NCBI GenBank assembly: GCA_964468915.1
Contig: CAYXWX010000001.1
Location: 10,055-74,054, forward strand
Reading direction: 5' to 3'
Length of the DNA stretch: 64,000 nt
Source of the DNA: an uncultured Pirellulaceae bacterium
GTDB taxonomy: Bacteria; Planctomycetota; Planctomycetia; Pirellulales; Pirellulaceae
The stretch's first letter is position 1, and each line of letters starts with the position of its first letter. A model generated the notes under the pieces. The model saw only the letters and a list, made by a program, of their open reading frames with translations, did not search any database and was not told the DNA's origin. Position numbers and translations under genes: made by a program. This document shows, in pieces, positions 1-64,000 of this stretch.

Positions 1-122
1 CGGGTTTCTGGCATTGTTGACTCAGACACCCTCCAAATTTGATGAGCACGTTGCATTGAGGCCAAATCGCTTGATCTTGATCGCGGCCGTCGAACCCCAA
101 GTTCGCAACACGGAAAAGTTCT

Positions 123-518
123 ATGGCAAAAATACTCGTACTAGACGATCGGCCTGCAATTTGTGATCTGATTCAATATGGCTTGATCGATGCGGGGCAC
201 GAAGTTCGCACCGCTTACACAGGCGACCAGGCGATCGACCTCGGTTACCTTTTCGAACCACAAATTCTGATCACCGATTGGGATCTTAAAGGCGAATACG
301 ACGGCTTGGAAGTCTGCGAAGCCATCCATCACGCGAACAATAAGATCAGAATGATTCTGATGTCTGGTCATTCAATGGATCATCTCGGGGATCGCTTTGA
401 ACAGCAGTACGTGTTCTCCATGCTGGAAAAGCCCTTCTGCATCGAGAAGCTGTTCGACCTTGTTGAACAGGCTCTGACGACCAGCAGCGGCATGCCAGCC
501 AGCTTCTCGGTAAATTAA
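123..518 (+). CDS. single-domain response regulator (CheY-like receiver)
   Basis: 131-aa ORF. Receiver signatures are ILVLDD (acidic pocket), LITDWDL (phospho-acceptor Asp), MSGH and EKPF (Lys-Pro). No output domain. Confidence 0.85.
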   Translation: MAKILVLDDRPAICDLIQYGLIDAGHEVRTAYTGDQAIDLGYLFEPQILITDWDLKGEYDGLEVCEAIHHANNKIRMILMSGHSMDHLGDRFEQQYVFSMLEKPFCIEKLFDLVEQALTTSSGMPASFSVN

Positions 519-841
519 CAGACGGTAGCTGAAAGGCGGCAGCTTTAAAAACTCAGCTGTCTCTTTCGATGCCCGCAGGAATGCACGCGTTCAACGAGCG
601 ACGGCAAGTTAATGTCGTGGCGAACCGAATGTTGCATCAAATCTCGAACCGTAAACGAGGGACGAAAGATCTCTTACTGAATCGGCCGTGTGCAGTTGGC
701 TCAACACAACCACCGCCGGCAAGACGTCGGGATTTCGCTGCCAACGAACAATCAATCGATCAAAAAAAAAAACGGTGCATGAAGAAAATCTTCAGCACCG
801 ATTCATTGGTTTTTGCTTGATTTTGGCGGAACGTTTCGAAA

Positions 842-1543
842 TCACGCGGCTTTATGCTCTAGCGATTCGTCCACTGCTTTCCTCGGTCGACCGCTGCAAA
901 AAAACTGTTTCCGAGTCGAAAGCACATCGTTTTCGACCTGAGTGACCAGTTTGATCAGCTCCACGTATGAACCAACCTTCAGTTTCTTCATCGTGTTGGC
1001 CCGATCGCCTTCGACGGTTCGAAGTCCCATGTCCAGAATGGCGGCAACTCGCTTGTTGGATTCACCATCCATCAGAAGTCGGAGAATTGCTTTTTCTCGC
1101 TTCGTCAGACAATTGAAGATTGGAGCCGAAAAACGACGTTCTTCGCTGGAAAGGAACTCCTGAACACGCATCTCGCTGATCAACGCGTTTCGCATGTTGT
1201 CTTTCAGTTCATTTTCGTCCAACGGTTTTTCAATCACGTTGACCGCTCCAAGACCTGCGGCTCGGAAACTTGCCTGCACATCTCCCTTCGGTACCGCGAC
1301 GATCAACGCCCACTGGTCTTTGGATTGATGTGCGACAAACGGATCGTTCTGTCCGCTGGCAGAATGGTAATCGAATACGACACAGGAAATCTTTCGACCG
1401 AAGGTGTCTTGATTTGCTTTCACCACGTCATCCGATTGGTAAAAGTCACATCCGATTGACATTACTGCGTTCTGAACACACTCTATAAAATCAGCCTCAG
1501 TTGAGACGCACGCGATTAGCGGTTTTGAGTCATAGTCTTGCAT
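842..1543 (-). CDS. LuxR/FixJ-family transcriptional regulator with atypical receiver-like N-domain
   Basis: C-terminal LuxR HTH (LTKREKAILRLLMDGESNKRVAAILDMGLRTVEGDRANTMKKLKV). The N-domain is receiver-like (VVFDYH, IEKPL) but lacks the DD pair and the Thr/Ser. ATG at 1543 is preferred over the longest-ORF start at 1681. Confidence 0.7.
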   Translation of the reverse strand: MQDYDSKPLIACVSTEADFIECVQNAVMSIGCDFYQSDDVVKANQDTFGRKISCVVFDYHSASGQNDPFVAHQSKDQWALIVAVPKGDVQASFRAAGLGAVNVIEKPLDENELKDNMRNALISEMRVQEFLSSEERRFSAPIFNCLTKREKAILRLLMDGESNKRVAAILDMGLRTVEGDRANTMKKLKVGSYVELIKLVTQVENDVLSTRKQFFCSGRPRKAVDESLEHKAA

Positions 1544-2106
1544 AGAATTAGCTTTGGTTGAGTACCAGAATCGAGAAAAGAGTAGAGACGGTACTGTGAA
1601 GAAACCCGCAATCTTTGGCAAGTCCATTTTTTTGTAACATTCCGTTGCGTGCAATCGCTGAATGCTCTCGCCTTGAATCACGTCGACAATCGTTCCAATT
1701 TTTTGGAACGGGTTTCACGCTATTTCAGCACCACGCGAACGAGAAAGCCTGTCAAAATTCGCCGCAACAGACATCTCAATTCGCTGTCGCTCGCCAGCCA
1801 TTTGCTCGAACTCCGCAACAGCCCACTGTGGAACGTTTTTCCTTCAGGTGAAAAGTTTTCGTCCCGCTGGCAGCCTCATATTTTGCCCACAACGCAGACC
1901 CCCTATTTTCAGCGCTGTAAGTGCAGGGATTTATGAGAATCTGGGCAAGTGGCATTGCAATTGCTCTGAGTGGTTGACTTCGTAATTCGGGAAGGTTCAT
2001 AGAAGGCCGGAATTGCCCGAAGACGAATCGATTTCGGTTTGGCGATCGGCACTGTTTCCAACTTCAATGCCGTCCAAATTTTCAAAACAAGCAGTCAGCT
2101 CAACCT

Positions 2107-4740
2107 ATGCAATCAAGCAGCACCCTGCCGTTTGTCGCCAGTGGAGGAAACTTCTCTGCTGCAGCCGATCTGTTCGCGGTCGCGCCAGCTTTGCAAAACC
2201 CTGATGGTCAGGCAGCGTTATCCCAACCGACTGCTTCAACGCCACAAGCTCAGAACGATCAACAGTCGCCCTTCGGTGAAATACTTGAAGCGTTGAGCGT
2301 ATCTGACGAGGCCCGGAACTCAGAATCACCAGAAGTCACAAACGAACAGCCAGAGAAACTGGCTCCAGAACAATCAAAAAAATTGGGCTCGATCCTGACA
2401 AGTGCTTTCCGAACGCCAGCCGCTTTACCAGCCCAAACCGAAAACGTCCAATTTCAACCGGTGCTGCACACACCAGTGAAAACACCATCTGAAATTGTGA
2501 ACACAGACGCGACGAAACTTGTTGAATCATTGGAAACGCAGACAAACTTGCAACAGCAGCCGGAACACCCAAACCCTGTTGCCAACGGATTGCAAACTCA
2601 GTCGCCCGGTCGCAACGAGAAACGCCCGCCGCAGACGATTGATTTGAGTTCAGGCTCGAATCTGGATTTTCAGTTCAAAAAGGTAGAGACAGAAGCCGCA
2701 GCCAACCCGTCTTTGCAGCCAGCAACCGTCGATTCGGCCACCTCCCCGGCGTTGTCGAGTGGCATCAAGCAGACTTCGGAAATCACATCCGAAAAACTCT
2801 TATTTCAATCACAATCCACGCTGCCCCTTCAAGTAGATACCTCACTTTCACCTGTCGCTGCCGTTGCCCCGCAGAACGTTACAGTTGAAGGAACAGCTCC
2901 CCTTACTGTTGACCGGCAGCAAACGGAACGAATTAAAGAATCCACCCCCTCTGATCCGCAAGCCGATGCCGGACCAGGCGATCCCACTCAAAACAATGGG
3001 CCGTTGGTCGATCAAGGTAAATCTGCCGCTGATCAATTCAGCAACGAACCGTTCCCCGCGCAGAGCTCTGTCCAACAGGCGACAGGCGAAACAAATTCTG
3101 AGGGTGATCAATACGCCTCAAGAACAAATCACGACTTCGATGACGGGTTACCACGAAACGAATCTGTCGGTCAGCCAATCGCTGCTGAAATCCAACAACC
3201 CGCCACTGCCCAACCGATACCGCTTCCAGCCCGTACCGACATCCCTGTCTTTTCACTCGAGCCGGGCACGGAACAACAAGGAAAGCTCACTGATGGCGAT
3301 CGTCAAATCAGTGTGCCCTCGACCGGCACAGGTCACGAAACGTCCGAAGATCAGACTCAAGAACCGAGCGTTCAAATACCTGCACCGGGCGGTCCTGTTG
3401 ACAACTTCACCAACCGGGATCGAATCGTTGAAACTGGCGAAGCACCTCTGACGACCAACGGTGATGCGAGCGAGTATCGCAAGGCAGAAAATTCGAATCC
3501 GGACAACGGGGAAAACGACAGGGCGATCCATTTTGATTTGGTGGAAACGCCACCGCAAAATGTTAATTCTGCCGGGGAAAATCAAGAGGCAGACGCACCG
3601 GTTCTACCGGCCGCAGAAAACACCCCAATTCAGTCCGACGAACCGAACCACCCCCCCAACAACTCAGTTGCGCAGCATGGAGAGCACTCCCAGCTGGAAG
3701 CATTGACTGCCATTGCCAGAGAACCGGAATCACCAAACGCTCTTGATCATGTCGTGGTGGATTCAGGCGAGATTCCATCAAACAACCATTTGAAGGAAGT
3801 GCCGAAGTCGACGATTCAGATCAACGAGAATCTGCCACCAGCCCGCGCGATTGAACTGACAGCACCCGCTGCCCAGGATGTCAACGTCGAACAACTCACG
3901 GCTACTGACGTGTCGGTCGAGCCAGAAAGTTTCGACGGTTTCGATTCATCCAATCAACGCGAGCATTCATCAGAAGATCAACCTCACGAGACGACGGTTC
4001 AGGGCCTTGATGGAGAATCAACATTGGAGGACACGTTTGTCGGATTAAGCGATTTTCCTGAGCCAGAAACCTTGATCGAATCCTCGAACCTTGCCAACAA
4101 CCACGATAAACCTACGCCTGACCGAGGATCCAATCTATCAGCGGGCCCCGGCGAACCGCAGTTGTTCTCAGCACGTGCGCCATCAGTGGCTGTCGATCCA
4201 GCTTTTACATCGAACCCTGTCGCGACGATTCATGAACGTCTTGTTGCCAACACCTACAGTGCAACTTCCGTTCAGAATCCTGTTGCGACTTCCATTTCAG
4301 CCTTTGATGCCGAAACCATCAACAGCCTCAGAGATCAGGTCAGTCACACTTTGTTTTCTGAACTGAGCGCGGTCACGCGATCCGCAGAGGCATCGTCGAT
4401 CACGATTGATCTGCATCCTGCGGAACTCGGTCGCCTGACGTTGAGCGTCGGTGTTGAGAACGAGGCGATCAGCGCCACGATCATCACGTCGGAGCTGACA
4501 ACCAACGACTTGCTGACACGAGACAAGCAGATTCTTATTGATGTTTTGCGAGAGCAGGGTCTGGAGGTCGATTCTTTTGAAATTTCATACAGCCGCGGCG
4601 AAAATCAAGAACACGCCCATGATTCTGACTCAGCCGAACAACAGCGGTTCGCGTTTTCAACACAGTCGCCTGCCGCACCTGCGATAACCAGCCCAGATAT
4701 CGAATCAGGGAACACTTCAGGGATCAACTTGATCGCCTGA
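2107..4740 (+). CDS. fliK: flagellar hook-length control protein FliK (unusually long, 877 aa)
   Basis: C-terminal Flg_hook-type domain (ITIDLHPAELGRLTLSVGVENEAISATIITSELTTNDLL...LREQGLEVDSFEISYS). Long Pro/Gln/Glu-rich low-complexity body. Sits directly upstream of flgD-flgE. Confidence 0.8.
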   Translation: MQSSSTLPFVASGGNFSAAADLFAVAPALQNPDGQAALSQPTASTPQAQNDQQSPFGEILEALSVSDEARNSESPEVTNEQPEKLAPEQSKKLGSILTSAFRTPAALPAQTENVQFQPVLHTPVKTPSEIVNTDATKLVESLETQTNLQQQPEHPNPVANGLQTQSPGRNEKRPPQTIDLSSGSNLDFQFKKVETEAAANPSLQPATVDSATSPALSSGIKQTSEITSEKLLFQSQSTLPLQVDTSLSPVAAVAPQNVTVEGTAPLTVDRQQTERIKESTPSDPQADAGPGDPTQNNGPLVDQGKSAADQFSNEPFPAQSSVQQATGETNSEGDQYASRTNHDFDDGLPRNESVGQPIAAEIQQPATAQPIPLPARTDIPVFSLEPGTEQQGKLTDGDRQISVPSTGTGHETSEDQTQEPSVQIPAPGGPVDNFTNRDRIVETGEAPLTTNGDASEYRKAENSNPDNGENDRAIHFDLVETPPQNVNSAGENQEADAPVLPAAENTPIQSDEPNHPPNNSVAQHGEHSQLEALTAIAREPESPNALDHVVVDSGEIPSNNHLKEVPKSTIQINENLPPARAIELTAPAAQDVNVEQLTATDVSVEPESFDGFDSSNQREHSSEDQPHETTVQGLDGESTLEDTFVGLSDFPEPETLIESSNLANNHDKPTPDRGSNLSAGPGEPQLFSARAPSVAVDPAFTSNPVATIHERLVANTYSATSVQNPVATSISAFDAETINSLRDQVSHTLFSELSAVTRSAEASSITIDLHPAELGRLTLSVGVENEAISATIITSELTTNDLLTRDKQILIDVLREQGLEVDSFEISYSRGENQEHAHDSDSAEQQRFAFSTQSPAAPAITSPDIESGNTSGINLIA

Positions 4741-4792
4741 CTCAACAGATTCATTCGTCCGAACAACAAAAAATAACTCATGGAGGAGTCAC

Positions 4793-5185
4793 ATGTCTGC
4801 TATCACGGCACAAGTCGCAACGACAGACTTTTTGCAACTGTTAACCATTCAGCTGCAGAATCAAGATCCAATCGATCCCGTCAAGCAGGAAGATTTCATC
4901 TCTCAGCTGTCCCAATTTTCTCTGCTGGAAGGCATGGAAGAGCTCAACAGCAATTTTGGCCAGCTACTTGAAACTCAACAAACAAACCAAGCTCAGCTTC
5001 TGGAGGTTCAGCAATTCAATCAAGGCGTCAATCTGGTTGGCAAGGAAGCCAGATACACCGACCCGAAAACCGGCAACGAAACCTCGGGCACTGTGGATCA
5101 ACTTCTGCTCGATAACGGAACCACCGGCTTGCTGATCGCGGGCGAGCGGATTGCACTTGACGTGGTGTCCGGCATTCTAGCCTGA
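4793..5185 (+). CDS. flgD: flagellar hook assembly/capping protein FlgD
   Basis: N-terminal FlgD motif FLQLLTIQLQNQDPIDPVKQEDFISQLSQFSLLEG. GGAGGAG Shine-Dalgarno upstream. Located between fliK and flgE. Confidence 0.9.
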   Translation: MSAITAQVATTDFLQLLTIQLQNQDPIDPVKQEDFISQLSQFSLLEGMEELNSNFGQLLETQQTNQAQLLEVQQFNQGVNLVGKEARYTDPKTGNETSGTVDQLLLDNGTTGLLIAGERIALDVVSGILA

Positions 5186-5205
5186 CGGAAGCTTCGTGAA
5201 ACACC

Positions 5206-5224
5206 GATTGCAAATCTTGCAATC
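5206..5224 (+). promoter_or_regulatory. perfect 8-3-8 palindrome GATTGCAAatcTTGCAATC in the flgD-flgE spacer
   Basis: Seen directly. No downstream U-run, so it does not look like an intrinsic terminator. Could be an operator or an RNA hairpin. Confidence 0.4.
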
Positions 5225-5271
5225 TGGCTAATTAAATCGACCCCTCTATTGTACTAAACAAGGAATCAACC

Positions 5272-6924
5272 ATGACTCAAAGCCTTTTCACCGGAGCATC
5301 AGGACTACTTGCTCACCAAAGAAAGCTGGACGTTGTCGCCAACAATCTCGCAAACTTGAATACAACCAGCTACAAGTCACAAAGCATTCAATTTGCTGAC
5401 TTGCTTTACGACACCATTCAGTCAGCATCTGGACCAGCCGGTCTGTTTTCAGGGGGAACGAACTCGAAACAGATTGGCCAGGGAGTCAACGTCTCTCAGG
5501 TGACCAAAGATTTCACCCAGGGAATTCTTGCCAACACCGGAAAATCATTTGACTTCGCCATTCAGGGGGACGGATTTTTCATCGTTTCGTCAGACTCTCC
5601 GAAATTCACTCGAGATGGAGCATTTGCCGTTGACGCCAATGGTTATCTTGTCGACCCATCGACTGGTGACTACGTGCAACGGTTCGGAAACATTGGTGAA
5701 TCATTCAACGCCGGTGCCTCAACAGGATTCCAAAGCCCAGGTGATACTCGAATTTTTGTACCCTTGGGAGCCAGTGTGCCTGGTGGTGCAACAACCAACT
5801 TCTCGTTTCAAGGGAACTTACCTGCCTCAGCAGATCCACCAACGACGGAAGTTCTTGTGTCTGCATTTCCATTGGAGACGGGCGGCTCGCCAGCCGATGC
5901 TTCGACAGCCCTGAACGATCTTAACAACAATCTGGTCGACTATACCGCAGGTGACATTATCCTGATCGAAGGCACCAATGCAGATGGTTCCGCCTTCTCT
6001 GCAAACTTCACTTTCGGTACCGATGGAACGACGGTAGGAGACTTGGTCACTGCCATTGGAAACCAGCTTACCGACTCATCGATCGCCATCGTTGATGGAA
6101 ATCTTCAAATTACGGCAGATGCTGCAGGCGCCGCTGACCTCAGTCTATCGATTCAAGATGATGGCGCAAGTACGGGTGAAACAGATTGGGATCAACACTT
6201 TTTAATTGCTCAAACCACGGGTCTCGATGGCGGCACGTTCGAATCAGTGATTCAGGTGTACGACTCGCTGGGAGAATCGCACCCGATCACTGCGACATTC
6301 GAAAAGATCACCGCCAGCGAATGGACAGCGACATTCAGTTCGCCCGACACCAATGGAAGCGTCCAATTCACTGATGGTCTGGTATCCAACATTCGATTCA
6401 ATGAAGATGGAAGCTTTCAAACGGTAGGAGGCACCGGCCTCGGCGATGCAAATATCGAGGTGACCATCGATGGCCTGACTCAGCCACTGGTCGTTTCAAT
6501 CGCGCTTGATGGAATGAGTCATGTCAATTCCGCTTTCAACGCGACACCCCAGCAGGATGGATTTCCACCGGGAAACATTATTTCCATTTCTGCATCCACT
6601 GACGGGGTGCTGACGGGAATCGCGACCAATGGTGAGCAGGTCGATTTTGCTCAGCTGGCCATCGCCAAGTTTGCCAACAACTCGGGTCTCGAAAGTGTCG
6701 GCCAGAACTACTATCAACAGACCACAAACAGCGGACTACCGGTTGTGGGGGCTGCGGAAACCAATGGCGTTGGCGAAGTTCGAGGCGGTCAACTTGAAAA
6801 TTCAAACGTCGACATCGCGCTCGAATTTACCCAACTGATCGTGGCTCAGCGAGGGTTCTCAGCCAACGCTCGAACGATCACGGTGGCTTCCGAAGTCTTG
6901 CAGGAATTGAACAACATCCTGTAA
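5272..6924 (+). CDS. flgE: flagellar hook protein FlgE
   Basis: Flagellar rod/hook N-terminus (SLFTGASGLLAHQRKLDVVANNLANLNTTSYK) and C-terminus (GGQLENSNVDIALEFTQLIVAQRGFSANARTI). 550 aa with a large central insertion. Confidence 0.92.
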   Translation: MTQSLFTGASGLLAHQRKLDVVANNLANLNTTSYKSQSIQFADLLYDTIQSASGPAGLFSGGTNSKQIGQGVNVSQVTKDFTQGILANTGKSFDFAIQGDGFFIVSSDSPKFTRDGAFAVDANGYLVDPSTGDYVQRFGNIGESFNAGASTGFQSPGDTRIFVPLGASVPGGATTNFSFQGNLPASADPPTTEVLVSAFPLETGGSPADASTALNDLNNNLVDYTAGDIILIEGTNADGSAFSANFTFGTDGTTVGDLVTAIGNQLTDSSIAIVDGNLQITADAAGAADLSLSIQDDGASTGETDWDQHFLIAQTTGLDGGTFESVIQVYDSLGESHPITATFEKITASEWTATFSSPDTNGSVQFTDGLVSNIRFNEDGSFQTVGGTGLGDANIEVTIDGLTQPLVVSIALDGMSHVNSAFNATPQQDGFPPGNIISISASTDGVLTGIATNGEQVDFAQLAIAKFANNSGLESVGQNYYQQTTNSGLPVVGAAETNGVGEVRGGQLENSNVDIALEFTQLIVAQRGFSANARTITVASEVLQELNNIL

Positions 6925-6941
6925 TCAAATGGAGTTACTGA

Positions 6942-7310
6942 ATGGATTCTTTGAACGCTGACCAGCCTGCGGAGCCGAAGCCTCAACGACGCCGAGCGTT
7001 TCGGCTTCGAATACCCGCTGGCGAGCGATTGATCGCAACCATCGAAGGCACTGACCACGTTGTGCTGGAGGTTTCCGAGTACGGGCTGGTCGTCGATGCG
7101 GTCGAAGTTCCAAACTGTGATGGCTGCTGCAAAGGCGTGATCCACTGGGACAGCCGTAATCAATCGGCGTTTGAAGGTACGATGGGTGCCCATGCAAAAG
7201 GTGGCCGCGTGATTGAGATCCTGGACGGAATCTCAATGCGTGACATGGTTCGACAGCAGCGTCGACTGATGAGTCGTTACCCATCGGTGCGACTGTGGAG
7301 CGATTCGTGA
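6942..7310 (+). CDS. PilZ-like domain protein (putative c-di-GMP receptor)
   Basis: 122-aa ORF. It has an RRRAFRLR (RxxxR-type) motif followed by EVSEYG, which resembles D/NxSxxG with Glu in the first position. It is the last gene of the fliK-flgD-flgE block. Confidence 0.5.
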   Translation: MDSLNADQPAEPKPQRRRAFRLRIPAGERLIATIEGTDHVVLEVSEYGLVVDAVEVPNCDGCCKGVIHWDSRNQSAFEGTMGAHAKGGRVIEILDGISMRDMVRQQRRLMSRYPSVRLWSDS

Positions 7311-7313
7311 CGA

Positions 7314-8378
7314 TCACGCTGCCGATCGATCCGTCGTCTTGATGAAGTTGAGAATTTCGGCGACCGCCTGATAGATCTCCATCGGAATTTCTCCGCCCGC
7401 TTTGACGTGAGCATAAAGGAATCGGGCGACCGGTTTGCGTTCGACCACCGGCACACCGTTCTCCTTCGCGATTTTGATAATCTGCTTGGCAAGAAAGTCC
7501 GTTCCCTTTGCCACCACAATCGGTGCCGCAGACACTTCCGGATCATACTTCAATGCAACGGCGTAGTGAGTCGGGTTGGTAACGACGACGGTCGCTTTGG
7601 GCACTTCACGTGACACGCGTTGTTTTGCCATCTCGCTTTGCAACCGGCGAACGCGTGCTTTCAACTGAGGGTCTCCGTCGGTGTCTTTGTTTTCTTCTTT
7701 GATTTCCTGACGCGTCATCAAAAGATCCTGGCGTTGTTTCCAGATTTGAAAACCAAGGTCAACGACGCCAATCACAACCATGAAAACTGCCGTCGCAATG
7801 CCGATGTTCAGACACAACCTCGCCCCAACACCAAGCATCTGGCCATAAGTGGCTGCTCCTGAGAAAGTAATGTCTCGCAGGTCGGCGATGGTCAAAAACC
7901 ACGTAACCGCGATGATGGCAGCAGTTTTCGCCAGCGAGATCACCAGCTTGTTCAACGAGCGAGTTGAAAAAATGCGTTTGATGCCACTCGTCAACGAAAT
8001 CTTGCTCCATTTCATCTCAAGAGGTTTGAATGAAATGTTGAATCGCGTCTGCAACAGGCCCGCGGTGATGGCAACAAATGCCAGAGGGATCATCAATGCC
8101 ATGCAGGCAGTGCCAACCTGCTCAGTACTTCGACGCATTGCCAGCAGAATCGACTCCGGATGAGCCAGCATGGGATGAAAAAACGACAGTCGCTCACGAA
8201 TCGAAGCCAACATCGAATCAAAAAACCATTTACCCATCCCCATGAAGAACAACATCGCCACGAGCATAAGCAGGCCACCCACCAGCTCCGCACTGAACGC
8301 AAGCTGACCATCCTCGAACGCTTTCTGCCAGCGCCGCGCGGTCGGTTCCTCTGTGGGTTGTTCAGAACGGTCTTCCAT
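7314..8378 (-). CDS. flhB: flagellar export apparatus protein FlhB
   Basis: 354 aa. N-terminal EDRSEQPTEEPTARRWQKAFEDGQ. NPTH autocleavage motif (VVVTNPTHYAVALKY). C-terminal PVVERKPVARFLY. Confidence 0.92.
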   Translation of the reverse strand: MEDRSEQPTEEPTARRWQKAFEDGQLAFSAELVGGLLMLVAMLFFMGMGKWFFDSMLASIRERLSFFHPMLAHPESILLAMRRSTEQVGTACMALMIPLAFVAITAGLLQTRFNISFKPLEMKWSKISLTSGIKRIFSTRSLNKLVISLAKTAAIIAVTWFLTIADLRDITFSGAATYGQMLGVGARLCLNIGIATAVFMVVIGVVDLGFQIWKQRQDLLMTRQEIKEENKDTDGDPQLKARVRRLQSEMAKQRVSREVPKATVVVTNPTHYAVALKYDPEVSAAPIVVAKGTDFLAKQIIKIAKENGVPVVERKPVARFLYAHVKAGGEIPMEIYQAVAEILNFIKTTDRSAA

Positions 8379-8392
8379 CAGCCTTCAGTTGT

Positions 8393-9160
8393 CTATTGAA
8401 AGTAAACGGCGAAATTTTCAAGGTCTTGCTGGTGACGAAAAAAATACATCTCCATCGATTTCATGATCACGGGCATAAACACGATCAGACAAACAAGCCC
8501 CAGTCCGGCTCGCAAAGACATTCCCACTGAAAAAAGATTCAACGTTGGGGCTGCTTTGTTCAACAGAGCCAACGCGATCGTCAGAACAAACAGGCAGATG
8601 CCTGCCGGACCGATCAGCAAACAACCGAATTCTGACAACGCATGAGTCGATTCCACCAGCAGCTCAGTCGGCAGATCCAGCAAGTCAATTTTTCCGGACA
8701 ATTCGACCAGCGAAACATGCAGGAACATGACCAGAAAGTGGTGCAAGTTCAACCCAAAAAACAACATGATTGCGAGGGTCTCGAAAACGGTTGTCACCAG
8801 CGTCGAAGAGTCGCTCCCGCTGGGGCTTGATACCGCCGCCAGGGAAAGCCCCATCTCCTGTCCCACGTACGCTCCCGCAATTTTGGCCGGGACAAACATA
8901 AACCCAAGCACCGCCGCTAACAGAAATCCGATTCCGGTTTCCTGCGCGATCAACAGAACTGACGTCACAACGTTGATGTTTCCCGTAAACATCGATTCGG
9001 CGGGAAGACTTCCGTACCAGAACAGCGTCAGTGCCATCGCAAGCCCTGCCTTGACCATCGCTGGCAGCTGACGCTGACCGAATAACGGCAGAAACCCGAC
9101 AAACGCAGCAACGCGAGTCAAAATCAGGATGAACGAAAATACTTGTTGCTCGAGCGTCAT
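8393..9160 (-). CDS. fliR: flagellar export gate protein FliR
   Basis: 255-aa polytopic membrane protein. Lies between fliQ and flhA-type partner flhB. Its start overlaps the fliQ stop by 4 nt. Confidence 0.85.
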   Translation of the reverse strand: MTLEQQVFSFILILTRVAAFVGFLPLFGQRQLPAMVKAGLAMALTLFWYGSLPAESMFTGNINVVTSVLLIAQETGIGFLLAAVLGFMFVPAKIAGAYVGQEMGLSLAAVSSPSGSDSSTLVTTVFETLAIMLFFGLNLHHFLVMFLHVSLVELSGKIDLLDLPTELLVESTHALSEFGCLLIGPAGICLFVLTIALALLNKAAPTLNLFSVGMSLRAGLGLVCLIVFMPVIMKSMEMYFFRHQQDLENFAVYFQ

Positions 9161-9423
9161 AGCACCTGATTCATTTTCTCAATCATCTGAACCGTATACG
9201 TCTTCAACGTAGCCAGATACCACGGCGTCAGCACAATCACCACTCCCACGACCGCAACGATGCGAGGAGCAAACGTCAGTGTTTGTTCCTGAATGCTGGT
9301 GACCGTCTGCGCGATACTGATAAACAAGCCAACCACAAGGCTCACAATCACGATCGGAGCCACCAGCAGCAGCGACGTCAGCATTAGATCTCGTCCGATG
9401 ATGATCGCGTCGTTCATTTCCAT
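9157..9423 (-). CDS. fliQ: flagellar export gate protein FliQ
   Basis: 88-aa two-TM protein (IIGRDLMLTSLLLVAPIVIVSLVVGLFISIAQTVTSIQEQTLTFAPRIV), typical of FliQ/SctS. Confidence 0.9.
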   Translation of the reverse strand: MEMNDAIIIGRDLMLTSLLLVAPIVIVSLVVGLFISIAQTVTSIQEQTLTFAPRIVAVVGVVIVLTPWYLATLKTYTVQMIEKMNQVL

Positions 9424-9441
9424 AACTCAAGCACCTGCAGA

Positions 9442-10203
9442 TCAGTTTTCGTTCTTGTTCTTTGTGTAAGCGTCCACGATTTGAGCAACCAGAGGCGGAT
9501 CGTTAAAAGCAGCCAGAATTTTTGCGATCTGACGATCCCCCAGACTATCCAGCAGCCGGGCGGAAAACTGCAAGTCCCCCCGATTTGCAAACTCTTTCAA
9601 ATAGTTGGCTGCCTGTTCGGGATCGAGATTTTTGAACCAACTTTTTACAACATCCACGCGGCTGTCTAATTCGCTGGATTCGGCATCCGCCGGCGTTTTC
9701 CCTGTTTTCTTTTCAAGCGACGAAAGCGTATTGGTCTGGTCAACCAGTTTCTGACGTTCGACCTTCAGCTTGTCCGTGACTTCAGCCGCCTTGGCAATTT
9801 TCGATTCAATCAATTGCCCAAACGCCGTCAATTCGTCCCGTTCCCGCTTCAGATCTTCGAACAGCAGATTGATCCTTTTCTCTTCTTTGGCAAGTCGTTC
9901 TCTCGATTCGACCAACGCCCGCTCTTTCTGCATAACGGAATGAGCCAACTCTGTTACGGCTTCCACCGTGACGGGTGTTTCCGGACGCACTGCCACGGGC
10001 ATCGCCTCGACCTTTTTGGTCTTTGGCACCGGTGGCGGCACGGCTGCGGCATTGGCTTCATCCTCCGCCAGAGCTTCCGCTTCCGCGGCGGCCTGCGCTT
10101 CGGCTTCGGCCTGCATCGGCATGTAAATCAAGAACCATGACGCACCCGCGGATCCCACAAATAACAGAATTCCGACAAGGACAGCTGCCAGTAAATTTTT
10201 CAT
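9442..10203 (-). CDS. membrane-anchored coiled-coil protein with MgtE_N-like C-terminus (YlxF/MotE-like flagellar protein)
   Basis: N-terminal TM segment, Ala/Glu-rich repeat, coiled coil, and C-terminal DPEQAANYLKEFANRGDLQFSARLLDSLGDRQIAKILAAF. It sits right after fliJ, as ylxF does in Bacillus-type operons. ATGA overlap with fliJ. Confidence 0.55.
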   Translation of the reverse strand: MKNLLAAVLVGILLFVGSAGASWFLIYMPMQAEAEAQAAAEAEALAEDEANAAAVPPPVPKTKKVEAMPVAVRPETPVTVEAVTELAHSVMQKERALVESRERLAKEEKRINLLFEDLKRERDELTAFGQLIESKIAKAAEVTDKLKVERQKLVDQTNTLSSLEKKTGKTPADAESSELDSRVDVVKSWFKNLDPEQAANYLKEFANRGDLQFSARLLDSLGDRQIAKILAAFNDPPLVAQIVDAYTKNKNEN

Positions 10204-10655
10204 GTCAATGACCTGTTACTAAACTGAGTGTTCAAATATCGCTCGTCAGCGACGATTTGCTCATGCTTTCGGTGTTCGAGCCTGATTGATTCAGAAAGTC
10301 GATCAATCAACTTTTCGATCGATTCGACTTTTCCCATCAAGGATGTCAAGTTCCTGCGAACCAACTCAAGTTCCTCACTCGCAGTCTGAATCTGGAGCTG
10401 TTTCTGACGTTGTCGCTCGGCCAGACGCTGAAGTGACTGATGCGCCATCATGCGATTGGTCGGCGTCGCGTGCAAAGTCACGAAATGAATCTCCTGTTGA
10501 TCCATTTCGTAGTCCAACTGACCAGACTGTTGCTTCAGATCAGCCAGCTGCCCGCTGACTTGCTGAGACTTCTCCGCCAACACGTCCGCTTGCTTCTGGT
10601 AAAAGCCGAGCACCTTGGTCAGTTTCTGCTGTTTTCTTTGTTCTGGTGAGCTCAT
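10200..10655 (-). CDS. fliJ: flagellar export chaperone-like protein FliJ
   Basis: About 150-aa all-coiled-coil protein immediately after fliI. The ATG at 10655 overlaps the fliI stop (ATGA). The longest ORF starts at 10685. Confidence 0.6.
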   Translation of the reverse strand: MSSPEQRKQQKLTKVLGFYQKQADVLAEKSQQVSGQLADLKQQSGQLDYEMDQQEIHFVTLHATPTNRMMAHQSLQRLAERQRQKQLQIQTASEELELVRRNLTSLMGKVESIEKLIDRLSESIRLEHRKHEQIVADERYLNTQFSNRSLT

Positions 10656-12004
10656 TTCCCTGCTCCCCGGTTCGCGTTGTTCCAACGTGTTGCCAATCGA
10701 TTCATACTCTGCCGCGTTTGCTCAAACGTTGCCGGGCTGCCTAAATCCTGCTGCAGGAACTGGCAGACCTCTGGATACAGTGCCAACGCCAGGTCTGTCA
10801 GCGGCGAAACGCCGGCCTGGTAGGCACCCACCTGCACAAGATCAATCACTTCGTTGTGTTGCTTGAGAATCTGTCGAATCGCTTTGGCAGCATCGGAATG
10901 TTCGCGATCCACCAGATCCAGAAACAATCGACTTGCACTCGACAGGGAATCAATCGCTGGAAAATGCCCTGCGTTCGCGAGCATTCGGTCAAGCACAATG
11001 TGACCATCTAAAATGGAGCGAGCGGTATCGGCGACCGGGTCATTCATGTCGTCTCCCTCAACCAGAATCGTCAGAATTCCAGTAATTGAACCTCGATCTG
11101 AATTCCCAAGTTGCTCCAGCAACACCGCCATCTTTTGAAAAACCGACGGCGTGTAACCTCGGCTGGTTGGAGGCTCTCCCAGCATCAAACCCAGATCGCG
11201 TTGAGCCATTGCAAATCGCGTCAGGCTGTCGAGCATCAGCAGAACATTGTTGTCCTGACTGCGAAACCAGTTGGCAATCGTAATCGCCGATTCAGCCGCA
11301 CGGACTCGCGCGAGTGGACTTTCGTTGGCCGTTGATACGATCACAATCGATCGAGCCATCCCTTCTTCGCCCAATGATTCACGAATAAAAGGCAGCACCT
11401 CTCGTCCTCGTTCGCCAATCAGCGCCACAACATTCAGATCCGATTTTGCATTCCGAGCGATCTGGCCCAACAAGGTACTTTTCCCAACGCCGCTACCGGC
11501 AAACAGCCCCATGCGCTGCCCCTTCCCGATCGTCAACAGGCCATCGATGGCACGTTGTCCCGTCACGAACGGCTGCGTCACATTCTGTCGCTTCAACGCT
11601 GCGGGCGGTTCCGTACTGACCGTGGTAAACCGACTTGCCTGCAAGGGCCCTTTGTCGTCAATCGGTTCCCCAATCGCATTGATGACTCGACCAAGAACGC
11701 CACGTCCAACCGGAGCCTTCATCGCTCGGCCAAGCGTCACCACTTCGTCACGGCGTTGAAGAGTCCGACTGGATCCGAAAGGCATGATCTGAACCAGGTC
11801 ACCGCTGAACCCAATCACTTCGGCAAGACAATTGCCACCGTCGCGATAGCGAATCTGCACCAGTTCTCCAATACTTGCTGGCAGCGAGACCGTGATCGCT
11901 CCCTGGACACTGTGCAGCTGCCCAACCGCTCGGAACGGATCGCTATAGCTGACTGCTTCCTCCAGTCTGGTATCGTCGGGAATCGTTTGCGCCAGATTAA
12001 TCAT
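10652..12004 (-). CDS. fliI: flagellum-specific ATPase FliI
   Basis: Walker A GLFAGSGVGKSTLLG, Walker B LLMLDSLTRFA, and overall F1/T3SS ATPase pattern. Confidence 0.95.
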   Translation of the reverse strand: MINLAQTIPDDTRLEEAVSYSDPFRAVGQLHSVQGAITVSLPASIGELVQIRYRDGGNCLAEVIGFSGDLVQIMPFGSSRTLQRRDEVVTLGRAMKAPVGRGVLGRVINAIGEPIDDKGPLQASRFTTVSTEPPAALKRQNVTQPFVTGQRAIDGLLTIGKGQRMGLFAGSGVGKSTLLGQIARNAKSDLNVVALIGERGREVLPFIRESLGEEGMARSIVIVSTANESPLARVRAAESAITIANWFRSQDNNVLLMLDSLTRFAMAQRDLGLMLGEPPTSRGYTPSVFQKMAVLLEQLGNSDRGSITGILTILVEGDDMNDPVADTARSILDGHIVLDRMLANAGHFPAIDSLSSASRLFLDLVDREHSDAAKAIRQILKQHNEVIDLVQVGAYQAGVSPLTDLALALYPEVCQFLQQDLGSPATFEQTRQSMNRLATRWNNANRGAGK

Positions 12005-12620
12005 TCTGCAGTGCCTCCATCAACCGATACTCGATATCCGGCAGCTGCTCCTCAATCCTCGAAACCAGATCGTGCCCTTCGTAGATCGCGCGACATTCTC
12101 CTTTGGCAACAGAGGCGTCAGGAACCAATTCAATTTTCTCGGCGAAGGCACCATGCGATTCGAGACACGATTCGATCATCGAGCAATCGTCGGGTTGGGC
12201 GGCAATCTTCAATGGCAGTTCAGGGCGATTGACCAGATCACCAATCAGTTTTTCCATGCGAGCTGCCTGAAACGACTCTGAACTTCCTGCCAACTGCTTC
12301 ACCATGATGCTGGCGAAACGCAACGCCAGTGACTGCCACTGGCCAATCGCCTGGCCCTGTCGATCACGAGTCTCAGCAACAACCGTCGCAATCTCCTCAA
12401 GCAGTTCATCTCGCCGAGCATTCGAATCCTGCGAAGGATCCTCTGGCCGTTCGATACCGGCAGCCTCTGCCGCCTGAACATCTTCGACAACTGCATCCGC
12501 CGTGGCCACTGCGGTAGCGTCCGGCAGTTCCTTGCCCTCGGACAAAACATCCGCGTTGGTTGAGTCAACGATGGTTGCACCGACAAGCGGACGATCGAAT
12601 TTTACGGTGTGAACAATCAT
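11997..12620 (-). CDS. fliH: flagellar assembly protein FliH
   Basis: 207 aa, between fliG and fliI. C-terminus VPDASVAKGECRAIYEGHDLVSRIEEQL is typical of FliH. Overlaps the fliI start. Confidence 0.7.
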   Translation of the reverse strand: MIVHTVKFDRPLVGATIVDSTNADVLSEGKELPDATAVATADAVVEDVQAAEAAGIERPEDPSQDSNARRDELLEEIATVVAETRDRQGQAIGQWQSLALRFASIMVKQLAGSSESFQAARMEKLIGDLVNRPELPLKIAAQPDDCSMIESCLESHGAFAEKIELVPDASVAKGECRAIYEGHDLVSRIEEQLPDIEYRLMEALQND

Positions 12621-12622
12621 GG

Positions 12623-13627
12623 TCAGTTGAGCGTGATCTCTCCCGCTTCGTCCAGTCGTCCGATCGCTTCCACAAGTGTCTGTCGAGCTGCGTCAACTTC
12701 GTCATCGGTCACGCCGGTCTTGTATTGCATCTCCTCTTCGATGGTTTCCTTGGCGCGTTTGGAAAGGTTGCCAAGAATTCGATCGAGCAGTTCCTTTTCG
12801 GCTCGCTGCAAGCCCACAATCAAGTTGTCCGTCTCCACCTCACCCAGCAGTTTCTGAACATCCCGGTCATCCAGACGAAGGATGTCATCGAACACGTACA
12901 GCTTCGAACGGACGGCATTTACCAACTCTTCGTTTTCCTCAGTCAGGCGTTCGATCATCTCTTTACGCATTTCCTTGGGCAGTGAACGCATCAGCTGAGC
13001 CAGGCTATCGGCCTGATCGACTTCGTTTTTCTTTGTCAGAACTGAGTTGCCTCGCTCAAACGTCGATTCAAGAACTTGCTGGACGATACGATCGGGCACC
13101 GTGGAAGGCTGGCTGAGAAACACAACACAATCAGTTCGTGTGCTTTCTGGCAGGTCTTCAATCACCGCCGCAGCAAGTGACGTGTTCAAGTAACGCAGCA
13201 CCATGGCAACGGTTTTGGGATGATCCATCTCCAGCGCCACCGCGATCTGATAGGGATTCAACTTGTTCAAATCCGCGACCGGATCATCGCTGGCTTTCAA
13301 CACGGGAAACGTTTCGATCTCTGCATCACCCGCGCTCGCTGCTGCGGGAACCGGTTTTTTCTTCTTCTTGCCCGCGGCGGCGCCCTCCGTCGCTTCCTCC
13401 AACTGTGGTGCCAATGTTTCCAGTGCGAATGAAAAGAACTTGTTGAAATCGTTCACCACAAACTCGACTTCTTCAGCACTGGGCGGATCCATTTTGTACT
13501 CCGCCAGAAGCTGCTTCACGAAATTGGCCTGAGTCGGATTCATCGTTGTCATCGCGGCATCGGTCGCTTCATCGCCAAGCACATTCAGCAACAACGCCAA
13601 TCGTTCTTCAGTTGAAAATGTGAGCAT
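12623..13627 (-). CDS. fliG: flagellar motor switch protein FliG
   Basis: 334 aa. FliG C-terminal torque-helix region (LRLDDRDVQKLLGEVETDNLIVGLQRAEKELLDRILGNLSKRAKETIEEEM). Confidence 0.92.
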   Translation of the reverse strand: MLTFSTEERLALLLNVLGDEATDAAMTTMNPTQANFVKQLLAEYKMDPPSAEEVEFVVNDFNKFFSFALETLAPQLEEATEGAAAGKKKKKPVPAAASAGDAEIETFPVLKASDDPVADLNKLNPYQIAVALEMDHPKTVAMVLRYLNTSLAAAVIEDLPESTRTDCVVFLSQPSTVPDRIVQQVLESTFERGNSVLTKKNEVDQADSLAQLMRSLPKEMRKEMIERLTEENEELVNAVRSKLYVFDDILRLDDRDVQKLLGEVETDNLIVGLQRAEKELLDRILGNLSKRAKETIEEEMQYKTGVTDDEVDAARQTLVEAIGRLDEAGEITLN

Positions 13628-13700
13628 TGGATTTCAGTTTCGCTTTTATCAATGACTTCAACACGACGTTGAATCACATAGAATTATTTTCACCACGTTG

Positions 13701-15203
13701 TCAGGCGGCTTTTGATTTTTGTTGGTCATCGGTGTCGCCGGCTTGGCTGGACCACGATGCGATGATCCTGGAGAACACCTCCGGGTTCTGTTTTACCAGC
13801 TCGCTAAGCTGATCTGTCTGATCCGATTTTGCAACGATTTCCTGCCCAGTTGAAGGATCTGGCTGGATCTTCTGGAGAACCTTCATCGCAATGATCAAAG
13901 TGACGATCGCTGCGATTCCCAGCGAAAGATTTTTCAGAACCGAATTGATCTGCTCCCACGGAAGAGGCGCAGCCACCGGGTCGGCCAACGGGAGCGGATC
14001 CACAAACTCAAAGAACTCGACCGTGATCTGGTCGCGCCCTTCTTTTAATCCCACGGCCTGCCGAATCAAAGCCTCGACCTGATTCTTCATCTGAGCCGGA
14101 ATCACCTGAGCCTCGTCCTCCACCGATTTCGAATTCACAAGCACTGAGACCGTCATCATGTTCAGGACAGGCGTATTGACTGACTCCGTACGCTGAGTTT
14201 TTGAAACTTCATATTTACTGGTCAAATCCTCTGTCTTGGAAAGCACCGTTTTCCTACCGCCACCCGCAGCGGCGCCTCCGACGTTTGATGCAACACCCGC
14301 AGTTCCGGCCGCCGTTGCATCCTGGCCGGTTGAAGTTGTGCTTTTGATCGTTTCGTCAATAACAACCTTTTTTTCCGGATCGAACTCAGTCGTGGTGGTC
14401 GTGCCTTCGGGGAAAGTAAAATCAGTGGTGACCGCAACCGATGCGTTTCCAAATCCGAGAAATCGAGTCAGAATCCGTTCAGCTTTCTGAGACAGCTCGC
14501 GTTCGCGAGTCATCCGATACTCTTCCTGCTTGCTCAACCGCCCGAGCGATGCATCCGTCGCGTACTCATTACCGGCGGAGTCGGTGATCGAAACTTTCTG
14601 AGTTGACAGTCCTGCGACAGCATTGGCGACCAGCGAAGCAATCGCCGACGCTTGCGATTCGCCAAACTGACTGCCCGCTGCGATCTCAATCATCACGGCG
14701 GCCGATGGCTCATTGCTTTGGCGGATGAACGCCTGCTTTTCTGGAATGCTCAGGTGAACGTCGGCCGAATCGATCGACTTGAATCGCGCGATCGAGTCTT
14801 CCAGCTGCCGCTCAAGATTGCGGCGAAAAATGTTCTGCTGGTTCAGAGGATCCATCCAGGGCGTCACGTCTTCCAACTCCGATGAGCCGTCACCAACGCC
14901 CAGCTTCCCCGCGACGATCTGAGCCCGGGACCATTTCCGGTTATCCACCAGGATGATCGACCCGGATCCTTTCACTTGATAGGCAATATCGGCCGCGTCA
15001 AGCGAATCAATCAGCTTGGCGGCCTTTTCAGGAGCCAGATCACCGGCCAACACAACGTAGTGCGGCTGGTATGACCAGATTCCCACACCGGCAATCGCTC
15101 CGACGCATATCGCCAGCAACAGAGCAATCCCAAACCGCGCGGCCGCTGTGGAATCCTTCCATATCAGCAGCGACTGATCCAGAAATGATTTCAGGGTTTG
15201 CAT
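13701..15203 (-). CDS. fliF: flagellar MS-ring protein FliF
   Basis: 500 aa. N-terminal TM then YVVLAGDLAPEKAAKLIDSLDAADIAYQVKGSGSIILV. C-terminal TM and cytoplasmic tail. Confidence 0.9.
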   Translation of the reverse strand: MQTLKSFLDQSLLIWKDSTAAARFGIALLLAICVGAIAGVGIWSYQPHYVVLAGDLAPEKAAKLIDSLDAADIAYQVKGSGSIILVDNRKWSRAQIVAGKLGVGDGSSELEDVTPWMDPLNQQNIFRRNLERQLEDSIARFKSIDSADVHLSIPEKQAFIRQSNEPSAAVMIEIAAGSQFGESQASAIASLVANAVAGLSTQKVSITDSAGNEYATDASLGRLSKQEEYRMTRERELSQKAERILTRFLGFGNASVAVTTDFTFPEGTTTTTEFDPEKKVVIDETIKSTTSTGQDATAAGTAGVASNVGGAAAGGGRKTVLSKTEDLTSKYEVSKTQRTESVNTPVLNMMTVSVLVNSKSVEDEAQVIPAQMKNQVEALIRQAVGLKEGRDQITVEFFEFVDPLPLADPVAAPLPWEQINSVLKNLSLGIAAIVTLIIAMKVLQKIQPDPSTGQEIVAKSDQTDQLSELVKQNPEVFSRIIASWSSQAGDTDDQQKSKAA

Positions 15204-15273
15204 GGCTTGATACGATCAGGAACGACAAGAATTGATTGAACAGAACAGGAGATAAATACGGTGGCTGAAAAAG

Positions 15274-15585
15274 TCAGAATTGCATTCGCATCAAATCGTT
15301 GTACGAATCAATCAGCTTGTTGCGAATTTCCATGAACAATTGAAAGGACATCTCTGCGTTGGCAACTGCCATGACCACTTGCTGCACGTTGTCAGTTTTG
15401 CCGGTAACCAGATCGTTGATCGCCTGATCGGAGCTGACCTGAGCTCGATTGGTTTCTTCAATGAAACCGGTCACCAGTTTCGAAAAATCGTTTCCACCGT
15501 TCGCTTTGCTCACACCGTCAGAAGATGATCCCGCGTTTTGAGCAGCGATAGAAGAAACGGTCGAACTGGCAGCCACTGGATTCAT
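15274..15585 (-). CDS. fliE: flagellar hook-basal body protein FliE
   Basis: 103 aa. C-terminus VVMAVANAEMSFQLFMEIRNKLIDSYNDLMRMQF. Follows flgC. Confidence 0.85.
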   Translation of the reverse strand: MNPVAASSTVSSIAAQNAGSSSDGVSKANGGNDFSKLVTGFIEETNRAQVSSDQAINDLVTGKTDNVQQVVMAVANAEMSFQLFMEIRNKLIDSYNDLMRMQF

Positions 15586-16016
15586 TATGAACCTCTCAAC
15601 AGAGACAGTGTTTGTTCAACCATTTCCTTGAACGACGTCAGCGCTTTCAGGTTGGCCTCGTAAGATCGACTGGCTGTGATCAAGTCAACCATCTCATTCG
15701 GCAAACGGACGTTAGGCATGCGGACGATCCCGTTCTCATCAGCATCAGGATGCCCGGGCGAGTACACCTCGGGAAAAGGAGTTTCGTCAGATTGCTGCGA
15801 AACGACTTCCACTCCCTTCAAACCGGTGGTTGTCGATGCGTTGGCGGTATCCACCAATGAGGAAAACACCAATTGCTTGCGACGATAGGGTCCGCCATCA
15901 GCGGATCGCGTTGAATTTGCGTTGGCAATATTGTTGGCCACCGTTTCCATACGCAAACGCTCGGCCGACATCCCCGACGCACTGATGTCTGCGGTAGAAA
16001 ATAGTTTGGACAACAT
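15585..16016 (-). CDS. flgC: flagellar basal-body rod protein FlgC
   Basis: ISASGMSAERLRMETVANNIANANSTR and C-terminal SRSYEANLKALTSFKEM. Confidence 0.92.
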   Translation of the reverse strand: MLSKLFSTADISASGMSAERLRMETVANNIANANSTRSADGGPYRRKQLVFSSLVDTANASTTTGLKGVEVVSQQSDETPFPEVYSPGHPDADENGIVRMPNVRLPNEMVDLITASRSYEANLKALTSFKEMVEQTLSLLRGS

Positions 16017-16059
16017 TTCAGTTCCTCGCTGCCAGTTGCTGGCTGCCTGACTTTCGGGT

Positions 16060-16416
16060 CTAACCGGAAATAGATCTCTGGATAATGCTCATCTTGGAAC
16101 CCAGCAGCTGAGTCAGCGTCTGGTAGGCCAGCGCGTTTTTCTTCATCATCGCCATCTCACGATCCAGATCGACGTTGTTTCCATCAACACGCTCAGCCAG
16201 CCCCGGCGTTTCTTTCAGCTGAAAACTGGAAACATCGATGGTGCCGGACGAATCAGGATTGTCCAGCTGATTCAGCAATTGTTCGAACGGTAACTCTTTC
16301 GTTTTGTAATTAGGCGTATTCACATTCGCCAGGTTTTGCCCGGTCGCGCGATGGCTTTCGTGGGCGAACTGAATCGCCGCACCAAGGGCGTGAAAATGTT
16401 GAGATATATCGGTCAT
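16060..16416 (-). CDS. flgB: flagellar basal-body rod protein FlgB
   Basis: 118 aa. HRATGQNLANVNTPNYKTKEL and C-terminal NALAYQTLTQLLGSKMSI. First gene of the minus-strand block. Confidence 0.9.
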   Translation of the reverse strand: MTDISQHFHALGAAIQFAHESHRATGQNLANVNTPNYKTKELPFEQLLNQLDNPDSSGTIDVSSFQLKETPGLAERVDGNNVDLDREMAMMKKNALAYQTLTQLLGSKMSIIQRSISG

Positions 16417-16836
16417 ACAATCTGATTCGGTTGGGTTGGGTTTTCCGCTTCAGATAATGACTGAATTCCGCGGACCACCGCACGAATGGTCTTTTTGATT
16501 GACGGCATCCGTTGAGGGATCCAGTGCGCGTTTCGATTCAGCAAGATTGCACTCTTTCCGCGAGCAACGCCAACGCGGGACACCGCCATCAAGCCATCAG
16601 GCGTTCGATCGACTTGAAAATTTCTGAACCTGAAAACGCCTCGAAACGGAAACTTTCTCGATCGCCGGCTGCTACGGCAGGCATTTCAGTCACGACGACT
16701 CCGTCCCCGACATACGGCAAATGTCCAGAGTATTCGGATCAGAAAGCAGACTGTCGCATTACGTAAACTACCGTTCTGGTGAGCTGGCACTTTTCCGAAC
16801 CTTTCTTTTCTTTTACGGATCTATACAGGCAGAATC

Positions 16837-17616
16837 ATGGACATCGCAACAGTCATTGGACTGCTGGCGGGCTTTGGCCTGATCTTTACATCAATCGCGA
16901 TGGGCGGCGGCGGTGGCCTCGGCGCGTTTATCGATATCCCTTCGGCGATGATTACCGTTGGTGGATCGATCGCCGCGTTGTTCATCAACTTCCCGATGAA
17001 TGTCTGCTTCAGCTCGCTTTCTGTAATCAAGAAGTGCTTTCTGACCAAGGTTCCCGAATCCAAAGCGGTGATCGCTCAATTCAAAGAATTGGCCGTCGTC
17101 GTTCGCAAAGACGGAATGCTCGCACTTGAAAAAGAGCTGGAAAACATTGACGACGACTTCATGAAACGAGGGCTCGAAATCGTCATCAGCGGCGCTGAGG
17201 AAAACCAGATTCGAAATGTCCTGGAAACGGAACTTGCCGCCATCGAAGCTCGTCACATGATCGGAAAGAAAATCGTCGAATCGACCGGCGCGGCGGCACC
17301 TGCGTTCGGAATGATTGGCACGCTGGTCGGACTGGTTCAAATGTTGCAGTCTCTTGATGATCCAAGCAAAATCGGTGGAGGTATGGCGACCGCTCTGTTG
17401 ACCACCCTGTACGGAGCGATCATTGCGAATGTGGCGTGTATTCCTCTGGCGGGAAAGCTTGAAACGCGTTCTCAAGAAGAGGTCGCTTCGCGAGAACTGA
17501 TGATTTCCGGAATCTGTGCGTTGGCACAAGGGCTTGCACCACGAGCCGTCGAAGACAACCTGGTGGCGTATCTGTCGCCTAAATCTCGCAAGAGCGTTCA
17601 GGAGGCAACAGGCTAG
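16837..17616 (+). CDS. motA: flagellar stator protein MotA
   Basis: 259 aa, four TM segments. C-terminal channel region GMIGTLVGLVQMLQSL...ALLTTLYGAIIANVACIPLAGKL. Confidence 0.9.
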   Translation: MDIATVIGLLAGFGLIFTSIAMGGGGGLGAFIDIPSAMITVGGSIAALFINFPMNVCFSSLSVIKKCFLTKVPESKAVIAQFKELAVVVRKDGMLALEKELENIDDDFMKRGLEIVISGAEENQIRNVLETELAAIEARHMIGKKIVESTGAAAPAFGMIGTLVGLVQMLQSLDDPSKIGGGMATALLTTLYGAIIANVACIPLAGKLETRSQEEVASRELMISGICALAQGLAPRAVEDNLVAYLSPKSRKSVQEATG

Positions 17617-17702
17617 TGGTCCAGCAGACCTGAATTGACCGATCGTGGAGGTGCTTTCCGCCAAATCCGCTGGCGGTTAAGCAAGACTCAAACTGGTCAA
17701 TT
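17617..17702 (+). repeat. conserved flagellar intergenic element type 1, copy A (motA-motB1 spacer)
   Basis: An ungapped alignment of 17617-17698 with 35100-35181 gives 64/82 identical positions (hand count). Predicted helices are 17618-21/17627-30, 17633-40/17695-702 and 17658-63/17671-76. Confidence 0.85.
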
Positions 17703-17712
17703 CAAACTTCAC

Positions 17713-17733
17713 GGACCACTCGTGCTTTGTACC
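17713..17733 (+). repeat. 21-nt box GGACCACTCGTGCTTTGTACC (forward copy)
   Basis: 20/21 identical to the reverse complement of 35085-35105. Its first 8 nt are complementary to 17615-17622, which includes 2 nt of the motA TAG stop. Confidence 0.85.
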
Positions 17734-17767
17734 TTCAAAATCACGCTGACTGACTGAGGCAACCACC

Positions 17768-18451
17768 ATGGCGCGAGAGAAAATTCCACCACCACCGGGA
17801 GACGATATCCCCGCGTGGTTCATGACCTACAGTGACGTGATCACGCTGTTGATGACGTTCTTTATTCTGCTGCTGACCTTTGCCACGACAGAACCGGAAC
17901 GATTCGAAAAAACCCTGACCAGTACGTTCTCGAAAGGTGCTGCTACGGGAACCGTTGGTAAAAAACTGGAATCGCTGGACAACGACGCATGGGTCAGTCG
18001 AATCCGACCTCCTGCATCTCGCATCGCCATGCGTGGAGCCGAGATGCCGCCGATCATGGAACGACCAGCCAGCCAGTCTTTTGGCGAAGGTTTGCGATCA
18101 CTTGACGATGAGGAATCAAAACAGAACGAAATGACATCGCACTCGTTTGACGTGCCTTTCGCTCAACTTTTTAACAGTGGCGGAGAACTTACGGCAAACG
18201 GAAAACTGGTCTGTCAGATGTTGGCTGGCCAACTTCGCGAACTCCCGTTTCAGGCGGCAATTCAGTTTGCTCAGCCGCAGCAATCGACCCAACTGGTGAA
18301 AATGACTCAGTTTCTGTTTGACACCCAACAGACTCGGCCGGGGCAAGTTTCACTGAACCTGATCGTTCCCAATCAGAAGAAACCATTGGACATCAAGAAC
18401 GTCCGTATCACGATCAAGCGCTTCCTTGAAAACGCGGAGTCAACTCGATGA
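17768..18451 (+). CDS. motB: MotB-like stator subunit, paralog 1
   Basis: N-terminal plug/TM with the conserved Asp (PAWFMTYSDVITLLMTFFILLL). The C-domain is OmpA-like in layout, but I cannot find the canonical GHTD...NxxLSxxRA...NRRV residues. Confidence 0.7.
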   Translation: MAREKIPPPPGDDIPAWFMTYSDVITLLMTFFILLLTFATTEPERFEKTLTSTFSKGAATGTVGKKLESLDNDAWVSRIRPPASRIAMRGAEMPPIMERPASQSFGEGLRSLDDEESKQNEMTSHSFDVPFAQLFNSGGELTANGKLVCQMLAGQLRELPFQAAIQFAQPQQSTQLVKMTQFLFDTQQTRPGQVSLNLIVPNQKKPLDIKNVRITIKRFLENAESTR

Positions 18452-19233
18452 GTCGTAAGAAAAAAGCCCCACCAGACAAGCCAAGTAAGGCTTATCTGGT
18501 TTCATTCGGCGATACGATGACCGCTCTGCTGGCCTTCTTCATCGTTCTGAACTCCTTTGCCAAGGATCAAACGGGCGCCAACATGTACTCAGGCACTGGT
18601 TCCTTCATCAATTCGATGTCCTCGATCGGTCTTCCCGGAGACTTCCCCGGCGATCGGACCAGCCAGGTCGTCCAGCAAAAAGCCCCCTCACCGATCTATG
18701 CAGTCGAAAGCCCGGATGAGAAAAAAGACTCTCAAGAACAACTCGGGCCTGATGACAATCCGGATAAAAAGAGAATCATCGATCGACAAACGGACGAATT
18801 CAAACGGTTTTTGACGGAGGTCAATCGCAAGTTTGACGTTCAGGAAGAGCCCGCAACCGAAAACCAGATCGTATTTGACTCGTTTGAGAAACTACGCCGT
18901 GAAAAATCAGGTGGCAGCAATGTCGATGAACTCGATCCGCAGTACGATCCCTTGCAGGACAAAGCAATCAAAATCGCTTCAGATGCAATCAGCAAACTGA
19001 CCCGCAACGAATACGAACTGGAAATCGTCGTCTGGGCGCCGATGCCCAGCCCCAAAGCGATGGCTCGAACGATCACGACGGCAGTGGCGGTTCAAAACCA
19101 GATCGATCGCCTGTTCCGATTCACACCTCAGCAACGGGCCCGAGTCAGTTCATCCGCCAAGCCGTGGCTGTTCTTCGATGCCGCGCGGCCCAAGGTTTCG
19201 TTTATCCTGTCAAAAATTGACCGCAGCAATTGA
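18448..19233 (+). CDS. MotB-like stator subunit, paralog 2
   Basis: N-terminal TM with the conserved Asp (KAYLVSFGDTMTALLAFFIVLNSF). ATGA overlap with paralog 1. The C-domain again lacks an obvious peptidoglycan-binding signature. Confidence 0.65.
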   Translation: MSRKKKAPPDKPSKAYLVSFGDTMTALLAFFIVLNSFAKDQTGANMYSGTGSFINSMSSIGLPGDFPGDRTSQVVQQKAPSPIYAVESPDEKKDSQEQLGPDDNPDKKRIIDRQTDEFKRFLTEVNRKFDVQEEPATENQIVFDSFEKLRREKSGGSNVDELDPQYDPLQDKAIKIASDAISKLTRNEYELEIVVWAPMPSPKAMARTITTAVAVQNQIDRLFRFTPQQRARVSSSAKPWLFFDAARPKVSFILSKIDRSN

Positions 19234-19255
19234 TGGTGTTTTCAACCCGCCTCAG

Positions 19256-19987
19256 TCAGCGACCCGTCGACTGAATTGCCCCGGCGATCTGCGAGCCTGC
19301 AAACGAGAACAATGCAGTGGGTGATTGAAGCTCGATCGGTGGATGATTTCCACTGGTAGAATGGGCCAGCCCGGTCGGCGCCTGATGCTCGTACAAGTAG
19401 CGTTGAAACGCCTGATGAGTTCCCGGATTCGCGTTGTCCCAAACTCCATCCAACGCGAAGGTCACCACCGACTCGTTGGAATCCACGATCACCATCGTGA
19501 TGCTGGCGCGAAGAGGGACGACTGGGTGCAGCTCATTAACCCGGACGATTGCGATGGCGTCCGCATTATAGTGCCGCGAGAACGAGGCAACTTCACGCTC
19601 ATCAAAAGCCCCTCGCAAAAGATTGTCCGGATGTTTGTGAAATCGATCATCAGCCGGAACGACAATTTCGAACACACCCACCTGTCGCAACTGAGACGCT
19701 ATTTCTCGAATGGCGCGGCGATGCAGTTCGTAACTTCCGGGCCCTTTGCCAGACGGCAGAATGACCACCCTCTGAGGCGGATTCGAAAAGAAAGCTGGCG
19801 ACGCGAACACGCTGTACGCAGGCTCTACCGGAAGCGGCGCCTCAACGATGCTTGATCGCTTCCATGGAGGAGTCCAGTCCCACGCGGGAGTCCAGCAGCA
19901 TAACGGCTGACAACCACAGTTGAACGAAACGATCAGCATGATCAAAGCAAAAGCCGTGCGTGATTGAACTGAGCGATAGATTGCCAT
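19256..19987 (-). CDS. hypothetical secreted/lipoprotein (possible FlgO/LpoB-like fold)
   Basis: 243 aa. Signal-like N-terminus ending in NCGC. Alternating beta/alpha pattern (RVVILPSGK...IASQLRQVGVFEIVV...ADAIAIVRVNEL...ITMVIVDSNESVVTFA). Last gene of the flhA-fliA block. Confidence 0.5.
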   Translation of the reverse strand: MAIYRSVQSRTAFALIMLIVSFNCGCQPLCCWTPAWDWTPPWKRSSIVEAPLPVEPAYSVFASPAFFSNPPQRVVILPSGKGPGSYELHRRAIREIASQLRQVGVFEIVVPADDRFHKHPDNLLRGAFDEREVASFSRHYNADAIAIVRVNELHPVVPLRASITMVIVDSNESVVTFALDGVWDNANPGTHQAFQRYLYEHQAPTGLAHSTSGNHPPIELQSPTALFSFAGSQIAGAIQSTGR

Positions 19988-20079
19988 GAGACTGAATGGA
20001 TCACTGGATGGAACGAACGTGCGGCAGGGTTCCCACGAGCTTGTTGCCGCGAACGAAAACGACTCGATTTGATATTTTT

Positions 20080-21240
20080 CTACGGCCGGCGTTTTTGAGA
20101 CAGCGTATTCACCAACACTGCATCAAGCGTGTTTTCTATCTCTTCAAGTGTGCGATCTGCGTTCTGCCTGATCGATCGATTTTCTTTCTCTGCATCGCTG
20201 AGCCGAACCTTGTAAACCGCGATCGAATCACGCAGGATGGCATTTGCGCGATGGGCTTCCTGAGTCAATCGGTTGGACTCTTTCAAGGCGCTGTCTCGAC
20301 GTTTGATGTCGCGTGTCAGGTTGCCAACGCGTGCCTTCAATGCTGACAACTCCCGATACAATTCATCATTCTCACTTTTCAGCTCTAACGCTCGCTCGGT
20401 CGCAGTGAGCGGTCGCGTGCTCAAGTGAGATCCGCTGACACGAATCCCATCGGTCAGATGAGCAAGACTGGCCTCATTGCCCAGCGTGCTGGACGGCGAG
20501 TCCGTCAGTGGATATCCAACATGATCTTGATGCCTTGTTCTGCCAGAGTTTAGCGTGGCATCGTCGGCAGGCGGCAAAGCGTGGTGGTTTTCATCAATCG
20601 ACTCCATGGTCGCAAGGTCGGAAGGCGGCGGTAGCTCGTTCGCGCTGCCAGTGACATTGACTGGCTGATCGTAAGCCGTCGCGGGCGCAGCCAGCATTGG
20701 ATCAGGCGTTGGTCGAGGACCACGGCGATCGCGCGGTTGCTGCGAGGAATTCGGGTGGGGGAAAAAACCATCTGCCGGACCCGCATGGGGTCCGTGCGGA
20801 GGATACCCCGGGTGCGGAGGCGGTACATTCCTGTGAGACGGACTGGCATAAGTGCGTTCCACCGGCGTCTGGTAGCTCACTTGTGCGATATCGTGATCTT
20901 GATCCGGAACACGCGGAACACGCGGCGTGGCAGCTTGCGTTGCTTCCGCCGGGTTCACCTGCTTCCGGTTGGGCTGCTGCCTTGCGCCCCTTCTGCTGCG
21001 GTTCGATTGTGCCACTTCTTTCGTTTGACGGATGCTGGACGGCGCGCGAAACATCTCGGCCAGGCGTTCCTGCAGCCCGCCCCGCCCATAATCGCTCCGC
21101 TGCTGCAGTCGGCTCACTTCAAGTGGACGCACCTGCACCGCACAACCTGTTAACAGTGCAGGAATCACCAGCAGCAAGCAACTTCCCCAACACAATCGAG
21201 ACCGCTGCGTCGAACTCGATATCGTCTTTCGACTATTCAT
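20080..21240 (-). CDS. hypothetical lipoprotein, Pro/Arg/His-rich linker plus C-terminal coiled coil
   Basis: Start at Met-23 of the ORF gives MNSRK...LLLVIPALLTGC, a classic lipobox. It overlaps the stop of the upstream 64-aa ORF by 8 nt (ATGAATAG). The C-terminal 110 aa are heptad-like. Confidence 0.65.
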   Translation of the reverse strand: MNSRKTISSSTQRSRLCWGSCLLLVIPALLTGCAVQVRPLEVSRLQQRSDYGRGGLQERLAEMFRAPSSIRQTKEVAQSNRSRRGARQQPNRKQVNPAEATQAATPRVPRVPDQDHDIAQVSYQTPVERTYASPSHRNVPPPHPGYPPHGPHAGPADGFFPHPNSSQQPRDRRGPRPTPDPMLAAPATAYDQPVNVTGSANELPPPSDLATMESIDENHHALPPADDATLNSGRTRHQDHVGYPLTDSPSSTLGNEASLAHLTDGIRVSGSHLSTRPLTATERALELKSENDELYRELSALKARVGNLTRDIKRRDSALKESNRLTQEAHRANAILRDSIAVYKVRLSDAEKENRSIRQNADRTLEEIENTLDAVLVNTLSQKRRP

Positions 21241-21427
21241 ACTCGCACCTGACCAGAATGGTCTCTCCGCAACGACACGTGACCTCAATGGATTCGATAC
21301 GGTCACCGGTACGGTTCAACTGGATGCGGTGACCTTCAAGATTCTCTCTTGGCCCGATCGTCACCTTCACTGTGTTATTGACAACAGACGGACTCGGACG
21401 CAGCAAACGATTGACTGTGGACATCAT
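21233..21427 (-). CDS. small hypothetical protein (64 aa)
   Basis: Lies 56 nt downstream of fliA on the same strand and is translationally coupled to the next ORF. C-terminus IESIEVTCRCGETILVRCEYE. No family recognised. Confidence 0.5.
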   Translation of the reverse strand: MMSTVNRLLRPSPSVVNNTVKVTIGPRENLEGHRIQLNRTGDRIESIEVTCRCGETILVRCEYE

Positions 21428-21483
21428 TGTGACTCCTTGAGTAATGAAATCGACGTGGGATGATTACGGGTTTGGGTGGCTGT

Positions 21484-22194
21484 TTAAATGAACGAATGCA
21501 CGAGTTCCTTCAGGCGAAATTTCGCAGAAGCAAGATTACGGGAAACTCGCGACTCGGAGATTCCAATCACCTTTCCGATCTCCAACAGAGTCAGGTCTTC
21601 GGTAAAATAAAGGGTCAGCACCAGTCGCTCGCGTTCCGGCAAACGTTCGATACAGTCGGCCATGATTTTTTTAAGCTCTTCTTTCTCAATCTTTGAATCG
21701 GGATCATCTTCATTTTCTCGCCATCCCGCGTGAACGTTGCAAAACAAGTCGTTCCACTTTTCAGGCTTGAGAAATCGCATCGCCTCGAGCACCTGCTGGA
21801 TCTTCTCCTCAGATAATCCCGTCGCGGCAGCCAGATCCTCGGGGCTGACCGGGTGGCCCAAACGCTCATACGCGGCTTTGACGGCATTGATGTGAATCAT
21901 CATCTGCTGCGGAATGGGCGAATTTTTCCGCATTTCATCGACAATCGCTCCTCGAATCCGTGGATAACAATACGTGCGAAAGCTGACGCCTCGACTGGGG
22001 TCAAAGGTTCGAGCGGTCTCCACCAGACCGACCATCCCGGCTTGTTCCAGGTTATCCCGGTCGTAATTGGCTGGCAGGTTGGTCATCAATGTGCTCAAAA
22101 TTTTTCGCACGTAAATCAGATTATCGAGAATCAATTGCTCGCGCATTTGCTCGACGGATGTGTGCAGATAAGTTTGAGTTGCAGAGTTGTTCAT
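21484..22194 (-). CDS. fliA: flagellar sigma factor FliA (sigma-28 family)
   Basis: Region 2 (GMVGLVETARTFDPSRGVSFRTYCYPRIRGAIVDEMR) and region 4 (ERERLVLTLYFTEDLTLLEIGKVIGISESRVSRNLASAKFRLK). ATG at 22194 preferred; a TTG at 22230 is possible. Confidence 0.9.
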   Translation of the reverse strand: MNNSATQTYLHTSVEQMREQLILDNLIYVRKILSTLMTNLPANYDRDNLEQAGMVGLVETARTFDPSRGVSFRTYCYPRIRGAIVDEMRKNSPIPQQMMIHINAVKAAYERLGHPVSPEDLAAATGLSEEKIQQVLEAMRFLKPEKWNDLFCNVHAGWRENEDDPDSKIEKEELKKIMADCIERLPERERLVLTLYFTEDLTLLEIGKVIGISESRVSRNLASAKFRLKELVHSFI

Positions 22195-22248
22195 GGCATT
22201 CTTCTTTGTAAAAAATAACGACTCGAACAAAGCGTCGAATTCAAGCGG

Positions 22249-22473
22249 TTAAGTTCGCGTTGTGTTGGCGACATGGATCACACTGAGTCCAAACGAAACG
22301 ATTGACCCGAGAATGAACGCGGACACGGCCGCTCGCCAAAGGATGACATGCGGCTCCAAACCGGCCGAGACGCCAATCAGGCAAACGCAGCACGCCGTCA
22401 GCAAAGCGCAAACCTGTGCGAGTGGCCCTTTGCGTTTCAAGCGTCTTCGGGCCAGTTGGTGATTGAGGCTCAA
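22249..22473 (-). CDS. small two-TM hypothetical protein
   Basis: 74-aa ORF. Its TTG start overlaps the flhA TGA stop (TTGA). Two hydrophobic helices. Lies between flhA and fliA. Confidence 0.4.
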   Translation of the reverse strand: MSLNHQLARRRLKRKGPLAQVCALLTACCVCLIGVSAGLEPHVILWRAAVSAFILGSIVSFGLSVIHVANTTRT

Positions 22474-24590
22474 GGCGATCCTCCTTTCGTGACGTCAACC
22501 TGATCAGGGTGATTGGATCCTGCATTGGATGCCGCGGTTGCAGCGGGCAACGAATCACCCTGCGGCGGTGGTTGCAATGGAGCTTCACCGTCAAACACAT
22601 CGTCGTGGCGAATCACGGTCACCGGTTCGATCAAAAGATCCGCGGGAATTTCGTGATAGGCAACGATCGATACCTGAGGTAGCGAACGGTGCACGGTCTG
22701 ACGCAAGGCGCGTCGAATCGACGAGTCAACCAAAACCGCTGAGGGCTGGTTCTTCATCGACGCCAGTTCCCACGACTGCTTGCATTTGTCGACCAGTTTT
22801 CCCAAATGGTCGGGCTGCATGGCGATCATTTCCCCGTTCACGTTCTGTCGCAACCAGTGTTCAAGTTTCGGCTCAAGAAGAATCACGTTGACTCGCCCTG
22901 AATCATCTCGGAAACGATCCACAATCACGGGACCGATGTCAGCGCGGACCAGCTCCGTCAGCTCGGCAACCAGTTTTGTCTGCCCGCTATGGTAGATCGC
23001 GGATTCGACAATTTTTTCCAGCGAAGCAATCGAAACTGACTCACGCAGCAGGCTGACCAGTACCTGGTGCAGTACCCCGCTACGCAATGTTTCGGGTTTG
23101 ATTTCATTGACGATCGAGGGAGCGACTTCCTTCAGCTTGTCAAGCATTTTCTGCATGTCCTCGCGGCCCAGCAGTTCATGCGAGTGCTTCTTCAAACATT
23201 CACCGAGGTGTGTGATCAACACGGTTGCGGCGTCCACGACCGTGTAGCCGGCAATTTCTGCGCGACGCCGATCCGATTCGTCAATCCATTTGGCAGGCAA
23301 ACCAAACGCAGGATCCGTCGTCTCGGTACCATCCACTTCAACGCTGACGCTGCCTGGGTTGATCGCCAGAAAACCAGCGGGTTGAATGTTTCCGACGCCG
23401 ACCTTCCGTCCGCTGATGACGATGCGGTATTCCTGCACGTCGATCTGCAAGTTGTCTCGAATGCGGACATTGGGAACCCAGAACCCGAACTGATTACCAA
23501 TGTCTTTGCGCAAGGTCGTTACTCGGTCGACGATGCCTTTGCCGCGTTTCGGTTCGACCAGATGGATCAAGGCGGCACCAATTTCAACGACGATCCTGTC
23601 GTGCTGCAGGAAATCGTCGAGTGCTTTCTGGTCCGGAGAAACGTCTGGAGCTGCCGGTTCACCTTCGGCTTCGGCGTCCAGCGACACCGCGGCCTCGTCT
23701 TCCTGTTGCTTTGCCTGACGTGTCATGAAAAAGACAAGGCCAGACATCAGAATGAAGGGAGTTTTTGGAAGCCCGGGCACCAACACCATCAACAACAAGA
23801 TGATGCCACCGGTGAACATCGCTCGATGCCCACGCATCACCTGCGAGCCAATCTCCTGACCGAGATTGGATTCGGACGACGATTTGGTAACCAGAATACC
23901 GGCACTCGTTGCGATGATCAGTGCAGGAACCTGCGACACCAATCCATCACCGATGGTCAGGATCGTGTAAAGCTGCAAGGCGTCGGTCAGCGATTGACCG
24001 GTGCTCACCGCCAGCAACACGCCGCCCAGAATATTGACCGCCATGATAACCAAGCCCGCGATCGCGTCACCACGAACGTACTTACTGGCACCATCCATCG
24101 CTCCGTAGAACTCGGCTTCCGAAGCGAGATCAGCCCGGCGCTTCTTGGCTTCTTTTTCATCGATCGCCCCGACGTTCAGCTCCGCATCGATCGCCATTTG
24201 CTTTCCGGGCATCGCATCAAGCGTGAAACGTGCGTTGACTTCTGAGATCCGCGTCGCACCCTTGGTGATCACGATGAACTGAATCGTGACCAGAATCAGG
24301 AAGATAACGCCTCCAACGATCAAGTTTCCGCCAACGACCAGGTCGCCAAACGTGTCGACGATTTTCCCGGCGTTTCCATTAAGCAGAATCAGGCGAGTCG
24401 TTGCGACGTTCAAAGCCAACCGAAACAACGTCATCAGCAGCAGCAAAGACGGAAACACGGACACGTCCAGCGGTCGTCGCGCGTTGAGCGTGATCAACAA
24501 CAGCAGAATTGCCGACGCCAGGTTCATCGCCAGAAACATATCCAGCAGGAAAGTCGGCAATGGCACGACCAGCACGACCAGCGTCATCAA
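22470..24590 (-). CDS. flhA: flagellar export apparatus protein FlhA
   Basis: 706 aa. Conserved FRLALNVATTRLIL and ITKGATRISEVNARFTLDAMPGKQMAIDAELN, plus a large cytoplasmic domain. The N-terminus is short; see findings. Confidence 0.95.
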   Translation of the reverse strand: MMTLVVLVVPLPTFLLDMFLAMNLASAILLLLITLNARRPLDVSVFPSLLLLMTLFRLALNVATTRLILLNGNAGKIVDTFGDLVVGGNLIVGGVIFLILVTIQFIVITKGATRISEVNARFTLDAMPGKQMAIDAELNVGAIDEKEAKKRRADLASEAEFYGAMDGASKYVRGDAIAGLVIMAVNILGGVLLAVSTGQSLTDALQLYTILTIGDGLVSQVPALIIATSAGILVTKSSSESNLGQEIGSQVMRGHRAMFTGGIILLLMVLVPGLPKTPFILMSGLVFFMTRQAKQQEDEAAVSLDAEAEGEPAAPDVSPDQKALDDFLQHDRIVVEIGAALIHLVEPKRGKGIVDRVTTLRKDIGNQFGFWVPNVRIRDNLQIDVQEYRIVISGRKVGVGNIQPAGFLAINPGSVSVEVDGTETTDPAFGLPAKWIDESDRRRAEIAGYTVVDAATVLITHLGECLKKHSHELLGREDMQKMLDKLKEVAPSIVNEIKPETLRSGVLHQVLVSLLRESVSIASLEKIVESAIYHSGQTKLVAELTELVRADIGPVIVDRFRDDSGRVNVILLEPKLEHWLRQNVNGEMIAMQPDHLGKLVDKCKQSWELASMKNQPSAVLVDSSIRRALRQTVHRSLPQVSIVAYHEIPADLLIEPVTVIRHDDVFDGEAPLQPPPQGDSLPAATAASNAGSNHPDQVDVTKGGSP

Positions 24591-24695
24591 AAACGTGGCA
24601 GAAAGCCATGTCTCGCTGCGTTGAGCAAATCCTAAATTGGTAGGCGCGGTGGAAATTTTCTATTCTCCGTTGACGTCGCTTCGTTAGATCAATCT

Positions 24696-25400
24696 TCAGA
24701 CAGCAAAACTGCTGACCAGTGCTTTCGAAATCAGTTGCCATCCATCCACCAGAACAAACAGCAACAACTTGCAGGGTGTCGATACAATGACCGGCGGCAT
24801 CATCATCATTCCCAATGACATCAACACGGTCGAAATCACCAGGTCGATCAACAGAAAAGGGATGTAGATGCAAAAGCCCATCACAAAAGCGGTTTTTAAC
24901 TCGCTGATGATGAACGCAGGAATCAACACTTTCAGTGGAGCCTCGCTGGCAGCCGATGGCTGTGGGGTTTTTGACAGATCAACGAACAGTTGCAGGTCGT
25001 TGCCGCGAGTGTGAGCCGTCATGAACAGACGAATCTCGTCGGACGCGACTTGCCACAACTGAGTCACAGTAAAATCACCCTTTGTGGCCTCAGATTGTTG
25101 CGCCTGAAGGTAGGGCTGAACACCATTGCTGTTAATGTTCTCCATCGTGGGAGCCATCACAAACAGCGTCAGAAAAAACGACAAGCCAAGCATTACCTGA
25201 TTTGGAGGAATCTCCTGCGTCGACAACGCGCGTCGGACAAAAGAGAGCACGATGATGATTCGAGTAAACGCGGTCAGACTGACCAGCGCGGCGGTCGCGA
25301 AGCTCATCGCACCAAGGAACAGCGCAATCTGCACCGGTGGCGCGAGTTCGGAGAATGCCTCCGCAGGGTCAACCTGTGCGATTAAAAATGTCAAATCCAT
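24696..25400 (-). CDS. fliP: flagellar export gate protein FliP
   Basis: LTAFTRIIIVLSFVRRALSTQEIPPNQVMLGLSFFLTLFVMAPT and C-terminal FLLIDLVISTVLMSLGMMMMPP. Confidence 0.92.
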   Translation of the reverse strand: MDLTFLIAQVDPAEAFSELAPPVQIALFLGAMSFATAALVSLTAFTRIIIVLSFVRRALSTQEIPPNQVMLGLSFFLTLFVMAPTMENINSNGVQPYLQAQQSEATKGDFTVTQLWQVASDEIRLFMTAHTRGNDLQLFVDLSKTPQPSAASEAPLKVLIPAFIISELKTAFVMGFCIYIPFLLIDLVISTVLMSLGMMMMPPVIVSTPCKLLLFVLVDGWQLISKALVSSFAV

Positions 25401-25489
25401 GAGAGGCCTCCTTGCCCATCACGTCTCAAATGTGCGTCACTCCAAACCCTCAACCGCTTCCATACGATTGCAGAGCCCGACAAAAACCC

Positions 25490-26740
25490 TCACGCGGCCT
25501 TGGCCTGCAACGATTTCAACAGCAGATCCTTCAATCCCTGATCACGCAAAGCGTTTTCCATTTTCCGGCGAATCTCGGCTTCCGATGAAGAGACGTTTCC
25601 AGCTTCGTTCGCTGATCCCGATTTCGATTTTGCTCGTTTCGTGCCGCTGGAGCGAGCCGCTTGCTTGCCAACCGACGCCAGGGAATACATCTCGGGCGGG
25701 AGTTTTCCGCGATCGATTTCAAAAGTGTCTGCGGCCGTCGATTTCATTCTCGCGGCAGCTGAAACCAAAGCGGACGTGTCTTCAATGCTTTCTTCCTGGT
25801 CAAACGATTCCAGTGTGTCAGCAAATGAATCAGTCAATGGCACGACGGATCGAATACCGGTTTGATCGCTGGCGACAACCATTCGATGCTTACCCGTCTC
25901 CACCAGAAAAAGATTTGCTTTCGGCGAAAGCTTCAGCGTCGACTTGATCTGAATTGAGTTCGTTGCAGGCTTTTGTGGGTTGGGCTTGTTTTTGAACTTG
26001 AAGAATTGCTTTGCCACCAGAATGAAACCAACTCCTCCGCACAAAACCAGACACGTGCTCAGTGCGATTCGCTCGATAACCTTCCTGAACTCAGGCGACA
26101 CCGAACCAGCCGCTGCGGGCGCTGAATCGACCAAGGCCGGGCCTGACGCATTGGTGGCAACCAGAGCATCAACTGACACAGCCGGTGCCTCGATACCCCG
26201 TGAATCGTTTCTTGCCTGCTCGACTGGCACTGCCTGTGGCTCGATATCAACGGACGTTGCTTTTCGAGGCTTCATGCCAACCGGTACAACTTCAAGATCG
26301 CGTGGCTCGATTGAGGATTGAACGCTTCCCAGCGCATTTCCAATCAGCTCGAGATCGTTGCGGGAATCAGCGGTTTGCTCGTTTTCGACGGGAGGTTCGG
26401 ATGCAACGTCAATGCGAGAACCGGGCAACTTTCGAACATGGAACGGGGCAACATGATTGGCTGGCTCGACCGCCCGATCCACATGAATCTTCGCGTACGT
26501 TTGGTCGTTCTGGTAAATCGCTTGATGGACCTCCGCTGGCATCCTGTCGATCGGCTCACGTTCCGATTCCCGATGCTGGATAGTGTCGCGATCAGCCGTT
26601 TCAGGTGGAGCAGCGTCGACATATCGCAACGGATTCTGGGCCGCCACGTCCGTCACAAACAGTGCGCCAACGCTCAGAAACGCTGTCATCGAAACGAGAA
26701 CTGAGAAACGGGATGGCGAGATCGATGCAATGGTTTTCAT
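25490..26740 (-). CDS. FliO-like protein, greatly extended (416 aa)
   Basis: Sits between fliN and fliP. Central TM (IALSTCLVLCGGVGFILVAKQFF) followed by LKLSPKANLFLVETGKHRMVVASDQTGI, which matches the FliO core pattern. Also has an N-terminal signal-like peptide and long flanking regions. Confidence 0.5.
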   Translation of the reverse strand: MKTIASISPSRFSVLVSMTAFLSVGALFVTDVAAQNPLRYVDAAPPETADRDTIQHRESEREPIDRMPAEVHQAIYQNDQTYAKIHVDRAVEPANHVAPFHVRKLPGSRIDVASEPPVENEQTADSRNDLELIGNALGSVQSSIEPRDLEVVPVGMKPRKATSVDIEPQAVPVEQARNDSRGIEAPAVSVDALVATNASGPALVDSAPAAAGSVSPEFRKVIERIALSTCLVLCGGVGFILVAKQFFKFKNKPNPQKPATNSIQIKSTLKLSPKANLFLVETGKHRMVVASDQTGIRSVVPLTDSFADTLESFDQEESIEDTSALVSAAARMKSTAADTFEIDRGKLPPEMYSLASVGKQAARSSGTKRAKSKSGSANEAGNVSSSEAEIRRKMENALRDQGLKDLLLKSLQAKAA

Positions 26741-27181
26741 TTAACCGGCCTGACCTTCATAAACTTTGGTAACACGGATCGCAAAATTACCGTTGACGAC
26801 AACAACTTCTCCCAGAGCAAGGGTGACCCCCTGGGCAACCAGCTCGACCGGGCTGCCAATCTCTCGGTCAAGCTCCAACACCGACCCTTCTCCCAGACTC
26901 ATCAGTTTTTGCAGTGGCACGTTCGCACGTCCCAGATCTGCCGAAACCGTAACTTTGATCTCTTGAAATCGATTCAGGTCCTGCGGTTTTCCGCCGGAAG
27001 CTGTGGTGTCCTCGAGTGATTGAAAATCGACATCGTTGACCTGCACGTCACCTTCCGCATCACCTGTTGCTTCTGAAGATTCAGGATTTTGCTCGGTCGT
27101 GGTCGTTTCGTTCTCTGCACCTGCCGTATCGGCTGGTGTTTCGACTTCCTCAGAATCAGTTGCGTCGGTTTCGGCAGTCAT
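26741..27181 (-). CDS. fliN: flagellar motor switch protein FliN
   Basis: C-terminal SpoA domain (VTVSADLGRANVPLQKLMSLGEGSVLELDREIGSPVELVAQGVTLALGEVVVVNGNFAIRVTKV). Acidic N-terminus. Confidence 0.9.
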   Translation of the reverse strand: MTAETDATDSEEVETPADTAGAENETTTTEQNPESSEATGDAEGDVQVNDVDFQSLEDTTASGGKPQDLNRFQEIKVTVSADLGRANVPLQKLMSLGEGSVLELDREIGSPVELVAQGVTLALGEVVVVNGNFAIRVTKVYEGQAG

Positions 27182-27217
27182 GATATTTCTTTGCGTGGGG
27201 AATTCCTGCGTCGTTGA

Positions 27218-28078
27218 TCAAACAAGAAACGATGTGATCTTCATAGCTTGATTTTTTTCGCGGCGGCCGGGCCATGCCTCGAAGGCCGGTTCGTCATTGG
27301 CAAACAGAGTCAATGGATTTTCGATCGCCTGATCCAGCACAATGATGTCACCGACCGCCATCGTCGCCAGCTCGGTCATTGGAATTTTCGTCGAGCCCAG
27401 TTCTGCCGATACGTTCACACTGATCAGTGCAATCTGGCTCGGATCAAGTCGCGAGGCAGGATTTGGTGCAGAAGGAGCACGCATGGGCACTTTCAGTAGC
27501 TGAGAAGTGTCACTCTTCGGCAGCAGCAGTTGAATGGACACACTACGATCAGGCAGTTTGATTAACAGCCCGGATTTAAGCAGTAATTCATCTGGCGCAA
27601 AAAGACGACTGTGAGCTGGCTGAAAATCGAGCGGCTGCAACTCCTGAGTCAACGGTTCCTGCTCAGGCCAGCTTTCGGCAAGCGTACTGGCCGCCTGTTC
27701 AAAAATCATCTCGCACAGAGAAGCCTCAACCGACGTCAATTCCCGGTCTTCGGTCTCTCCGTCGGTGCTACCCAGAATATCCATCAACAGTTTCAGGATC
27801 TCTGACCGTTCCGCGACAAGCATTCCGCTGAATTCGCCTTCCTGCAGCTGGACCTCCGCGCTGAATGAGGGGGCCTGCCACTTGTTTTGCAGATCCTCGA
27901 ACGTCTCCGCATCGACCAGCAATGCCTCGGCCTCAATCTCAGTCAGCGAGAAATTACTATACTGCTCAACGAATCGCTCTGCGAATTTGTCCAGCCAGCG
28001 ACGCAACGCAAGGGACAACGGTCGCTCAACACGAGCGCTGGCCGCAAAATCGTAAACCTGGTAAGTCGGATCGCTCAT
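27218..28078 (-). CDS. fliM: flagellar motor switch protein FliM (short N-terminus)
   Basis: 286 aa. YDF...R near the N-terminus, a middle domain, and a C-terminal SpoA-like domain (ISVNVSAELGSTKIPMTELATMAVGDIIVLDQ). ATGA-type overlap with fliL. Confidence 0.8.
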   Translation of the reverse strand: MSDPTYQVYDFAASARVERPLSLALRRWLDKFAERFVEQYSNFSLTEIEAEALLVDAETFEDLQNKWQAPSFSAEVQLQEGEFSGMLVAERSEILKLLMDILGSTDGETEDRELTSVEASLCEMIFEQAASTLAESWPEQEPLTQELQPLDFQPAHSRLFAPDELLLKSGLLIKLPDRSVSIQLLLPKSDTSQLLKVPMRAPSAPNPASRLDPSQIALISVNVSAELGSTKIPMTELATMAVGDIIVLDQAIENPLTLFANDEPAFEAWPGRREKNQAMKITSFLV

Positions 28079-28590
28079 TGGACGTGAAACTCCCGAAACA
28101 GCACGTCCTGAATTCGCTCGATTCCATCGGGAAACAACTCTTTGTTGAAGTAGTCGTGGATCTCTCGACGCAGCCGATTGCGACCGTACTTTCCACGCAG
28201 ATCTTCGGTGGTTTTTTCTGCGACCTGGACCTGAATCCAGTTCTTGAAGATCGTTGTCTTGGCGAGGATCTTCTCTTCGATTTCCATTCGTTGTGATTTT
28301 GCAACTTGAAGTGAAAAGTTGATTCTCAGGTAGCGACTGAACCGAGCCTCATCGAGATTGACCGTCACTTCATCGAAATCAATGAACTCGACCTCTTCTT
28401 CAGGATCAGGCTCTGGCATGCTTTCTTCCTCAACCGCAGCGTCTTCTGAGCTTGCGAATGTCGAGATCACAAACGGAGTGGCTATTCCGCCGCCGACAGC
28501 CAACGTCGCCACAACCAACCAGACCAATAGCTTCATCATCATTCCTGATGATTCTTGTGGTTCGGATTCTTCTGCCGTATCGGTAGACAT
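28075..28590 (-). CDS. fliL: flagellar basal body-associated protein FliL
   Basis: 171 aa, single TM. FIDFDEVTVNLDEARFSRYLRINFSLQV and C-terminal LRREIHDYFNKELF, typical of FliL. First gene of the block. Confidence 0.8.
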   Translation of the reverse strand: MSTDTAEESEPQESSGMMMKLLVWLVVATLAVGGGIATPFVISTFASSEDAAVEEESMPEPDPEEEVEFIDFDEVTVNLDEARFSRYLRINFSLQVAKSQRMEIEEKILAKTTIFKNWIQVQVAEKTTEDLRGKYGRNRLRREIHDYFNKELFPDGIERIQDVLFREFHVQ

Positions 28591-29046
28591 GACTTCATTT
28601 CCACATGTTCAAGCTGAAACTGGTTCGCGTTAACCCGCAGATCATTGGTCGTTTCTTCCAACAATGACCGTCAAATCTTACGCAATCAGATTCTGTATCG
28701 ACGAGTCATGAGCGCAGGTTCATCCCAGACGTTACAGGTTTACAATTCGGCGGCACCCCGCACGAATGACAACGAAGCGCCTTAAACGCCAACCACGTAT
28801 CTGCAGTTTCGCTTCATGCTGGCGGAAAATTTTTCCAATCGGAAGAAATCGTTTCCTCCGTTCAGATTTGCGCGACCATTGTCAGCCGGATAACCGGAAT
28901 TGTTGATGATCCGGGTTTTCGATGGACGATGCGATGAGCGGTGGTCGGTGGAGGACGAACGCTCGCTGAGCATTTGCGCCGATCACTTTTCCCTACATCT
29001 TATTGTTATTATTTAGCGGCCACGGGTTGGCCAGGACACGGCTCGA

Positions 29047-29760
29047 ATGCTGAACGGACTTTACAGCGGAGCAACCGCGCTGGACATTTTCAGTCGGCAA
29101 CAGGATTTGATTGCGTCCAACCTTGCTCACCTGAGCACGCCGGGGCACAAACGAATGCTGTTTGCGTTTCACGAGAGAACCGAAAATGGAGGGCAGCCGG
29201 GAGACTCGAGACCCGGAACGAACGTGGCTCAGATTGCAACCGATTTTTCTCAAGGGCGGCATGAACCGACAGGGCGACCGCTGGATATCGCAATCAGCGG
29301 AGAAGGCTTTTTCACGTTCCAAGGGCAAGAGGGCGAATTCTATTCGCGAAACGGAGCCTTGTTCAGGGACACTCAGAATCAGTTGGTCAACGGTGATGGA
29401 ATGCCAATCCTTTCCGATGGCCAGCCCATTACTGTACCGCCCGAAGTATCTGACCGAGACCTGGTGATTGATTCAGCCGGAGGGGTTTCGGCCAATGGAC
29501 AGGAGTTCGGCAGGATTTCTGTCGTCACATTTGAAGACAACCGGCAGCTGACCTCTGACAGCCAGATCTCGTTTCAGGCGGGTAATGCCGTCCCAACCCC
29601 TGCCGAACAAAGTGCAATCGTTCAGGGAAGCCGAGAGCTTTCGAACGCTCATCCCGTGACGGAGCTAATCAGCCTGATCATCGGATCAAGGCATTTCGAA
29701 TCAGCCCAACGTGCGATTCGGACAATCTCTGACGCCATTCAGGAAAACGTTCGCGCGTAG
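29047..29760 (+). CDS. flgF: flagellar basal-body rod protein FlgF
   Basis: N-terminus GLYSGATALDIFSRQQDLIASNLAHLSTPGHKR. C-terminus LSNAHPVTELISLIIGSRHFESAQRAIRT. Confidence 0.85.
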   Translation: MLNGLYSGATALDIFSRQQDLIASNLAHLSTPGHKRMLFAFHERTENGGQPGDSRPGTNVAQIATDFSQGRHEPTGRPLDIAISGEGFFTFQGQEGEFYSRNGALFRDTQNQLVNGDGMPILSDGQPITVPPEVSDRDLVIDSAGGVSANGQEFGRISVVTFEDNRQLTSDSQISFQAGNAVPTPAEQSAIVQGSRELSNAHPVTELISLIIGSRHFESAQRAIRTISDAIQENVRA

Positions 29761-29814
29761 GGGTGTTGTTTAAGAACACCGTGAGTTTTCGAAATTGAAC
29801 CAGGAGACCCCACC

Positions 29815-30597
29815 ATGCTGAAAGCCTTTTTCACGAGCGCAACCGGGATGCGAGCCCAGGAGCTGCTGATTGACAACACGGCCAATAACCTGGCAAACGT
29901 CAACACAACCGGCTTTAAACGCAGCCACCTGGAATTCGCCGACTTGATCTACGACGTGACCAAACTGCCCGGAGCCCCAACGTCGGACGGACAACTGGCT
30001 CCCATCGGTTTGCAAATTGGAAACGGCGTTCGCCCCGTGGGTACGACCAATGTGTTTACGCAAGGCGTTGCCAACGACACCGGAATTTCCACTCACATGG
30101 CGATCGAAGGTGACGGGTTCTTCAGGGTGACCCTGCCCGATGGAAATTTTGCTTACACGCGGGACGGGTCGTTTGTCCTGAATGCCGACGGGTTGATGGT
30201 CAACGGTGATGGTCGACCCCTGGATCCCAACATTACGATCCCAAACACTGCGGAACAAATCAGCATTGATGCGACGGGGCAGGTCAGTTTTCTTGAAAAC
30301 GGCGTCGTGTCACAAGCCGGAGCGATTGAGCTTTATCGTTTTGCCAACATGGCCGGCCTGAGACAACTGGGCGGAAACCTTTACGCGGTTAGTGAAGCCT
30401 CAGGACCGGAGCTGGCGGGAATCCCGGGATCCACGGGTTACGGATCGATCAGACAATCATCATTAGAAGGCTCCAATGTCCAGGTCGTTTCCGAAATGGT
30501 CTCGCTGATCACGGCACAGCGTGCTTATGAAATCAACTCGCGTGCCATTCGGGCAGGTGACGAAATGTTGTCCAACACAAGTCAGATCGTCAGGTAG
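29815..30597 (+). CDS. flgG: flagellar distal rod protein FlgG
   Basis: MRAQELLIDNTANNLANVNTTGFKRS and C-terminal LEGSNVQVVSEMVSLITAQRAYEINSRAIRAGDEM. Confidence 0.93.
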   Translation: MLKAFFTSATGMRAQELLIDNTANNLANVNTTGFKRSHLEFADLIYDVTKLPGAPTSDGQLAPIGLQIGNGVRPVGTTNVFTQGVANDTGISTHMAIEGDGFFRVTLPDGNFAYTRDGSFVLNADGLMVNGDGRPLDPNITIPNTAEQISIDATGQVSFLENGVVSQAGAIELYRFANMAGLRQLGGNLYAVSEASGPELAGIPGSTGYGSIRQSSLEGSNVQVVSEMVSLITAQRAYEINSRAIRAGDEMLSNTSQIVR

Positions 30598-30602
30598 TAT
30601 TG

Positions 30603-31706
30603 ATGTTTAAGTTTCATGCTGTGCGGCAGCAAAACGTCACATCGTCATACGAATCGCCAATTCCTTTGACGAAAAAGAACACGGCAACCGGGATTTTCAC
30701 GAATCGGGTTTGCCAAAGTTTCCGCTGCTGTGTTGTTCTGGCTGCGGTTTTTGTGGGAATGCCTGCCGCTGTGACCGCCGGTGAACCAATTCGCGTTAAC
30801 TTGCAGCACGAAGTTGCGTCCAGCGTCAACAAGGTGGTCCGTCTTGGCGACGTGGCAACCATCGAAACATCCAGCCCACAACTGGCTTCCAAGCTGGCGG
30901 CTTTGGATCTGGATACGTTTACCAGAGGGGATTCCGCTGTTCTGGTTTCGCGTGAGCAGGTTCGTATTCGGTTAGCGCTCGCCGGGTTAAACCACTCGGA
31001 CCTGGTCCTCACGGGCGTCAGTGAGGTCAAAGTCACAAAAGTTGAAGCCGCAAGCGTCTTGAGTGAACTCGAATCAGCACTGCACCAGAATCTGGCCCAT
31101 CGCTACCAGATCATTCACGAAGACTTGTCAGTGAAACTGGATTCCAGTTCAGCTGAGATCGGGAACAGGCCGCTTCTTCCCGGATCACTGCGGATCGTTC
31201 AGAACATGCCGGCGGAACTGCCGTTGGGACAGAAGCACATCGCAGTCCAGCTTTCGGATACCAGCGGGCAGACGCATGAAACTCGACTGAACGTGCGAAT
31301 CGCCCTTTTTCGCGAACTCGTCGTTGCGAGTAAACCCATTCGCAAAGGAGATGTGATGAATGCTGACAATGTGGAAAGCGTCCGACGAGCCATCGACAGT
31401 CGCCGTGTTCGGTTTGCTTCATTGGAACAGGTCGTTGGCAGAACCAGTCGTGCGGACATCGGTCAGTACGATCTGATCAAGTCTTCCGGGGTGCAGACCA
31501 CGGTCCGCAAGACCGAACACGCGATTCGCAAGAATGCGCTGATCAATGTGATTGTGCGACGCGGACCATTGGAAGTAACGCTTAAAGGCGCACGAGCGAT
31601 TGACTCGGGAAATCCCGGCGATCAAATCGCGTTGTTGAACCCACATACTCGCGAGCAGATCGTTGCCAGAGTGATCGATGGCTCAACCGCGGAAGTTCGA
31701 TACTGA
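30603..31706 (+). CDS. flgA: flagellar P-ring chaperone FlgA
   Basis: C-terminal SAF/FlgA pattern (KPIRKGDVMNADNV...ALINVIVRRGPLEVTLKGARAIDSGNPGDQIALLNPHTREQIVARV). Long N-terminal extension, so the start is uncertain. Confidence 0.7.
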   Translation: MFKFHAVRQQNVTSSYESPIPLTKKNTATGIFTNRVCQSFRCCVVLAAVFVGMPAAVTAGEPIRVNLQHEVASSVNKVVRLGDVATIETSSPQLASKLAALDLDTFTRGDSAVLVSREQVRIRLALAGLNHSDLVLTGVSEVKVTKVEAASVLSELESALHQNLAHRYQIIHEDLSVKLDSSSAEIGNRPLLPGSLRIVQNMPAELPLGQKHIAVQLSDTSGQTHETRLNVRIALFRELVVASKPIRKGDVMNADNVESVRRAIDSRRVRFASLEQVVGRTSRADIGQYDLIKSSGVQTTVRKTEHAIRKNALINVIVRRGPLEVTLKGARAIDSGNPGDQIALLNPHTREQIVARVIDGSTAEVRY

Positions 31707-31757
31707 TCTGGTCATAGCAGAACGAGTCAAAAATTGCCAAAACACAGAATCGAAAAA

Positions 31758-32411
31758 ATGGATCGACTGAACACCTCAATCAGATTGCTCGGGTTTATCG
31801 TTGCGGCATGCGCGATGGCAGGTTCGAACGCGGCCGTTGCACAACAACCTTCACTCTGGCAACGTCGGGATTCGCGGATGGTGAACCTGGTATCTGATGT
31901 GAAAGCTCGAAAGATTGGCGACTTGCTTTTTGTCACAATTAACGAGCAATCGGATATTGAAAACCGTGATCAACGCCTGATGATCAAGCAAAACAGCGCG
32001 ACCAGCGAGCAGACTGGCAACTACGGTTTCGCCGGCAATCTGGGCTCCGCCTCGGGTGGACTGAACTTCGACCAGGATTCGGCAGCCAGCAGAAACTTCA
32101 ATGGGAACACCCAGTATCGTAGCGAGCGAGAGTTCATCGATCGTTTTGCCGTGACCGTCATGGACGTGTTTCCTAACGGGAACCTTCTGATCAGCGGCAC
32201 ACGGAACGTATTGCTGGAAGGCGACAACCGAAAACTGATTTTGACGGGAATTGTTCGTAGTACGGATCTCGACATCAACAACACGGTTTCGTCACGATTC
32301 ATTTCCAACCTTGTGATTGAGTACGAAGCCGACAGACAGGCAAGCGCCGAAGGAAAATTTATCAACCAGGGCTGGCTGGGAAAAAAGTTCAACAGTTGGT
32401 GGCCATACTGA
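31758..32411 (+). CDS. flgH: flagellar L-ring lipoprotein FlgH
   Basis: SLWQRR...ARKIGDLLFVTINE and FAVTVMDVFPNGNLLISGTRNVLLEGDNRKLILTGIVR. ATG at 31758 preferred to TTG at 31734. Confidence 0.9.
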   Translation: MDRLNTSIRLLGFIVAACAMAGSNAAVAQQPSLWQRRDSRMVNLVSDVKARKIGDLLFVTINEQSDIENRDQRLMIKQNSATSEQTGNYGFAGNLGSASGGLNFDQDSAASRNFNGNTQYRSEREFIDRFAVTVMDVFPNGNLLISGTRNVLLEGDNRKLILTGIVRSTDLDINNTVSSRFISNLVIEYEADRQASAEGKFINQGWLGKKFNSWWPY

Positions 32412-32469
32412 TCCAACCTCAACATCAAGAATCCAGAATTGTATTTCACGCCATTGATCTGGCGACATC

Positions 32470-33705
32470 ATGACGAAAAACGCTCTATCGATACTGTTTC
32501 TACTGGCCGCCTTGTTGACAGATTTTTCTGCAGCCCGGGCTCAGTCGCCATTCACCGAACCGACGGTCAATCGACCGCAGCGGTCTGAGGATCCGGTTCG
32601 CGCGAAACGTCTCGCTCGAGCACCAACATTGAACCCAACGGCGGCGCCCAACCAGCAATTCCCCGGCATCGTGGCGGGCCCCGAAGTCCGCGTCCGCATC
32701 AAGGACATCACTTCCGTTGAAGGTCATCGGGCCAACCGCGTAACGGGAATTGGACTGGTCACCGGGCTCAAGGGAACGGGCGGCAAGTCGTTACTGACAC
32801 AGGATCTCGCCCGAAATATGCTTCGAAACTTTGATATCCTTGCACGCAACATTCCGTCAGGGAGCCAGTCGGTGGTGGCGGTCACAGCAGAAATCCCTCC
32901 GTTCGTAAGAGCCGGAGAGAAAGTCACGGCAACCGTTTCCATTTTCGACGACGCGATTGGGCTTTACGGCGGCGAACTGCACACGACTCCGTTGCGAGGT
33001 TTTGACAATCAGGTTTACGCTGTCGCTGGTGGTGCATTAGTCCTGGGAGGTTTCTCAGCAGGTGGTGAAGGTGCCAGCGTATCGAAAAACCACGACACAA
33101 CGGGGCGAGTTCAAGCAACCGTTGAAGTGGGAATTCAAGATGGCCCTGCGTTCCCACATCGAGGGTTTCGTCTGCTGTTAAGCAACAAGGATTATGCGAC
33201 AGCTTACCGAATTGCAACCGAAATCAATCGTTACTTTCCAGGCCATTCACGTGCGCGGGATCAAGGCAGTGTCGATGTGCTGTTTCCCAGAACGTTCCAG
33301 CAAAACAAAATTGATTTTGTGGTGATGGTGAACAATCTGCGTGTCCAGCCGGATATCCCAGCTCGCGTGGTGATCAATCAGAAGACAGGCACCATTGTGG
33401 TCGGTCAGAACGTACGGTTATCGAGAATCATGTTCGCCAATGACAACCTGATCATTACCACCAGCGAAACCCCTATCGCGTCTCAACCAGCCCCTTTCTC
33501 TGATGGGCAGACCGTGGTCTTGCCAAGAACTCAGGTAACCGCGACCGAAACCGGGGGACGATACAACATACTGAATCAACAGACGACGGTCGGCGAACTC
33601 GCGACGGCTTTAAACGTGCTGGGCGTTTCGCCTCAGGATCTGATTGGCATCTTCCAGTCAATCCAGGCCTCGGGAGCTTTACAGGCTAAATTGGTAATCG
33701 AATAA
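32470..33705 (+). CDS. flgI: flagellar P-ring protein FlgI
   Basis: Signal peptide, RIKDITSVEGHRANRVTGIGLVTGLKGTGG, and C-terminal LNVLGVSPQDLIGIFQSIQASGALQAKLVIE. Confidence 0.93.
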   Translation: MTKNALSILFLLAALLTDFSAARAQSPFTEPTVNRPQRSEDPVRAKRLARAPTLNPTAAPNQQFPGIVAGPEVRVRIKDITSVEGHRANRVTGIGLVTGLKGTGGKSLLTQDLARNMLRNFDILARNIPSGSQSVVAVTAEIPPFVRAGEKVTATVSIFDDAIGLYGGELHTTPLRGFDNQVYAVAGGALVLGGFSAGGEGASVSKNHDTTGRVQATVEVGIQDGPAFPHRGFRLLLSNKDYATAYRIATEINRYFPGHSRARDQGSVDVLFPRTFQQNKIDFVVMVNNLRVQPDIPARVVINQKTGTIVVGQNVRLSRIMFANDNLIITTSETPIASQPAPFSDGQTVVLPRTQVTATETGGRYNILNQQTTVGELATALNVLGVSPQDLIGIFQSIQASGALQAKLVIE

Positions 33706-33733
33706 AAACTAACTCATTTCAGGAGATGTTCGC

Positions 33734-34111
33734 ATGGATGCGATCAACAGCTTGCTGTCGTCTGTTCCTGTGCCATTCGTTGGTCAAAGTGAATCGAACG
33801 ACGCGGTATCCACCGCTGAGGACTTTCTGTCGGCACTTGAACAAACAGATTCACCGAATTCTCGTTCTGAGGTCACGCCCGATCGCGTTGAGGAAATGGC
33901 ATCGGAATTCGAATCTGTTTTCCTGTCCATGTTGCTGAAAGAGATGCGAAACACGCTGGACCAGGAGAACGGCGGGCTTTTTGGCGGCGATGAAAGTGAC
34001 ACCTTTGGAGGGATGTTTGACTTGTTTATGAGTCAACACCTCGCAGAAGCCTCACCGCTGGGAATATCAGATGCGGTAAGTTCTTACCTGGCCAACGTGC
34101 CACAATCTTAG
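33734..34111 (+). CDS. flgJ: rod-binding protein (FlgJ N-terminal domain only)
   Basis: 125 aa. FESVFLSMLLKEMRNT rod-binding motif. No muramidase domain is attached. Confidence 0.7.
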   Translation: MDAINSLLSSVPVPFVGQSESNDAVSTAEDFLSALEQTDSPNSRSEVTPDRVEEMASEFESVFLSMLLKEMRNTLDQENGGLFGGDESDTFGGMFDLFMSQHLAEASPLGISDAVSSYLANVPQS

Positions 34112-34387
34112 GGTTTAGTGCATGTTGCACTTAACTGTAGCGTCTGCGGCGTTTAAAAACCAAGCGAAAAGTATCGAAAAGCCGCTAGACTTAAACGAAA
34201 CGCGCTCTAATCCTGATTTGCAGTGCTGAAACTGCGGTGCCACGCACCACATGGGGTTTGTTTTTGGGCAAGGTTTAACGATTTTGTTCGATCACACTAC
34301 CAGCTGACCGGGAAAGCCTGGCAGAATTTTTCGCTCCAAACGTTTACCGACCGTGACTGTAAGATTGATGTAGTTGAAAGGAAAACA

Positions 34388-34972
34388 ATGGACGAAAACC
34401 CTCAAAAACATGTTCTTGTCGACAAGGCTGACAGAATTATTCGTCAATTGGAGTCCGAATCGGAATTTCTGGACGCGGTAATCGAATCCAGCCTGGAACT
34501 GCAAGATCTGCTGCGGGTGGGCAGAAGAAATCGAGCGCCCGCCGCTGACGAAAAACGTGATCCACCAACGGATGTCGCGCTGCGAATCGCGCGACTGAAA
34601 GAACGATTGGGCAGCCGATTCGAACCGCTCAAGTCCGGTCGAGACGCAATGATCGATCACATACGTTCGATTCAAGCTCACTCGAATTCGCGCAGCCCGC
34701 TGACGGCCAAAGAACTCGCTCGGCGTGTTCCAGATCCTCAACGAAGTCGTCTGACACAGCTACGGAATGAAATTCGTTCCAAACTGAATCGGATTCAAGC
34801 AATCTCAATGGGAAATCAAGCGGTATTGGTTTACACGATGGACTTCTATAACCGCCTGCTGACGGGATTGGCTCTTCAACCGGCGGATTCGTCAGGCTAC
34901 GACGCTTCTGGAGCATCGACTTCCGGGGCGACACATCGGATCCCGGGAAATTTCATCCAAACAACATGTTAG
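34388..34972 (+). CDS. FlgN-like putative export chaperone
   Basis: 195-aa helical protein immediately upstream of flgK. C-terminal part IRSKLNRIQAISMGNQAVLVYTMDFYNRLLTGL resembles the FlgN family. ATG at 34388 has an AAAGGAAAA upstream; the longest ORF starts at a GTG at 34223. Confidence 0.4.
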   Translation: MDENPQKHVLVDKADRIIRQLESESEFLDAVIESSLELQDLLRVGRRNRAPAADEKRDPPTDVALRIARLKERLGSRFEPLKSGRDAMIDHIRSIQAHSNSRSPLTAKELARRVPDPQRSRLTQLRNEIRSKLNRIQAISMGNQAVLVYTMDFYNRLLTGLALQPADSSGYDASGASTSGATHRIPGNFIQTTC

Positions 34973-35014
34973 TGCTTTGTTCCAACTGAAAATCAAGGTT
35001 GACCTGCCGAATCA
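34970..35014 (+). repeat. post-stop-codon element type 2, copy 1 (after flgN-like gene)
   Basis: Starts at the TAG stop. 40/45 identical (ungapped, hand count) to 38708-38752: TAGTGCTTTGYTCCAACTGAAMATCARGGTTGACCKRCCGAATCA. Confidence 0.85.
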
Positions 35015-35096
35015 TCATTCCGTGAACCCCGAAAGAAAAAGATAAAACGAGATCCTCCGCAAGTGACAACCAAAAAAATGGGTTGGAACAAAGCAC
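34972..35096 (+). repeat. perfect 15-bp inverted repeat flanking 95 nt (GTGCTTTGTTCCAAC ... GTTGGAACAAAGCAC)
   Basis: Arms at 34972-34986 and 35082-35096 are exact reverse complements. Could be a long RNA helix or MITE-like terminal inverted repeats. Confidence 0.9.
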
Positions 35097-35105
35097 GAGT
35101 GGTCC
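35085..35105 (-). repeat. 21-nt box (reverse copy, GGACCACTCGTGCTTTGTTCC on minus strand)
   Basis: 20/21 match to 17713-17733. It straddles the 3' arm of the 15-bp inverted repeat and the 5' end of type-1 copy B. Confidence 0.85.
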
Positions 35106-35185
35106 AGTAGACCTGAATGGATCGATCGTGGAAAAACTGTCCGCCAAATCGATTGGTGTGCAAGCACGACTTAAACGGGTCCGTT
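35100..35185 (+). repeat. conserved flagellar intergenic element type 1, copy B (flgN-like-flgK spacer)
   Basis: Partner of 17617-17702. The equivalent helix 35116-23/35178-85 is kept by one compensatory pair change and two changes to G-U pairs. Confidence 0.85.
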
Positions 35186-35228
35186 CAGCTCAGACAAAGC
35201 ACTACAACGAAACGCGATTGAAAACATC

Positions 35229-37190
35229 ATGAATTTTGGAATCGGTTTATCGGCGTTACAAGCCAGTCAATTCGCGATCGACAACGTGTCACAAAACATC
35301 GCCAATGCTGGCACGGAAGGTTACCACCGGCAGGTCGTACACATGGAAGTACGACAGTCGCAGCTGGTCGGACGCTTTTACCAGGGAACGGGCGTTGACG
35401 TCAATCGAGTTGAACGCGTTCGTGACCAGGTGATTGAGAGTGTCTATACCAATTCAATTTCTGACCTTGCCAAAATCGAACAACAAAATGTGATCGAACG
35501 ACAGATCGAGAACTACCTTCAGCCGGGCGAAGGCACCATCCAGAATGCGTTGACTGGTTTTTTTGATGAGGTCTCGCGTCTGTCGGCGAATCCGGGTGAG
35601 CGTGCACTGCGAACGTCGATCGTGAATCAGGGAGTCAACCTTGCGACTCGAACGCGCAATCTTTCGGATCAGTTTGGCGAACTGAAACAGTCCATTGATC
35701 AACAGATTGATTCAGAAGTCGATGCATTGAACAAGCAGCTTGAACGATTGGTTGAACTGCAAAGCCGAATTGAAACTTCCAGTTCCATTGATACTCCGAA
35801 CAACCTTCTTGACCAACGTGATCAACTGATCAATGAGATCGCTGAACGAGTGGATGTGCAACGTGTCGAACAACTGCAAAACAAGCTCGGTTTGACGCTG
35901 ACCGGAAGTCCGGTTTTCATCGGCGCTTCGCCAGTACGTTTTGAAGCATTTTCCAACCCCGACGGAACCAGGGAAATCCGGCTCGAAAACGGAGATCGAC
36001 CGCTCAAAATCAACGGTGGAAAAATTGCTTCGTTGCTGGAAACTCGTAACTCGATCACTGAAACCTATCAGTCGCAAGTCGATGAATTCGCAACCGGCCT
36101 GATGCGAGAACTTGATCAAGCCCATGCAACGGGACTCGGCCTGGAGGGTCCATTCGAACAGATATCCGGTTCACGTGCGGTCGACGACACCACGGTCCCT
36201 TTAGATGAATCAGGACTTGCCTTTCCCGTTGAAGAAGGTGAGCTTTTTCTAACCATCACGGACGGCAATGGTAACCGACGAACAACCGGGATTTCAATCG
36301 ATCCGGCGATTGATTCACTTGAAGATGTCGCTGCCAACATCAGCAACCTTGATAACGTTCAGGCCGTGGTCGATTCGAACACCGGAAAGCTGTCCGTTTT
36401 CGCCGAACCCGGATTCTCCTTTGACTTCACCGGACGACTGACAACCGTTCCCGACCTGACTGGCTTTACAGGCACGTCGACGCCTCAAATTGGTGGAGAA
36501 TTTGAAAATCCAGAGAACCGGCGACTGACGGTTTCGGTCGCGGGTTCAGGAACCATTGGGAAAACGCCCGGGCTTGTTGCCAACGTGACTGATGACCTTG
36601 GAAACGTTACGCAGGTTGAAATCGGGGAGGGGTACGAAGCCGGTTCCGAACTTGCGCTGGGCGATGGCACGTTCATCACATTCGGCCCGGGCGACGTCGG
36701 GGCAGGTGACACGTTTGAGTTCGACCAAGTGGCGAATTCTGACACGAGTGGAATCCTGTCGGCTTTGGGAATGAACAGCTTTTTCGAAGGCACCAACGCC
36801 AGCAACATCGCGGTGAACAGCAGGATCGTTGACAACCCTGATCGCATCGCGAGTTCAAAGTCTGGCGAAATCGCCGATACCAGAAATATTGAGAGCTTCC
36901 TTGTCCTCAGGGAGGCCCAGGTGCTTCAGGAGGGCACGCTGACCTTTGAAGATTTTCTCGCGGAAGCAACCGCCGCAATCGGAATCCAGGTTCAAAGTTC
37001 CGCCGCGTTGCAAAGCAGTATTGAACAATTGAACTTCGAATATGAAGCCGATCGAAACGCCATTTCGGGCGTTGACTTGAACGAGGAACTACTCGCGCTG
37101 AACCAGTATCAGAAATCTTATGATGCGGCGGTGCAGGTAATTCGAACGATGGATTCGATGTTCGAGACCCTCGTTAACATCATCCGTTAA
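35229..37190 (+). CDS. flgK: hook-associated protein 1 FlgK
   Basis: N-terminus GIGLSALQASQFAIDNVSQNIANAGTEGYHRQ. C-terminus SGVDLNEELLALNQYQKSYDAAVQVIRTMDSMF. Confidence 0.9.
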   Translation: MNFGIGLSALQASQFAIDNVSQNIANAGTEGYHRQVVHMEVRQSQLVGRFYQGTGVDVNRVERVRDQVIESVYTNSISDLAKIEQQNVIERQIENYLQPGEGTIQNALTGFFDEVSRLSANPGERALRTSIVNQGVNLATRTRNLSDQFGELKQSIDQQIDSEVDALNKQLERLVELQSRIETSSSIDTPNNLLDQRDQLINEIAERVDVQRVEQLQNKLGLTLTGSPVFIGASPVRFEAFSNPDGTREIRLENGDRPLKINGGKIASLLETRNSITETYQSQVDEFATGLMRELDQAHATGLGLEGPFEQISGSRAVDDTTVPLDESGLAFPVEEGELFLTITDGNGNRRTTGISIDPAIDSLEDVAANISNLDNVQAVVDSNTGKLSVFAEPGFSFDFTGRLTTVPDLTGFTGTSTPQIGGEFENPENRRLTVSVAGSGTIGKTPGLVANVTDDLGNVTQVEIGEGYEAGSELALGDGTFITFGPGDVGAGDTFEFDQVANSDTSGILSALGMNSFFEGTNASNIAVNSRIVDNPDRIASSKSGEIADTRNIESFLVLREAQVLQEGTLTFEDFLAEATAAIGIQVQSSAALQSSIEQLNFEYEADRNAISGVDLNEELLALNQYQKSYDAAVQVIRTMDSMFETLVNIIR

Positions 37191-37198
37191 AACAAAAA

Positions 37199-37225
37199 TC
37201 TGTTTTCCACTGCAATGAAAGCAGA
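37199..37225 (+). other. 9-bp hairpin (one G-U) in the flgK-flgL spacer
   Basis: TCTGTTTTC (37199-37207) pairs with GAAAGCAGA (37217-37225), with a 9-nt loop. Confidence 0.3.
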
Positions 37226-37252
37226 CTTGTTCCCTCTGATGCCAGGCCAACC

Positions 37253-38710
37253 ATGAATTTTCGTACAACCTCTTTTGCAAGCAGCAGCCAAGCGCTCCGA
37301 TACTCCGCGCAGTACAATGCCAATATTATCAAGTACCAGCGACAAATCTCATCGGGACTGCAACTTGAACGTTCGTCTGACGATCCCGTCACGTTTCGTC
37401 AAGTATCTTCTCTTTCGGTAAGGCTGCAGGAACTACAAAGCGAATCCAGCACCATCGCGGATTCGGAAGGGAAGTTGAACACCAGCGTCTCGCAACTGCA
37501 ACAAGCCAATACCTTGCTGGTTCGCGCGAAGAGCCTTGCGCAACAAGGCATCCAGGCAACCTCAACTGCCGAGCGCAACGCGTTAGCCGTTGAAGTTGAG
37601 GGAATACTTTTATCATTGCAGCAAACATCCAGAACGGAGGTTGCAGGTTCATTCCTGTATTCTGGCGCAAAAGCAAATACGGAGCCGTATCAGTTTTCTG
37701 GTCCTCAAGTCAGCGGAGGAACGTTATCCGTTGACTACCAGGGATCCGACAACAATGGGCGTGCGTACATCAATGATGCGATTTCGGTCGACACGTTCGC
37801 AAGAGCCGATCGAATATTCTCTGACGTTGACCGAACGGAAGCAGTCATCCTTGGCTCGACGGGCGCAAAGATCGGGCAGGGCACCGACAGTCTGGTTGGG
37901 CGAGCAACGTTACAAGTCAGGCACACCTCAACCAGTTATTCAGGAGCTTCGGGTGTCGCCCCCGGATTGAGTTCCGTCGGGGGAGATACCGTTCTGGGCC
38001 CCACGGGTGAACACACGTTGACCATCGAAGACACCAGCGGGACAGGTGACTTCGGCACCGTGTCGCTCAATGGTGCCGCCGCGGTCGAGTGGACTCGATC
38101 CGACACCGACTTACGAGTGGTCAGTAACGATGGTAAAGAAGTTTTCATCAACACGAGTACCATTTCCGTCGGATTCAATGGCACCATTGATATCACATCT
38201 GATGGAACAGTGAGCGTCGATGGAGGATTGACCACGACCGCGATCGACTTCTCTGCAAGCCAGACGATCGTCGATTCAACCACTGGCAAACAGACTCACA
38301 TCGATACCCGCGATGTTCGTTCGACGGGTGACGACTACCTGGAGTTCCCTGGAACGTCTGATGTGTTTCAGGTGCTGTTTGAGCTCTCGCAGGACCTTCG
38401 TGGGACACGAGATCTCAGTGACGTTGAACTGGCTGAATCACTCGACCGCCGCGTTGGTGACCTGGATCGATTGTCCGACCACGTCCTGGAGGTTCTGGGA
38501 AAGCAGGCGGCATCCCTGCAAACCTTGAATGAGCTGGACAACCGAGTGATCGACCTGCAGCTGGAAACCGAAACTCGCCTCAGCGAGTTGGCAGCGACCG
38601 ACATTCCTGCGACCGTTTTGCGTTTGCAAAATGACCAGAATCTGCTGGAATTCACGTATGCCGTTACGGCTCAGATTTCCAGCACGAATTTGCTGGACTT
38701 TCTTCGGTAG
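37253..38710 (+). CDS. flgL: hook-associated protein 3 FlgL
   Basis: N-terminus YQRQISSGLQLERSSDDPVTF (the SDDP motif is typical of FlgL rather than flagellin). C-terminal helical flagellin-like domain. Follows flgK. Confidence 0.8.
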   Translation: MNFRTTSFASSSQALRYSAQYNANIIKYQRQISSGLQLERSSDDPVTFRQVSSLSVRLQELQSESSTIADSEGKLNTSVSQLQQANTLLVRAKSLAQQGIQATSTAERNALAVEVEGILLSLQQTSRTEVAGSFLYSGAKANTEPYQFSGPQVSGGTLSVDYQGSDNNGRAYINDAISVDTFARADRIFSDVDRTEAVILGSTGAKIGQGTDSLVGRATLQVRHTSTSYSGASGVAPGLSSVGGDTVLGPTGEHTLTIEDTSGTGDFGTVSLNGAAAVEWTRSDTDLRVVSNDGKEVFINTSTISVGFNGTIDITSDGTVSVDGGLTTTAIDFSASQTIVDSTTGKQTHIDTRDVRSTGDDYLEFPGTSDVFQVLFELSQDLRGTRDLSDVELAESLDRRVGDLDRLSDHVLEVLGKQAASLQTLNELDNRVIDLQLETETRLSELAATDIPATVLRLQNDQNLLEFTYAVTAQISSTNLLDFLR

Positions 38711-38752
38711 TGCTTTGCTCCAACTGAACATCAGGGTTGACCGACCGAATCA
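38708..38752 (+). repeat. post-stop-codon element type 2, copy 2 (after flgL)
   Basis: Starts at the flgL TAG stop. Matches 34970-35014. A downstream box AGACAAAGCAGTAG (38784-38797) matches AGACAAAGCACTAC (35193-35206). Confidence 0.85.
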
Positions 38753-39034
38753 AAATAAAGTGCCAACCCCAAGTTTTAAGTTAGACAAAGCAGTAGTTTG
38801 AAACGTGAACTTTCGCCCCGTTGAACGGTCCAAGAGAGTGGCTGAGGTCGGGTGACGTATCCCGGCCATTGGGCGTGTTGACCTAATCGCAAACCGCCGC
38901 GTCAGCGAGAGATCTTTCGTCCCTCATTCGCGTTTCGGGTTTTGATTTTTACGTCAGAATTTTGTCCAGAATGGACTCGTAGCCTCGTCCACTGCGTCAG
39001 CAAGCCCCAACGCGTCTGGGCGTGATTGCTCCCG

Positions 39035-39064
39035 CGTTACTGTGACAGGTACGTTACTGTGACA
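39035..39064 (+). promoter_or_regulatory. tandem direct repeat CGTTACTGTGACA x2 (17-nt period)
   Basis: Exact 13-nt copies at 39035-39047 and 39052-39064, about 135 nt upstream of the decarboxylase ATG. Confidence 0.4.
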
Positions 39065-39197
39065 TGAATTAAGTCAACAAACCCCGCTGGCGTTGAAATC
39101 CAATCAAATTTGGACCTGTCGTTCGACCTGCCAAAAGAATAAGATTGAAGGTTCCGTTCGTTCGTTCAAGCACCCTCATACGGCTCAGTTTTCTGAC

Positions 39198-40457
39198 ATG
39201 TCCAAGCAACTTCCGTTCGACCTTGCCACCATTCAATCCATTGCCGAAAAATGGCCTACGCCGTTTTACTTGTATGATGAGGCCGGCATCCGCGAGACCG
39301 CCCGCCGCATGAGGAGTGCGTTCGGTTGGACTGATTTCCGGAATTATTTCGCGGTGAAGGCGACGCCCAACCCTCACCTTCTGAGAATTTTGATCGAAGA
39401 AGGCATGGGAGCGGATTGCTCAAGCGGGGCTGAGCTGGAGATATCTCGTCGTGTCGGATTGTCGGGCGAGGACATCATGTTCACCTCGAACAACACCATG
39501 GCCAAGGATTATCAGTTCGCCCGCGAGTTGGGCGCGATCATCAATCTGGATGACATCAACTACATCGACTATTTGAACGACAACGTTGGCGTGCCGGAAC
39601 TGGTTTGTTGCCGTTTCAATCCGGGAGAGATGAAAGCGGGCAATGTGATCATTGGGAATCCGGTCGAAGCCAAGTTCGGGTTCACCCGTCAGCAACTGTT
39701 TGACGGCTACCAGAAACTTAAAAGTCTTGGCGTCAAGGAATTCGGACTGCACACGATGGTCGCGTCGAATGAATTGAGCGTTGACTTCCATTTGGAAACA
39801 GCGGGACTACTTTTCGATATTGCCGCTGAACTTCACGCAGACCAGGGAATCAAGTTAAACTTCGTCAATCTGGGGGGTGGCGTCGGTGTTCCTTACAAAC
39901 CAGACCAGACCGCCTTCGCATGGGAAGATTTCGGCACTCGTCTTGGCCGACTGTACCAACGGAAGATTGTTGACCAAGGCGTTCCAGAGTTTCAAGTTGT
40001 TATGGAAAACGGCCGTTGCGTTACCGGTCCTCACGGCTACCTGGTGACTCAGGTTACCCATCGCAAGCATACGTATCGCGATTATGTTGGCGTTGATGCA
40101 ACCATGGCGAATCTGATGCGTCCTGGAATGTATGGATCGTATCATCACATTTCTGCCATCGGCAGCGACAATACAGAAATGTCACCCGTCGATGTGGTCG
40201 GCTCACTTTGCGAGAACAATGACAAATTCGCGATTCAGCGTCCCCTGCCGGCCGTCCAGCCCGGCGACTATCTGGCAATTCACGACGCAGGTGCCCACGG
40301 ACATTCGATGGGCTTTCAGTACAACGGAAAGTTACGCTCTGCCGAGTTGCTGTTACGGCCAAATGGCGAAGTGATTGAAATTCGCCGAGCCGAAACGCTG
40401 GAAGATTACTTCGGGACACTGAATTTTGACCCCGTACTCGAAGAAGCGCCGGCATAA
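39198..40457 (+). CDS. PLP-dependent group IV decarboxylase (diaminopimelate decarboxylase-like)
   Basis: FAVKATPNP (PLP Lys), NLGGGVGVPY, GSLCENNDKF, IHDAGAHGHSMGFQYNG. ATG at 39198 preferred to the ORF start at 39093. Confidence 0.75.
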   Translation: MSKQLPFDLATIQSIAEKWPTPFYLYDEAGIRETARRMRSAFGWTDFRNYFAVKATPNPHLLRILIEEGMGADCSSGAELEISRRVGLSGEDIMFTSNNTMAKDYQFARELGAIINLDDINYIDYLNDNVGVPELVCCRFNPGEMKAGNVIIGNPVEAKFGFTRQQLFDGYQKLKSLGVKEFGLHTMVASNELSVDFHLETAGLLFDIAAELHADQGIKLNFVNLGGGVGVPYKPDQTAFAWEDFGTRLGRLYQRKIVDQGVPEFQVVMENGRCVTGPHGYLVTQVTHRKHTYRDYVGVDATMANLMRPGMYGSYHHISAIGSDNTEMSPVDVVGSLCENNDKFAIQRPLPAVQPGDYLAIHDAGAHGHSMGFQYNGKLRSAELLLRPNGEVIEIRRAETLEDYFGTLNFDPVLEEAPA

Positions 40458-40571
40458 TGTTCGATCTGGCAAGCGAATCGAGCAGATCAGTGGCTTGACG
40501 TTCGTTTCAAATGAACGGAGCGGGGTCGCCTGAGTTTCAGTCGTTGAAGCCAGTTGCCGCCGGTTTTTCGG

Positions 40572-41807
40572 TCAGATCAGTCGTCTTTGCGTGAAGCTGA
40601 AATCTGAGTTACTCGCAATGGGATAGGCTTCTGGCGGTGCAAGGCCTTTTTTCTGAATCGATTTCAAATAAATCTTCATCAGCAGTTGATAGTTCTGATC
40701 GGCCGTAAATCGGGATTCGAACTCCTGCCTGCACCGGGATCGCATCGCCTGCCAATCACTTTCCGACGCGAAGAACTGTTTTACTTTCTCTGCCAGGGAA
40801 TCCGCGTTTCCACCTTTGAAAACGTGCCCGGTCCGCCCATCCAGCACTACCTCTGGAACGCTTGCGGTGTCGGCTCCAATCACCGGAGTCCCGACAGCCA
40901 TCGATTCAATCAATGTCTTGGGCATGGATTCATAGCCGACCGACGGGAAAATCAGACAGGCCGCTCGCCCCATCCAATCGTAAACCTGTTCATTGGGAAC
41001 TCGCCCAATCCACTCGATTCCGGGCTGTTTCCGTGCGGCAGCTTTGACCAAGGGGGCACCCGGGCCATCGCCCACAATCTTCAGCGGATAAGAAAGCTGA
41101 TGCTTATCCCAAGCCTCCAGTAACGTGTCGACGCCCTTTTCACCAGCAAGACGCCCCACAAACAGCGCGAACTTACCGTCACCACTCTGTTGCCCCGGAT
41201 CGACCGAAACGAAATTCGGTTTGTTTATCATCTGATTCGCATCAAACCCGGCGGCGACCAGCTTTGATTTTGAAAATTCGGATGCGACGCAAATCACGTC
41301 AACGCAGGTTTGCCAGGTTCGCAGGTGTCGATGCAACATCTGCATCGCGGCGACAACAGCCGACCCCGTCCGACTGCCCCGGTAGCAAGCATTCTTGACG
41401 GCACGCCACGGAATCTTCCCCAGACAGGCTTCACAGGATTTTCCATCGCGGAAACACATCGATTGAGCACAGAATGATCGATAGTTCTGGACCGATGCAA
41501 CGGTCGGCAGATTCAGTTTTCGGGCCGCGTGAAAAATAGAAGGTGAGAACAGAGGAAAGGTGTTCACCGCGTGCAAGACATGGGGGCGATGCTGCTTCAC
41601 CAGACAAGCGAGGTGCTCTGCAGATTCTTTGTTCCAAAGTGTTTTTGCGGCAACGGACAAAAGACCACGATCCTTGATCGAGTCATTATGAGTGGTGTAG
41701 CGAATGACCTCATGGCCTCGCGACTCCAACAGCTTCGCTTCGTCTTCGAAGAACTGGTCTTCGCCGCCCCGTTGCTGATAGTAATTATGGCAAACCAGTA
41801 TCTTCAT
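40572..41807 (-). CDS. glycosyltransferase family 4 (GT-B fold)
   Basis: MKILVCHNYYQQRGGEDQ N-terminus and C-terminal FPSVGYESMPKTLIESMAVGTPVIG (E-x7-E-type region). Confidence 0.85.
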   Translation of the reverse strand: MKILVCHNYYQQRGGEDQFFEDEAKLLESRGHEVIRYTTHNDSIKDRGLLSVAAKTLWNKESAEHLACLVKQHRPHVLHAVNTFPLFSPSIFHAARKLNLPTVASVQNYRSFCAQSMCFRDGKSCEACLGKIPWRAVKNACYRGSRTGSAVVAAMQMLHRHLRTWQTCVDVICVASEFSKSKLVAAGFDANQMINKPNFVSVDPGQQSGDGKFALFVGRLAGEKGVDTLLEAWDKHQLSYPLKIVGDGPGAPLVKAAARKQPGIEWIGRVPNEQVYDWMGRAACLIFPSVGYESMPKTLIESMAVGTPVIGADTASVPEVVLDGRTGHVFKGGNADSLAEKVKQFFASESDWQAMRSRCRQEFESRFTADQNYQLLMKIYLKSIQKKGLAPPEAYPIASNSDFSFTQRRLI

Positions 41808-43192
41808 CAGACGACAACTCCCTCAGACTGCAATTCATCAGTCGGATCGGCGGGCCCGACCAACTGTCGAACCGAAGCGTCTGTTAAAGCCGTTCGCATC
41901 AGCAAAGTGACCAGCATGAAAGATAGAAATGTGGGAAGCTTGAATAGTGACTCGGCGAACCCGTGCACCAGTGCAAAAACCAGTAAACCGAACACGATCG
42001 AGACGTCCCTATCATAGTTCACAATCACTCGTCGGAACGTCACATACAAAGATACAACGAAAATCAGCAAAAACAGGGCCAGGCCGATGTATCCCCCATC
42101 AAGCAGCACATCAAGGTACATATTGTGCCCGTGAGGAATTTCCCACTTCAATAACGCCGACAAATAGTCAATTTTTTCTTTTTCCCAGAACGCCAGATAA
42201 CCGTGCCCCACGAATGGGCGGTCGCCGATCGAGCGAAGCAGTTCTTCCCAAAGCGGAAGACGCCCCGTCAAAGATGACACGTCTTCGGTGCGTCCCATCG
42301 CCATCGAACCAGCCAGCCCGGAACGAACACTGTTTCGCGACAGAGCCAGAAACAGGCCGCCCGTGATCATTGCCAACACCAGCAGGGAACTTGCAAACAC
42401 TCGGTAGTCAGGTCGGAATGTCAGAAACCGGACCGTCATCAATGCGAAGATAAAACCCGCCAGCGTCGTGCGTGACTTGGTCGCCAGCAACGTAATAAAA
42501 CCGATCGCAAAAATGGTGATCAACCACGGATCGAGGACACGAGCTCTTCCAAAATAGACGGCTGCCGCAAGGCAGCAAAACGTTCCGTACACCGCTAATG
42601 TGTTTGGGTGACAGGTACCAACAAAACGATACTCAGATCTGTGCGGCGTAAAGTTGCCCAAGACGATTTCCGTCAACAGCCCGATTCCAATGTAGCTGAT
42701 ACAGACAGTGACAAACAGGAAAATCAATTCCCCGATCGAGAACTGCCTCGCAAGCCCTCCTGCCGCCAGACCAAAACAGGCTAACACGACGATCTTATGC
42801 AACGTTACCTTTTGGTTGATTGACCAGAAGAACGTGCATCCCATGTAACCAAGATAGAGAAGCAGAACAAACGTGATCACTCCTCCCCAGCCGACACGAT
42901 CACGAGCAGGAATCATGAAAAAACACAGTCCCACGATTCCCAGGACGATCCGGACCGGCGCGGTCACAAGGTTGACGGCTTCCACTCGATCAGCCGTGCG
43001 ATTCTCAGAGTCGATAAAATCTGCATCAAACCGAAAGTGCGTGCTCGCCCCGGGTGAATGATCGATCGCAAAAAAACCAAACAACAGTGCGACAAAAATC
43101 GCTCCAAACAAGACCTGACGATTCTTGTCCAGATTCCAAACTGAGGACGAATTCAAGTCGTCAAATGTTTTAGCAGTTTCGGACGTATTCAT
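41807..43192 (-). CDS. O-antigen ligase / Wzy-like polymerase family membrane protein
   Basis: 461-aa polytopic protein with a Wzy_C-like loop (GHGYLAFWEKEK...PHGHNMYLDVLLDGGYIGL). Confidence 0.75.
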   Translation of the reverse strand: MNTSETAKTFDDLNSSSVWNLDKNRQVLFGAIFVALLFGFFAIDHSPGASTHFRFDADFIDSENRTADRVEAVNLVTAPVRIVLGIVGLCFFMIPARDRVGWGGVITFVLLLYLGYMGCTFFWSINQKVTLHKIVVLACFGLAAGGLARQFSIGELIFLFVTVCISYIGIGLLTEIVLGNFTPHRSEYRFVGTCHPNTLAVYGTFCCLAAAVYFGRARVLDPWLITIFAIGFITLLATKSRTTLAGFIFALMTVRFLTFRPDYRVFASSLLVLAMITGGLFLALSRNSVRSGLAGSMAMGRTEDVSSLTGRLPLWEELLRSIGDRPFVGHGYLAFWEKEKIDYLSALLKWEIPHGHNMYLDVLLDGGYIGLALFLLIFVVSLYVTFRRVIVNYDRDVSIVFGLLVFALVHGFAESLFKLPTFLSFMLVTLLMRTALTDASVRQLVGPADPTDELQSEGVVV

Positions 43193-44661
43193 TGGTCACC
43201 CACCACTTTCTCGGGTGCCGAATCGGCGGGGGCCTGCCGGAGTAAGTACGCGAAGAATACCCCTGCAATTACCGTGGCAACACACGCGCCTCCCACTAAC
43301 GCCCAAGCGATTCCCGTTATTCCCATAAAGCCGCACAGCCAAACGGCCAAACCGACTGTTACAAACGAAAACGCAACCTCGCCCCAGAAAAGGCCTTGCG
43401 GTTCTCCAAGTGCGGCCATTCCATTGCCAGCCACAATCGAAAAACTGACGATCAACCCGTATATTCCCAGAATTCCTACAACCCCTCCGTAGCCCACGAA
43501 CTCATCGGTCAGCAAAAACGCCAGCAGTTGATCTCCCAGCAAAAAGTACACTGCGCACAGCACTGACAAGACGACTCCAAAGAACACAGCCGATTCCACC
43601 AAAATCATGCAAAGGGCTCGACTTCCGTGGGTATTGAACGCCTGGACCGCACGCGGCTGAAAAAAGTTATTGGCCCCATAAACAAAGATCAAAGAAACGT
43701 TGGCCAACGTCATGCAGCTTCCGAAGGCGCCTGAGGCGTCCTCATTGATCATCCACAGAGCAATGAAGGGCAACAGGCAGCTGGCGACTGTTGGGAAGAC
43801 CCGCGCCGCCACGAGCCAACGTGAGTATTGAAACGTCACGTTCCAATCACTCTTGGCTTGTCTGCGATTGAATCGAAATGGCTGTGGCCGAGCAGCAAAC
43901 CAAGCCATTGTCGGAAGCAGGCTGGCGAATCCCATTGCTGCAAACACCCAAATGGCGTTCAACCAACCAAACGCATACACGCCGTAAATCAAACTGAGCT
44001 GAATCACCAACGCGGTTCCGCTTAGAAATACCGCCGTCGGATACTGAAAATGCGTGCAGCTGATCGTCCGCAAATGATCTCGCAGCAGAATCATGGGGCC
44101 CGCCACAGCAATGATCAACAGACACGCGGCCATTCCACCTGGCATTTCCAGCCAGCCAGGTCGTCCCAACCACTCGTTCCCTGCCACCACCGAGGCCAAC
44201 ACCAGAAAAAGAACCAACGTGCCGAACGAAAACGCGGCCTGCTGGATCAAACTGCTTCCAAGAAAAGTCTGGCGGTCTCGATTTTCCTGGTGGGCAAAAA
44301 CAACGTAGGGAGCTGCGATTAAACGTTCCTGAATCACGCGAACCACGTTCAACAGCGACCACGCCAACACGTACAGGTTCACCGCGCTTTTTCCACACAG
44401 CTTTGCAACCAGAATCAAAGTCACGAATGTGTTCAGGCTGACAAACCCCTGATCCAGCAATGCGAGGAAGCCCTGACCCAATTTTTGTGCAATCGATTGT
44501 TTTCCGTCATTCGACTGAGACATGTCTTCGGACGCAGATACCAACTGGCTCGAAGCCATTGAGTCCTGTTGTTGCGACTCCACTTCGCGCAACGCGGACG
44601 CGGCACACGGATAGTCATCAAAGATAGGTTGCGATGTGTTCATGCGGGATTTGTACGGCAA
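43189..44661 (-). CDS. polysaccharide flippase (Wzx/MOP-like)
   Basis: 490 aa with about 12-14 hydrophobic segments. 4-nt overlap with the Wzy-like gene. Located inside the polysaccharide locus. Confidence 0.6.
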   Translation of the reverse strand: MPYKSRMNTSQPIFDDYPCAASALREVESQQQDSMASSQLVSASEDMSQSNDGKQSIAQKLGQGFLALLDQGFVSLNTFVTLILVAKLCGKSAVNLYVLAWSLLNVVRVIQERLIAAPYVVFAHQENRDRQTFLGSSLIQQAAFSFGTLVLFLVLASVVAGNEWLGRPGWLEMPGGMAACLLIIAVAGPMILLRDHLRTISCTHFQYPTAVFLSGTALVIQLSLIYGVYAFGWLNAIWVFAAMGFASLLPTMAWFAARPQPFRFNRRQAKSDWNVTFQYSRWLVAARVFPTVASCLLPFIALWMINEDASGAFGSCMTLANVSLIFVYGANNFFQPRAVQAFNTHGSRALCMILVESAVFFGVVLSVLCAVYFLLGDQLLAFLLTDEFVGYGGVVGILGIYGLIVSFSIVAGNGMAALGEPQGLFWGEVAFSFVTVGLAVWLCGFMGITGIAWALVGGACVATVIAGVFFAYLLRQAPADSAPEKVVGDQ

Positions 44662-44723
44662 ATACGGGCGTTCCAGTCCATGGCAGGCTCTTCAAAGACT
44701 GGACAGGCAAGCCCCCGGGTCCA

Positions 44724-45449
44724 TCAAAGGAAACGGCTCAGCCACTTTGGGAGCTTGCTTTCCTTCCCGGTCATGACAGCGCCCACAATTTTTCCACCAG
44801 AATCACGAATGTGCTCCTGCAACGCTTGCAGCTTTTCCTTTTTCACGCCATATCGAGCAACAAGGACGACGCCATCCAGATGAGGCATGAACGCGTCCGC
44901 CAATGAGGGTTCGTTGATCGCGGGCAAGTCAATGATTGTCAGCTGATACGATTCTCGAAACTGCTCCAGCAACTCGATCGATGGTTGGGTGGCCATCACT
45001 AACTGCTTGGCAATTTTTGTCTGCCCGATTCCCAGCACGCTCAGGTTGTCAACTTTTGTGGGTTTGACGCACTCCTGCATTCTGGCTCGACCAATCAAAC
45101 ATTCGGTGAGCCCCTTTTTACCCGTGCGATAGATGCGAGACACTCTCTGGTCTTGAAAGTTCCCATCAACGACAAGGGTAGGGCTGATGCGATGATCTGC
45201 CGCTCGAATACCAAGATTCAACGCGGTCGTGGTGACTCCTTGTCGAGGAGCGAAGCTGGCGACTCCAATGACTGCCGGAGAATTATTTTCAAACACTTCC
45301 GATTGCAATCGCTGCAACAGAATGTCCGTATATCGACTTCCTCGCCGCAGCGGTACCTGGTGAGTTTGTACAGATTCAGCCATGCGATTGTTCCTCGCTT
45401 CACGATTAAAGTTACCTGCCGCAGGTTGGCTGGTGGTCAAGTTGCTCAT
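44724..45449 (-). CDS. BY-kinase/CpsD-like P-loop protein with degenerate Walker A
   Basis: VIGVASFAPRQGVTTTALNLG aligns to SxxPxxGK(S/T)T with Val in place of Lys. Walker A'-like TLVVDGN and Walker B-like LTIIDLPA. No C-terminal Tyr cluster. Confidence 0.65.
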   Translation of the reverse strand: MSNLTTSQPAAGNFNREARNNRMAESVQTHQVPLRRGSRYTDILLQRLQSEVFENNSPAVIGVASFAPRQGVTTTALNLGIRAADHRISPTLVVDGNFQDQRVSRIYRTGKKGLTECLIGRARMQECVKPTKVDNLSVLGIGQTKIAKQLVMATQPSIELLEQFRESYQLTIIDLPAINEPSLADAFMPHLDGVVLVARYGVKKEKLQALQEHIRDSGGKIVGAVMTGKESKLPKWLSRFL

Positions 45450-45518
45450 AGGTATCGTGCTTGAATGATATGAAGAGATTGTCCCGAGTGACGAAGGCGG
45501 GACTGGGAAATTCGTGTT

Positions 45519-47084
45519 CTAGTTCAGAACCTGACGGAATTGCCGTTGATCTGGAACCGAAATGATTACGGGTGCATCAATAATTTCACTCGCGTCACTT
45601 TGGCGATAGACAGAACGGTTCGTGATCAACGAGCCTGCAATGATCGCCAGTGACCCGAACAGCATGGCTCCAAGACCAAGAATGCCGACAATCATCTTGG
45701 AAGGGCTGATCGGTTTCTCTTCCAACGTGGCGGGTTGAGCAATACTGATGTTTGAAAACGCCTCGTTGTTCAGCTCTTCATCTACGCGAGCATCTTCCAG
45801 ATTCTCGGCGTAGCCCATGTAGTTATTGACGGCCAGTTCGACATCTCGCTCTCGCTGCTGGATATCGACACTGGCTTTGTTTAACTGATTGATGTTGGCC
45901 AGCACTTCCATACGCTGCTTTTCGAGTGAGTCCAACATTGCCTGCAGGCCTTGCCTGGTTGATTCAGCCTGTGACAACTGCAACGACAGATCCTGATGAA
46001 CTCGATTGATCGCCCGAGTCATCTCTTTACGATCTTTCGTGGTCTGATCCGCCAGCGCTTTACGAGCTTCCGCTTCCTGTTTCTTGATTGCCGAGAGCCT
46101 TGGATTGTCGTTATTCAATGTCGATTCGAGCCGCATTCTCTGCACCTGAAGCGTGTACAGCTGATCGCGAATCGAATCGCGTCCTGTATTGGGAACCAGA
46201 CGCTCGCCGGACATAATCTGTTCGGGATGCAATTTGAGTTGAGCTTTCAACGCATCCGCGCTGGCGGTTGTCTCCGCAAGCCTTCGAACAACTCCAAGGC
46301 GAGCTTCTTCAACGGATACCATTTGCTGTTCGAGCATTGCTCGATGGCCATCCACGGAAGCGAGACCGATTTCATCTTTCGACACTCTCAAAGCTTCCGA
46401 TGTCTCCTCGACTCTGTCTTTCAGTTGCACCAACTGGTTACCAAAAAAACTACGGGAACCTTCCGTTGTATGAATCCGAGAGTGAGTGACCTTGTACTGA
46501 TCGATCATCGACTGAACGACAGCCTGAGCCAATTCAGGTGAATCTGTATCATAACGCAACGAGACGACGTTCGACTTTCGCTCGGCACCAACTTGCATGT
46601 GCTCGATAATCTCTTGCACCGCTTCCTCACGGTCAGAAATCGGATCGATCTGTTTTACCAGTTTCAACAATGATCCAAACGTACTTTTGAAAGACTGCAC
46701 CAACGGGTTCTTTTTGGAATCGTCGTCGCTTCCAGGCAACGGTTCATCTCCCAGGACAACCTTTGGCCCAAGCAGGTCGACGGTGCCTTCCACGACAACA
46801 CGGCTGCCCATGATGTCAATCACCGATTTGATTTCGTCTTCACGATCTGTTTCCTGAATCGAAATCGTCTCACCGGTAGACGCCGTTGGGTCCAACCTCG
46901 AGTTCTCGCGACCGATTTTGATCCACAATTTTGCCTCAGATCGATACTCGCGCGGCCAGATCAAAATCACGCCGATGGTCAGCAGAATGATCGCGAGGTT
47001 GTACAGCAGAAGCTTGCCGCGATTTCGGTAAACGGATTCAACGTAGTCGCGGATCTGTATCGTGTTTTGTGTCGGCCGGATCAT
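45519..47084 (-). CDS. polysaccharide co-polymerase (Wzz/GumC-like chain-length determinant)
   Basis: N-terminal TM (LLLYNLAIILLTIGVILIW), a long periplasmic coiled coil, and a C-terminal TM (MIVGILGLGAMLFGSLAIIAGSL). ATG at 47084 preferred to the ORF start at 47198. Confidence 0.75.
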   Translation of the reverse strand: MIRPTQNTIQIRDYVESVYRNRGKLLLYNLAIILLTIGVILIWPREYRSEAKLWIKIGRENSRLDPTASTGETISIQETDREDEIKSVIDIMGSRVVVEGTVDLLGPKVVLGDEPLPGSDDDSKKNPLVQSFKSTFGSLLKLVKQIDPISDREEAVQEIIEHMQVGAERKSNVVSLRYDTDSPELAQAVVQSMIDQYKVTHSRIHTTEGSRSFFGNQLVQLKDRVEETSEALRVSKDEIGLASVDGHRAMLEQQMVSVEEARLGVVRRLAETTASADALKAQLKLHPEQIMSGERLVPNTGRDSIRDQLYTLQVQRMRLESTLNNDNPRLSAIKKQEAEARKALADQTTKDRKEMTRAINRVHQDLSLQLSQAESTRQGLQAMLDSLEKQRMEVLANINQLNKASVDIQQRERDVELAVNNYMGYAENLEDARVDEELNNEAFSNISIAQPATLEEKPISPSKMIVGILGLGAMLFGSLAIIAGSLITNRSVYRQSDASEIIDAPVIISVPDQRQFRQVLN

Positions 47085-47252
47085 GACTTGGCTCAAGAAA
47101 ACAGGGTCAAATGAGCAGCATCCATGCCGAACTGAAGTTGCGAAACAACAACTTATCAGCTGACCAGTATTTTTTCGTTTGACCCTCGCTTCAACCACGA
47201 AACACAGGAATGCATGGATTTAATCCGCAATATGTGCGGATTATGCAGTCGG

Positions 47253-47972
47253 TTATGCAAAAGGCCACTTCCTGCCCAGCGAGCGTGACTGAATGTCGGT
47301 CAGTTCTGCAATTCCTTTTTTAGCCAGCTTTAGCAACGATTGAAGCTCTTTGTCGCTGAAAGTCGCTTCTTCTCCGGTCCCCTGAACCTCCACGAACTGT
47401 CCGCGTCCGGTCATCACGACATTCATGTCTACTGAAGCCGCAAAATCCATAGGATAGTCAAGATCCGAAACCGGCTTGCCGTCAACCATGCCGACACTGA
47501 TGGCCGCAACGGAATCTCGCAACGGATAAACCTTCGGATCGGGCAGCGTCTTCTTGATCGAGTTGATTGCATCCACCAACGCGATCATCCCGCCAGAAAT
47601 ACTTGCCGTTCGGGTCCCACCGTCGGCCTGCAGCACATCACAATCGACGGTTATCTGAACTGGCCCAAGCGCTTGAAGATCCGCCACCGCACGAAAACTT
47701 CGACCGATCAATCGCTGGATTTCTGTTGTCCTTCCGTCGACCTTGCTGCGATCCCGACGTTTGCGAGGACTCGTGCTGCCTGGCAGCATGTTGTACTCCG
47801 CTGTGATCCAGCCTTTCCCATCGGCCTCCATCCACGGCGGAACCTTCGTGTCTACGCTGGCGGTGCACAAGACAACCGTCTCTCCACACTGATACAAGAC
47901 GCTGCCCGGGGTCTTATTGGTGAAATTGCGTTTTACCTTGACCGGTCTCAGTTCATTCGCCTTACGTTTCAT
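47253..47972 (-). CDS. rph: ribonuclease PH
   Basis: [65 protein letters not shown]. Confidence 0.93.
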
Positions 47973-48028
47973 GGTCTCTACTCATTCGAAATTATCACAT
48001 TGCAACTTGAAGACTCTGAAACGATTGA

Positions 48029-48958
48029 TCAAGTTGACTGGACTTGATTCTCATTCTTCAACCAGACCACGAGTCCCTTCTGAGCGTGCAGCCGATTGTT
48101 GGCCTGCTGAATGACAGCACTTGCAGGACTGTCAATAACTGCGGAAGCCACCTCTTCACCGCGTCGCGCCGGAAGGCAGTGCAGGAACTTGACGTCGTCC
48201 GCCGCAACGGACATCAGTTCTTCGTTCACTTGATAGTCGGCCAAATCCTGAAGGCGCTGCTTGCTTTCCGCTTCCTGCCCCATGCTGGTCCAGACGTCCG
48301 TGTAGACAAACGAAACATTCTCCACCGCTGCTTTCGCGTCAGTGGTTTGGCGGATGAGCTCCTTGCCTGATGCTGCATTCAACTGATCGATAAAACCTGA
48401 TTCAAACTGGTACGCCTCTGGTGCTCCGATATTCAATGAGATTCCCAGTCGGCTGCAGATCACTGCGAGGCTGTAGGTCACATTGTTGGCGTCTCCAACG
48501 TACGCCATGCTCACACCCTCCAACCCTCCGGCAATCTCCTGAACCGTCAGGATATCCGCCAATGCCTGACACGGATGCGATACGTCGGTCAGGCCATTGA
48601 TGATTGGACACTGGCTGAACTCAAGCGACTGCTCCACCAACGCATGACTTTTTGCTCGGATCACAAGCAAATCCAGGTAGCTGGTGAGAATCGGCATGAA
48701 ATCGCATAAAGGTTCACGAGTCCCCCAACCGACATCCGCACCAAGCATCAAACTGTTGCCTCCAAGATGCCCCGTCAGCGTTTCGAAACTAACTCGCGTT
48801 CGCAGCGACGGCTTCTCGAACAACAGGCCCACAACATGGTTTTCGAGCAACGATTCGCGTTTGCCATTGGCAAGGTCCGCCTTCAATTTAGCGGACATAT
48901 CGAGGACGCGGCGAATCTCTTCTGCCGTCAAATCGAATAGTGATAGTACGTGTCGCAT
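48029..48958 (-). CDS. argF: ornithine carbamoyltransferase
   Basis: FEKPSLRTRVSFE, SHPCQALAD, TDVWTSMGQE, HCLPARRGEE. ATG at 48958. Confidence 0.9.
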   Translation of the reverse strand: MRHVLSLFDLTAEEIRRVLDMSAKLKADLANGKRESLLENHVVGLLFEKPSLRTRVSFETLTGHLGGNSLMLGADVGWGTREPLCDFMPILTSYLDLLVIRAKSHALVEQSLEFSQCPIINGLTDVSHPCQALADILTVQEIAGGLEGVSMAYVGDANNVTYSLAVICSRLGISLNIGAPEAYQFESGFIDQLNAASGKELIRQTTDAKAAVENVSFVYTDVWTSMGQEAESKQRLQDLADYQVNEELMSVAADDVKFLHCLPARRGEEVASAVIDSPASAVIQQANNRLHAQKGLVVWLKNENQVQST

Positions 48959-49003
48959 GGTAAAACTTTGCAAAAAGAAATCTGCTCGACAGACCAAGGC
49001 TCA

Positions 49004-49903
49004 TTAATCGACGGCCAGTGGCTGACTTTCGCTGTACAGGACCGTTCCAATTCCTCCGCTGGTGTAAATTTCCAACAGCAAAGAATGTCGTAAACTGCCG
49101 TCCACGATGTGAACCTTCCGCACGCCCTTATCCAAGGTCTCCAGACAGGCTTCGACTTTTGGAATCATCCCTTCCTTGATGGTGCCGTCAGCAATCAGTT
49201 CCATTGCCTTCTGACGATCCAGGGATGAAATAATCGTGTTGGAATCGGATGGGTCTGACATGACACCTGGCACGTCACTCAGGATCACCAGTTTGTCTGC
49301 ATTCAGCTCCTGAGCGACCTTCGTCGCAGCAGTGTCCGCGTTGACATTAAGCTTCTGCCCTTTTTTGGTGATCGCCATCGAGGGGATGAACGGAACCTTC
49401 CCTTCGTTGCTGAGGTTCTCGATTACCGAGCGATCAACGGAAGTCACGAACCCGACGTGCCCAAGATCGACCGGCTTTCCTTCATCGTCCGTCAACTCCA
49501 GTGTTTCCCCCGTCAATACAGGAGTCGATTCGAAGTTGAGCGTCTCAGCCCGCCCACCAATTTTCTCAAACTCACTGGCGAGGAACTGATTGACCTCCGT
49601 GGCGAGGACTTTCTCAACGATGTCCAGCGTTGCATCATCGGTGTAGCGGCGGCCCTGAACAAAGCGAGGCTCAATTCCCGCCTCAGCCATCGCCGCACTT
49701 ACCTTTTTCCCTCCGCCATGAACCACCACTGGACGCATCCCAACGGACTCCATGAACAAAATGTCCAGAAGAATGTGATGCAGCGCGTCGATGTCGCCCA
49801 GCAGGCTTCCACCCAGCTTGATGACGGTCGTCTTGTCGCGAAATTCGCGAATCCACCCCAAGGCTTCGATCAAGGTGTCGGCTTTTTCAATCGCTTTTTG
49901 CAA
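49004..49903 (-). CDS. argB: acetylglutamate kinase
   Basis: [35 protein letters not shown], and the C-terminal GIGT motif. Confidence 0.93.
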
Positions 49904-50170
49904 GGCCCGGTTCCAGTTCCGATCAGGGAAAGCCCATCATCGTAGGACTCACCTCCAACCGGTGTCAACCTCACGGGTTTCTACACAACAAACGATGGCG
50001 ATTAAGCGACAGTCACGTTCCGCTGTTGAGCCCGGCTGTAGTGCGAAGCATGAAGAAAGCACCTGAGGCTGTGATGATCCGGGGTATGGAATATCACGGC
50101 TTAATCCTGACTGACGCTCGAGATGATTCGTCGATGCCGCAACTCCAGCGTTTGCTTGCCAGCAGACTAT

Positions 50171-51103
50171 TCAGGATTTTGCCACGTCTGCCGACCTGAG
50201 TCGCTTGACCTGTCCCAGAAAGCGTTTAAAGCTGTCCATTCGATTCTCGACTTTGGCAGCCAGGCATTTGTGCACCGCTTCGACCAGACGAGGATCCAGA
50301 TTTGGACGGTGTTCGCGAATGTCGGTCATCGGTCGAGTGTCATGAGCCAATGCAGCGGTTCCTGTTTGATCAGTGCTTCCCCACGGGTGCTCGAACGTAA
50401 GCAGACGATACGCAGTCACACCGAACGAAAACAAATCCAGTCGCTGATCCGTTTCGCGGCGTCGAACAATTTCGGGAGCCATGTACTGTGGAGTTCCCGT
50501 TCGATTTCCGGGCAACCTGTAGGAAGGCTCATCAGGCAGCGTCAAACCAAAATCGATCAGCTTCAGACTTTTAAGATCTTTCGAACAGATAAAGTTCCGA
50601 GGGCAAACATCTCTGTGAATAAAGCCTTGCTTATGAACTTCCATCAACGCTTCGGCCATGTGAATCAATAACGTCAACTGATGCGGAATCACCGCCGGGT
50701 CGCGTTCGCGAATGACCAGATCCAAGCCAGGCCCATCCAGATACTCCATCAGAATGTACTGTTGACCGGTTGTCGTCTGACCATATTCGAGTGTTTTAAC
50801 GATTCGGGGATGATCGAACAGCATCGCGATCTCACCCTCGGGCGGCTTCCCTGATCCTTTGAATCTCGACTCGAAATAATCCAGTTTCTCCTGGTCGATG
50901 AACTTGAGCCCGTAACGTTCCTTCGTACCGATTTTTGTTCCAACACGAAACTTTGACATCGTGCCGGTAAACGAGTGCCGATCCAGCTGGTACGTTTTCG
51001 CGACGTCCAGCCGTCCTTTGCCGCCACCCATCGCTGATTTCAAACTATCCAGGATGCCCATACGACGGCTCAGATTTCGCTTTGGATTGAAGGAGTGACG
51101 CAA
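50171..51103 (-). CDS. Hanks-type Ser/Thr protein kinase domain protein, atypical catalytic loop
   Basis: HRDVCPRN (Cys where the HRDxKxxN Lys is expected), DFG (LIDFGL), APE (YMAPE). Weak Gly-rich loop. Kinase domain only. Confidence 0.8.
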   Translation of the reverse strand: MRHSFNPKRNLSRRMGILDSLKSAMGGGKGRLDVAKTYQLDRHSFTGTMSKFRVGTKIGTKERYGLKFIDQEKLDYFESRFKGSGKPPEGEIAMLFDHPRIVKTLEYGQTTTGQQYILMEYLDGPGLDLVIRERDPAVIPHQLTLLIHMAEALMEVHKQGFIHRDVCPRNFICSKDLKSLKLIDFGLTLPDEPSYRLPGNRTGTPQYMAPEIVRRRETDQRLDLFSFGVTAYRLLTFEHPWGSTDQTGTAALAHDTRPMTDIREHRPNLDPRLVEAVHKCLAAKVENRMDSFKRFLGQVKRLRSADVAKS

Positions 51104-51127
51104 ATGAACGGAAAAACAACCACGCTG

Positions 51128-51961
51128 TCATTTGCCGCAGTAGTCAATCGTACGAGCAATTTCCGCCTTGAGTTTCTCTCTTGTCACGATTCGATCGATA
51201 AATCCGTGCTTGAGCAGAAACTCGCTGGTCTGGAATCCTTCTGGAAGTTCAATACGAATGGTGGCCTTAATCGTACGAGGGCCCGCGAAGCCGATCAACG
51301 CTTTGGGTTCGGCAAAGACCACATCGCCCAGCGACGCAAAACTTGCTGCCACGCCACCCATCGTGGGATTCGTCAACACGGAAATGAACAAACCTCCCTG
51401 TTCATCGTGTCGGGCCAACGCGGCAGACACTTTCGCCATTTGCATCAACGAGAAGATCCCCTCGTGCATTCTGGCTCCTCCACCCGAACCACTGACAATG
51501 ATCAGCGGCAGGTTCTGTTCAGTCGCCCGCTCGACGAGGCGAGTCAATCGTTCACCTACCACGGACCCCATACTGCCCATGATAAACTGTGAATCTGTAA
51601 TGCCGATCGCCACCCGTCGAGCACGAATCATTCCCGTGCCCGTAATCGCCGCATCGGACAACCCGGTTTTCTTTCGCTCGGCAGCCAGCCGATCAACGTA
51701 AGCGCGACTGTCGCTGAATTTCAGTGGATCAGCAGCCAGTAGGTTGCCATCCCATTCTTCAAACGTCCCTGCGTCCAGCACCTGCTCAATTCGCTGACTG
51801 GCAGGGACATACATGTGAAAATCACATTCAGGGCAAACTCGCTGATTCCGTTCGACCACCTTGCTGACAAGACGAGCTTTACAACCGGGACACTGCGTCC
51901 ATGTACCTTCTGGAATCTGGCGTTTCTTTCGTCCGGTCACGGTGGTTTGGGTCTGAGACAT
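51128..51961 (-). CDS. accD: acetyl-CoA carboxylase carboxyltransferase beta subunit
   Basis: N-terminal Zn ribbon CPGCKARL...[13 protein letters not shown] and [21 protein letters not shown] at 51961. Confidence 0.92.
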
Positions 51962-52239
51962 AATGGGAAGCAAAAAAATCCTGCGATTATGGGATCCTTC
52001 TATTGTCGCATACACCATCGGTCCTGTTCAAGACAGAACTGCAGATATCCTTGTTGTTGTGGTTTTTCCATGACTCGAACATCAGGCGAAAACAGAAAAA
52101 CATCACGATACTGACCTGAAAGTCACTCGAAGCGCGCCTCCAGCACGTCAGGCAATCGGAACCTGCCGATGTTTCAGAGTTAAAAAAACAGCTTTCCAAA
52201 AACAGCTGCCCGGTTTTGGTTTCGCGTATTCATGCATTT

Positions 52240-53388
52240 TCAAGCGTGCCCCGAACAAGACAAAACTGCCGATCGAATTTCTTCGCGCACGTGGGTGTCT
52301 TCCTCAATTTCAAGCCTGACCTTTAACTTGCTCATGGCCCAATCCGCATCGTGCCTTCCCATCGCCCACGCAGAAGCCCCGCGAACCAACGATTCTCCGT
52401 CTGCCAGCCCGCGTTCAAGTGCCGGTAGATTGTCTGCGTCGGGACGATTCCCCATTGCGATCGCTGCGTTTCGCAAAATTCCTCGACGGCGAGGCCGCCA
52501 CAACGGTGTCTTGCGAAACCGTTCGCGAAACTGATCGTCCGTCATCCAGAACAAAGACCGCAACTCCAACGGATCGTGTCCCGATAGCGGCTCAAATGCT
52601 TCCTCGTTTGAAAGCGGTGCCTTTTGGTTCCACGGGCAGACCTCCTGACACACATCACAACCAAGAATCCAATCGCCCATCTGCTCGCGGAACCGATGGT
52701 CAATTTCAGATCGATGCTCGATGGTCAGATAGCTGACACATTTCGTTGCATCCAACGTTCCCGCTTTCACAAAGGCATCGGTCGGGCAGGCGTCCAGACA
52801 CGCTGTGCAAGTCCCACAGTGAAAGCCCTCGAAAGGTTGGTCATACTCGAGTGGCACATTCAGCAGCAAGGCCGCAAGGAAAAACCAGCTACCCTGCTTC
52901 GGGTTGATCAACATGGTATTTTTGGCCGCCCAACCGAGCCCCGCCAACTGAGCGAACTCTCGCTCTAACAGCGGAGCCGTATCAACCACACCCCTTGCGA
53001 AAATTGGCATTCCGTCGATGTCGCCCAACGTAATCGCAAAACGCTTCAGCTGTTTCAGTCGCGAGTGAATCAAATCGTGATAGTCTTCGGTACCCCATGC
53101 ATATCGAGCGATTCTGCCATGGCCAACCCGCGAAGGACTCGGTCGCCGCGTCTGGTAATTCATACCCAGCATCAGCACACTGACAGCGTCATCCATCACA
53201 TGCCGCGGATGTTCGTACGCGTGAAGCCTCTCCTTCATGTACTGCATTTCACCCGAATGCCCTGCCTCAATCCACTCCGTCAGCGGTGAAAAGCCAGCAG
53301 GAGAAACCGCTTTGCAACAACCCGACAGAGAGAATCCCAGCCGGGCCGCTTCGGCTTTTAACGATTTTGTCAGTTCTTGCGGCGTCAT
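52240..53388 (-). CDS. queG: epoxyqueuosine reductase
   Basis: Two 4Fe-4S motifs (CGTCTACLDACPT; CDVCQEVCPWN). Overall QueG layout with a HEAT-like C-terminus. Confidence 0.9.
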   Translation of the reverse strand: MTPQELTKSLKAEAARLGFSLSGCCKAVSPAGFSPLTEWIEAGHSGEMQYMKERLHAYEHPRHVMDDAVSVLMLGMNYQTRRPSPSRVGHGRIARYAWGTEDYHDLIHSRLKQLKRFAITLGDIDGMPIFARGVVDTAPLLEREFAQLAGLGWAAKNTMLINPKQGSWFFLAALLLNVPLEYDQPFEGFHCGTCTACLDACPTDAFVKAGTLDATKCVSYLTIEHRSEIDHRFREQMGDWILGCDVCQEVCPWNQKAPLSNEEAFEPLSGHDPLELRSLFWMTDDQFRERFRKTPLWRPRRRGILRNAAIAMGNRPDADNLPALERGLADGESLVRGASAWAMGRHDADWAMSKLKVRLEIEEDTHVREEIRSAVLSCSGHA

Positions 53389-53530
53389 GTCCGTTCCGGA
53401 TGCCTGCGATTTGGAAAACTGTTTGACTCAGGGTATTGCGTCGTTTTGATGTCTGCTTAGTGTGGGATAAGTCGGCCTGCGGGCCCTCTTTCATTAACGC
53501 AGGAAATCAGACTCAGAAAAAGGCTCCATC

Positions 53531-54013
53531 ATGAAACGCATCCTTGTCATCGCATTCGCGGTCTTCGCAGTCACCATCATGACTGACTCATCAGCAAACG
53601 CACAGGGTAACATGTCCGGTTACGGGTTCGGCGTTGGCGTCAATCAGGCACAGTTTGGCGGCGGATACGCATTTGGCGGCAACCGCGGCTTTGGCGGACT
53701 TGGACTTCTGGGTCCATTCAACAGTGTCCGTCGCGTCGAGGAGCCACCTTACTTTGCCAAATTCCCGCCCGTCTATTACAGCGGCATCGTCAAGCGGCCA
53801 TACGGGATCAGCCCTTATGCTGCACCCGCAGGAATCGCTCCTGTCGAAATGTCGATTCCTGTGCCGACCACCGTGAAGAACAAATACTTCCATTCGAATG
53901 TGGCTCCGGTTTCCAAGGCAGCGGAGACGAAACAGACAATCGAGTCGACGGAAGACAAATCGACTTCGGCTTGGGTTTCGAATCCGTACATCGAATCGTT
54001 GGCCGCTCAATAG
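53531..54013 (+). CDS. small secreted Gly-rich hypothetical protein
   Basis: Signal peptide MKRILVIAFAVFAVTIMTDSSANAQG, then a GYGFGVGV...GGGYAFGGNRGFGGLGLLG region. Followed by a clear intrinsic terminator. Confidence 0.55.
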   Translation: MKRILVIAFAVFAVTIMTDSSANAQGNMSGYGFGVGVNQAQFGGGYAFGGNRGFGGLGLLGPFNSVRRVEEPPYFAKFPPVYYSGIVKRPYGISPYAAPAGIAPVEMSIPVPTTVKNKYFHSNVAPVSKAAETKQTIESTEDKSTSAWVSNPYIESLAAQ

Positions 54014-54083
54014 ATCTTTCTGTTGCGTTGCAAACGTCCCGCCGCCATAACGGCAACCCTCCCACCATCAATTTGCCCACCAG

Positions 54084-54112
54084 ACGCCTCTTTCAAAGGA
54101 GGCGTTTTTTTG
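54084..54112 (+). terminator. rho-independent terminator
   Basis: Stem ACGCCTC/GAGGCGT with an 8-nt loop, followed by a T7 run. Lies about 70 nt after the stop at 54013. Confidence 0.8.
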
Positions 54113-54347
54113 TGCGCGATTACCAAAACCAACCAATTGCCAAACACACTTCCACGTTTCGCGACCTGCCAAAGGTAACCCACCAAGATCACACGCTCAG
54201 CCGATGCTTGCAGTTTGTTGAAATCGACCGACCGATTCACGGAGGGGAAATCGCAAAGCATTTTCGACAATAAAGAAAATGTTTGTTCGAATAAGTCAAA
54301 AAGAGTATCTTTCACACCGGGCAGGGAACCTATTTGGAGGACCAGAC

Positions 54348-55511
54348 ATGCAAACGACCGTCAATGAGGAAACGTTGCGAGGTAACCACTCGCCCGCAGA
54401 ACTTCAACATCCATCAACCGGAAATTCAGTCGACGCTGCCGTCGCGGCAACGAAGACTGCCGCCAATCATCTGACGAGGCCCGTCCCGAAATCTAATCCC
54501 GGGCCACAACCGCACACGCCCAGTCAGGACCTTGAGTTGTTCGGTCGTTGGATCGGAAAACCGATCTGGGTTCCACCAAACGACAGTAGTGACGACTTAG
54601 CCAAATCAATGCTGAATCGTTTCAGCCCACTCGCATCGAAGGAACAATGCTGGGAGCACGTCACTCGAAAACACCGCAGCAAATTCACTCAGGTCAGAGA
54701 AATTGAGCTACCCAAAGCGTCGATCCGATTGCCGCAGGGGAGTCTCTACGTAACCGTGACCGAACGTGAGCGTTTTCACGAGATCGAAGAAGAGATCCCG
54801 CGCTGCGTCCAGACCCGTCTTGATGAATTTCTTGCGGGGCCAGGAAAAAAACGTGGTGTCAAAGTCTCGTATCTGAAACCTCTATGCGTCGAGGCCGGTA
54901 GTGATCTGATCTTCACGACTCAGCAGGAATTGGATAACGCGATCGAGAAGATTCAGGCGGAAGTTTTCGCCGCTTACAAGAAACAGTATCCAGCCCACTT
55001 GCTGCGCCAGATGGCAATCAATGCTCTCGATGCAGCGCTGTTGATCCCTCGATCACTGCTGAGTTCTTTTCTGGACGGAAGGAAACGTGAAGTTGAAACG
55101 ATGCATGGGAAGCTGGAATTCGAGCGCCGCAAACGCGCACATCGAGCGATGCGACATCTCAACCGACGCAGCAGGCAGACGTGTTCGTTCAATGAAATGT
55201 TGTCGTTGACCGAAACTCCTGACCGAGCGGATGTCATCAATCACATCATTCAGGAGAAGGAAGCCGCCATGGCAGTGGCGATGTCAAATGTTGATCGCCA
55301 GCTATATCTACTGGCGTCAGCTGCGACGCTTCCCTGGTTTGCCGCGATGTCGCTTGCTGCTTACAAAATCGCGGCGGTAACGGTTACCACGACCGTTTCC
55401 GTATCGGTTTGCGACCCTGCCTTTGTGGCGGAGATGCCCGGTGCGAGAGGACGACTGCTTAAGATCGGCCACTTCGACGAGGTCGATGGGGTCATGCACG
55501 TCGAGATATGA
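54348..55511 (+). CDS. hypothetical protein with C-terminal hydrophobic segment
   Basis: ATG at 54348 is preceded by GGAGG. 387 aa. No family recognised. C-terminal LYLLASAATLPWFAAMSLAAYKIAAVTVTTTVSV. Confidence 0.5.
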   Translation: MQTTVNEETLRGNHSPAELQHPSTGNSVDAAVAATKTAANHLTRPVPKSNPGPQPHTPSQDLELFGRWIGKPIWVPPNDSSDDLAKSMLNRFSPLASKEQCWEHVTRKHRSKFTQVREIELPKASIRLPQGSLYVTVTERERFHEIEEEIPRCVQTRLDEFLAGPGKKRGVKVSYLKPLCVEAGSDLIFTTQQELDNAIEKIQAEVFAAYKKQYPAHLLRQMAINALDAALLIPRSLLSSFLDGRKREVETMHGKLEFERRKRAHRAMRHLNRRSRQTCSFNEMLSLTETPDRADVINHIIQEKEAAMAVAMSNVDRQLYLLASAATLPWFAAMSLAAYKIAAVTVTTTVSVSVCDPAFVAEMPGARGRLLKIGHFDEVDGVMHVEI

Positions 55512-55692
55512 TCACGACGCTGGATCTTCAGTTGGCATCTGCGTGAATTCTATTTAATTCGAATTTGCCCCGGCTATCGAAGAAGTGACGCTTGTGAAAG
55601 AATCTCGGGCCAATGTTTAGCAATGGTCGGCGTGTGCAGAGCGTCTGTACCGCGCCGACCCGTATAAAATTGATACACCCCAGCAGAAACTC

Positions 55693-56217
55693 ATGAGCAA
55701 AAAAGCAGATGTGGATGCCGCCGTTGCGGACGTCGATTTTGAGAACAAAAACTACCAAATCGAACTGGATACTTCTGAAGGAAAGATCCTGCTGGATCTC
55801 GATCCAACTCACGCACCAGGTCACTGCAAGAATATGATCGGACTTGCGAAGATCGGATTCTATGACGGATTGATTTTCCACCGCATCATCGAAGGATTCA
55901 TGATTCAGGGTGGCTGCCCTGAAGGTAGCGGAATGGGCGGCCCCGGTTATCAGATCCCGGCAGAGTTCAATTCGACGCCTCACGTTGCCGGCACATTGTC
56001 CATGGCACGATCACAGAACCCGGATTCGGCTGGGTCTCAGTTCTTTATTTGTCTCGGCACTCAGGCGTTTCTGGATAATCAATACACGGCCTTCGGGCAA
56101 ACTGCGGACGACGCAAGCATGGAAGTCGTTTCAAAAATTGGCAGCGTGTCGACCAACGCGTCTGACCGCCCCGATGAAGACGTCACCATCAAAACGGCAA
56201 CCGTCATCGAAAAATAG
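55693..56217 (+). CDS. cyclophilin-type peptidyl-prolyl cis-trans isomerase
   Basis: FHRIIEGFMIQGGCP, LSMARSQNPDSAGSQFFI. Confidence 0.93.
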   Translation: MSKKADVDAAVADVDFENKNYQIELDTSEGKILLDLDPTHAPGHCKNMIGLAKIGFYDGLIFHRIIEGFMIQGGCPEGSGMGGPGYQIPAEFNSTPHVAGTLSMARSQNPDSAGSQFFICLGTQAFLDNQYTAFGQTADDASMEVVSKIGSVSTNASDRPDEDVTIKTATVIEK

Positions 56218-56221
56218 CTCA

Positions 56222-56827
56222 ATGGTTGCCTCAAAAAAGCAGCTCCAGGCTCAAGCCCAGGCCATCATCAGCGCCGCCGATGCGGGCCTGTTTGCCACAA
56301 CGGTTACACTTGCCGACGCATTTCTCAAAGAGAACCCGAACAGCTTGCGTGGCTGGCTGGATCTTGGTCATGCGCTCACCTGTTTGTGCCGATACGACCG
56401 TGCCATCGAGGCGTACCAGCAAGCGATTGAGCTGGCCAATGAAGCGGGCCAGAATCCTGACGGGATTCACTCGGAGCTGGGGCAACTGTATCGCCAACGG
56501 GGTGACTTTGAATCGGCAGCCAACAGCTTTCAAAACCAGATTGATGCCAATCCGGACGATGCGGCGGGCTACCTGATGAAGGCCACTTTGCAACTGCAAG
56601 GTGGCCAGGCAGATCTAGCGATGCAAACTCTGACACGAGCGCTGGATTGCTCGTCCGGGGTCCGGGAAGAAGTTCACTACAGCCTTGGCGTGACGTTACG
56701 TTCAATGGGCGAGCTGTCAAAAGCGCGCGACCAGTTTCAGCAAGCCCTGTCGCTGTCGCCAGATTATTCCGCCGCGAAAAACGCCCTCAAGGATGTAAAG
56801 TCCGCGGTTTCCGCCAGTCTGGGCTGA
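56222..56827 (+). CDS. TPR repeat protein
   Basis: About 200 aa of TPR-like helical hairpins. ATG at 56222 was chosen because the longer ORF (55910) overlaps the cyclophilin gene out of frame. Confidence 0.75.
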   Translation: MVASKKQLQAQAQAIISAADAGLFATTVTLADAFLKENPNSLRGWLDLGHALTCLCRYDRAIEAYQQAIELANEAGQNPDGIHSELGQLYRQRGDFESAANSFQNQIDANPDDAAGYLMKATLQLQGGQADLAMQTLTRALDCSSGVREEVHYSLGVTLRSMGELSKARDQFQQALSLSPDYSAAKNALKDVKSAVSASLG

Positions 56828-57069
56828 TCAGACGTCAAAAGCCCGACTCATTCGAGGCCAACCTCCCCAAAGCGCCATCGCTTCCACGGCGACTTAATCG
56901 GCACAGCTACGCTTCGGCTTCCTGCGACCGAGTTGCTAGCAGCCGATATCCCGTCGAGTGAACCAGCGGCCCGCGTCGATGACTGAATTTAACGGTCGTG
57001 CGCATTGTGTGGGTTGCCCCACTCATCCCGCGCACTTCATGACGCGCATTTCAAAGCAGGTTCCGCCCG

Positions 57070-60000
57070 TTGAAGGCTCATTCTTGGACAATTCGAATCG
57101 CATTGACCTGGTTGGCCCTGGCAATGGCAATCTCCTGTTCTGCCGTCGCCCAGACGATCGAGCCGGATGTCGCGCAAGCGTTTCAGCTGGCCGCTGGCCA
57201 TTACCAACGGAGTGACTGGGACGAGGCAACCGAAGCGTTTGAGTCCATTATTCAGAACCACGCCCAGACAACGGAGTCAGACATCGCTCACTTCTTTCTG
57301 GGTGAAGCGTTAATGCAACGCGAAGAATACCAGAAGGCATACCTCGCATGGCAGAACTACCTCAGTCGTCAGCCAAATGGTGAATTTTCGTCGCGCGCCG
57401 CGTTCCGCATGGGAGAGGCGGCGATGCGGTTGGAACGATTTCCTCAATCGATTCGCTTGTTGGAAACGTTCGTCAACAAATACCCCGAGGATTCGTTGAT
57501 GCAGTTTGCCCTCGCGTATCTGGGCGAGATGCGTTTGACTCGCGATGAACCTCAGCTGGCTCAGCGAGTCTTTGAGGCATCTTTGCGAATCCAGCCGAGC
57601 GGTCAGATCGCCAATCAATGCCGGTTCGGACTGGCGAGGAGCCTGCAAATTCAGGGCAACATGGCAGACGCTTTGAATTTTTATAGTTTCATTATTCAGG
57701 AACCAGACAATCCTCTGGTTAATGCCGCTCGACTCGAATCTGGAATTATCCATTTTGCTTCCGATCAGCATGACCTGGCACTTGATATGCTCAGCCCGAT
57801 CGTAGACTCGATCGAACTGACCGACGACTCGTCCCTTGAAAGCAAAGCACACTATTGGCTGGGCCGAATTGCACTGACCGACGATGACTTCAAAACGGCA
57901 CTCGATCATTTTCGCAAAATGGATTGCGAATCTGTTGAAGACGACATCGCGGTTGCAGCGTGGTTTGACGGATCAATCGCCGCGACTCGTGCTGATCAGC
58001 GTGATCAGGCTGAAAGCTGGCTGGCTCGACTGGCTACGGAACACCCGGACCACGATCTCGCCGATGACGCCATGTTCCTGCGAATCCGCAATGCGTTTGA
58101 CCAGTCGAAATCGACTTCAGCATCTGAATTAGCAGATCAGTTTCTGCAACAATATAAAGAAAGCCCATTCATTAATCAGGTTGTTGAATTGATTGGGCAA
58201 CAGGCTTACGAAAACCAACAGTATGCAGAAACTGTTTCTCGATTCACGCAGTTGCTGGAAACCAAACCTGATTCAACAGCAGCTCACCAGCGACAGCGAT
58301 TGACATGGTCCTATTACACGGCGTTGGGCAAGATCGGACTTGGGCAGTTTGAGCAGGCAGAGACCATTCTGCAATCAATTGCTTCCTCCGAGGAGATCCA
58401 GACAAGGGAAACCGATCCGGAATCACTGTCGACTCTGGTCGAAATCGCTCTGGCGACAACCAGATTTTCGCAGAACAAGTTCAAATCGGCGATCGAGAAT
58501 TACGAAGCCTATCTCGAGGTCATCGGATGGTCCCGCGAATCGATGCCGACTCAAAATGAGCTGATCTTTTGCTACGCTCAAGTCGGAGAATGGGACAAGG
58601 CCCAAGCATCATTTGAACGGGCGACGCGCCAAAACGTTTCCTCAGAGTCTGTCACTTTTCTGAAACAAATTGTTTCGCTTGCGTTCGAATCCCCTGAGAA
58701 AAGCAACCCGGAATTCTGGTACTCAGCATTCAGAAAATCGAAAATCGTTGACGAGAGCCTCCACGCTTTCGCGCTGGCAGAACTCGCATGGCTCAAGCTG
58801 GAACAGAAAGACACCCAAGCCGCGGACCGATTGTTCGATGAACTGCTGGATCGTTTTCCGTCTCATCCAGCGGCAGCCCAAGCCGGCATCGCTCGAGCGA
58901 AACGTTTTGAATCAGCGAAAAATTACGACGACGCCGCATCCGCATACGCGCAGGTCGCCGAGAACTTTGCAGACCAACCGTCCGGAACCACCGCACGATT
59001 GCGGCACGCCTATACATTGCACAAGATTGGTACAGAACAGGCACTGGCACGCGCAAGGAAGGGCATTGACGCCTGGATTGAACAAGCACAAAGTTCAGCT
59101 TCAACGACTGAACAACGGAAACTGCTGGCTGAAGCGATCTATCAATCCGCGTGGATCTGTGAAGACCAGCATGACCACGCTCAGCGAGATCGACGTTTTG
59201 AAGAACTGGTCCGCGACCATACCGAAAGCAAGTACTGGCCCGACGCCGCCTATCGTGTGGCCAACCAGTATACCCGTCACCGAAAATTTGATCGCGCGAT
59301 CGACTTGATTAAAGTGATTCAGACGCACAACCAGACGCCGCCACGAGTTCTGGAACGCACTAACTTTCTTCTGGGTCAGGTCAAAGCAAAACAACGACGC
59401 TGGGCGGACGCGGAAACCGTATTGCAATCGCTGATTGAAAAAACCGGCGACGTTTCCTTGAAAAACCGAAGCTCCTACTGGCTGGCAGAATCTCTCTATC
59501 GCCAGAACAAGTTCAGCGCTGCCGAGCGACATTTCGCTCAATTACAGGAAACTCGTTCCAACGAATTGAACTCACTGCGCCCGTGGATCCTTCTGCGGTT
59601 GGCTCAGTGTCTGGCAAAAACTGAAAAATGGCAGGATGCTGCTTCAACGGCGAAAACGGCGCTCGAACAGCACCCTGACTTCTCGCAATCTCACGAGTTC
59701 CAGTTTTTTGTGGCTCGTGGCCATGAGGATTCGGGACTTCTGAACGACGCGATCGAGGGTTACCAGCGTGTGATTGATTCACCTCGCGGTGGCTCAACTG
59801 AAACCGCCGCGATTGCTCAATGGAGAATCGGCGAGATACGCTTTCATCAGGAAGACTTCGTCGCTGCGATCAAGGCTTACTATCGCGTCGACTCAATCTT
59901 TGGCTATCCGCGTTGGCGTAGCGCCGCGTTGCTGCAAGCGGGCAAGTGCCAGGAACATCTGGAAAACTGGAAACACGCGGAAAAGCTTTACAGGCAATTG

Positions 60001-60114
60001 CTGAAACTGTTCCCTGATAATGAATTGGCTGCTGACGCTCAGGATCGCCTGACTCGGTTACAATCCATTGCATCGAATAAACCTGACAAAACGGCGAGCA
60101 AAACACACCGTTAG
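57070..60114 (+). CDS. large secreted TPR repeat protein (1014 aa)
   Basis: TTG start followed by the signal-like WTIRIALTWLALAMAISCSAVAQT. Repeated YbgF/TPR-like units throughout. Confidence 0.8.
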   Translation: MKAHSWTIRIALTWLALAMAISCSAVAQTIEPDVAQAFQLAAGHYQRSDWDEATEAFESIIQNHAQTTESDIAHFFLGEALMQREEYQKAYLAWQNYLSRQPNGEFSSRAAFRMGEAAMRLERFPQSIRLLETFVNKYPEDSLMQFALAYLGEMRLTRDEPQLAQRVFEASLRIQPSGQIANQCRFGLARSLQIQGNMADALNFYSFIIQEPDNPLVNAARLESGIIHFASDQHDLALDMLSPIVDSIELTDDSSLESKAHYWLGRIALTDDDFKTALDHFRKMDCESVEDDIAVAAWFDGSIAATRADQRDQAESWLARLATEHPDHDLADDAMFLRIRNAFDQSKSTSASELADQFLQQYKESPFINQVVELIGQQAYENQQYAETVSRFTQLLETKPDSTAAHQRQRLTWSYYTALGKIGLGQFEQAETILQSIASSEEIQTRETDPESLSTLVEIALATTRFSQNKFKSAIENYEAYLEVIGWSRESMPTQNELIFCYAQVGEWDKAQASFERATRQNVSSESVTFLKQIVSLAFESPEKSNPEFWYSAFRKSKIVDESLHAFALAELAWLKLEQKDTQAADRLFDELLDRFPSHPAAAQAGIARAKRFESAKNYDDAASAYAQVAENFADQPSGTTARLRHAYTLHKIGTEQALARARKGIDAWIEQAQSSASTTEQRKLLAEAIYQSAWICEDQHDHAQRDRRFEELVRDHTESKYWPDAAYRVANQYTRHRKFDRAIDLIKVIQTHNQTPPRVLERTNFLLGQVKAKQRRWADAETVLQSLIEKTGDVSLKNRSSYWLAESLYRQNKFSAAERHFAQLQETRSNELNSLRPWILLRLAQCLAKTEKWQDAASTAKTALEQHPDFSQSHEFQFFVARGHEDSGLLNDAIEGYQRVIDSPRGGSTETAAIAQWRIGEIRFHQEDFVAAIKAYYRVDSIFGYPRWRSAALLQAGKCQEHLENWKHAEKLYRQLLKLFPDNELAADAQDRLTRLQSIASNKPDKTASKTHR

Positions 60115-60208
60115 TCGAACCACTTCAGATACAACGCAGATCCACCAACCACGACCTTCACTTTTCACAAACAAACTGATTTTCAGTCGGCTTAGCGAGA
60201 GAAATGCC

Positions 60209-61081
60209 ATGGCACACTCAGCCTTTCCCAAACAACGACTCCTGACATCGACGCTGTTCCTCGCGGCCGTCGCGCTGGTCCTGTATGCGGCCGCGGCGAA
60301 TGCCCAGGATGGTCTTCCCGAAAACGGATTCGATGTCCCTGTTGCAGCTGCGCCTGCAATGGAAAACAGCGACACATCCACCGAAACACAGCTTGGTGGA
60401 TCATTCGTCGATGCCCCTCGACGGTTGCTGCCGATGTTGATGGGCGGCGGTCCGCTGATGATCCCGATTGGCGTCTGCTCGTTCATTCTGGTTGTGTTCG
60501 TGTTTGAACGTTTGATCAGTTTGCGAAAAGGACGCGTCATTCCCGGCCACTTTACAAAGCGGTTCATTGAACAGCTTCGCGAGGGTGAGCTTGACCAGAG
60601 CTCGGCCATCGTTCTCTGCGACCGTAATGGCAGCCCCGCAGCAAATGTCTTCAAGGCGGGTATGGAGCGGTGGGGGCGACCGGCGATCGAGGTGGAACAA
60701 GCGATCCTTGATGCCGGCGAGCGTGCATCGAACTCATTGCGAAGATACTTGCGATTGATCAATGGCATTGCCACGGTTTGCCCGTTACTTGGCCTGCTTG
60801 GAACCGTTCTGGGAATGATTCAGGCTTTTGATTCAATCGCTTCCGTCGGCCCGGGAGTGGCAGATCCGAAGGCGTTAATCGCAACAGGTATCAGCCAGGC
60901 TTTGCTGACAACCGCCGCCGGAATGACGGTCGCGATCCCAGCGTTGATCAGCTACCTGTTCTTCAGTAGCCGCGTCGACAAACATGTGATGGAGATCGAC
61001 GCGCTGGGAATGAAGGTCGTTAATTTGGTGTCTGCTGAATCAGCGGTGGACAAAAAAACAAGAGCGAGAAAAGCCGCTTAG
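60209..61081 (+). CDS. exbB: MotA/TolQ/ExbB family proton channel protein
   Basis: ATG at 60209 gives a signal-like N-terminus. C-terminal LGLLGTVLGMIQAF...ISQALLTTAAGMTVAIPALISYLFF. Confidence 0.88.
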   Translation: MAHSAFPKQRLLTSTLFLAAVALVLYAAAANAQDGLPENGFDVPVAAAPAMENSDTSTETQLGGSFVDAPRRLLPMLMGGGPLMIPIGVCSFILVVFVFERLISLRKGRVIPGHFTKRFIEQLREGELDQSSAIVLCDRNGSPAANVFKAGMERWGRPAIEVEQAILDAGERASNSLRRYLRLINGIATVCPLLGLLGTVLGMIQAFDSIASVGPGVADPKALIATGISQALLTTAAGMTVAIPALISYLFFSSRVDKHVMEIDALGMKVVNLVSAESAVDKKTRARKAA

Positions 61082-61137
61082 CGATTCACTCACTCTAACC
61101 TGAAACCAGAAACACGATTGCAACAAGGACGTTAGCA

Positions 61138-61566
61138 ATGCCACTTAAACTGAACCAGGACGACCAGACGTCAATCAACCTGACGCCGATGATTGACATT
61201 GTATTCCTGTTGATCATCTTCTTCATGATTGGCACTCGATTCAGTGAGCTGAACGAATCGGAACGAAATATCGCTTTGAACCTGCCCAAGGTCGCCAACG
61301 GCAAAGCGCTGACGACTGCTCCTCGCAAACGCGTCATCAACGTCGTCGAAAATGGTCAGATCCTGCTTGACCGACAAGTCGTTTCGCTGGACCAGCTTGA
61401 GAAAGACCTCGCCGCTGCGAGAACGCAGTACCAAAAACTGGGGGTTGTTGTTCGAGGTGACGCCAACAGTCGCTACGAAGACGTCGCACAAGTGATTGCC
61501 GCGTGTCGACGCGTTGATGTGGCGGTAGACCTGCCGGTACGAGTCGCTCAATTGCGACAGTATTAG
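61138..61566 (+). CDS. exbD: ExbD/TolR family biopolymer transport protein
   Basis: INLTPMIDIVFLLIIFFMI with the conserved TM Asp. 142 aa. Confidence 0.88.
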   Translation: MPLKLNQDDQTSINLTPMIDIVFLLIIFFMIGTRFSELNESERNIALNLPKVANGKALTTAPRKRVINVVENGQILLDRQVVSLDQLEKDLAAARTQYQKLGVVVRGDANSRYEDVAQVIAACRRVDVAVDLPVRVAQLRQY

Positions 61567-61634
61567 CCTGACCGTTTCGTTGACCTGAATGAGCAAATCA
61601 CCGCAATCATTCGCGTTTCCTTCCGAGCCCTATC

Positions 61635-63728
61635 ATGAATCCGAATCACCTGATTTTTGCCGACGCGTGGTTCAACGTGTCGTCGATTCTGTCGTCAGCC
61701 AGTCTTCAAGTCTGGTTGCTCGTCGGTTCTGGGATTCTGGCTGTGTCACTGCTTGTTCTTGCGTTGACCAAGTGGGGTCATTCACGCCCGGTCTGGAAAT
61801 GCGTCATTCTATCGTTCATCGCCCATATTCTGCTGATGGGCTACGCCTACGCGACCTACATGATCCTCGATCAACCGGTGCCAGTGGTCGTTGCGGAAAC
61901 GATGAAGGTGAATTTGATTGAGGAATTGGGTGATCCGTCGGACTGGACCGCTTCCGATCAACCCTTGAAACGTGGCGACATTGACCAATGGAATCAGCTT
62001 GCTGACCAAACCATCGAAACGCCCGATCTTGAGCCGCTTGGTCGACCACTGATTGACTCTGAAGTCATCGTTGAGCCGACCCCCAGACAGCCTCAATCAG
62101 ATGACGCATCGATCAAGGCTTCGCAAACACAACTCAAGGCTCCTACCCTCGAGCGCGACACTTCTTCGGAAAACATTGAAGCGATGCCGCGGAATCTCGA
62201 TGGATCTTCCACGCCCAACGCAAAATCGCTGGGACTGAAAGCCCAGACAATCGACGTTGCCCGCCGGTCACAACAGTCCGATTCGCTGACCGATATGCCT
62301 GATTTTGAAGACTCGTTTCAGCGAGACGAGCTGCCAAGAAAAGAACTCGAACCTCTGGCCGCTCAAATGGAAACGGTCAGCCGCCCCGACAGTTCGCGAG
62401 AGACCGTGGACGATTCAATGCAGCCCATCACTCGTCCCGACCCATCGGCCAACCGGCTGCGGTTTGCAGGTAGTCAGCCAATGAATGATCAACTGGAGAA
62501 CGCAACCAGCCAGTTACCGTTTGTCCGTCAGAAAACGAAAGGCTTGAAAGACGGTCAACTGAATGTGCTCAAGCGTCGCAGGCGACTGGGCGATGGACAA
62601 CCGTTGCCGGAAGTCTACTCGTTACGTGACCCAAAAGATCGACTGCAGGTTGCTCGCAAGCACGGTGGATCCGTCCTGACTGAGCGAGCCGTCAAAGCCG
62701 CCTTCGGCTGGCTGGTCACCAATCAACAGACTGACGGCAGCTGGAGTGCAGCAAAAACAGGGGCCGGTCGAGAAACGAAAACCTTCGGGCATGACCGTGA
62801 CGGTGCAGGGCGGGACGCCAATACGGGAGTCACTGCATTGGCAACGCTTTCGCTTCTAGCGGGCGGTCATTCACATTTTGACGGTGCTTACAAACAGAAC
62901 GTTCAGCGAGCTTTGGAATATTTGATCTCTCAACAGTCGAACGATGGAAATCTGGCAGGGGACGCGAAGCTGTTTGCTCGGATGTACTGCCACAGCATGT
63001 CGCTGTTAGCGTTGAGCGAAGCCCTCGCGATGACGGGCGATCAACGATTGATGCCGGCTGTGCAGCGAGGTGTCGATTACTGCGTGAACGCTCAGAACAG
63101 AAACGATGGCGGCTGGAGGTACCAACCTGGCGATGGTGGCGACATGAGCCAGTTCGGCTGGATCGTCATGGCACTTCGAAGTGCAAAACTGGGCGGGGCT
63201 CACGTGCCTGCCAGCACGTTCCAACAAATGAGACGTTTCCTGAAAAAGTGTTCCAGCGGAGTCGGCGGAAGCCTGGCGTCCTACCGTCCTGGTCAGGGCG
63301 CCAGTACTTCCATGACCGCAGAAGCACTTTTCTGTCGTTACCTTCTGGACGATGTTCCCGCCAGCGAAGGATTGCGGACCGCATCACGACGAATCAGTCA
63401 GGAAAGCCCATCACCGAACCAGATCAATCTGTACTACTGGTACTACGGAACACTCGCAATGCGTCATGTTGGTGGAGATTCGTGGGATCAATGGAACGCT
63501 CGACTGAAAGCAACACTGGTCGCATTGCAACAGAAATCTGGAAGCGAGGCCGGCAGTTGGGAACCCAATGGAGTCTGGGGCGGCTACGGTGGCCGAGTCT
63601 ATTCGACTGCCATGGCAGCGTTGAACCTGGAAGTTTACTACCGATACCTGCCAAGCCATGAGTTCACCGACGGTAACAACGAGGTACGAGTCGGGAAAGT
63701 TGAAAATCGAATCATCCAATTGAAATGA
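61635..63728 (+). CDS. membrane-anchored protein with prenyltransferase/squalene-oxidase-like (alpha/alpha toroid) repeats
   Basis: Two N-terminal TM helices and an acidic/Pro-rich linker of about 280 aa. C-terminal repeats LVTNQQTDGSWS, LISQQSNDGNLAG, CVNAQNRNDGGWRY, LQQKSGSEAGSWEP. Confidence 0.7.
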   Translation: MNPNHLIFADAWFNVSSILSSASLQVWLLVGSGILAVSLLVLALTKWGHSRPVWKCVILSFIAHILLMGYAYATYMILDQPVPVVVAETMKVNLIEELGDPSDWTASDQPLKRGDIDQWNQLADQTIETPDLEPLGRPLIDSEVIVEPTPRQPQSDDASIKASQTQLKAPTLERDTSSENIEAMPRNLDGSSTPNAKSLGLKAQTIDVARRSQQSDSLTDMPDFEDSFQRDELPRKELEPLAAQMETVSRPDSSRETVDDSMQPITRPDPSANRLRFAGSQPMNDQLENATSQLPFVRQKTKGLKDGQLNVLKRRRRLGDGQPLPEVYSLRDPKDRLQVARKHGGSVLTERAVKAAFGWLVTNQQTDGSWSAAKTGAGRETKTFGHDRDGAGRDANTGVTALATLSLLAGGHSHFDGAYKQNVQRALEYLISQQSNDGNLAGDAKLFARMYCHSMSLLALSEALAMTGDQRLMPAVQRGVDYCVNAQNRNDGGWRYQPGDGGDMSQFGWIVMALRSAKLGGAHVPASTFQQMRRFLKKCSSGVGGSLASYRPGQGASTSMTAEALFCRYLLDDVPASEGLRTASRRISQESPSPNQINLYYWYYGTLAMRHVGGDSWDQWNARLKATLVALQQKSGSEAGSWEPNGVWGGYGGRVYSTAMAALNLEVYYRYLPSHEFTDGNNEVRVGKVENRIIQLK

Positions 63729-63937
63729 ATCCTGACCGGTGCGGCCGATCCCAGAGTCATGAAACACGACTGTCCTGAGACGATTTGTCCTGCTTTAAGG
63801 CAAGCGGCGGGAGGGAATCCATCGTTGGATGGATGTGAATCCTGGAGTTTCGAGTTGATTTTCAGGTAAGTTCTGTCTCGCCTTCCCCCTGACGGCAGCC
63901 TGATTGCTCAAGCGGAACCAGCAATCGGCGGCTGGGT

Positions 63938-63965
63938 TTGACAGTGTATGGGGCCAATCTACAAT
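63938..63965 (+). promoter_or_regulatory. candidate sigma-70-type promoter (TTGACA-N16-TACAAT)
   Basis: Near-consensus -35 (63938-63943) and -10 (63960-63965), pointing out of the window. Applying this consensus to this lineage is an assumption. Confidence 0.4.
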
Positions 63966-64000
63966 GGTTCATTGGCGAATCGAGTAACCGGAATTCTCTT

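Follow-up and report, generated by a model that had tools for sequence, protein, structure and literature searches.

Nested MITE-like insertions at a stop codon as the probable origin of a switch-like spacer between a flgN-like gene and flgK in an uncultured Pirellulaceae bacterium

Introduction

Why should a flgN-like gene and flgK be separated by 256 nt of repeated sequence in which an arm containing the upstream stop codon can pair with either of two partners? The spacer lies in a 64,000-nt stretch (the window) of contig CAYXWX010000001.1, from an uncultured Pirellulaceae bacterium (assembly GCA_964468915.1). The original prediction read its geometry as that of an attenuator-like switch or of long-range translational coupling, and offered a MITE-like insertion as the alternative. 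We find that the alternative is to be favoured: the spacer is probably a nest of small non-coding MITE-like mobile repeats which have come to lie on the stop codon in no lineage but this one.

Structure of the spacer

The flgN-like ORF, which probably extends over 34388..34972 (+ strand), scores 29.1 bits against Pfam FlgN, just below the 30.5 cutoff, and ends in a TAG stop at 34970-72, the G of which is base 1 of an inserted repeat. The flgK gene (35229..37190, + strand; Pfam FlgK_D1, 147 bits; homologs found) begins with an ATG at 35229, leaving a spacer of 256 nt. All five features originally listed for this spacer lie where they had been placed and are not chance occurrences.

The first unit, which belongs to the type-2 family, is 125 nt long (34972..35096, + strand) and is bounded by perfect 15-bp terminal inverted repeats. 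Its left arm at 34972-86 (GTGCTTTGTTCCAAC) pairs with 35082-96 at 15/15 positions in a BLAST self-comparison, and in 2000 composition-matched simulated spacers an inverted repeat of 15 bp was reached in 0 and one of 10 bp in 1.85%. The unit is flanked by TA (34970-71) on the left and by GA (35097-98) on the right. A type-2 element starting at the stop codon had been predicted to end at 35014; the element is real, with 88% identity between 34972-35014 and 38710-52 (from the flgL TAG), but it runs further than this, to about 35035, and the first ~66 nt of the unit are homologous to 38710-38775. The 3' box at 35187-35204 is also type-2, matching the 3' end of the copy downstream of flgL at 15/18 positions.

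This 3' box (+ strand), a type-2 right terminus (AGCTCAGACAAAGCAC) with TA after it, forms the outer 3' arm, in which CAAAGCACTA at 35195-204 is, as predicted, the exact complement of 34970-79 and can pair with it. If one mismatch is allowed, 7 occurrences of the motif TAGTGCTTTG are found where 2.1 would be expected; 6/7 are inside the three flagellar spacers. Ahead of the box lies a type-1 left terminus with its body (GTGGTCCAGTAGACCTGAAT...; 35099..35187, + strand), without the type-1 right terminus. The type-1 homology was confirmed, with 78% identity across 90 nt between 35098-35187 and 17615-17704 in the motA spacer, as did the preceding 21-nt box in opposite orientation (35085-35105 and 17713-17733 are 95% complementary). 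The 21-nt 5' end of type-1 was found twice in the window, where 0.01 occurrences were expected.

Of the three "arms" of the proposed helices, one is a left terminus and two are right termini, all belonging to a single terminal-inverted-repeat family, GTGCTTTGKTCCAACTGAA. At its outer ends the flgK spacer can be aligned with the two ends of the element downstream of flgL, and it is flanked there by TA/TA. The units here and at the two other sites are small and non-coding (84, 104 and 125 nt), the only ORFs across them being spurious ones on the reverse strand. It should be noted that the residual spacer ahead of the flgK ATG (35205..35228, + strand) is, by alignment, ~17 nt longer than the entire spacer of the orthologs, and that these ~17 nt are unaccounted for by insertion, which counts against it. 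A pre-insertion flgN frame obtained by deleting 34972-35204 was discarded: its read-through, ...TTCYNETRLKTS*, is seen in no ortholog, so that the deletion does not account for the exact 3' boundary or for the ~17 extra nt.

Copies downstream of motA and flgL

A complete type-1 element of 104 nt (17616..17719, + strand) begins with the G of the TAG that ends motA. It has the termini GTGGTCC / GGACCAC, and a longer imperfect inverted repeat ends in TGAATTGACC / GGTCAATTCA. The stop-codon helix that had been likened to that of the flgK spacer is present in the minimum-energy fold, with AGTGGTCC (17615-22) paired to GGACCACT (17713-20). The right end of the element is linked by TC to a solo type-2-like terminus, GTGCTTTGTACC (17722..17733, + strand; nhmmer E=0.08), which may be either a remnant or ancestral sequence, and this junction is the same as that of 35085-35105 on the opposite strand. 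Duplication of a single shared junction, GGACCAC-TC-GTGCTTTGT(A/T)CC, was considered and rejected because the polarity of the type-1 body relative to the junction is opposite in the two spacers.

The third copy is a compact type-2 element of 84 nt (38710..38793, + strand), of which the first base is the G in the stop codon TAG of flgL and which is flanked by TA on both sides (38708-09 and 38794-95). It is an imperfect inverted repeat, is predicted to fold as a single hairpin and is followed by a gene for a non-flagellar decarboxylase.

Filled and empty sites in relatives

The sequences and their comparison with relatives show that the elements are insertions, that they belong to repeat families and that they are positioned at stop codons; all three sites (flgN-flgK, motA-motB and downstream of flgL) are empty in relatives. 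In 5/5 orthologous Pirellulaceae loci the gap between flgN and flgK is only 6-9 nt, and the spacer structure with its complementary arms is missing, which is, in its strongest form, an outcome named beforehand as refuting the switch. The FlgN C-terminus ends at the same residue in the orthologs, with an identical ...PGNFIQTTC*. Since flgK follows this same FlgN end within 6-9 nt in the orthologs, the 256-nt spacer is lineage-specific and starts at the TA of the stop codon. A junction that is normally this tight can accommodate a 256-nt structured insert.

The motA-motB spacer is 151 nt here and 40 and 39 nt in two relatives with MotA identities of 96% and 91% (L020 and L021, respectively); the difference in length is the 104-nt type-1 element, which stands immediately after the TAG and is absent from both. 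Downstream of flgL, the filled site equals the empty site of another relative (L002), which reads CGG TAA ATTTCG in the alignment, plus 84 nt and one TA. At the same flgL stop-codon TA a further relative (L001) carries an unrelated 91-nt hairpin insertion with TTA on either side. The flgL stop codon has thus received two unrelated elements in two lineages, each of which regenerated the TAG, and the TA of stop codons in tightly packed operons appears to be a recurrent landing site.

Predicted folding and sequence variation

All three spacer copies are predicted to form long hairpins. In the flgK spacer the inner helix (34972-86 / 35082-96) dominates the ensemble with a probability of 0.99, and the outer helix (34970-79 / 35195-204) has a probability of 0.007, although a fold made to contain the latter comes to −70.1 kcal/mol and is thus nearly iso-energetic with the alternative at −71.9 kcal/mol. 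The switch geometry therefore stands insofar as the two helices exclude each other and are close in energy. It fails at the output: the flgK start region (35205-35245) has the same predicted structure whichever helix is forced, and as a result no regulatory output is obvious. No Rfam family was found at gathering score across the window, or at E ≤ 5 for 34900-35300. The spacer also contained no sigma-70-like promoter and no intrinsic terminator, and one chance-level terminator-like site was found inside flgK.

Between the type-1 copies the 10-bp inner stem is kept by one compensatory and two G-U changes which preserve pairing on the + strand. This gives some signal of a constraint on pairing and counts against the favoured explanation. 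Within the species, comparison of the window with a second contig placed 2/9 SNPs within ~340 nt of elements, an elevated density, and another SNP, in the motA copy, disrupts a predicted pair with no compensating change; judged from these sequences, the elements would appear to be under no apparent constraint within the species.

Distribution of the termini

The terminus GTGCTTTGNTCCAACTGAA was found in three other Planctomycetota MAGs, always at intergenic sites and never beside flagellar genes. A genome scan gave 13 matches, compared with ~17 expected by chance from our own calculation (18 specified bases, 2 x 596 Gb). As this count is within chance, the case for the terminus rests on three other observations: similarity in the Planctomycetota MAG copies continues outside the searched pattern, in L007 and L012 an inverted partner end lies at a distance of 64-130 nt, and the matches are clustered in few MAGs, being dispersed in at least 4 copies in the HKST-UBA42 MAG and in 2 copies in the J06632_9 MAG. 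A literature search yielded no published planctomycete MITE with these termini. The elements represent a previously undescribed inverted-repeat family, with the left terminus GTGCTTTGKTCCAACTGAAAA, which is common to several Planctomycetota lineages.

On the source contig, of which ~83 kb were covered, elements were found at three sites, all of them stop codons and all in flagellar operons. That so few copies were seen there, and only at such sites, counts against a mobile repeat. The placement of three out of three copies in flagellar operons is not significant (P about 0.2, our own estimate) because roughly half of the covered contig is flagellar. Neither blastn-short nor an nhmmer profile of 17 type-2 termini revealed copies outside the three spacers when applied to the window, to the contig flanks on both sides and to seven orthologous loci. 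For the left end of type-1, a metagenome scan gave 19 matches, all chance and none with a type-1 body, and no copies of type-1 are known elsewhere; this negative is weak because the same scan also failed to recover a JGI contig (L018) in which the motA copy is known to be present. Scans of viral contigs gave a single chance match within coding sequence.

Termini (n = 20) were flanked by TA (n = 9), GA (n = 5), CA (n = 3), TC (n = 2) and TG (n = 1). Duplication of the TA is clean at 1/3 sites, that of flgL, where the empty site has one TA and the filled site two, and the internal junction and that at motA read GA/TC. The flanking dinucleotide may belong to the repeat itself, in which case it would not be a target-site duplication. 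Left and right ends differ from each other beyond about 15 nt, and of the 6 informative copies 5 have the same orientation as the gene upstream of them, which is not significant. In the loci examined, no pair of termini lay 0.7-3 kb apart and no autonomous element or transposase with these termini was identified, which counts against mobilisation; nor was any RAYT gene noticed among the genes listed for these loci.

Discussion

We would explain the spacer by small non-autonomous terminal-inverted-repeat elements which inserted at the stop-codon TA in this lineage. The outer ends would come from a type-2 element like the compact copy downstream of flgL, with its left terminus at 34972, its right terminus ending at 35202 and TA on both sides. 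Within it would lie ~156 nt of further repeat material, in which the second type-2 right terminus (35082-96) is joined to a type-1 element (35099-35187). One left and two right termini automatically yield two mutually exclusive helices. As the elements begin with G, insertion at TA regenerates the TAG and leaves the protein intact, so that the stop codon counts among the few TA sites that are tolerated in a tight operon. The elements would have been mobilised in trans by a transposase and would be transcribed together with the flagellar genes to give long RNA hairpins, with effects on expression that may be neutral or at most incidental, through mRNA processing or stability. On this explanation the "switch-like" architecture of the operon would be a by-product of nested repeat insertions, which is relevant to annotation, and comparison of filled and empty sites in relatives offers a quick way of telling the two apart.

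Bacterial MITEs are <200 bp in length, with terminal inverted repeats, TA at the termini and transcripts that form long stem-loops (PMC2229807). The TAG stop of a flanking ORF is often supplied by a repeat terminus, and comparable repeat families are present in Rhodopirellula baltica (PMC3733652). RUP of Streptococcus pneumoniae is a 107-bp element with inverted repeats which duplicates its TA target; an IS630-family transposase mobilises it in trans (PMC2229807). The same mechanism, with IS630-Spn1 as the mobilising element in the case of RUP, would apply by analogy to the present elements, except that no cognate IS with matching termini was seen in any locus examined here.

A cis-regulatory RNA switch, or translational coupling in which the stop-codon arm alternates between partners so that termination of flgN controls flgK, now seems highly improbable. 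Both helices do use one 5' arm which includes the stop codon, at similar energies, a comparable helix follows motA, and the three copies on this contig are all in flagellar operons; attenuator and riboswitch-type leaders likewise have two mutually exclusive helices with one common arm. However, the empty sites largely refute this reading, the arms are termini of a repeat which other genomes carry at non-flagellar sites, and the inner helix dominates with its 3' arm transcribed first. Attenuator-type leaders further differ from this spacer, which is not conserved in orthologs, in which neither helix sequesters a terminator or the start region, which shows no apparent ligand or leader-peptide logic and which matches no Rfam family. 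We give still less credence to independent small-RNA genes or promoters within the spacers, which the conserved 30-60-nt modules common to the copies might suggest. The candidate for such a promoter, TGAAAATC-N11-GCCGAATC within type-2, weakly resembles a sigma-28 promoter. It was dropped: a scan of the window and contig flanks with a simple consensus gave only one match, which lies outside these spacers and is not upstream of the flagellin gene, and thus no local sigma-28 consensus was available for comparison. The lack of a sigma-70-like promoter, an intrinsic terminator or an Rfam match in the spacer also speaks against independent genes, as does the module that follows flgL, which precedes the decarboxylase gene.

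It is unlikely, though less so, that MITE-like repeats have been exapted and that their RNA hairpins now uncouple or differentially stabilise flgN vs flgK and motA vs motB, a role which ERIC elements play in enterobacteria and NEMIS elements in Neisseria. The elements must be co-transcribed with these genes because they are placed inside junctions which are tight in relatives; the predicted long hairpins and the compensatory and wobble changes in the type-1 inner stem are consistent with such a role, and effects of MITEs on mRNA stability and on RNase III or RNase E processing have been published (PMC2229807, PMC2649163). ERIC/IRU and YPAL, hairpin repeats of ~127-168 bp in enterobacteria, are similarly placed between co-transcribed genes and in RNA form can change the stability of flanking cistrons (PMC2229807), but they have no sequence relationship to the present elements, which are nested and lie exactly on stop codons. 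Set against exaptation are the raised SNP density with its uncompensated pair-breaking SNP, relatives that do without the elements and the non-significant flagellar placement. We consider it similarly doubtful that the elements are of the REP/REPIN type, or other single-strand elements (Y1/HUH transposase) which insert 3' of a TAG-like target, and not cut-and-paste MITEs that duplicate TA. NTAG precedes 9/20 termini, and the distinct left and right ends and the (non-significant) co-orientation would also fit. GTAG-tagged REPs/REPINs and TIRYT-associated families, which are dispersed hairpins whose TAG terminus is often the upstream stop as it is here, have been reported along with transposases in R. 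baltica, itself a member of the Pirellulaceae (Di Nocera et al. 2013; PMC3733652). However, the terminal module GTGCTTTGKTCCAACTGAAAA is not self-complementary and is no palindrome of 20-40 nt, TAG is preceded by G in just 2/9 cases so that the tag is NTAG and not GTAG, GA and CA flanks occur too, no RAYT gene was noticed among the genes listed near copies, and the R. baltica families, GTAG-20 and GTAG-21 among them, differ in sequence. A more far-reaching version, to which we attach only a slight probability, is that of an undescribed stop-codon-targeting, strand-specific class of planctomycete repeats, which would move in single-stranded form to sites beside TAG and would have been co-opted in this lineage as RNA hairpins that uncouple the flagellar chaperone/substrate cistrons flgN/flgK and the stator cistrons motA/motB; on that version a conformational switch might even be formed by the competing 3' arms.

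For the favoured explanation, nested MITE-like insertion, a close parallel in form is given by the Correia/NEMIS elements of Neisseria, which are likewise non-coding, about 100-155 bp in length, with terminal inverted repeats and TA termini, and with which neighbouring genes are co-transcribed as long hairpins (PMC2229807, PMC2649163). They belong to another phylum and have no demonstrable sequence homology to the present elements, in which a clean TA duplication is present at just one site out of three, but among relatives they too show both filled and empty sites. The Correia inverted repeat begins TA-TAGTGG, which resembles the TAGTGG/TAGTGC found here.

Sequence features and anatomy of the flagellar spacers

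The flgN-like ORF, which scored 29.1 bits against Pfam FlgN (slightly below the cutoff), has a realistic start at 34388 and a TAG stop at 34970-72, leaving a spacer of 256 nt to the flgK start at 35229. The listed start (34223, GTG) is probably over-extended: gene calls on a near-identical same-species contig (L041) begin at the equivalent of 34388 (MDENPQKH...), giving a spacer of ~275 nt upstream of the flgN-like gene (noted for 33726-34387 and 16417-16836).

The features originally described in the flgN-flgK spacer were confirmed and are not due to chance. The 15-bp inverted repeat (34972-86/35082-96, the inner helix) is perfect, and a repeat of this kind occurred in 0 of 2000 simulated spacers; 35195-204 is exactly complementary to 34970-79 (the outer helix). 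TAGTGCTTTG, allowing ≤ 1 mismatch, was found 7 times vs 2.1 expected, including 6 times within three flagellar spacers (flgN-flgK, motA-motB and downstream of flgL). Two repeat families recur in these spacers. The type-2 element at the flgN-like stop (34972-35014) has 88% identity to the sequence that starts at the flgL TAG stop (38710-52), and the type-1 element (35098-35187) has 78% identity to 17615-17704, directly 3′ of the motA stop; the type-1 5′ end was found twice in the window vs 0.01 expected. The 21-nt box (35085-35105) is a near-exact reverse complement of 17713-33.

Side-by-side comparison of the three spacers gave a type-2 terminus, (T/G)A-GTGCTTTG(Y)TCCAAC, and a type-1 terminus, (T/G)A-GTGGTCC. 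The copies outside the flgN-flgK spacer are a compact 84-nt type-2 hairpin after flgL (38710-38793; GTGCTTTG...CAAAGCAG, TA on both flanks) and a 104-nt type-1 hairpin after motA (17616-17719; GTGGTCC...GGACCAC, flanked by TA and TC), the latter followed by a solo type-2 terminus (17722-33). The outer ends of the flgN-flgK spacer correspond to those of the flgL-downstream element, which they match over ~66 nt (5′) and in 15 of 18 positions (3′); the spacer interior (~35034-35189) holds a second type-2 right terminus joined by GA to the type-1 left end and body; ~17 nt are not accounted for by the repeats. One left and two right termini suffice to produce the mutually exclusive helices. The junction GGACCAC-TC-GTGCTTTGT(A/T)CC is common to the motA and flgK spacers but lies at opposite ends of the type-1 body, perhaps a sign that type-1 elements prefer to insert beside a type-2 terminus.

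Comparison with orthologous loci

The sequence comes from an uncultured Pirellulaceae close to Mariniblastus. In all five orthologous loci compared (FlgK identity 71, 71, 68, 56 and 52%), the flgN-like gene and flgK are separated by 6-9 nt, and in the three closest loci the FlgN C-terminus (...PGNFIQTTC*) is exactly that of the window. Between motA and motB, relatives with MotA identity of 96% and 91% have spacers of 40 and 39 nt, respectively, vs 151 nt in the window, the extra sequence being the type-1 element immediately 3′ of the TAG. After flgL, the window is longer than the empty site of the relative L002 (CGG TAA ATTTCG...), by the 84-nt element and one TA. As these sites are empty or short in relatives, all three copies are lineage-specific insertions at a stop-codon TA; the first base of the element is G, so that a TAG stop is restored at every insertion. 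The same insertions are present in same-species contigs from other samples (overall identity 99.7-99.9%).

The flgL stop codon has been hit twice independently. L001, the locus of a relative with 71% FlgK identity, carries a 91-nt hairpin (L001:8505-8595, GGCGAGTGG...CTTCCGCC, -28.7 kcal/mol) with TTA on both flanks, unrelated to the type-2 element of the window but located at exactly the same stop-codon TA, with TAA changed to TAG. Two elements at one stop codon in two lineages fit TA-targeting insertion followed by a selection filter: where genes are joined by a few nucleotides, the stop codon is among the few TA sites at which insertion is harmless.

Other differences and repeats were also seen. 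A type-3 repeat (38854-38946, + strand, vs 636-728, - strand; 76% identity over ~95 nt, exact 18-nt core GAGAGATCTTTCGTCCCT) has one copy downstream of flgL, adjoining the type-2 element; the other follows a GerE/LuxR-type regulator gene and has the orientation of that gene. The spacers 3′ of flgL in L001 and L002 lack the repeat. Two tandem MotB_plug genes with overlapping stop and start codons (17768-18451 and 18448-19233) lie 3′ of motA, an order kept in relatives. The Orn/DAP decarboxylase gene has an 18-nt in-frame indel (40325-40342) relative to L041, which is otherwise 99.7% identical.

The type-2 terminus in other genomes

A search for GTGCTTTGNTCCAACTGAA in 185,579 species-representative genomes returned 13 matches, a count which means little by itself since ~17 were expected by chance (our own calculation: 18 specified bases, 2 × 596 Gb). 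The seven matches in other phyla had no likeness to the element beyond the searched 19-mer and no inverted partner; three of them (L004, L009 and L010) have one extended sequence in common, apparently a conserved region and possibly part of a gene. The remaining six, in three Planctomycetota MAGs, are intergenic, with similarity running beyond the pattern (...AAAA.. GGGTT). In two loci of Planctomycetales MAG HKST-UBA42 (L007 and L012), the match is accompanied by a corresponding inverted terminus at a distance of 64-130 nt, and L007 contains an additional complete 127-nt copy. Neighbouring genes encode a beta-lactamase-like protein, at whose TAG stop the element again begins, an RND pump, purK/rex, a histidine kinase and sucC; none is flagellar. 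Interiors vary between genomes while termini are conserved, the pattern which would be expected if a shared type of transposase recognised the ends.

The HKST-UBA42 repeats (L007:3664-3727, L007:6160-6286, L012:4802-4931 and L011 around 5353) share the left terminus of the window's type-2 element, but differ from it in the interior (TTTCGRYGGTAGCGGAAG...GACGAGTTCCGCTAC) and at the right terminus (reverse complement GTGNTTTGTTCYAATTCG); one is a 64-nt deletion derivative. In Planctomycetota MAG J06632_9 (L015, reverse complement, 7684-7720), a solo right terminus, CCAAAGCAC, lies 17 nt 3′ of the TAA stop of an RND pump gene and adjoins the left end of the next element, TGGC-TA-GTGCTTTGG; the two form a 9-bp mini-hairpin. 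This looks like an arrangement of tandem or nested termini similar to that in the window.

Insertion or regulatory switch

The original prediction proposed an attenuator-like switch or translational coupling, with a MITE-like insertion as the alternative. The latter is supported by filled vs empty sites in relatives and by dispersal of the terminus in other Planctomycetota MAGs: the arms belong to repeat families, inserted and nested at a stop codon with the potential to form hairpins. Mobilisation would occur in trans by a transposase, possibly through IS630/Tc1-type, TA-duplicating cut-and-paste, as proposed for RUP. The flgL site, where the duplication is clean, is consistent with this mode, as are the outermost flanks of the flgK spacer, but not every flank is: 5 of 20 termini have GA. 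A single-strand mechanism of RAYT or TIRYT type, targeting NTAG, is a live rival; in its favour, termini of repeats of this class are reported often to supply TAG stops, and such families to be abundant in R. baltica (PMC3733652).

The switch is not supported, given the short junctions in all five orthologous loci and an unchanged predicted structure around the flgK start. The predicted minimum-energy fold of the spacer has an inner helix of 15/16 bp followed by type-1 as a second hairpin (ensemble probability 0.99 for the inner and 0.007 for the outer helix). A fold constrained to the outer helix is only 1.8 kcal/mol less stable (-70.1 vs -71.9 kcal/mol). On this modelling, the competition between the helices is physically real. 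No regulatory output of it was found: the predicted fold of 35205-35245, around the flgK start, is the same under either helix, no Rfam family matches the spacer, and scans of the spacer detected nothing promoter-like and no terminator that was convincing. RNA-level co-option of the inserts retains a small residual probability. The elements would be co-transcribed in flagellar mRNAs and fold there as hairpins. As with NEMIS and ERIC, for which such effects are known (PMC2229807, PMC2649163), they might plausibly influence mRNA processing or stability.

No further copies were found in the ~83 kb examined of the source contig (scaffold_166, 99.5 kb). All three sites are flagellar, which is not significant as about half of these ~83 kb is flagellar. 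No type-1 copies are known outside the source species, and a metagenome scan was uninformative because even the known motA copy on a JGI contig was missed.

Constraint on the elements

Between the two type-1 copies, the 10-bp inner stem shows a compensatory U-A to G-C change and two substitutions that give G-U pairs, each compatible with + strand pairing. With only two sequences this is a weak sign of possible pairing constraint; inverted repeats recognised by a transposase would also be expected to co-vary at their ends. Two observations count against constraint: of the 9 SNPs that separate the window from a same-species contig, 2 fall inside the ~340 nt of elements, and the single SNP in the motA copy disrupts a predicted pair with no compensation. 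Upstream of the flagellin gene in the source contig (L043:17330-17375), a hairpin, ATTGACCGGATGGATCCAGTCAAT, lies directly 3′ of the TAG of an 86-aa ORF and bears a faint likeness to the type-1 inner stem (TGAATTGACC/GGTCAATTCA).
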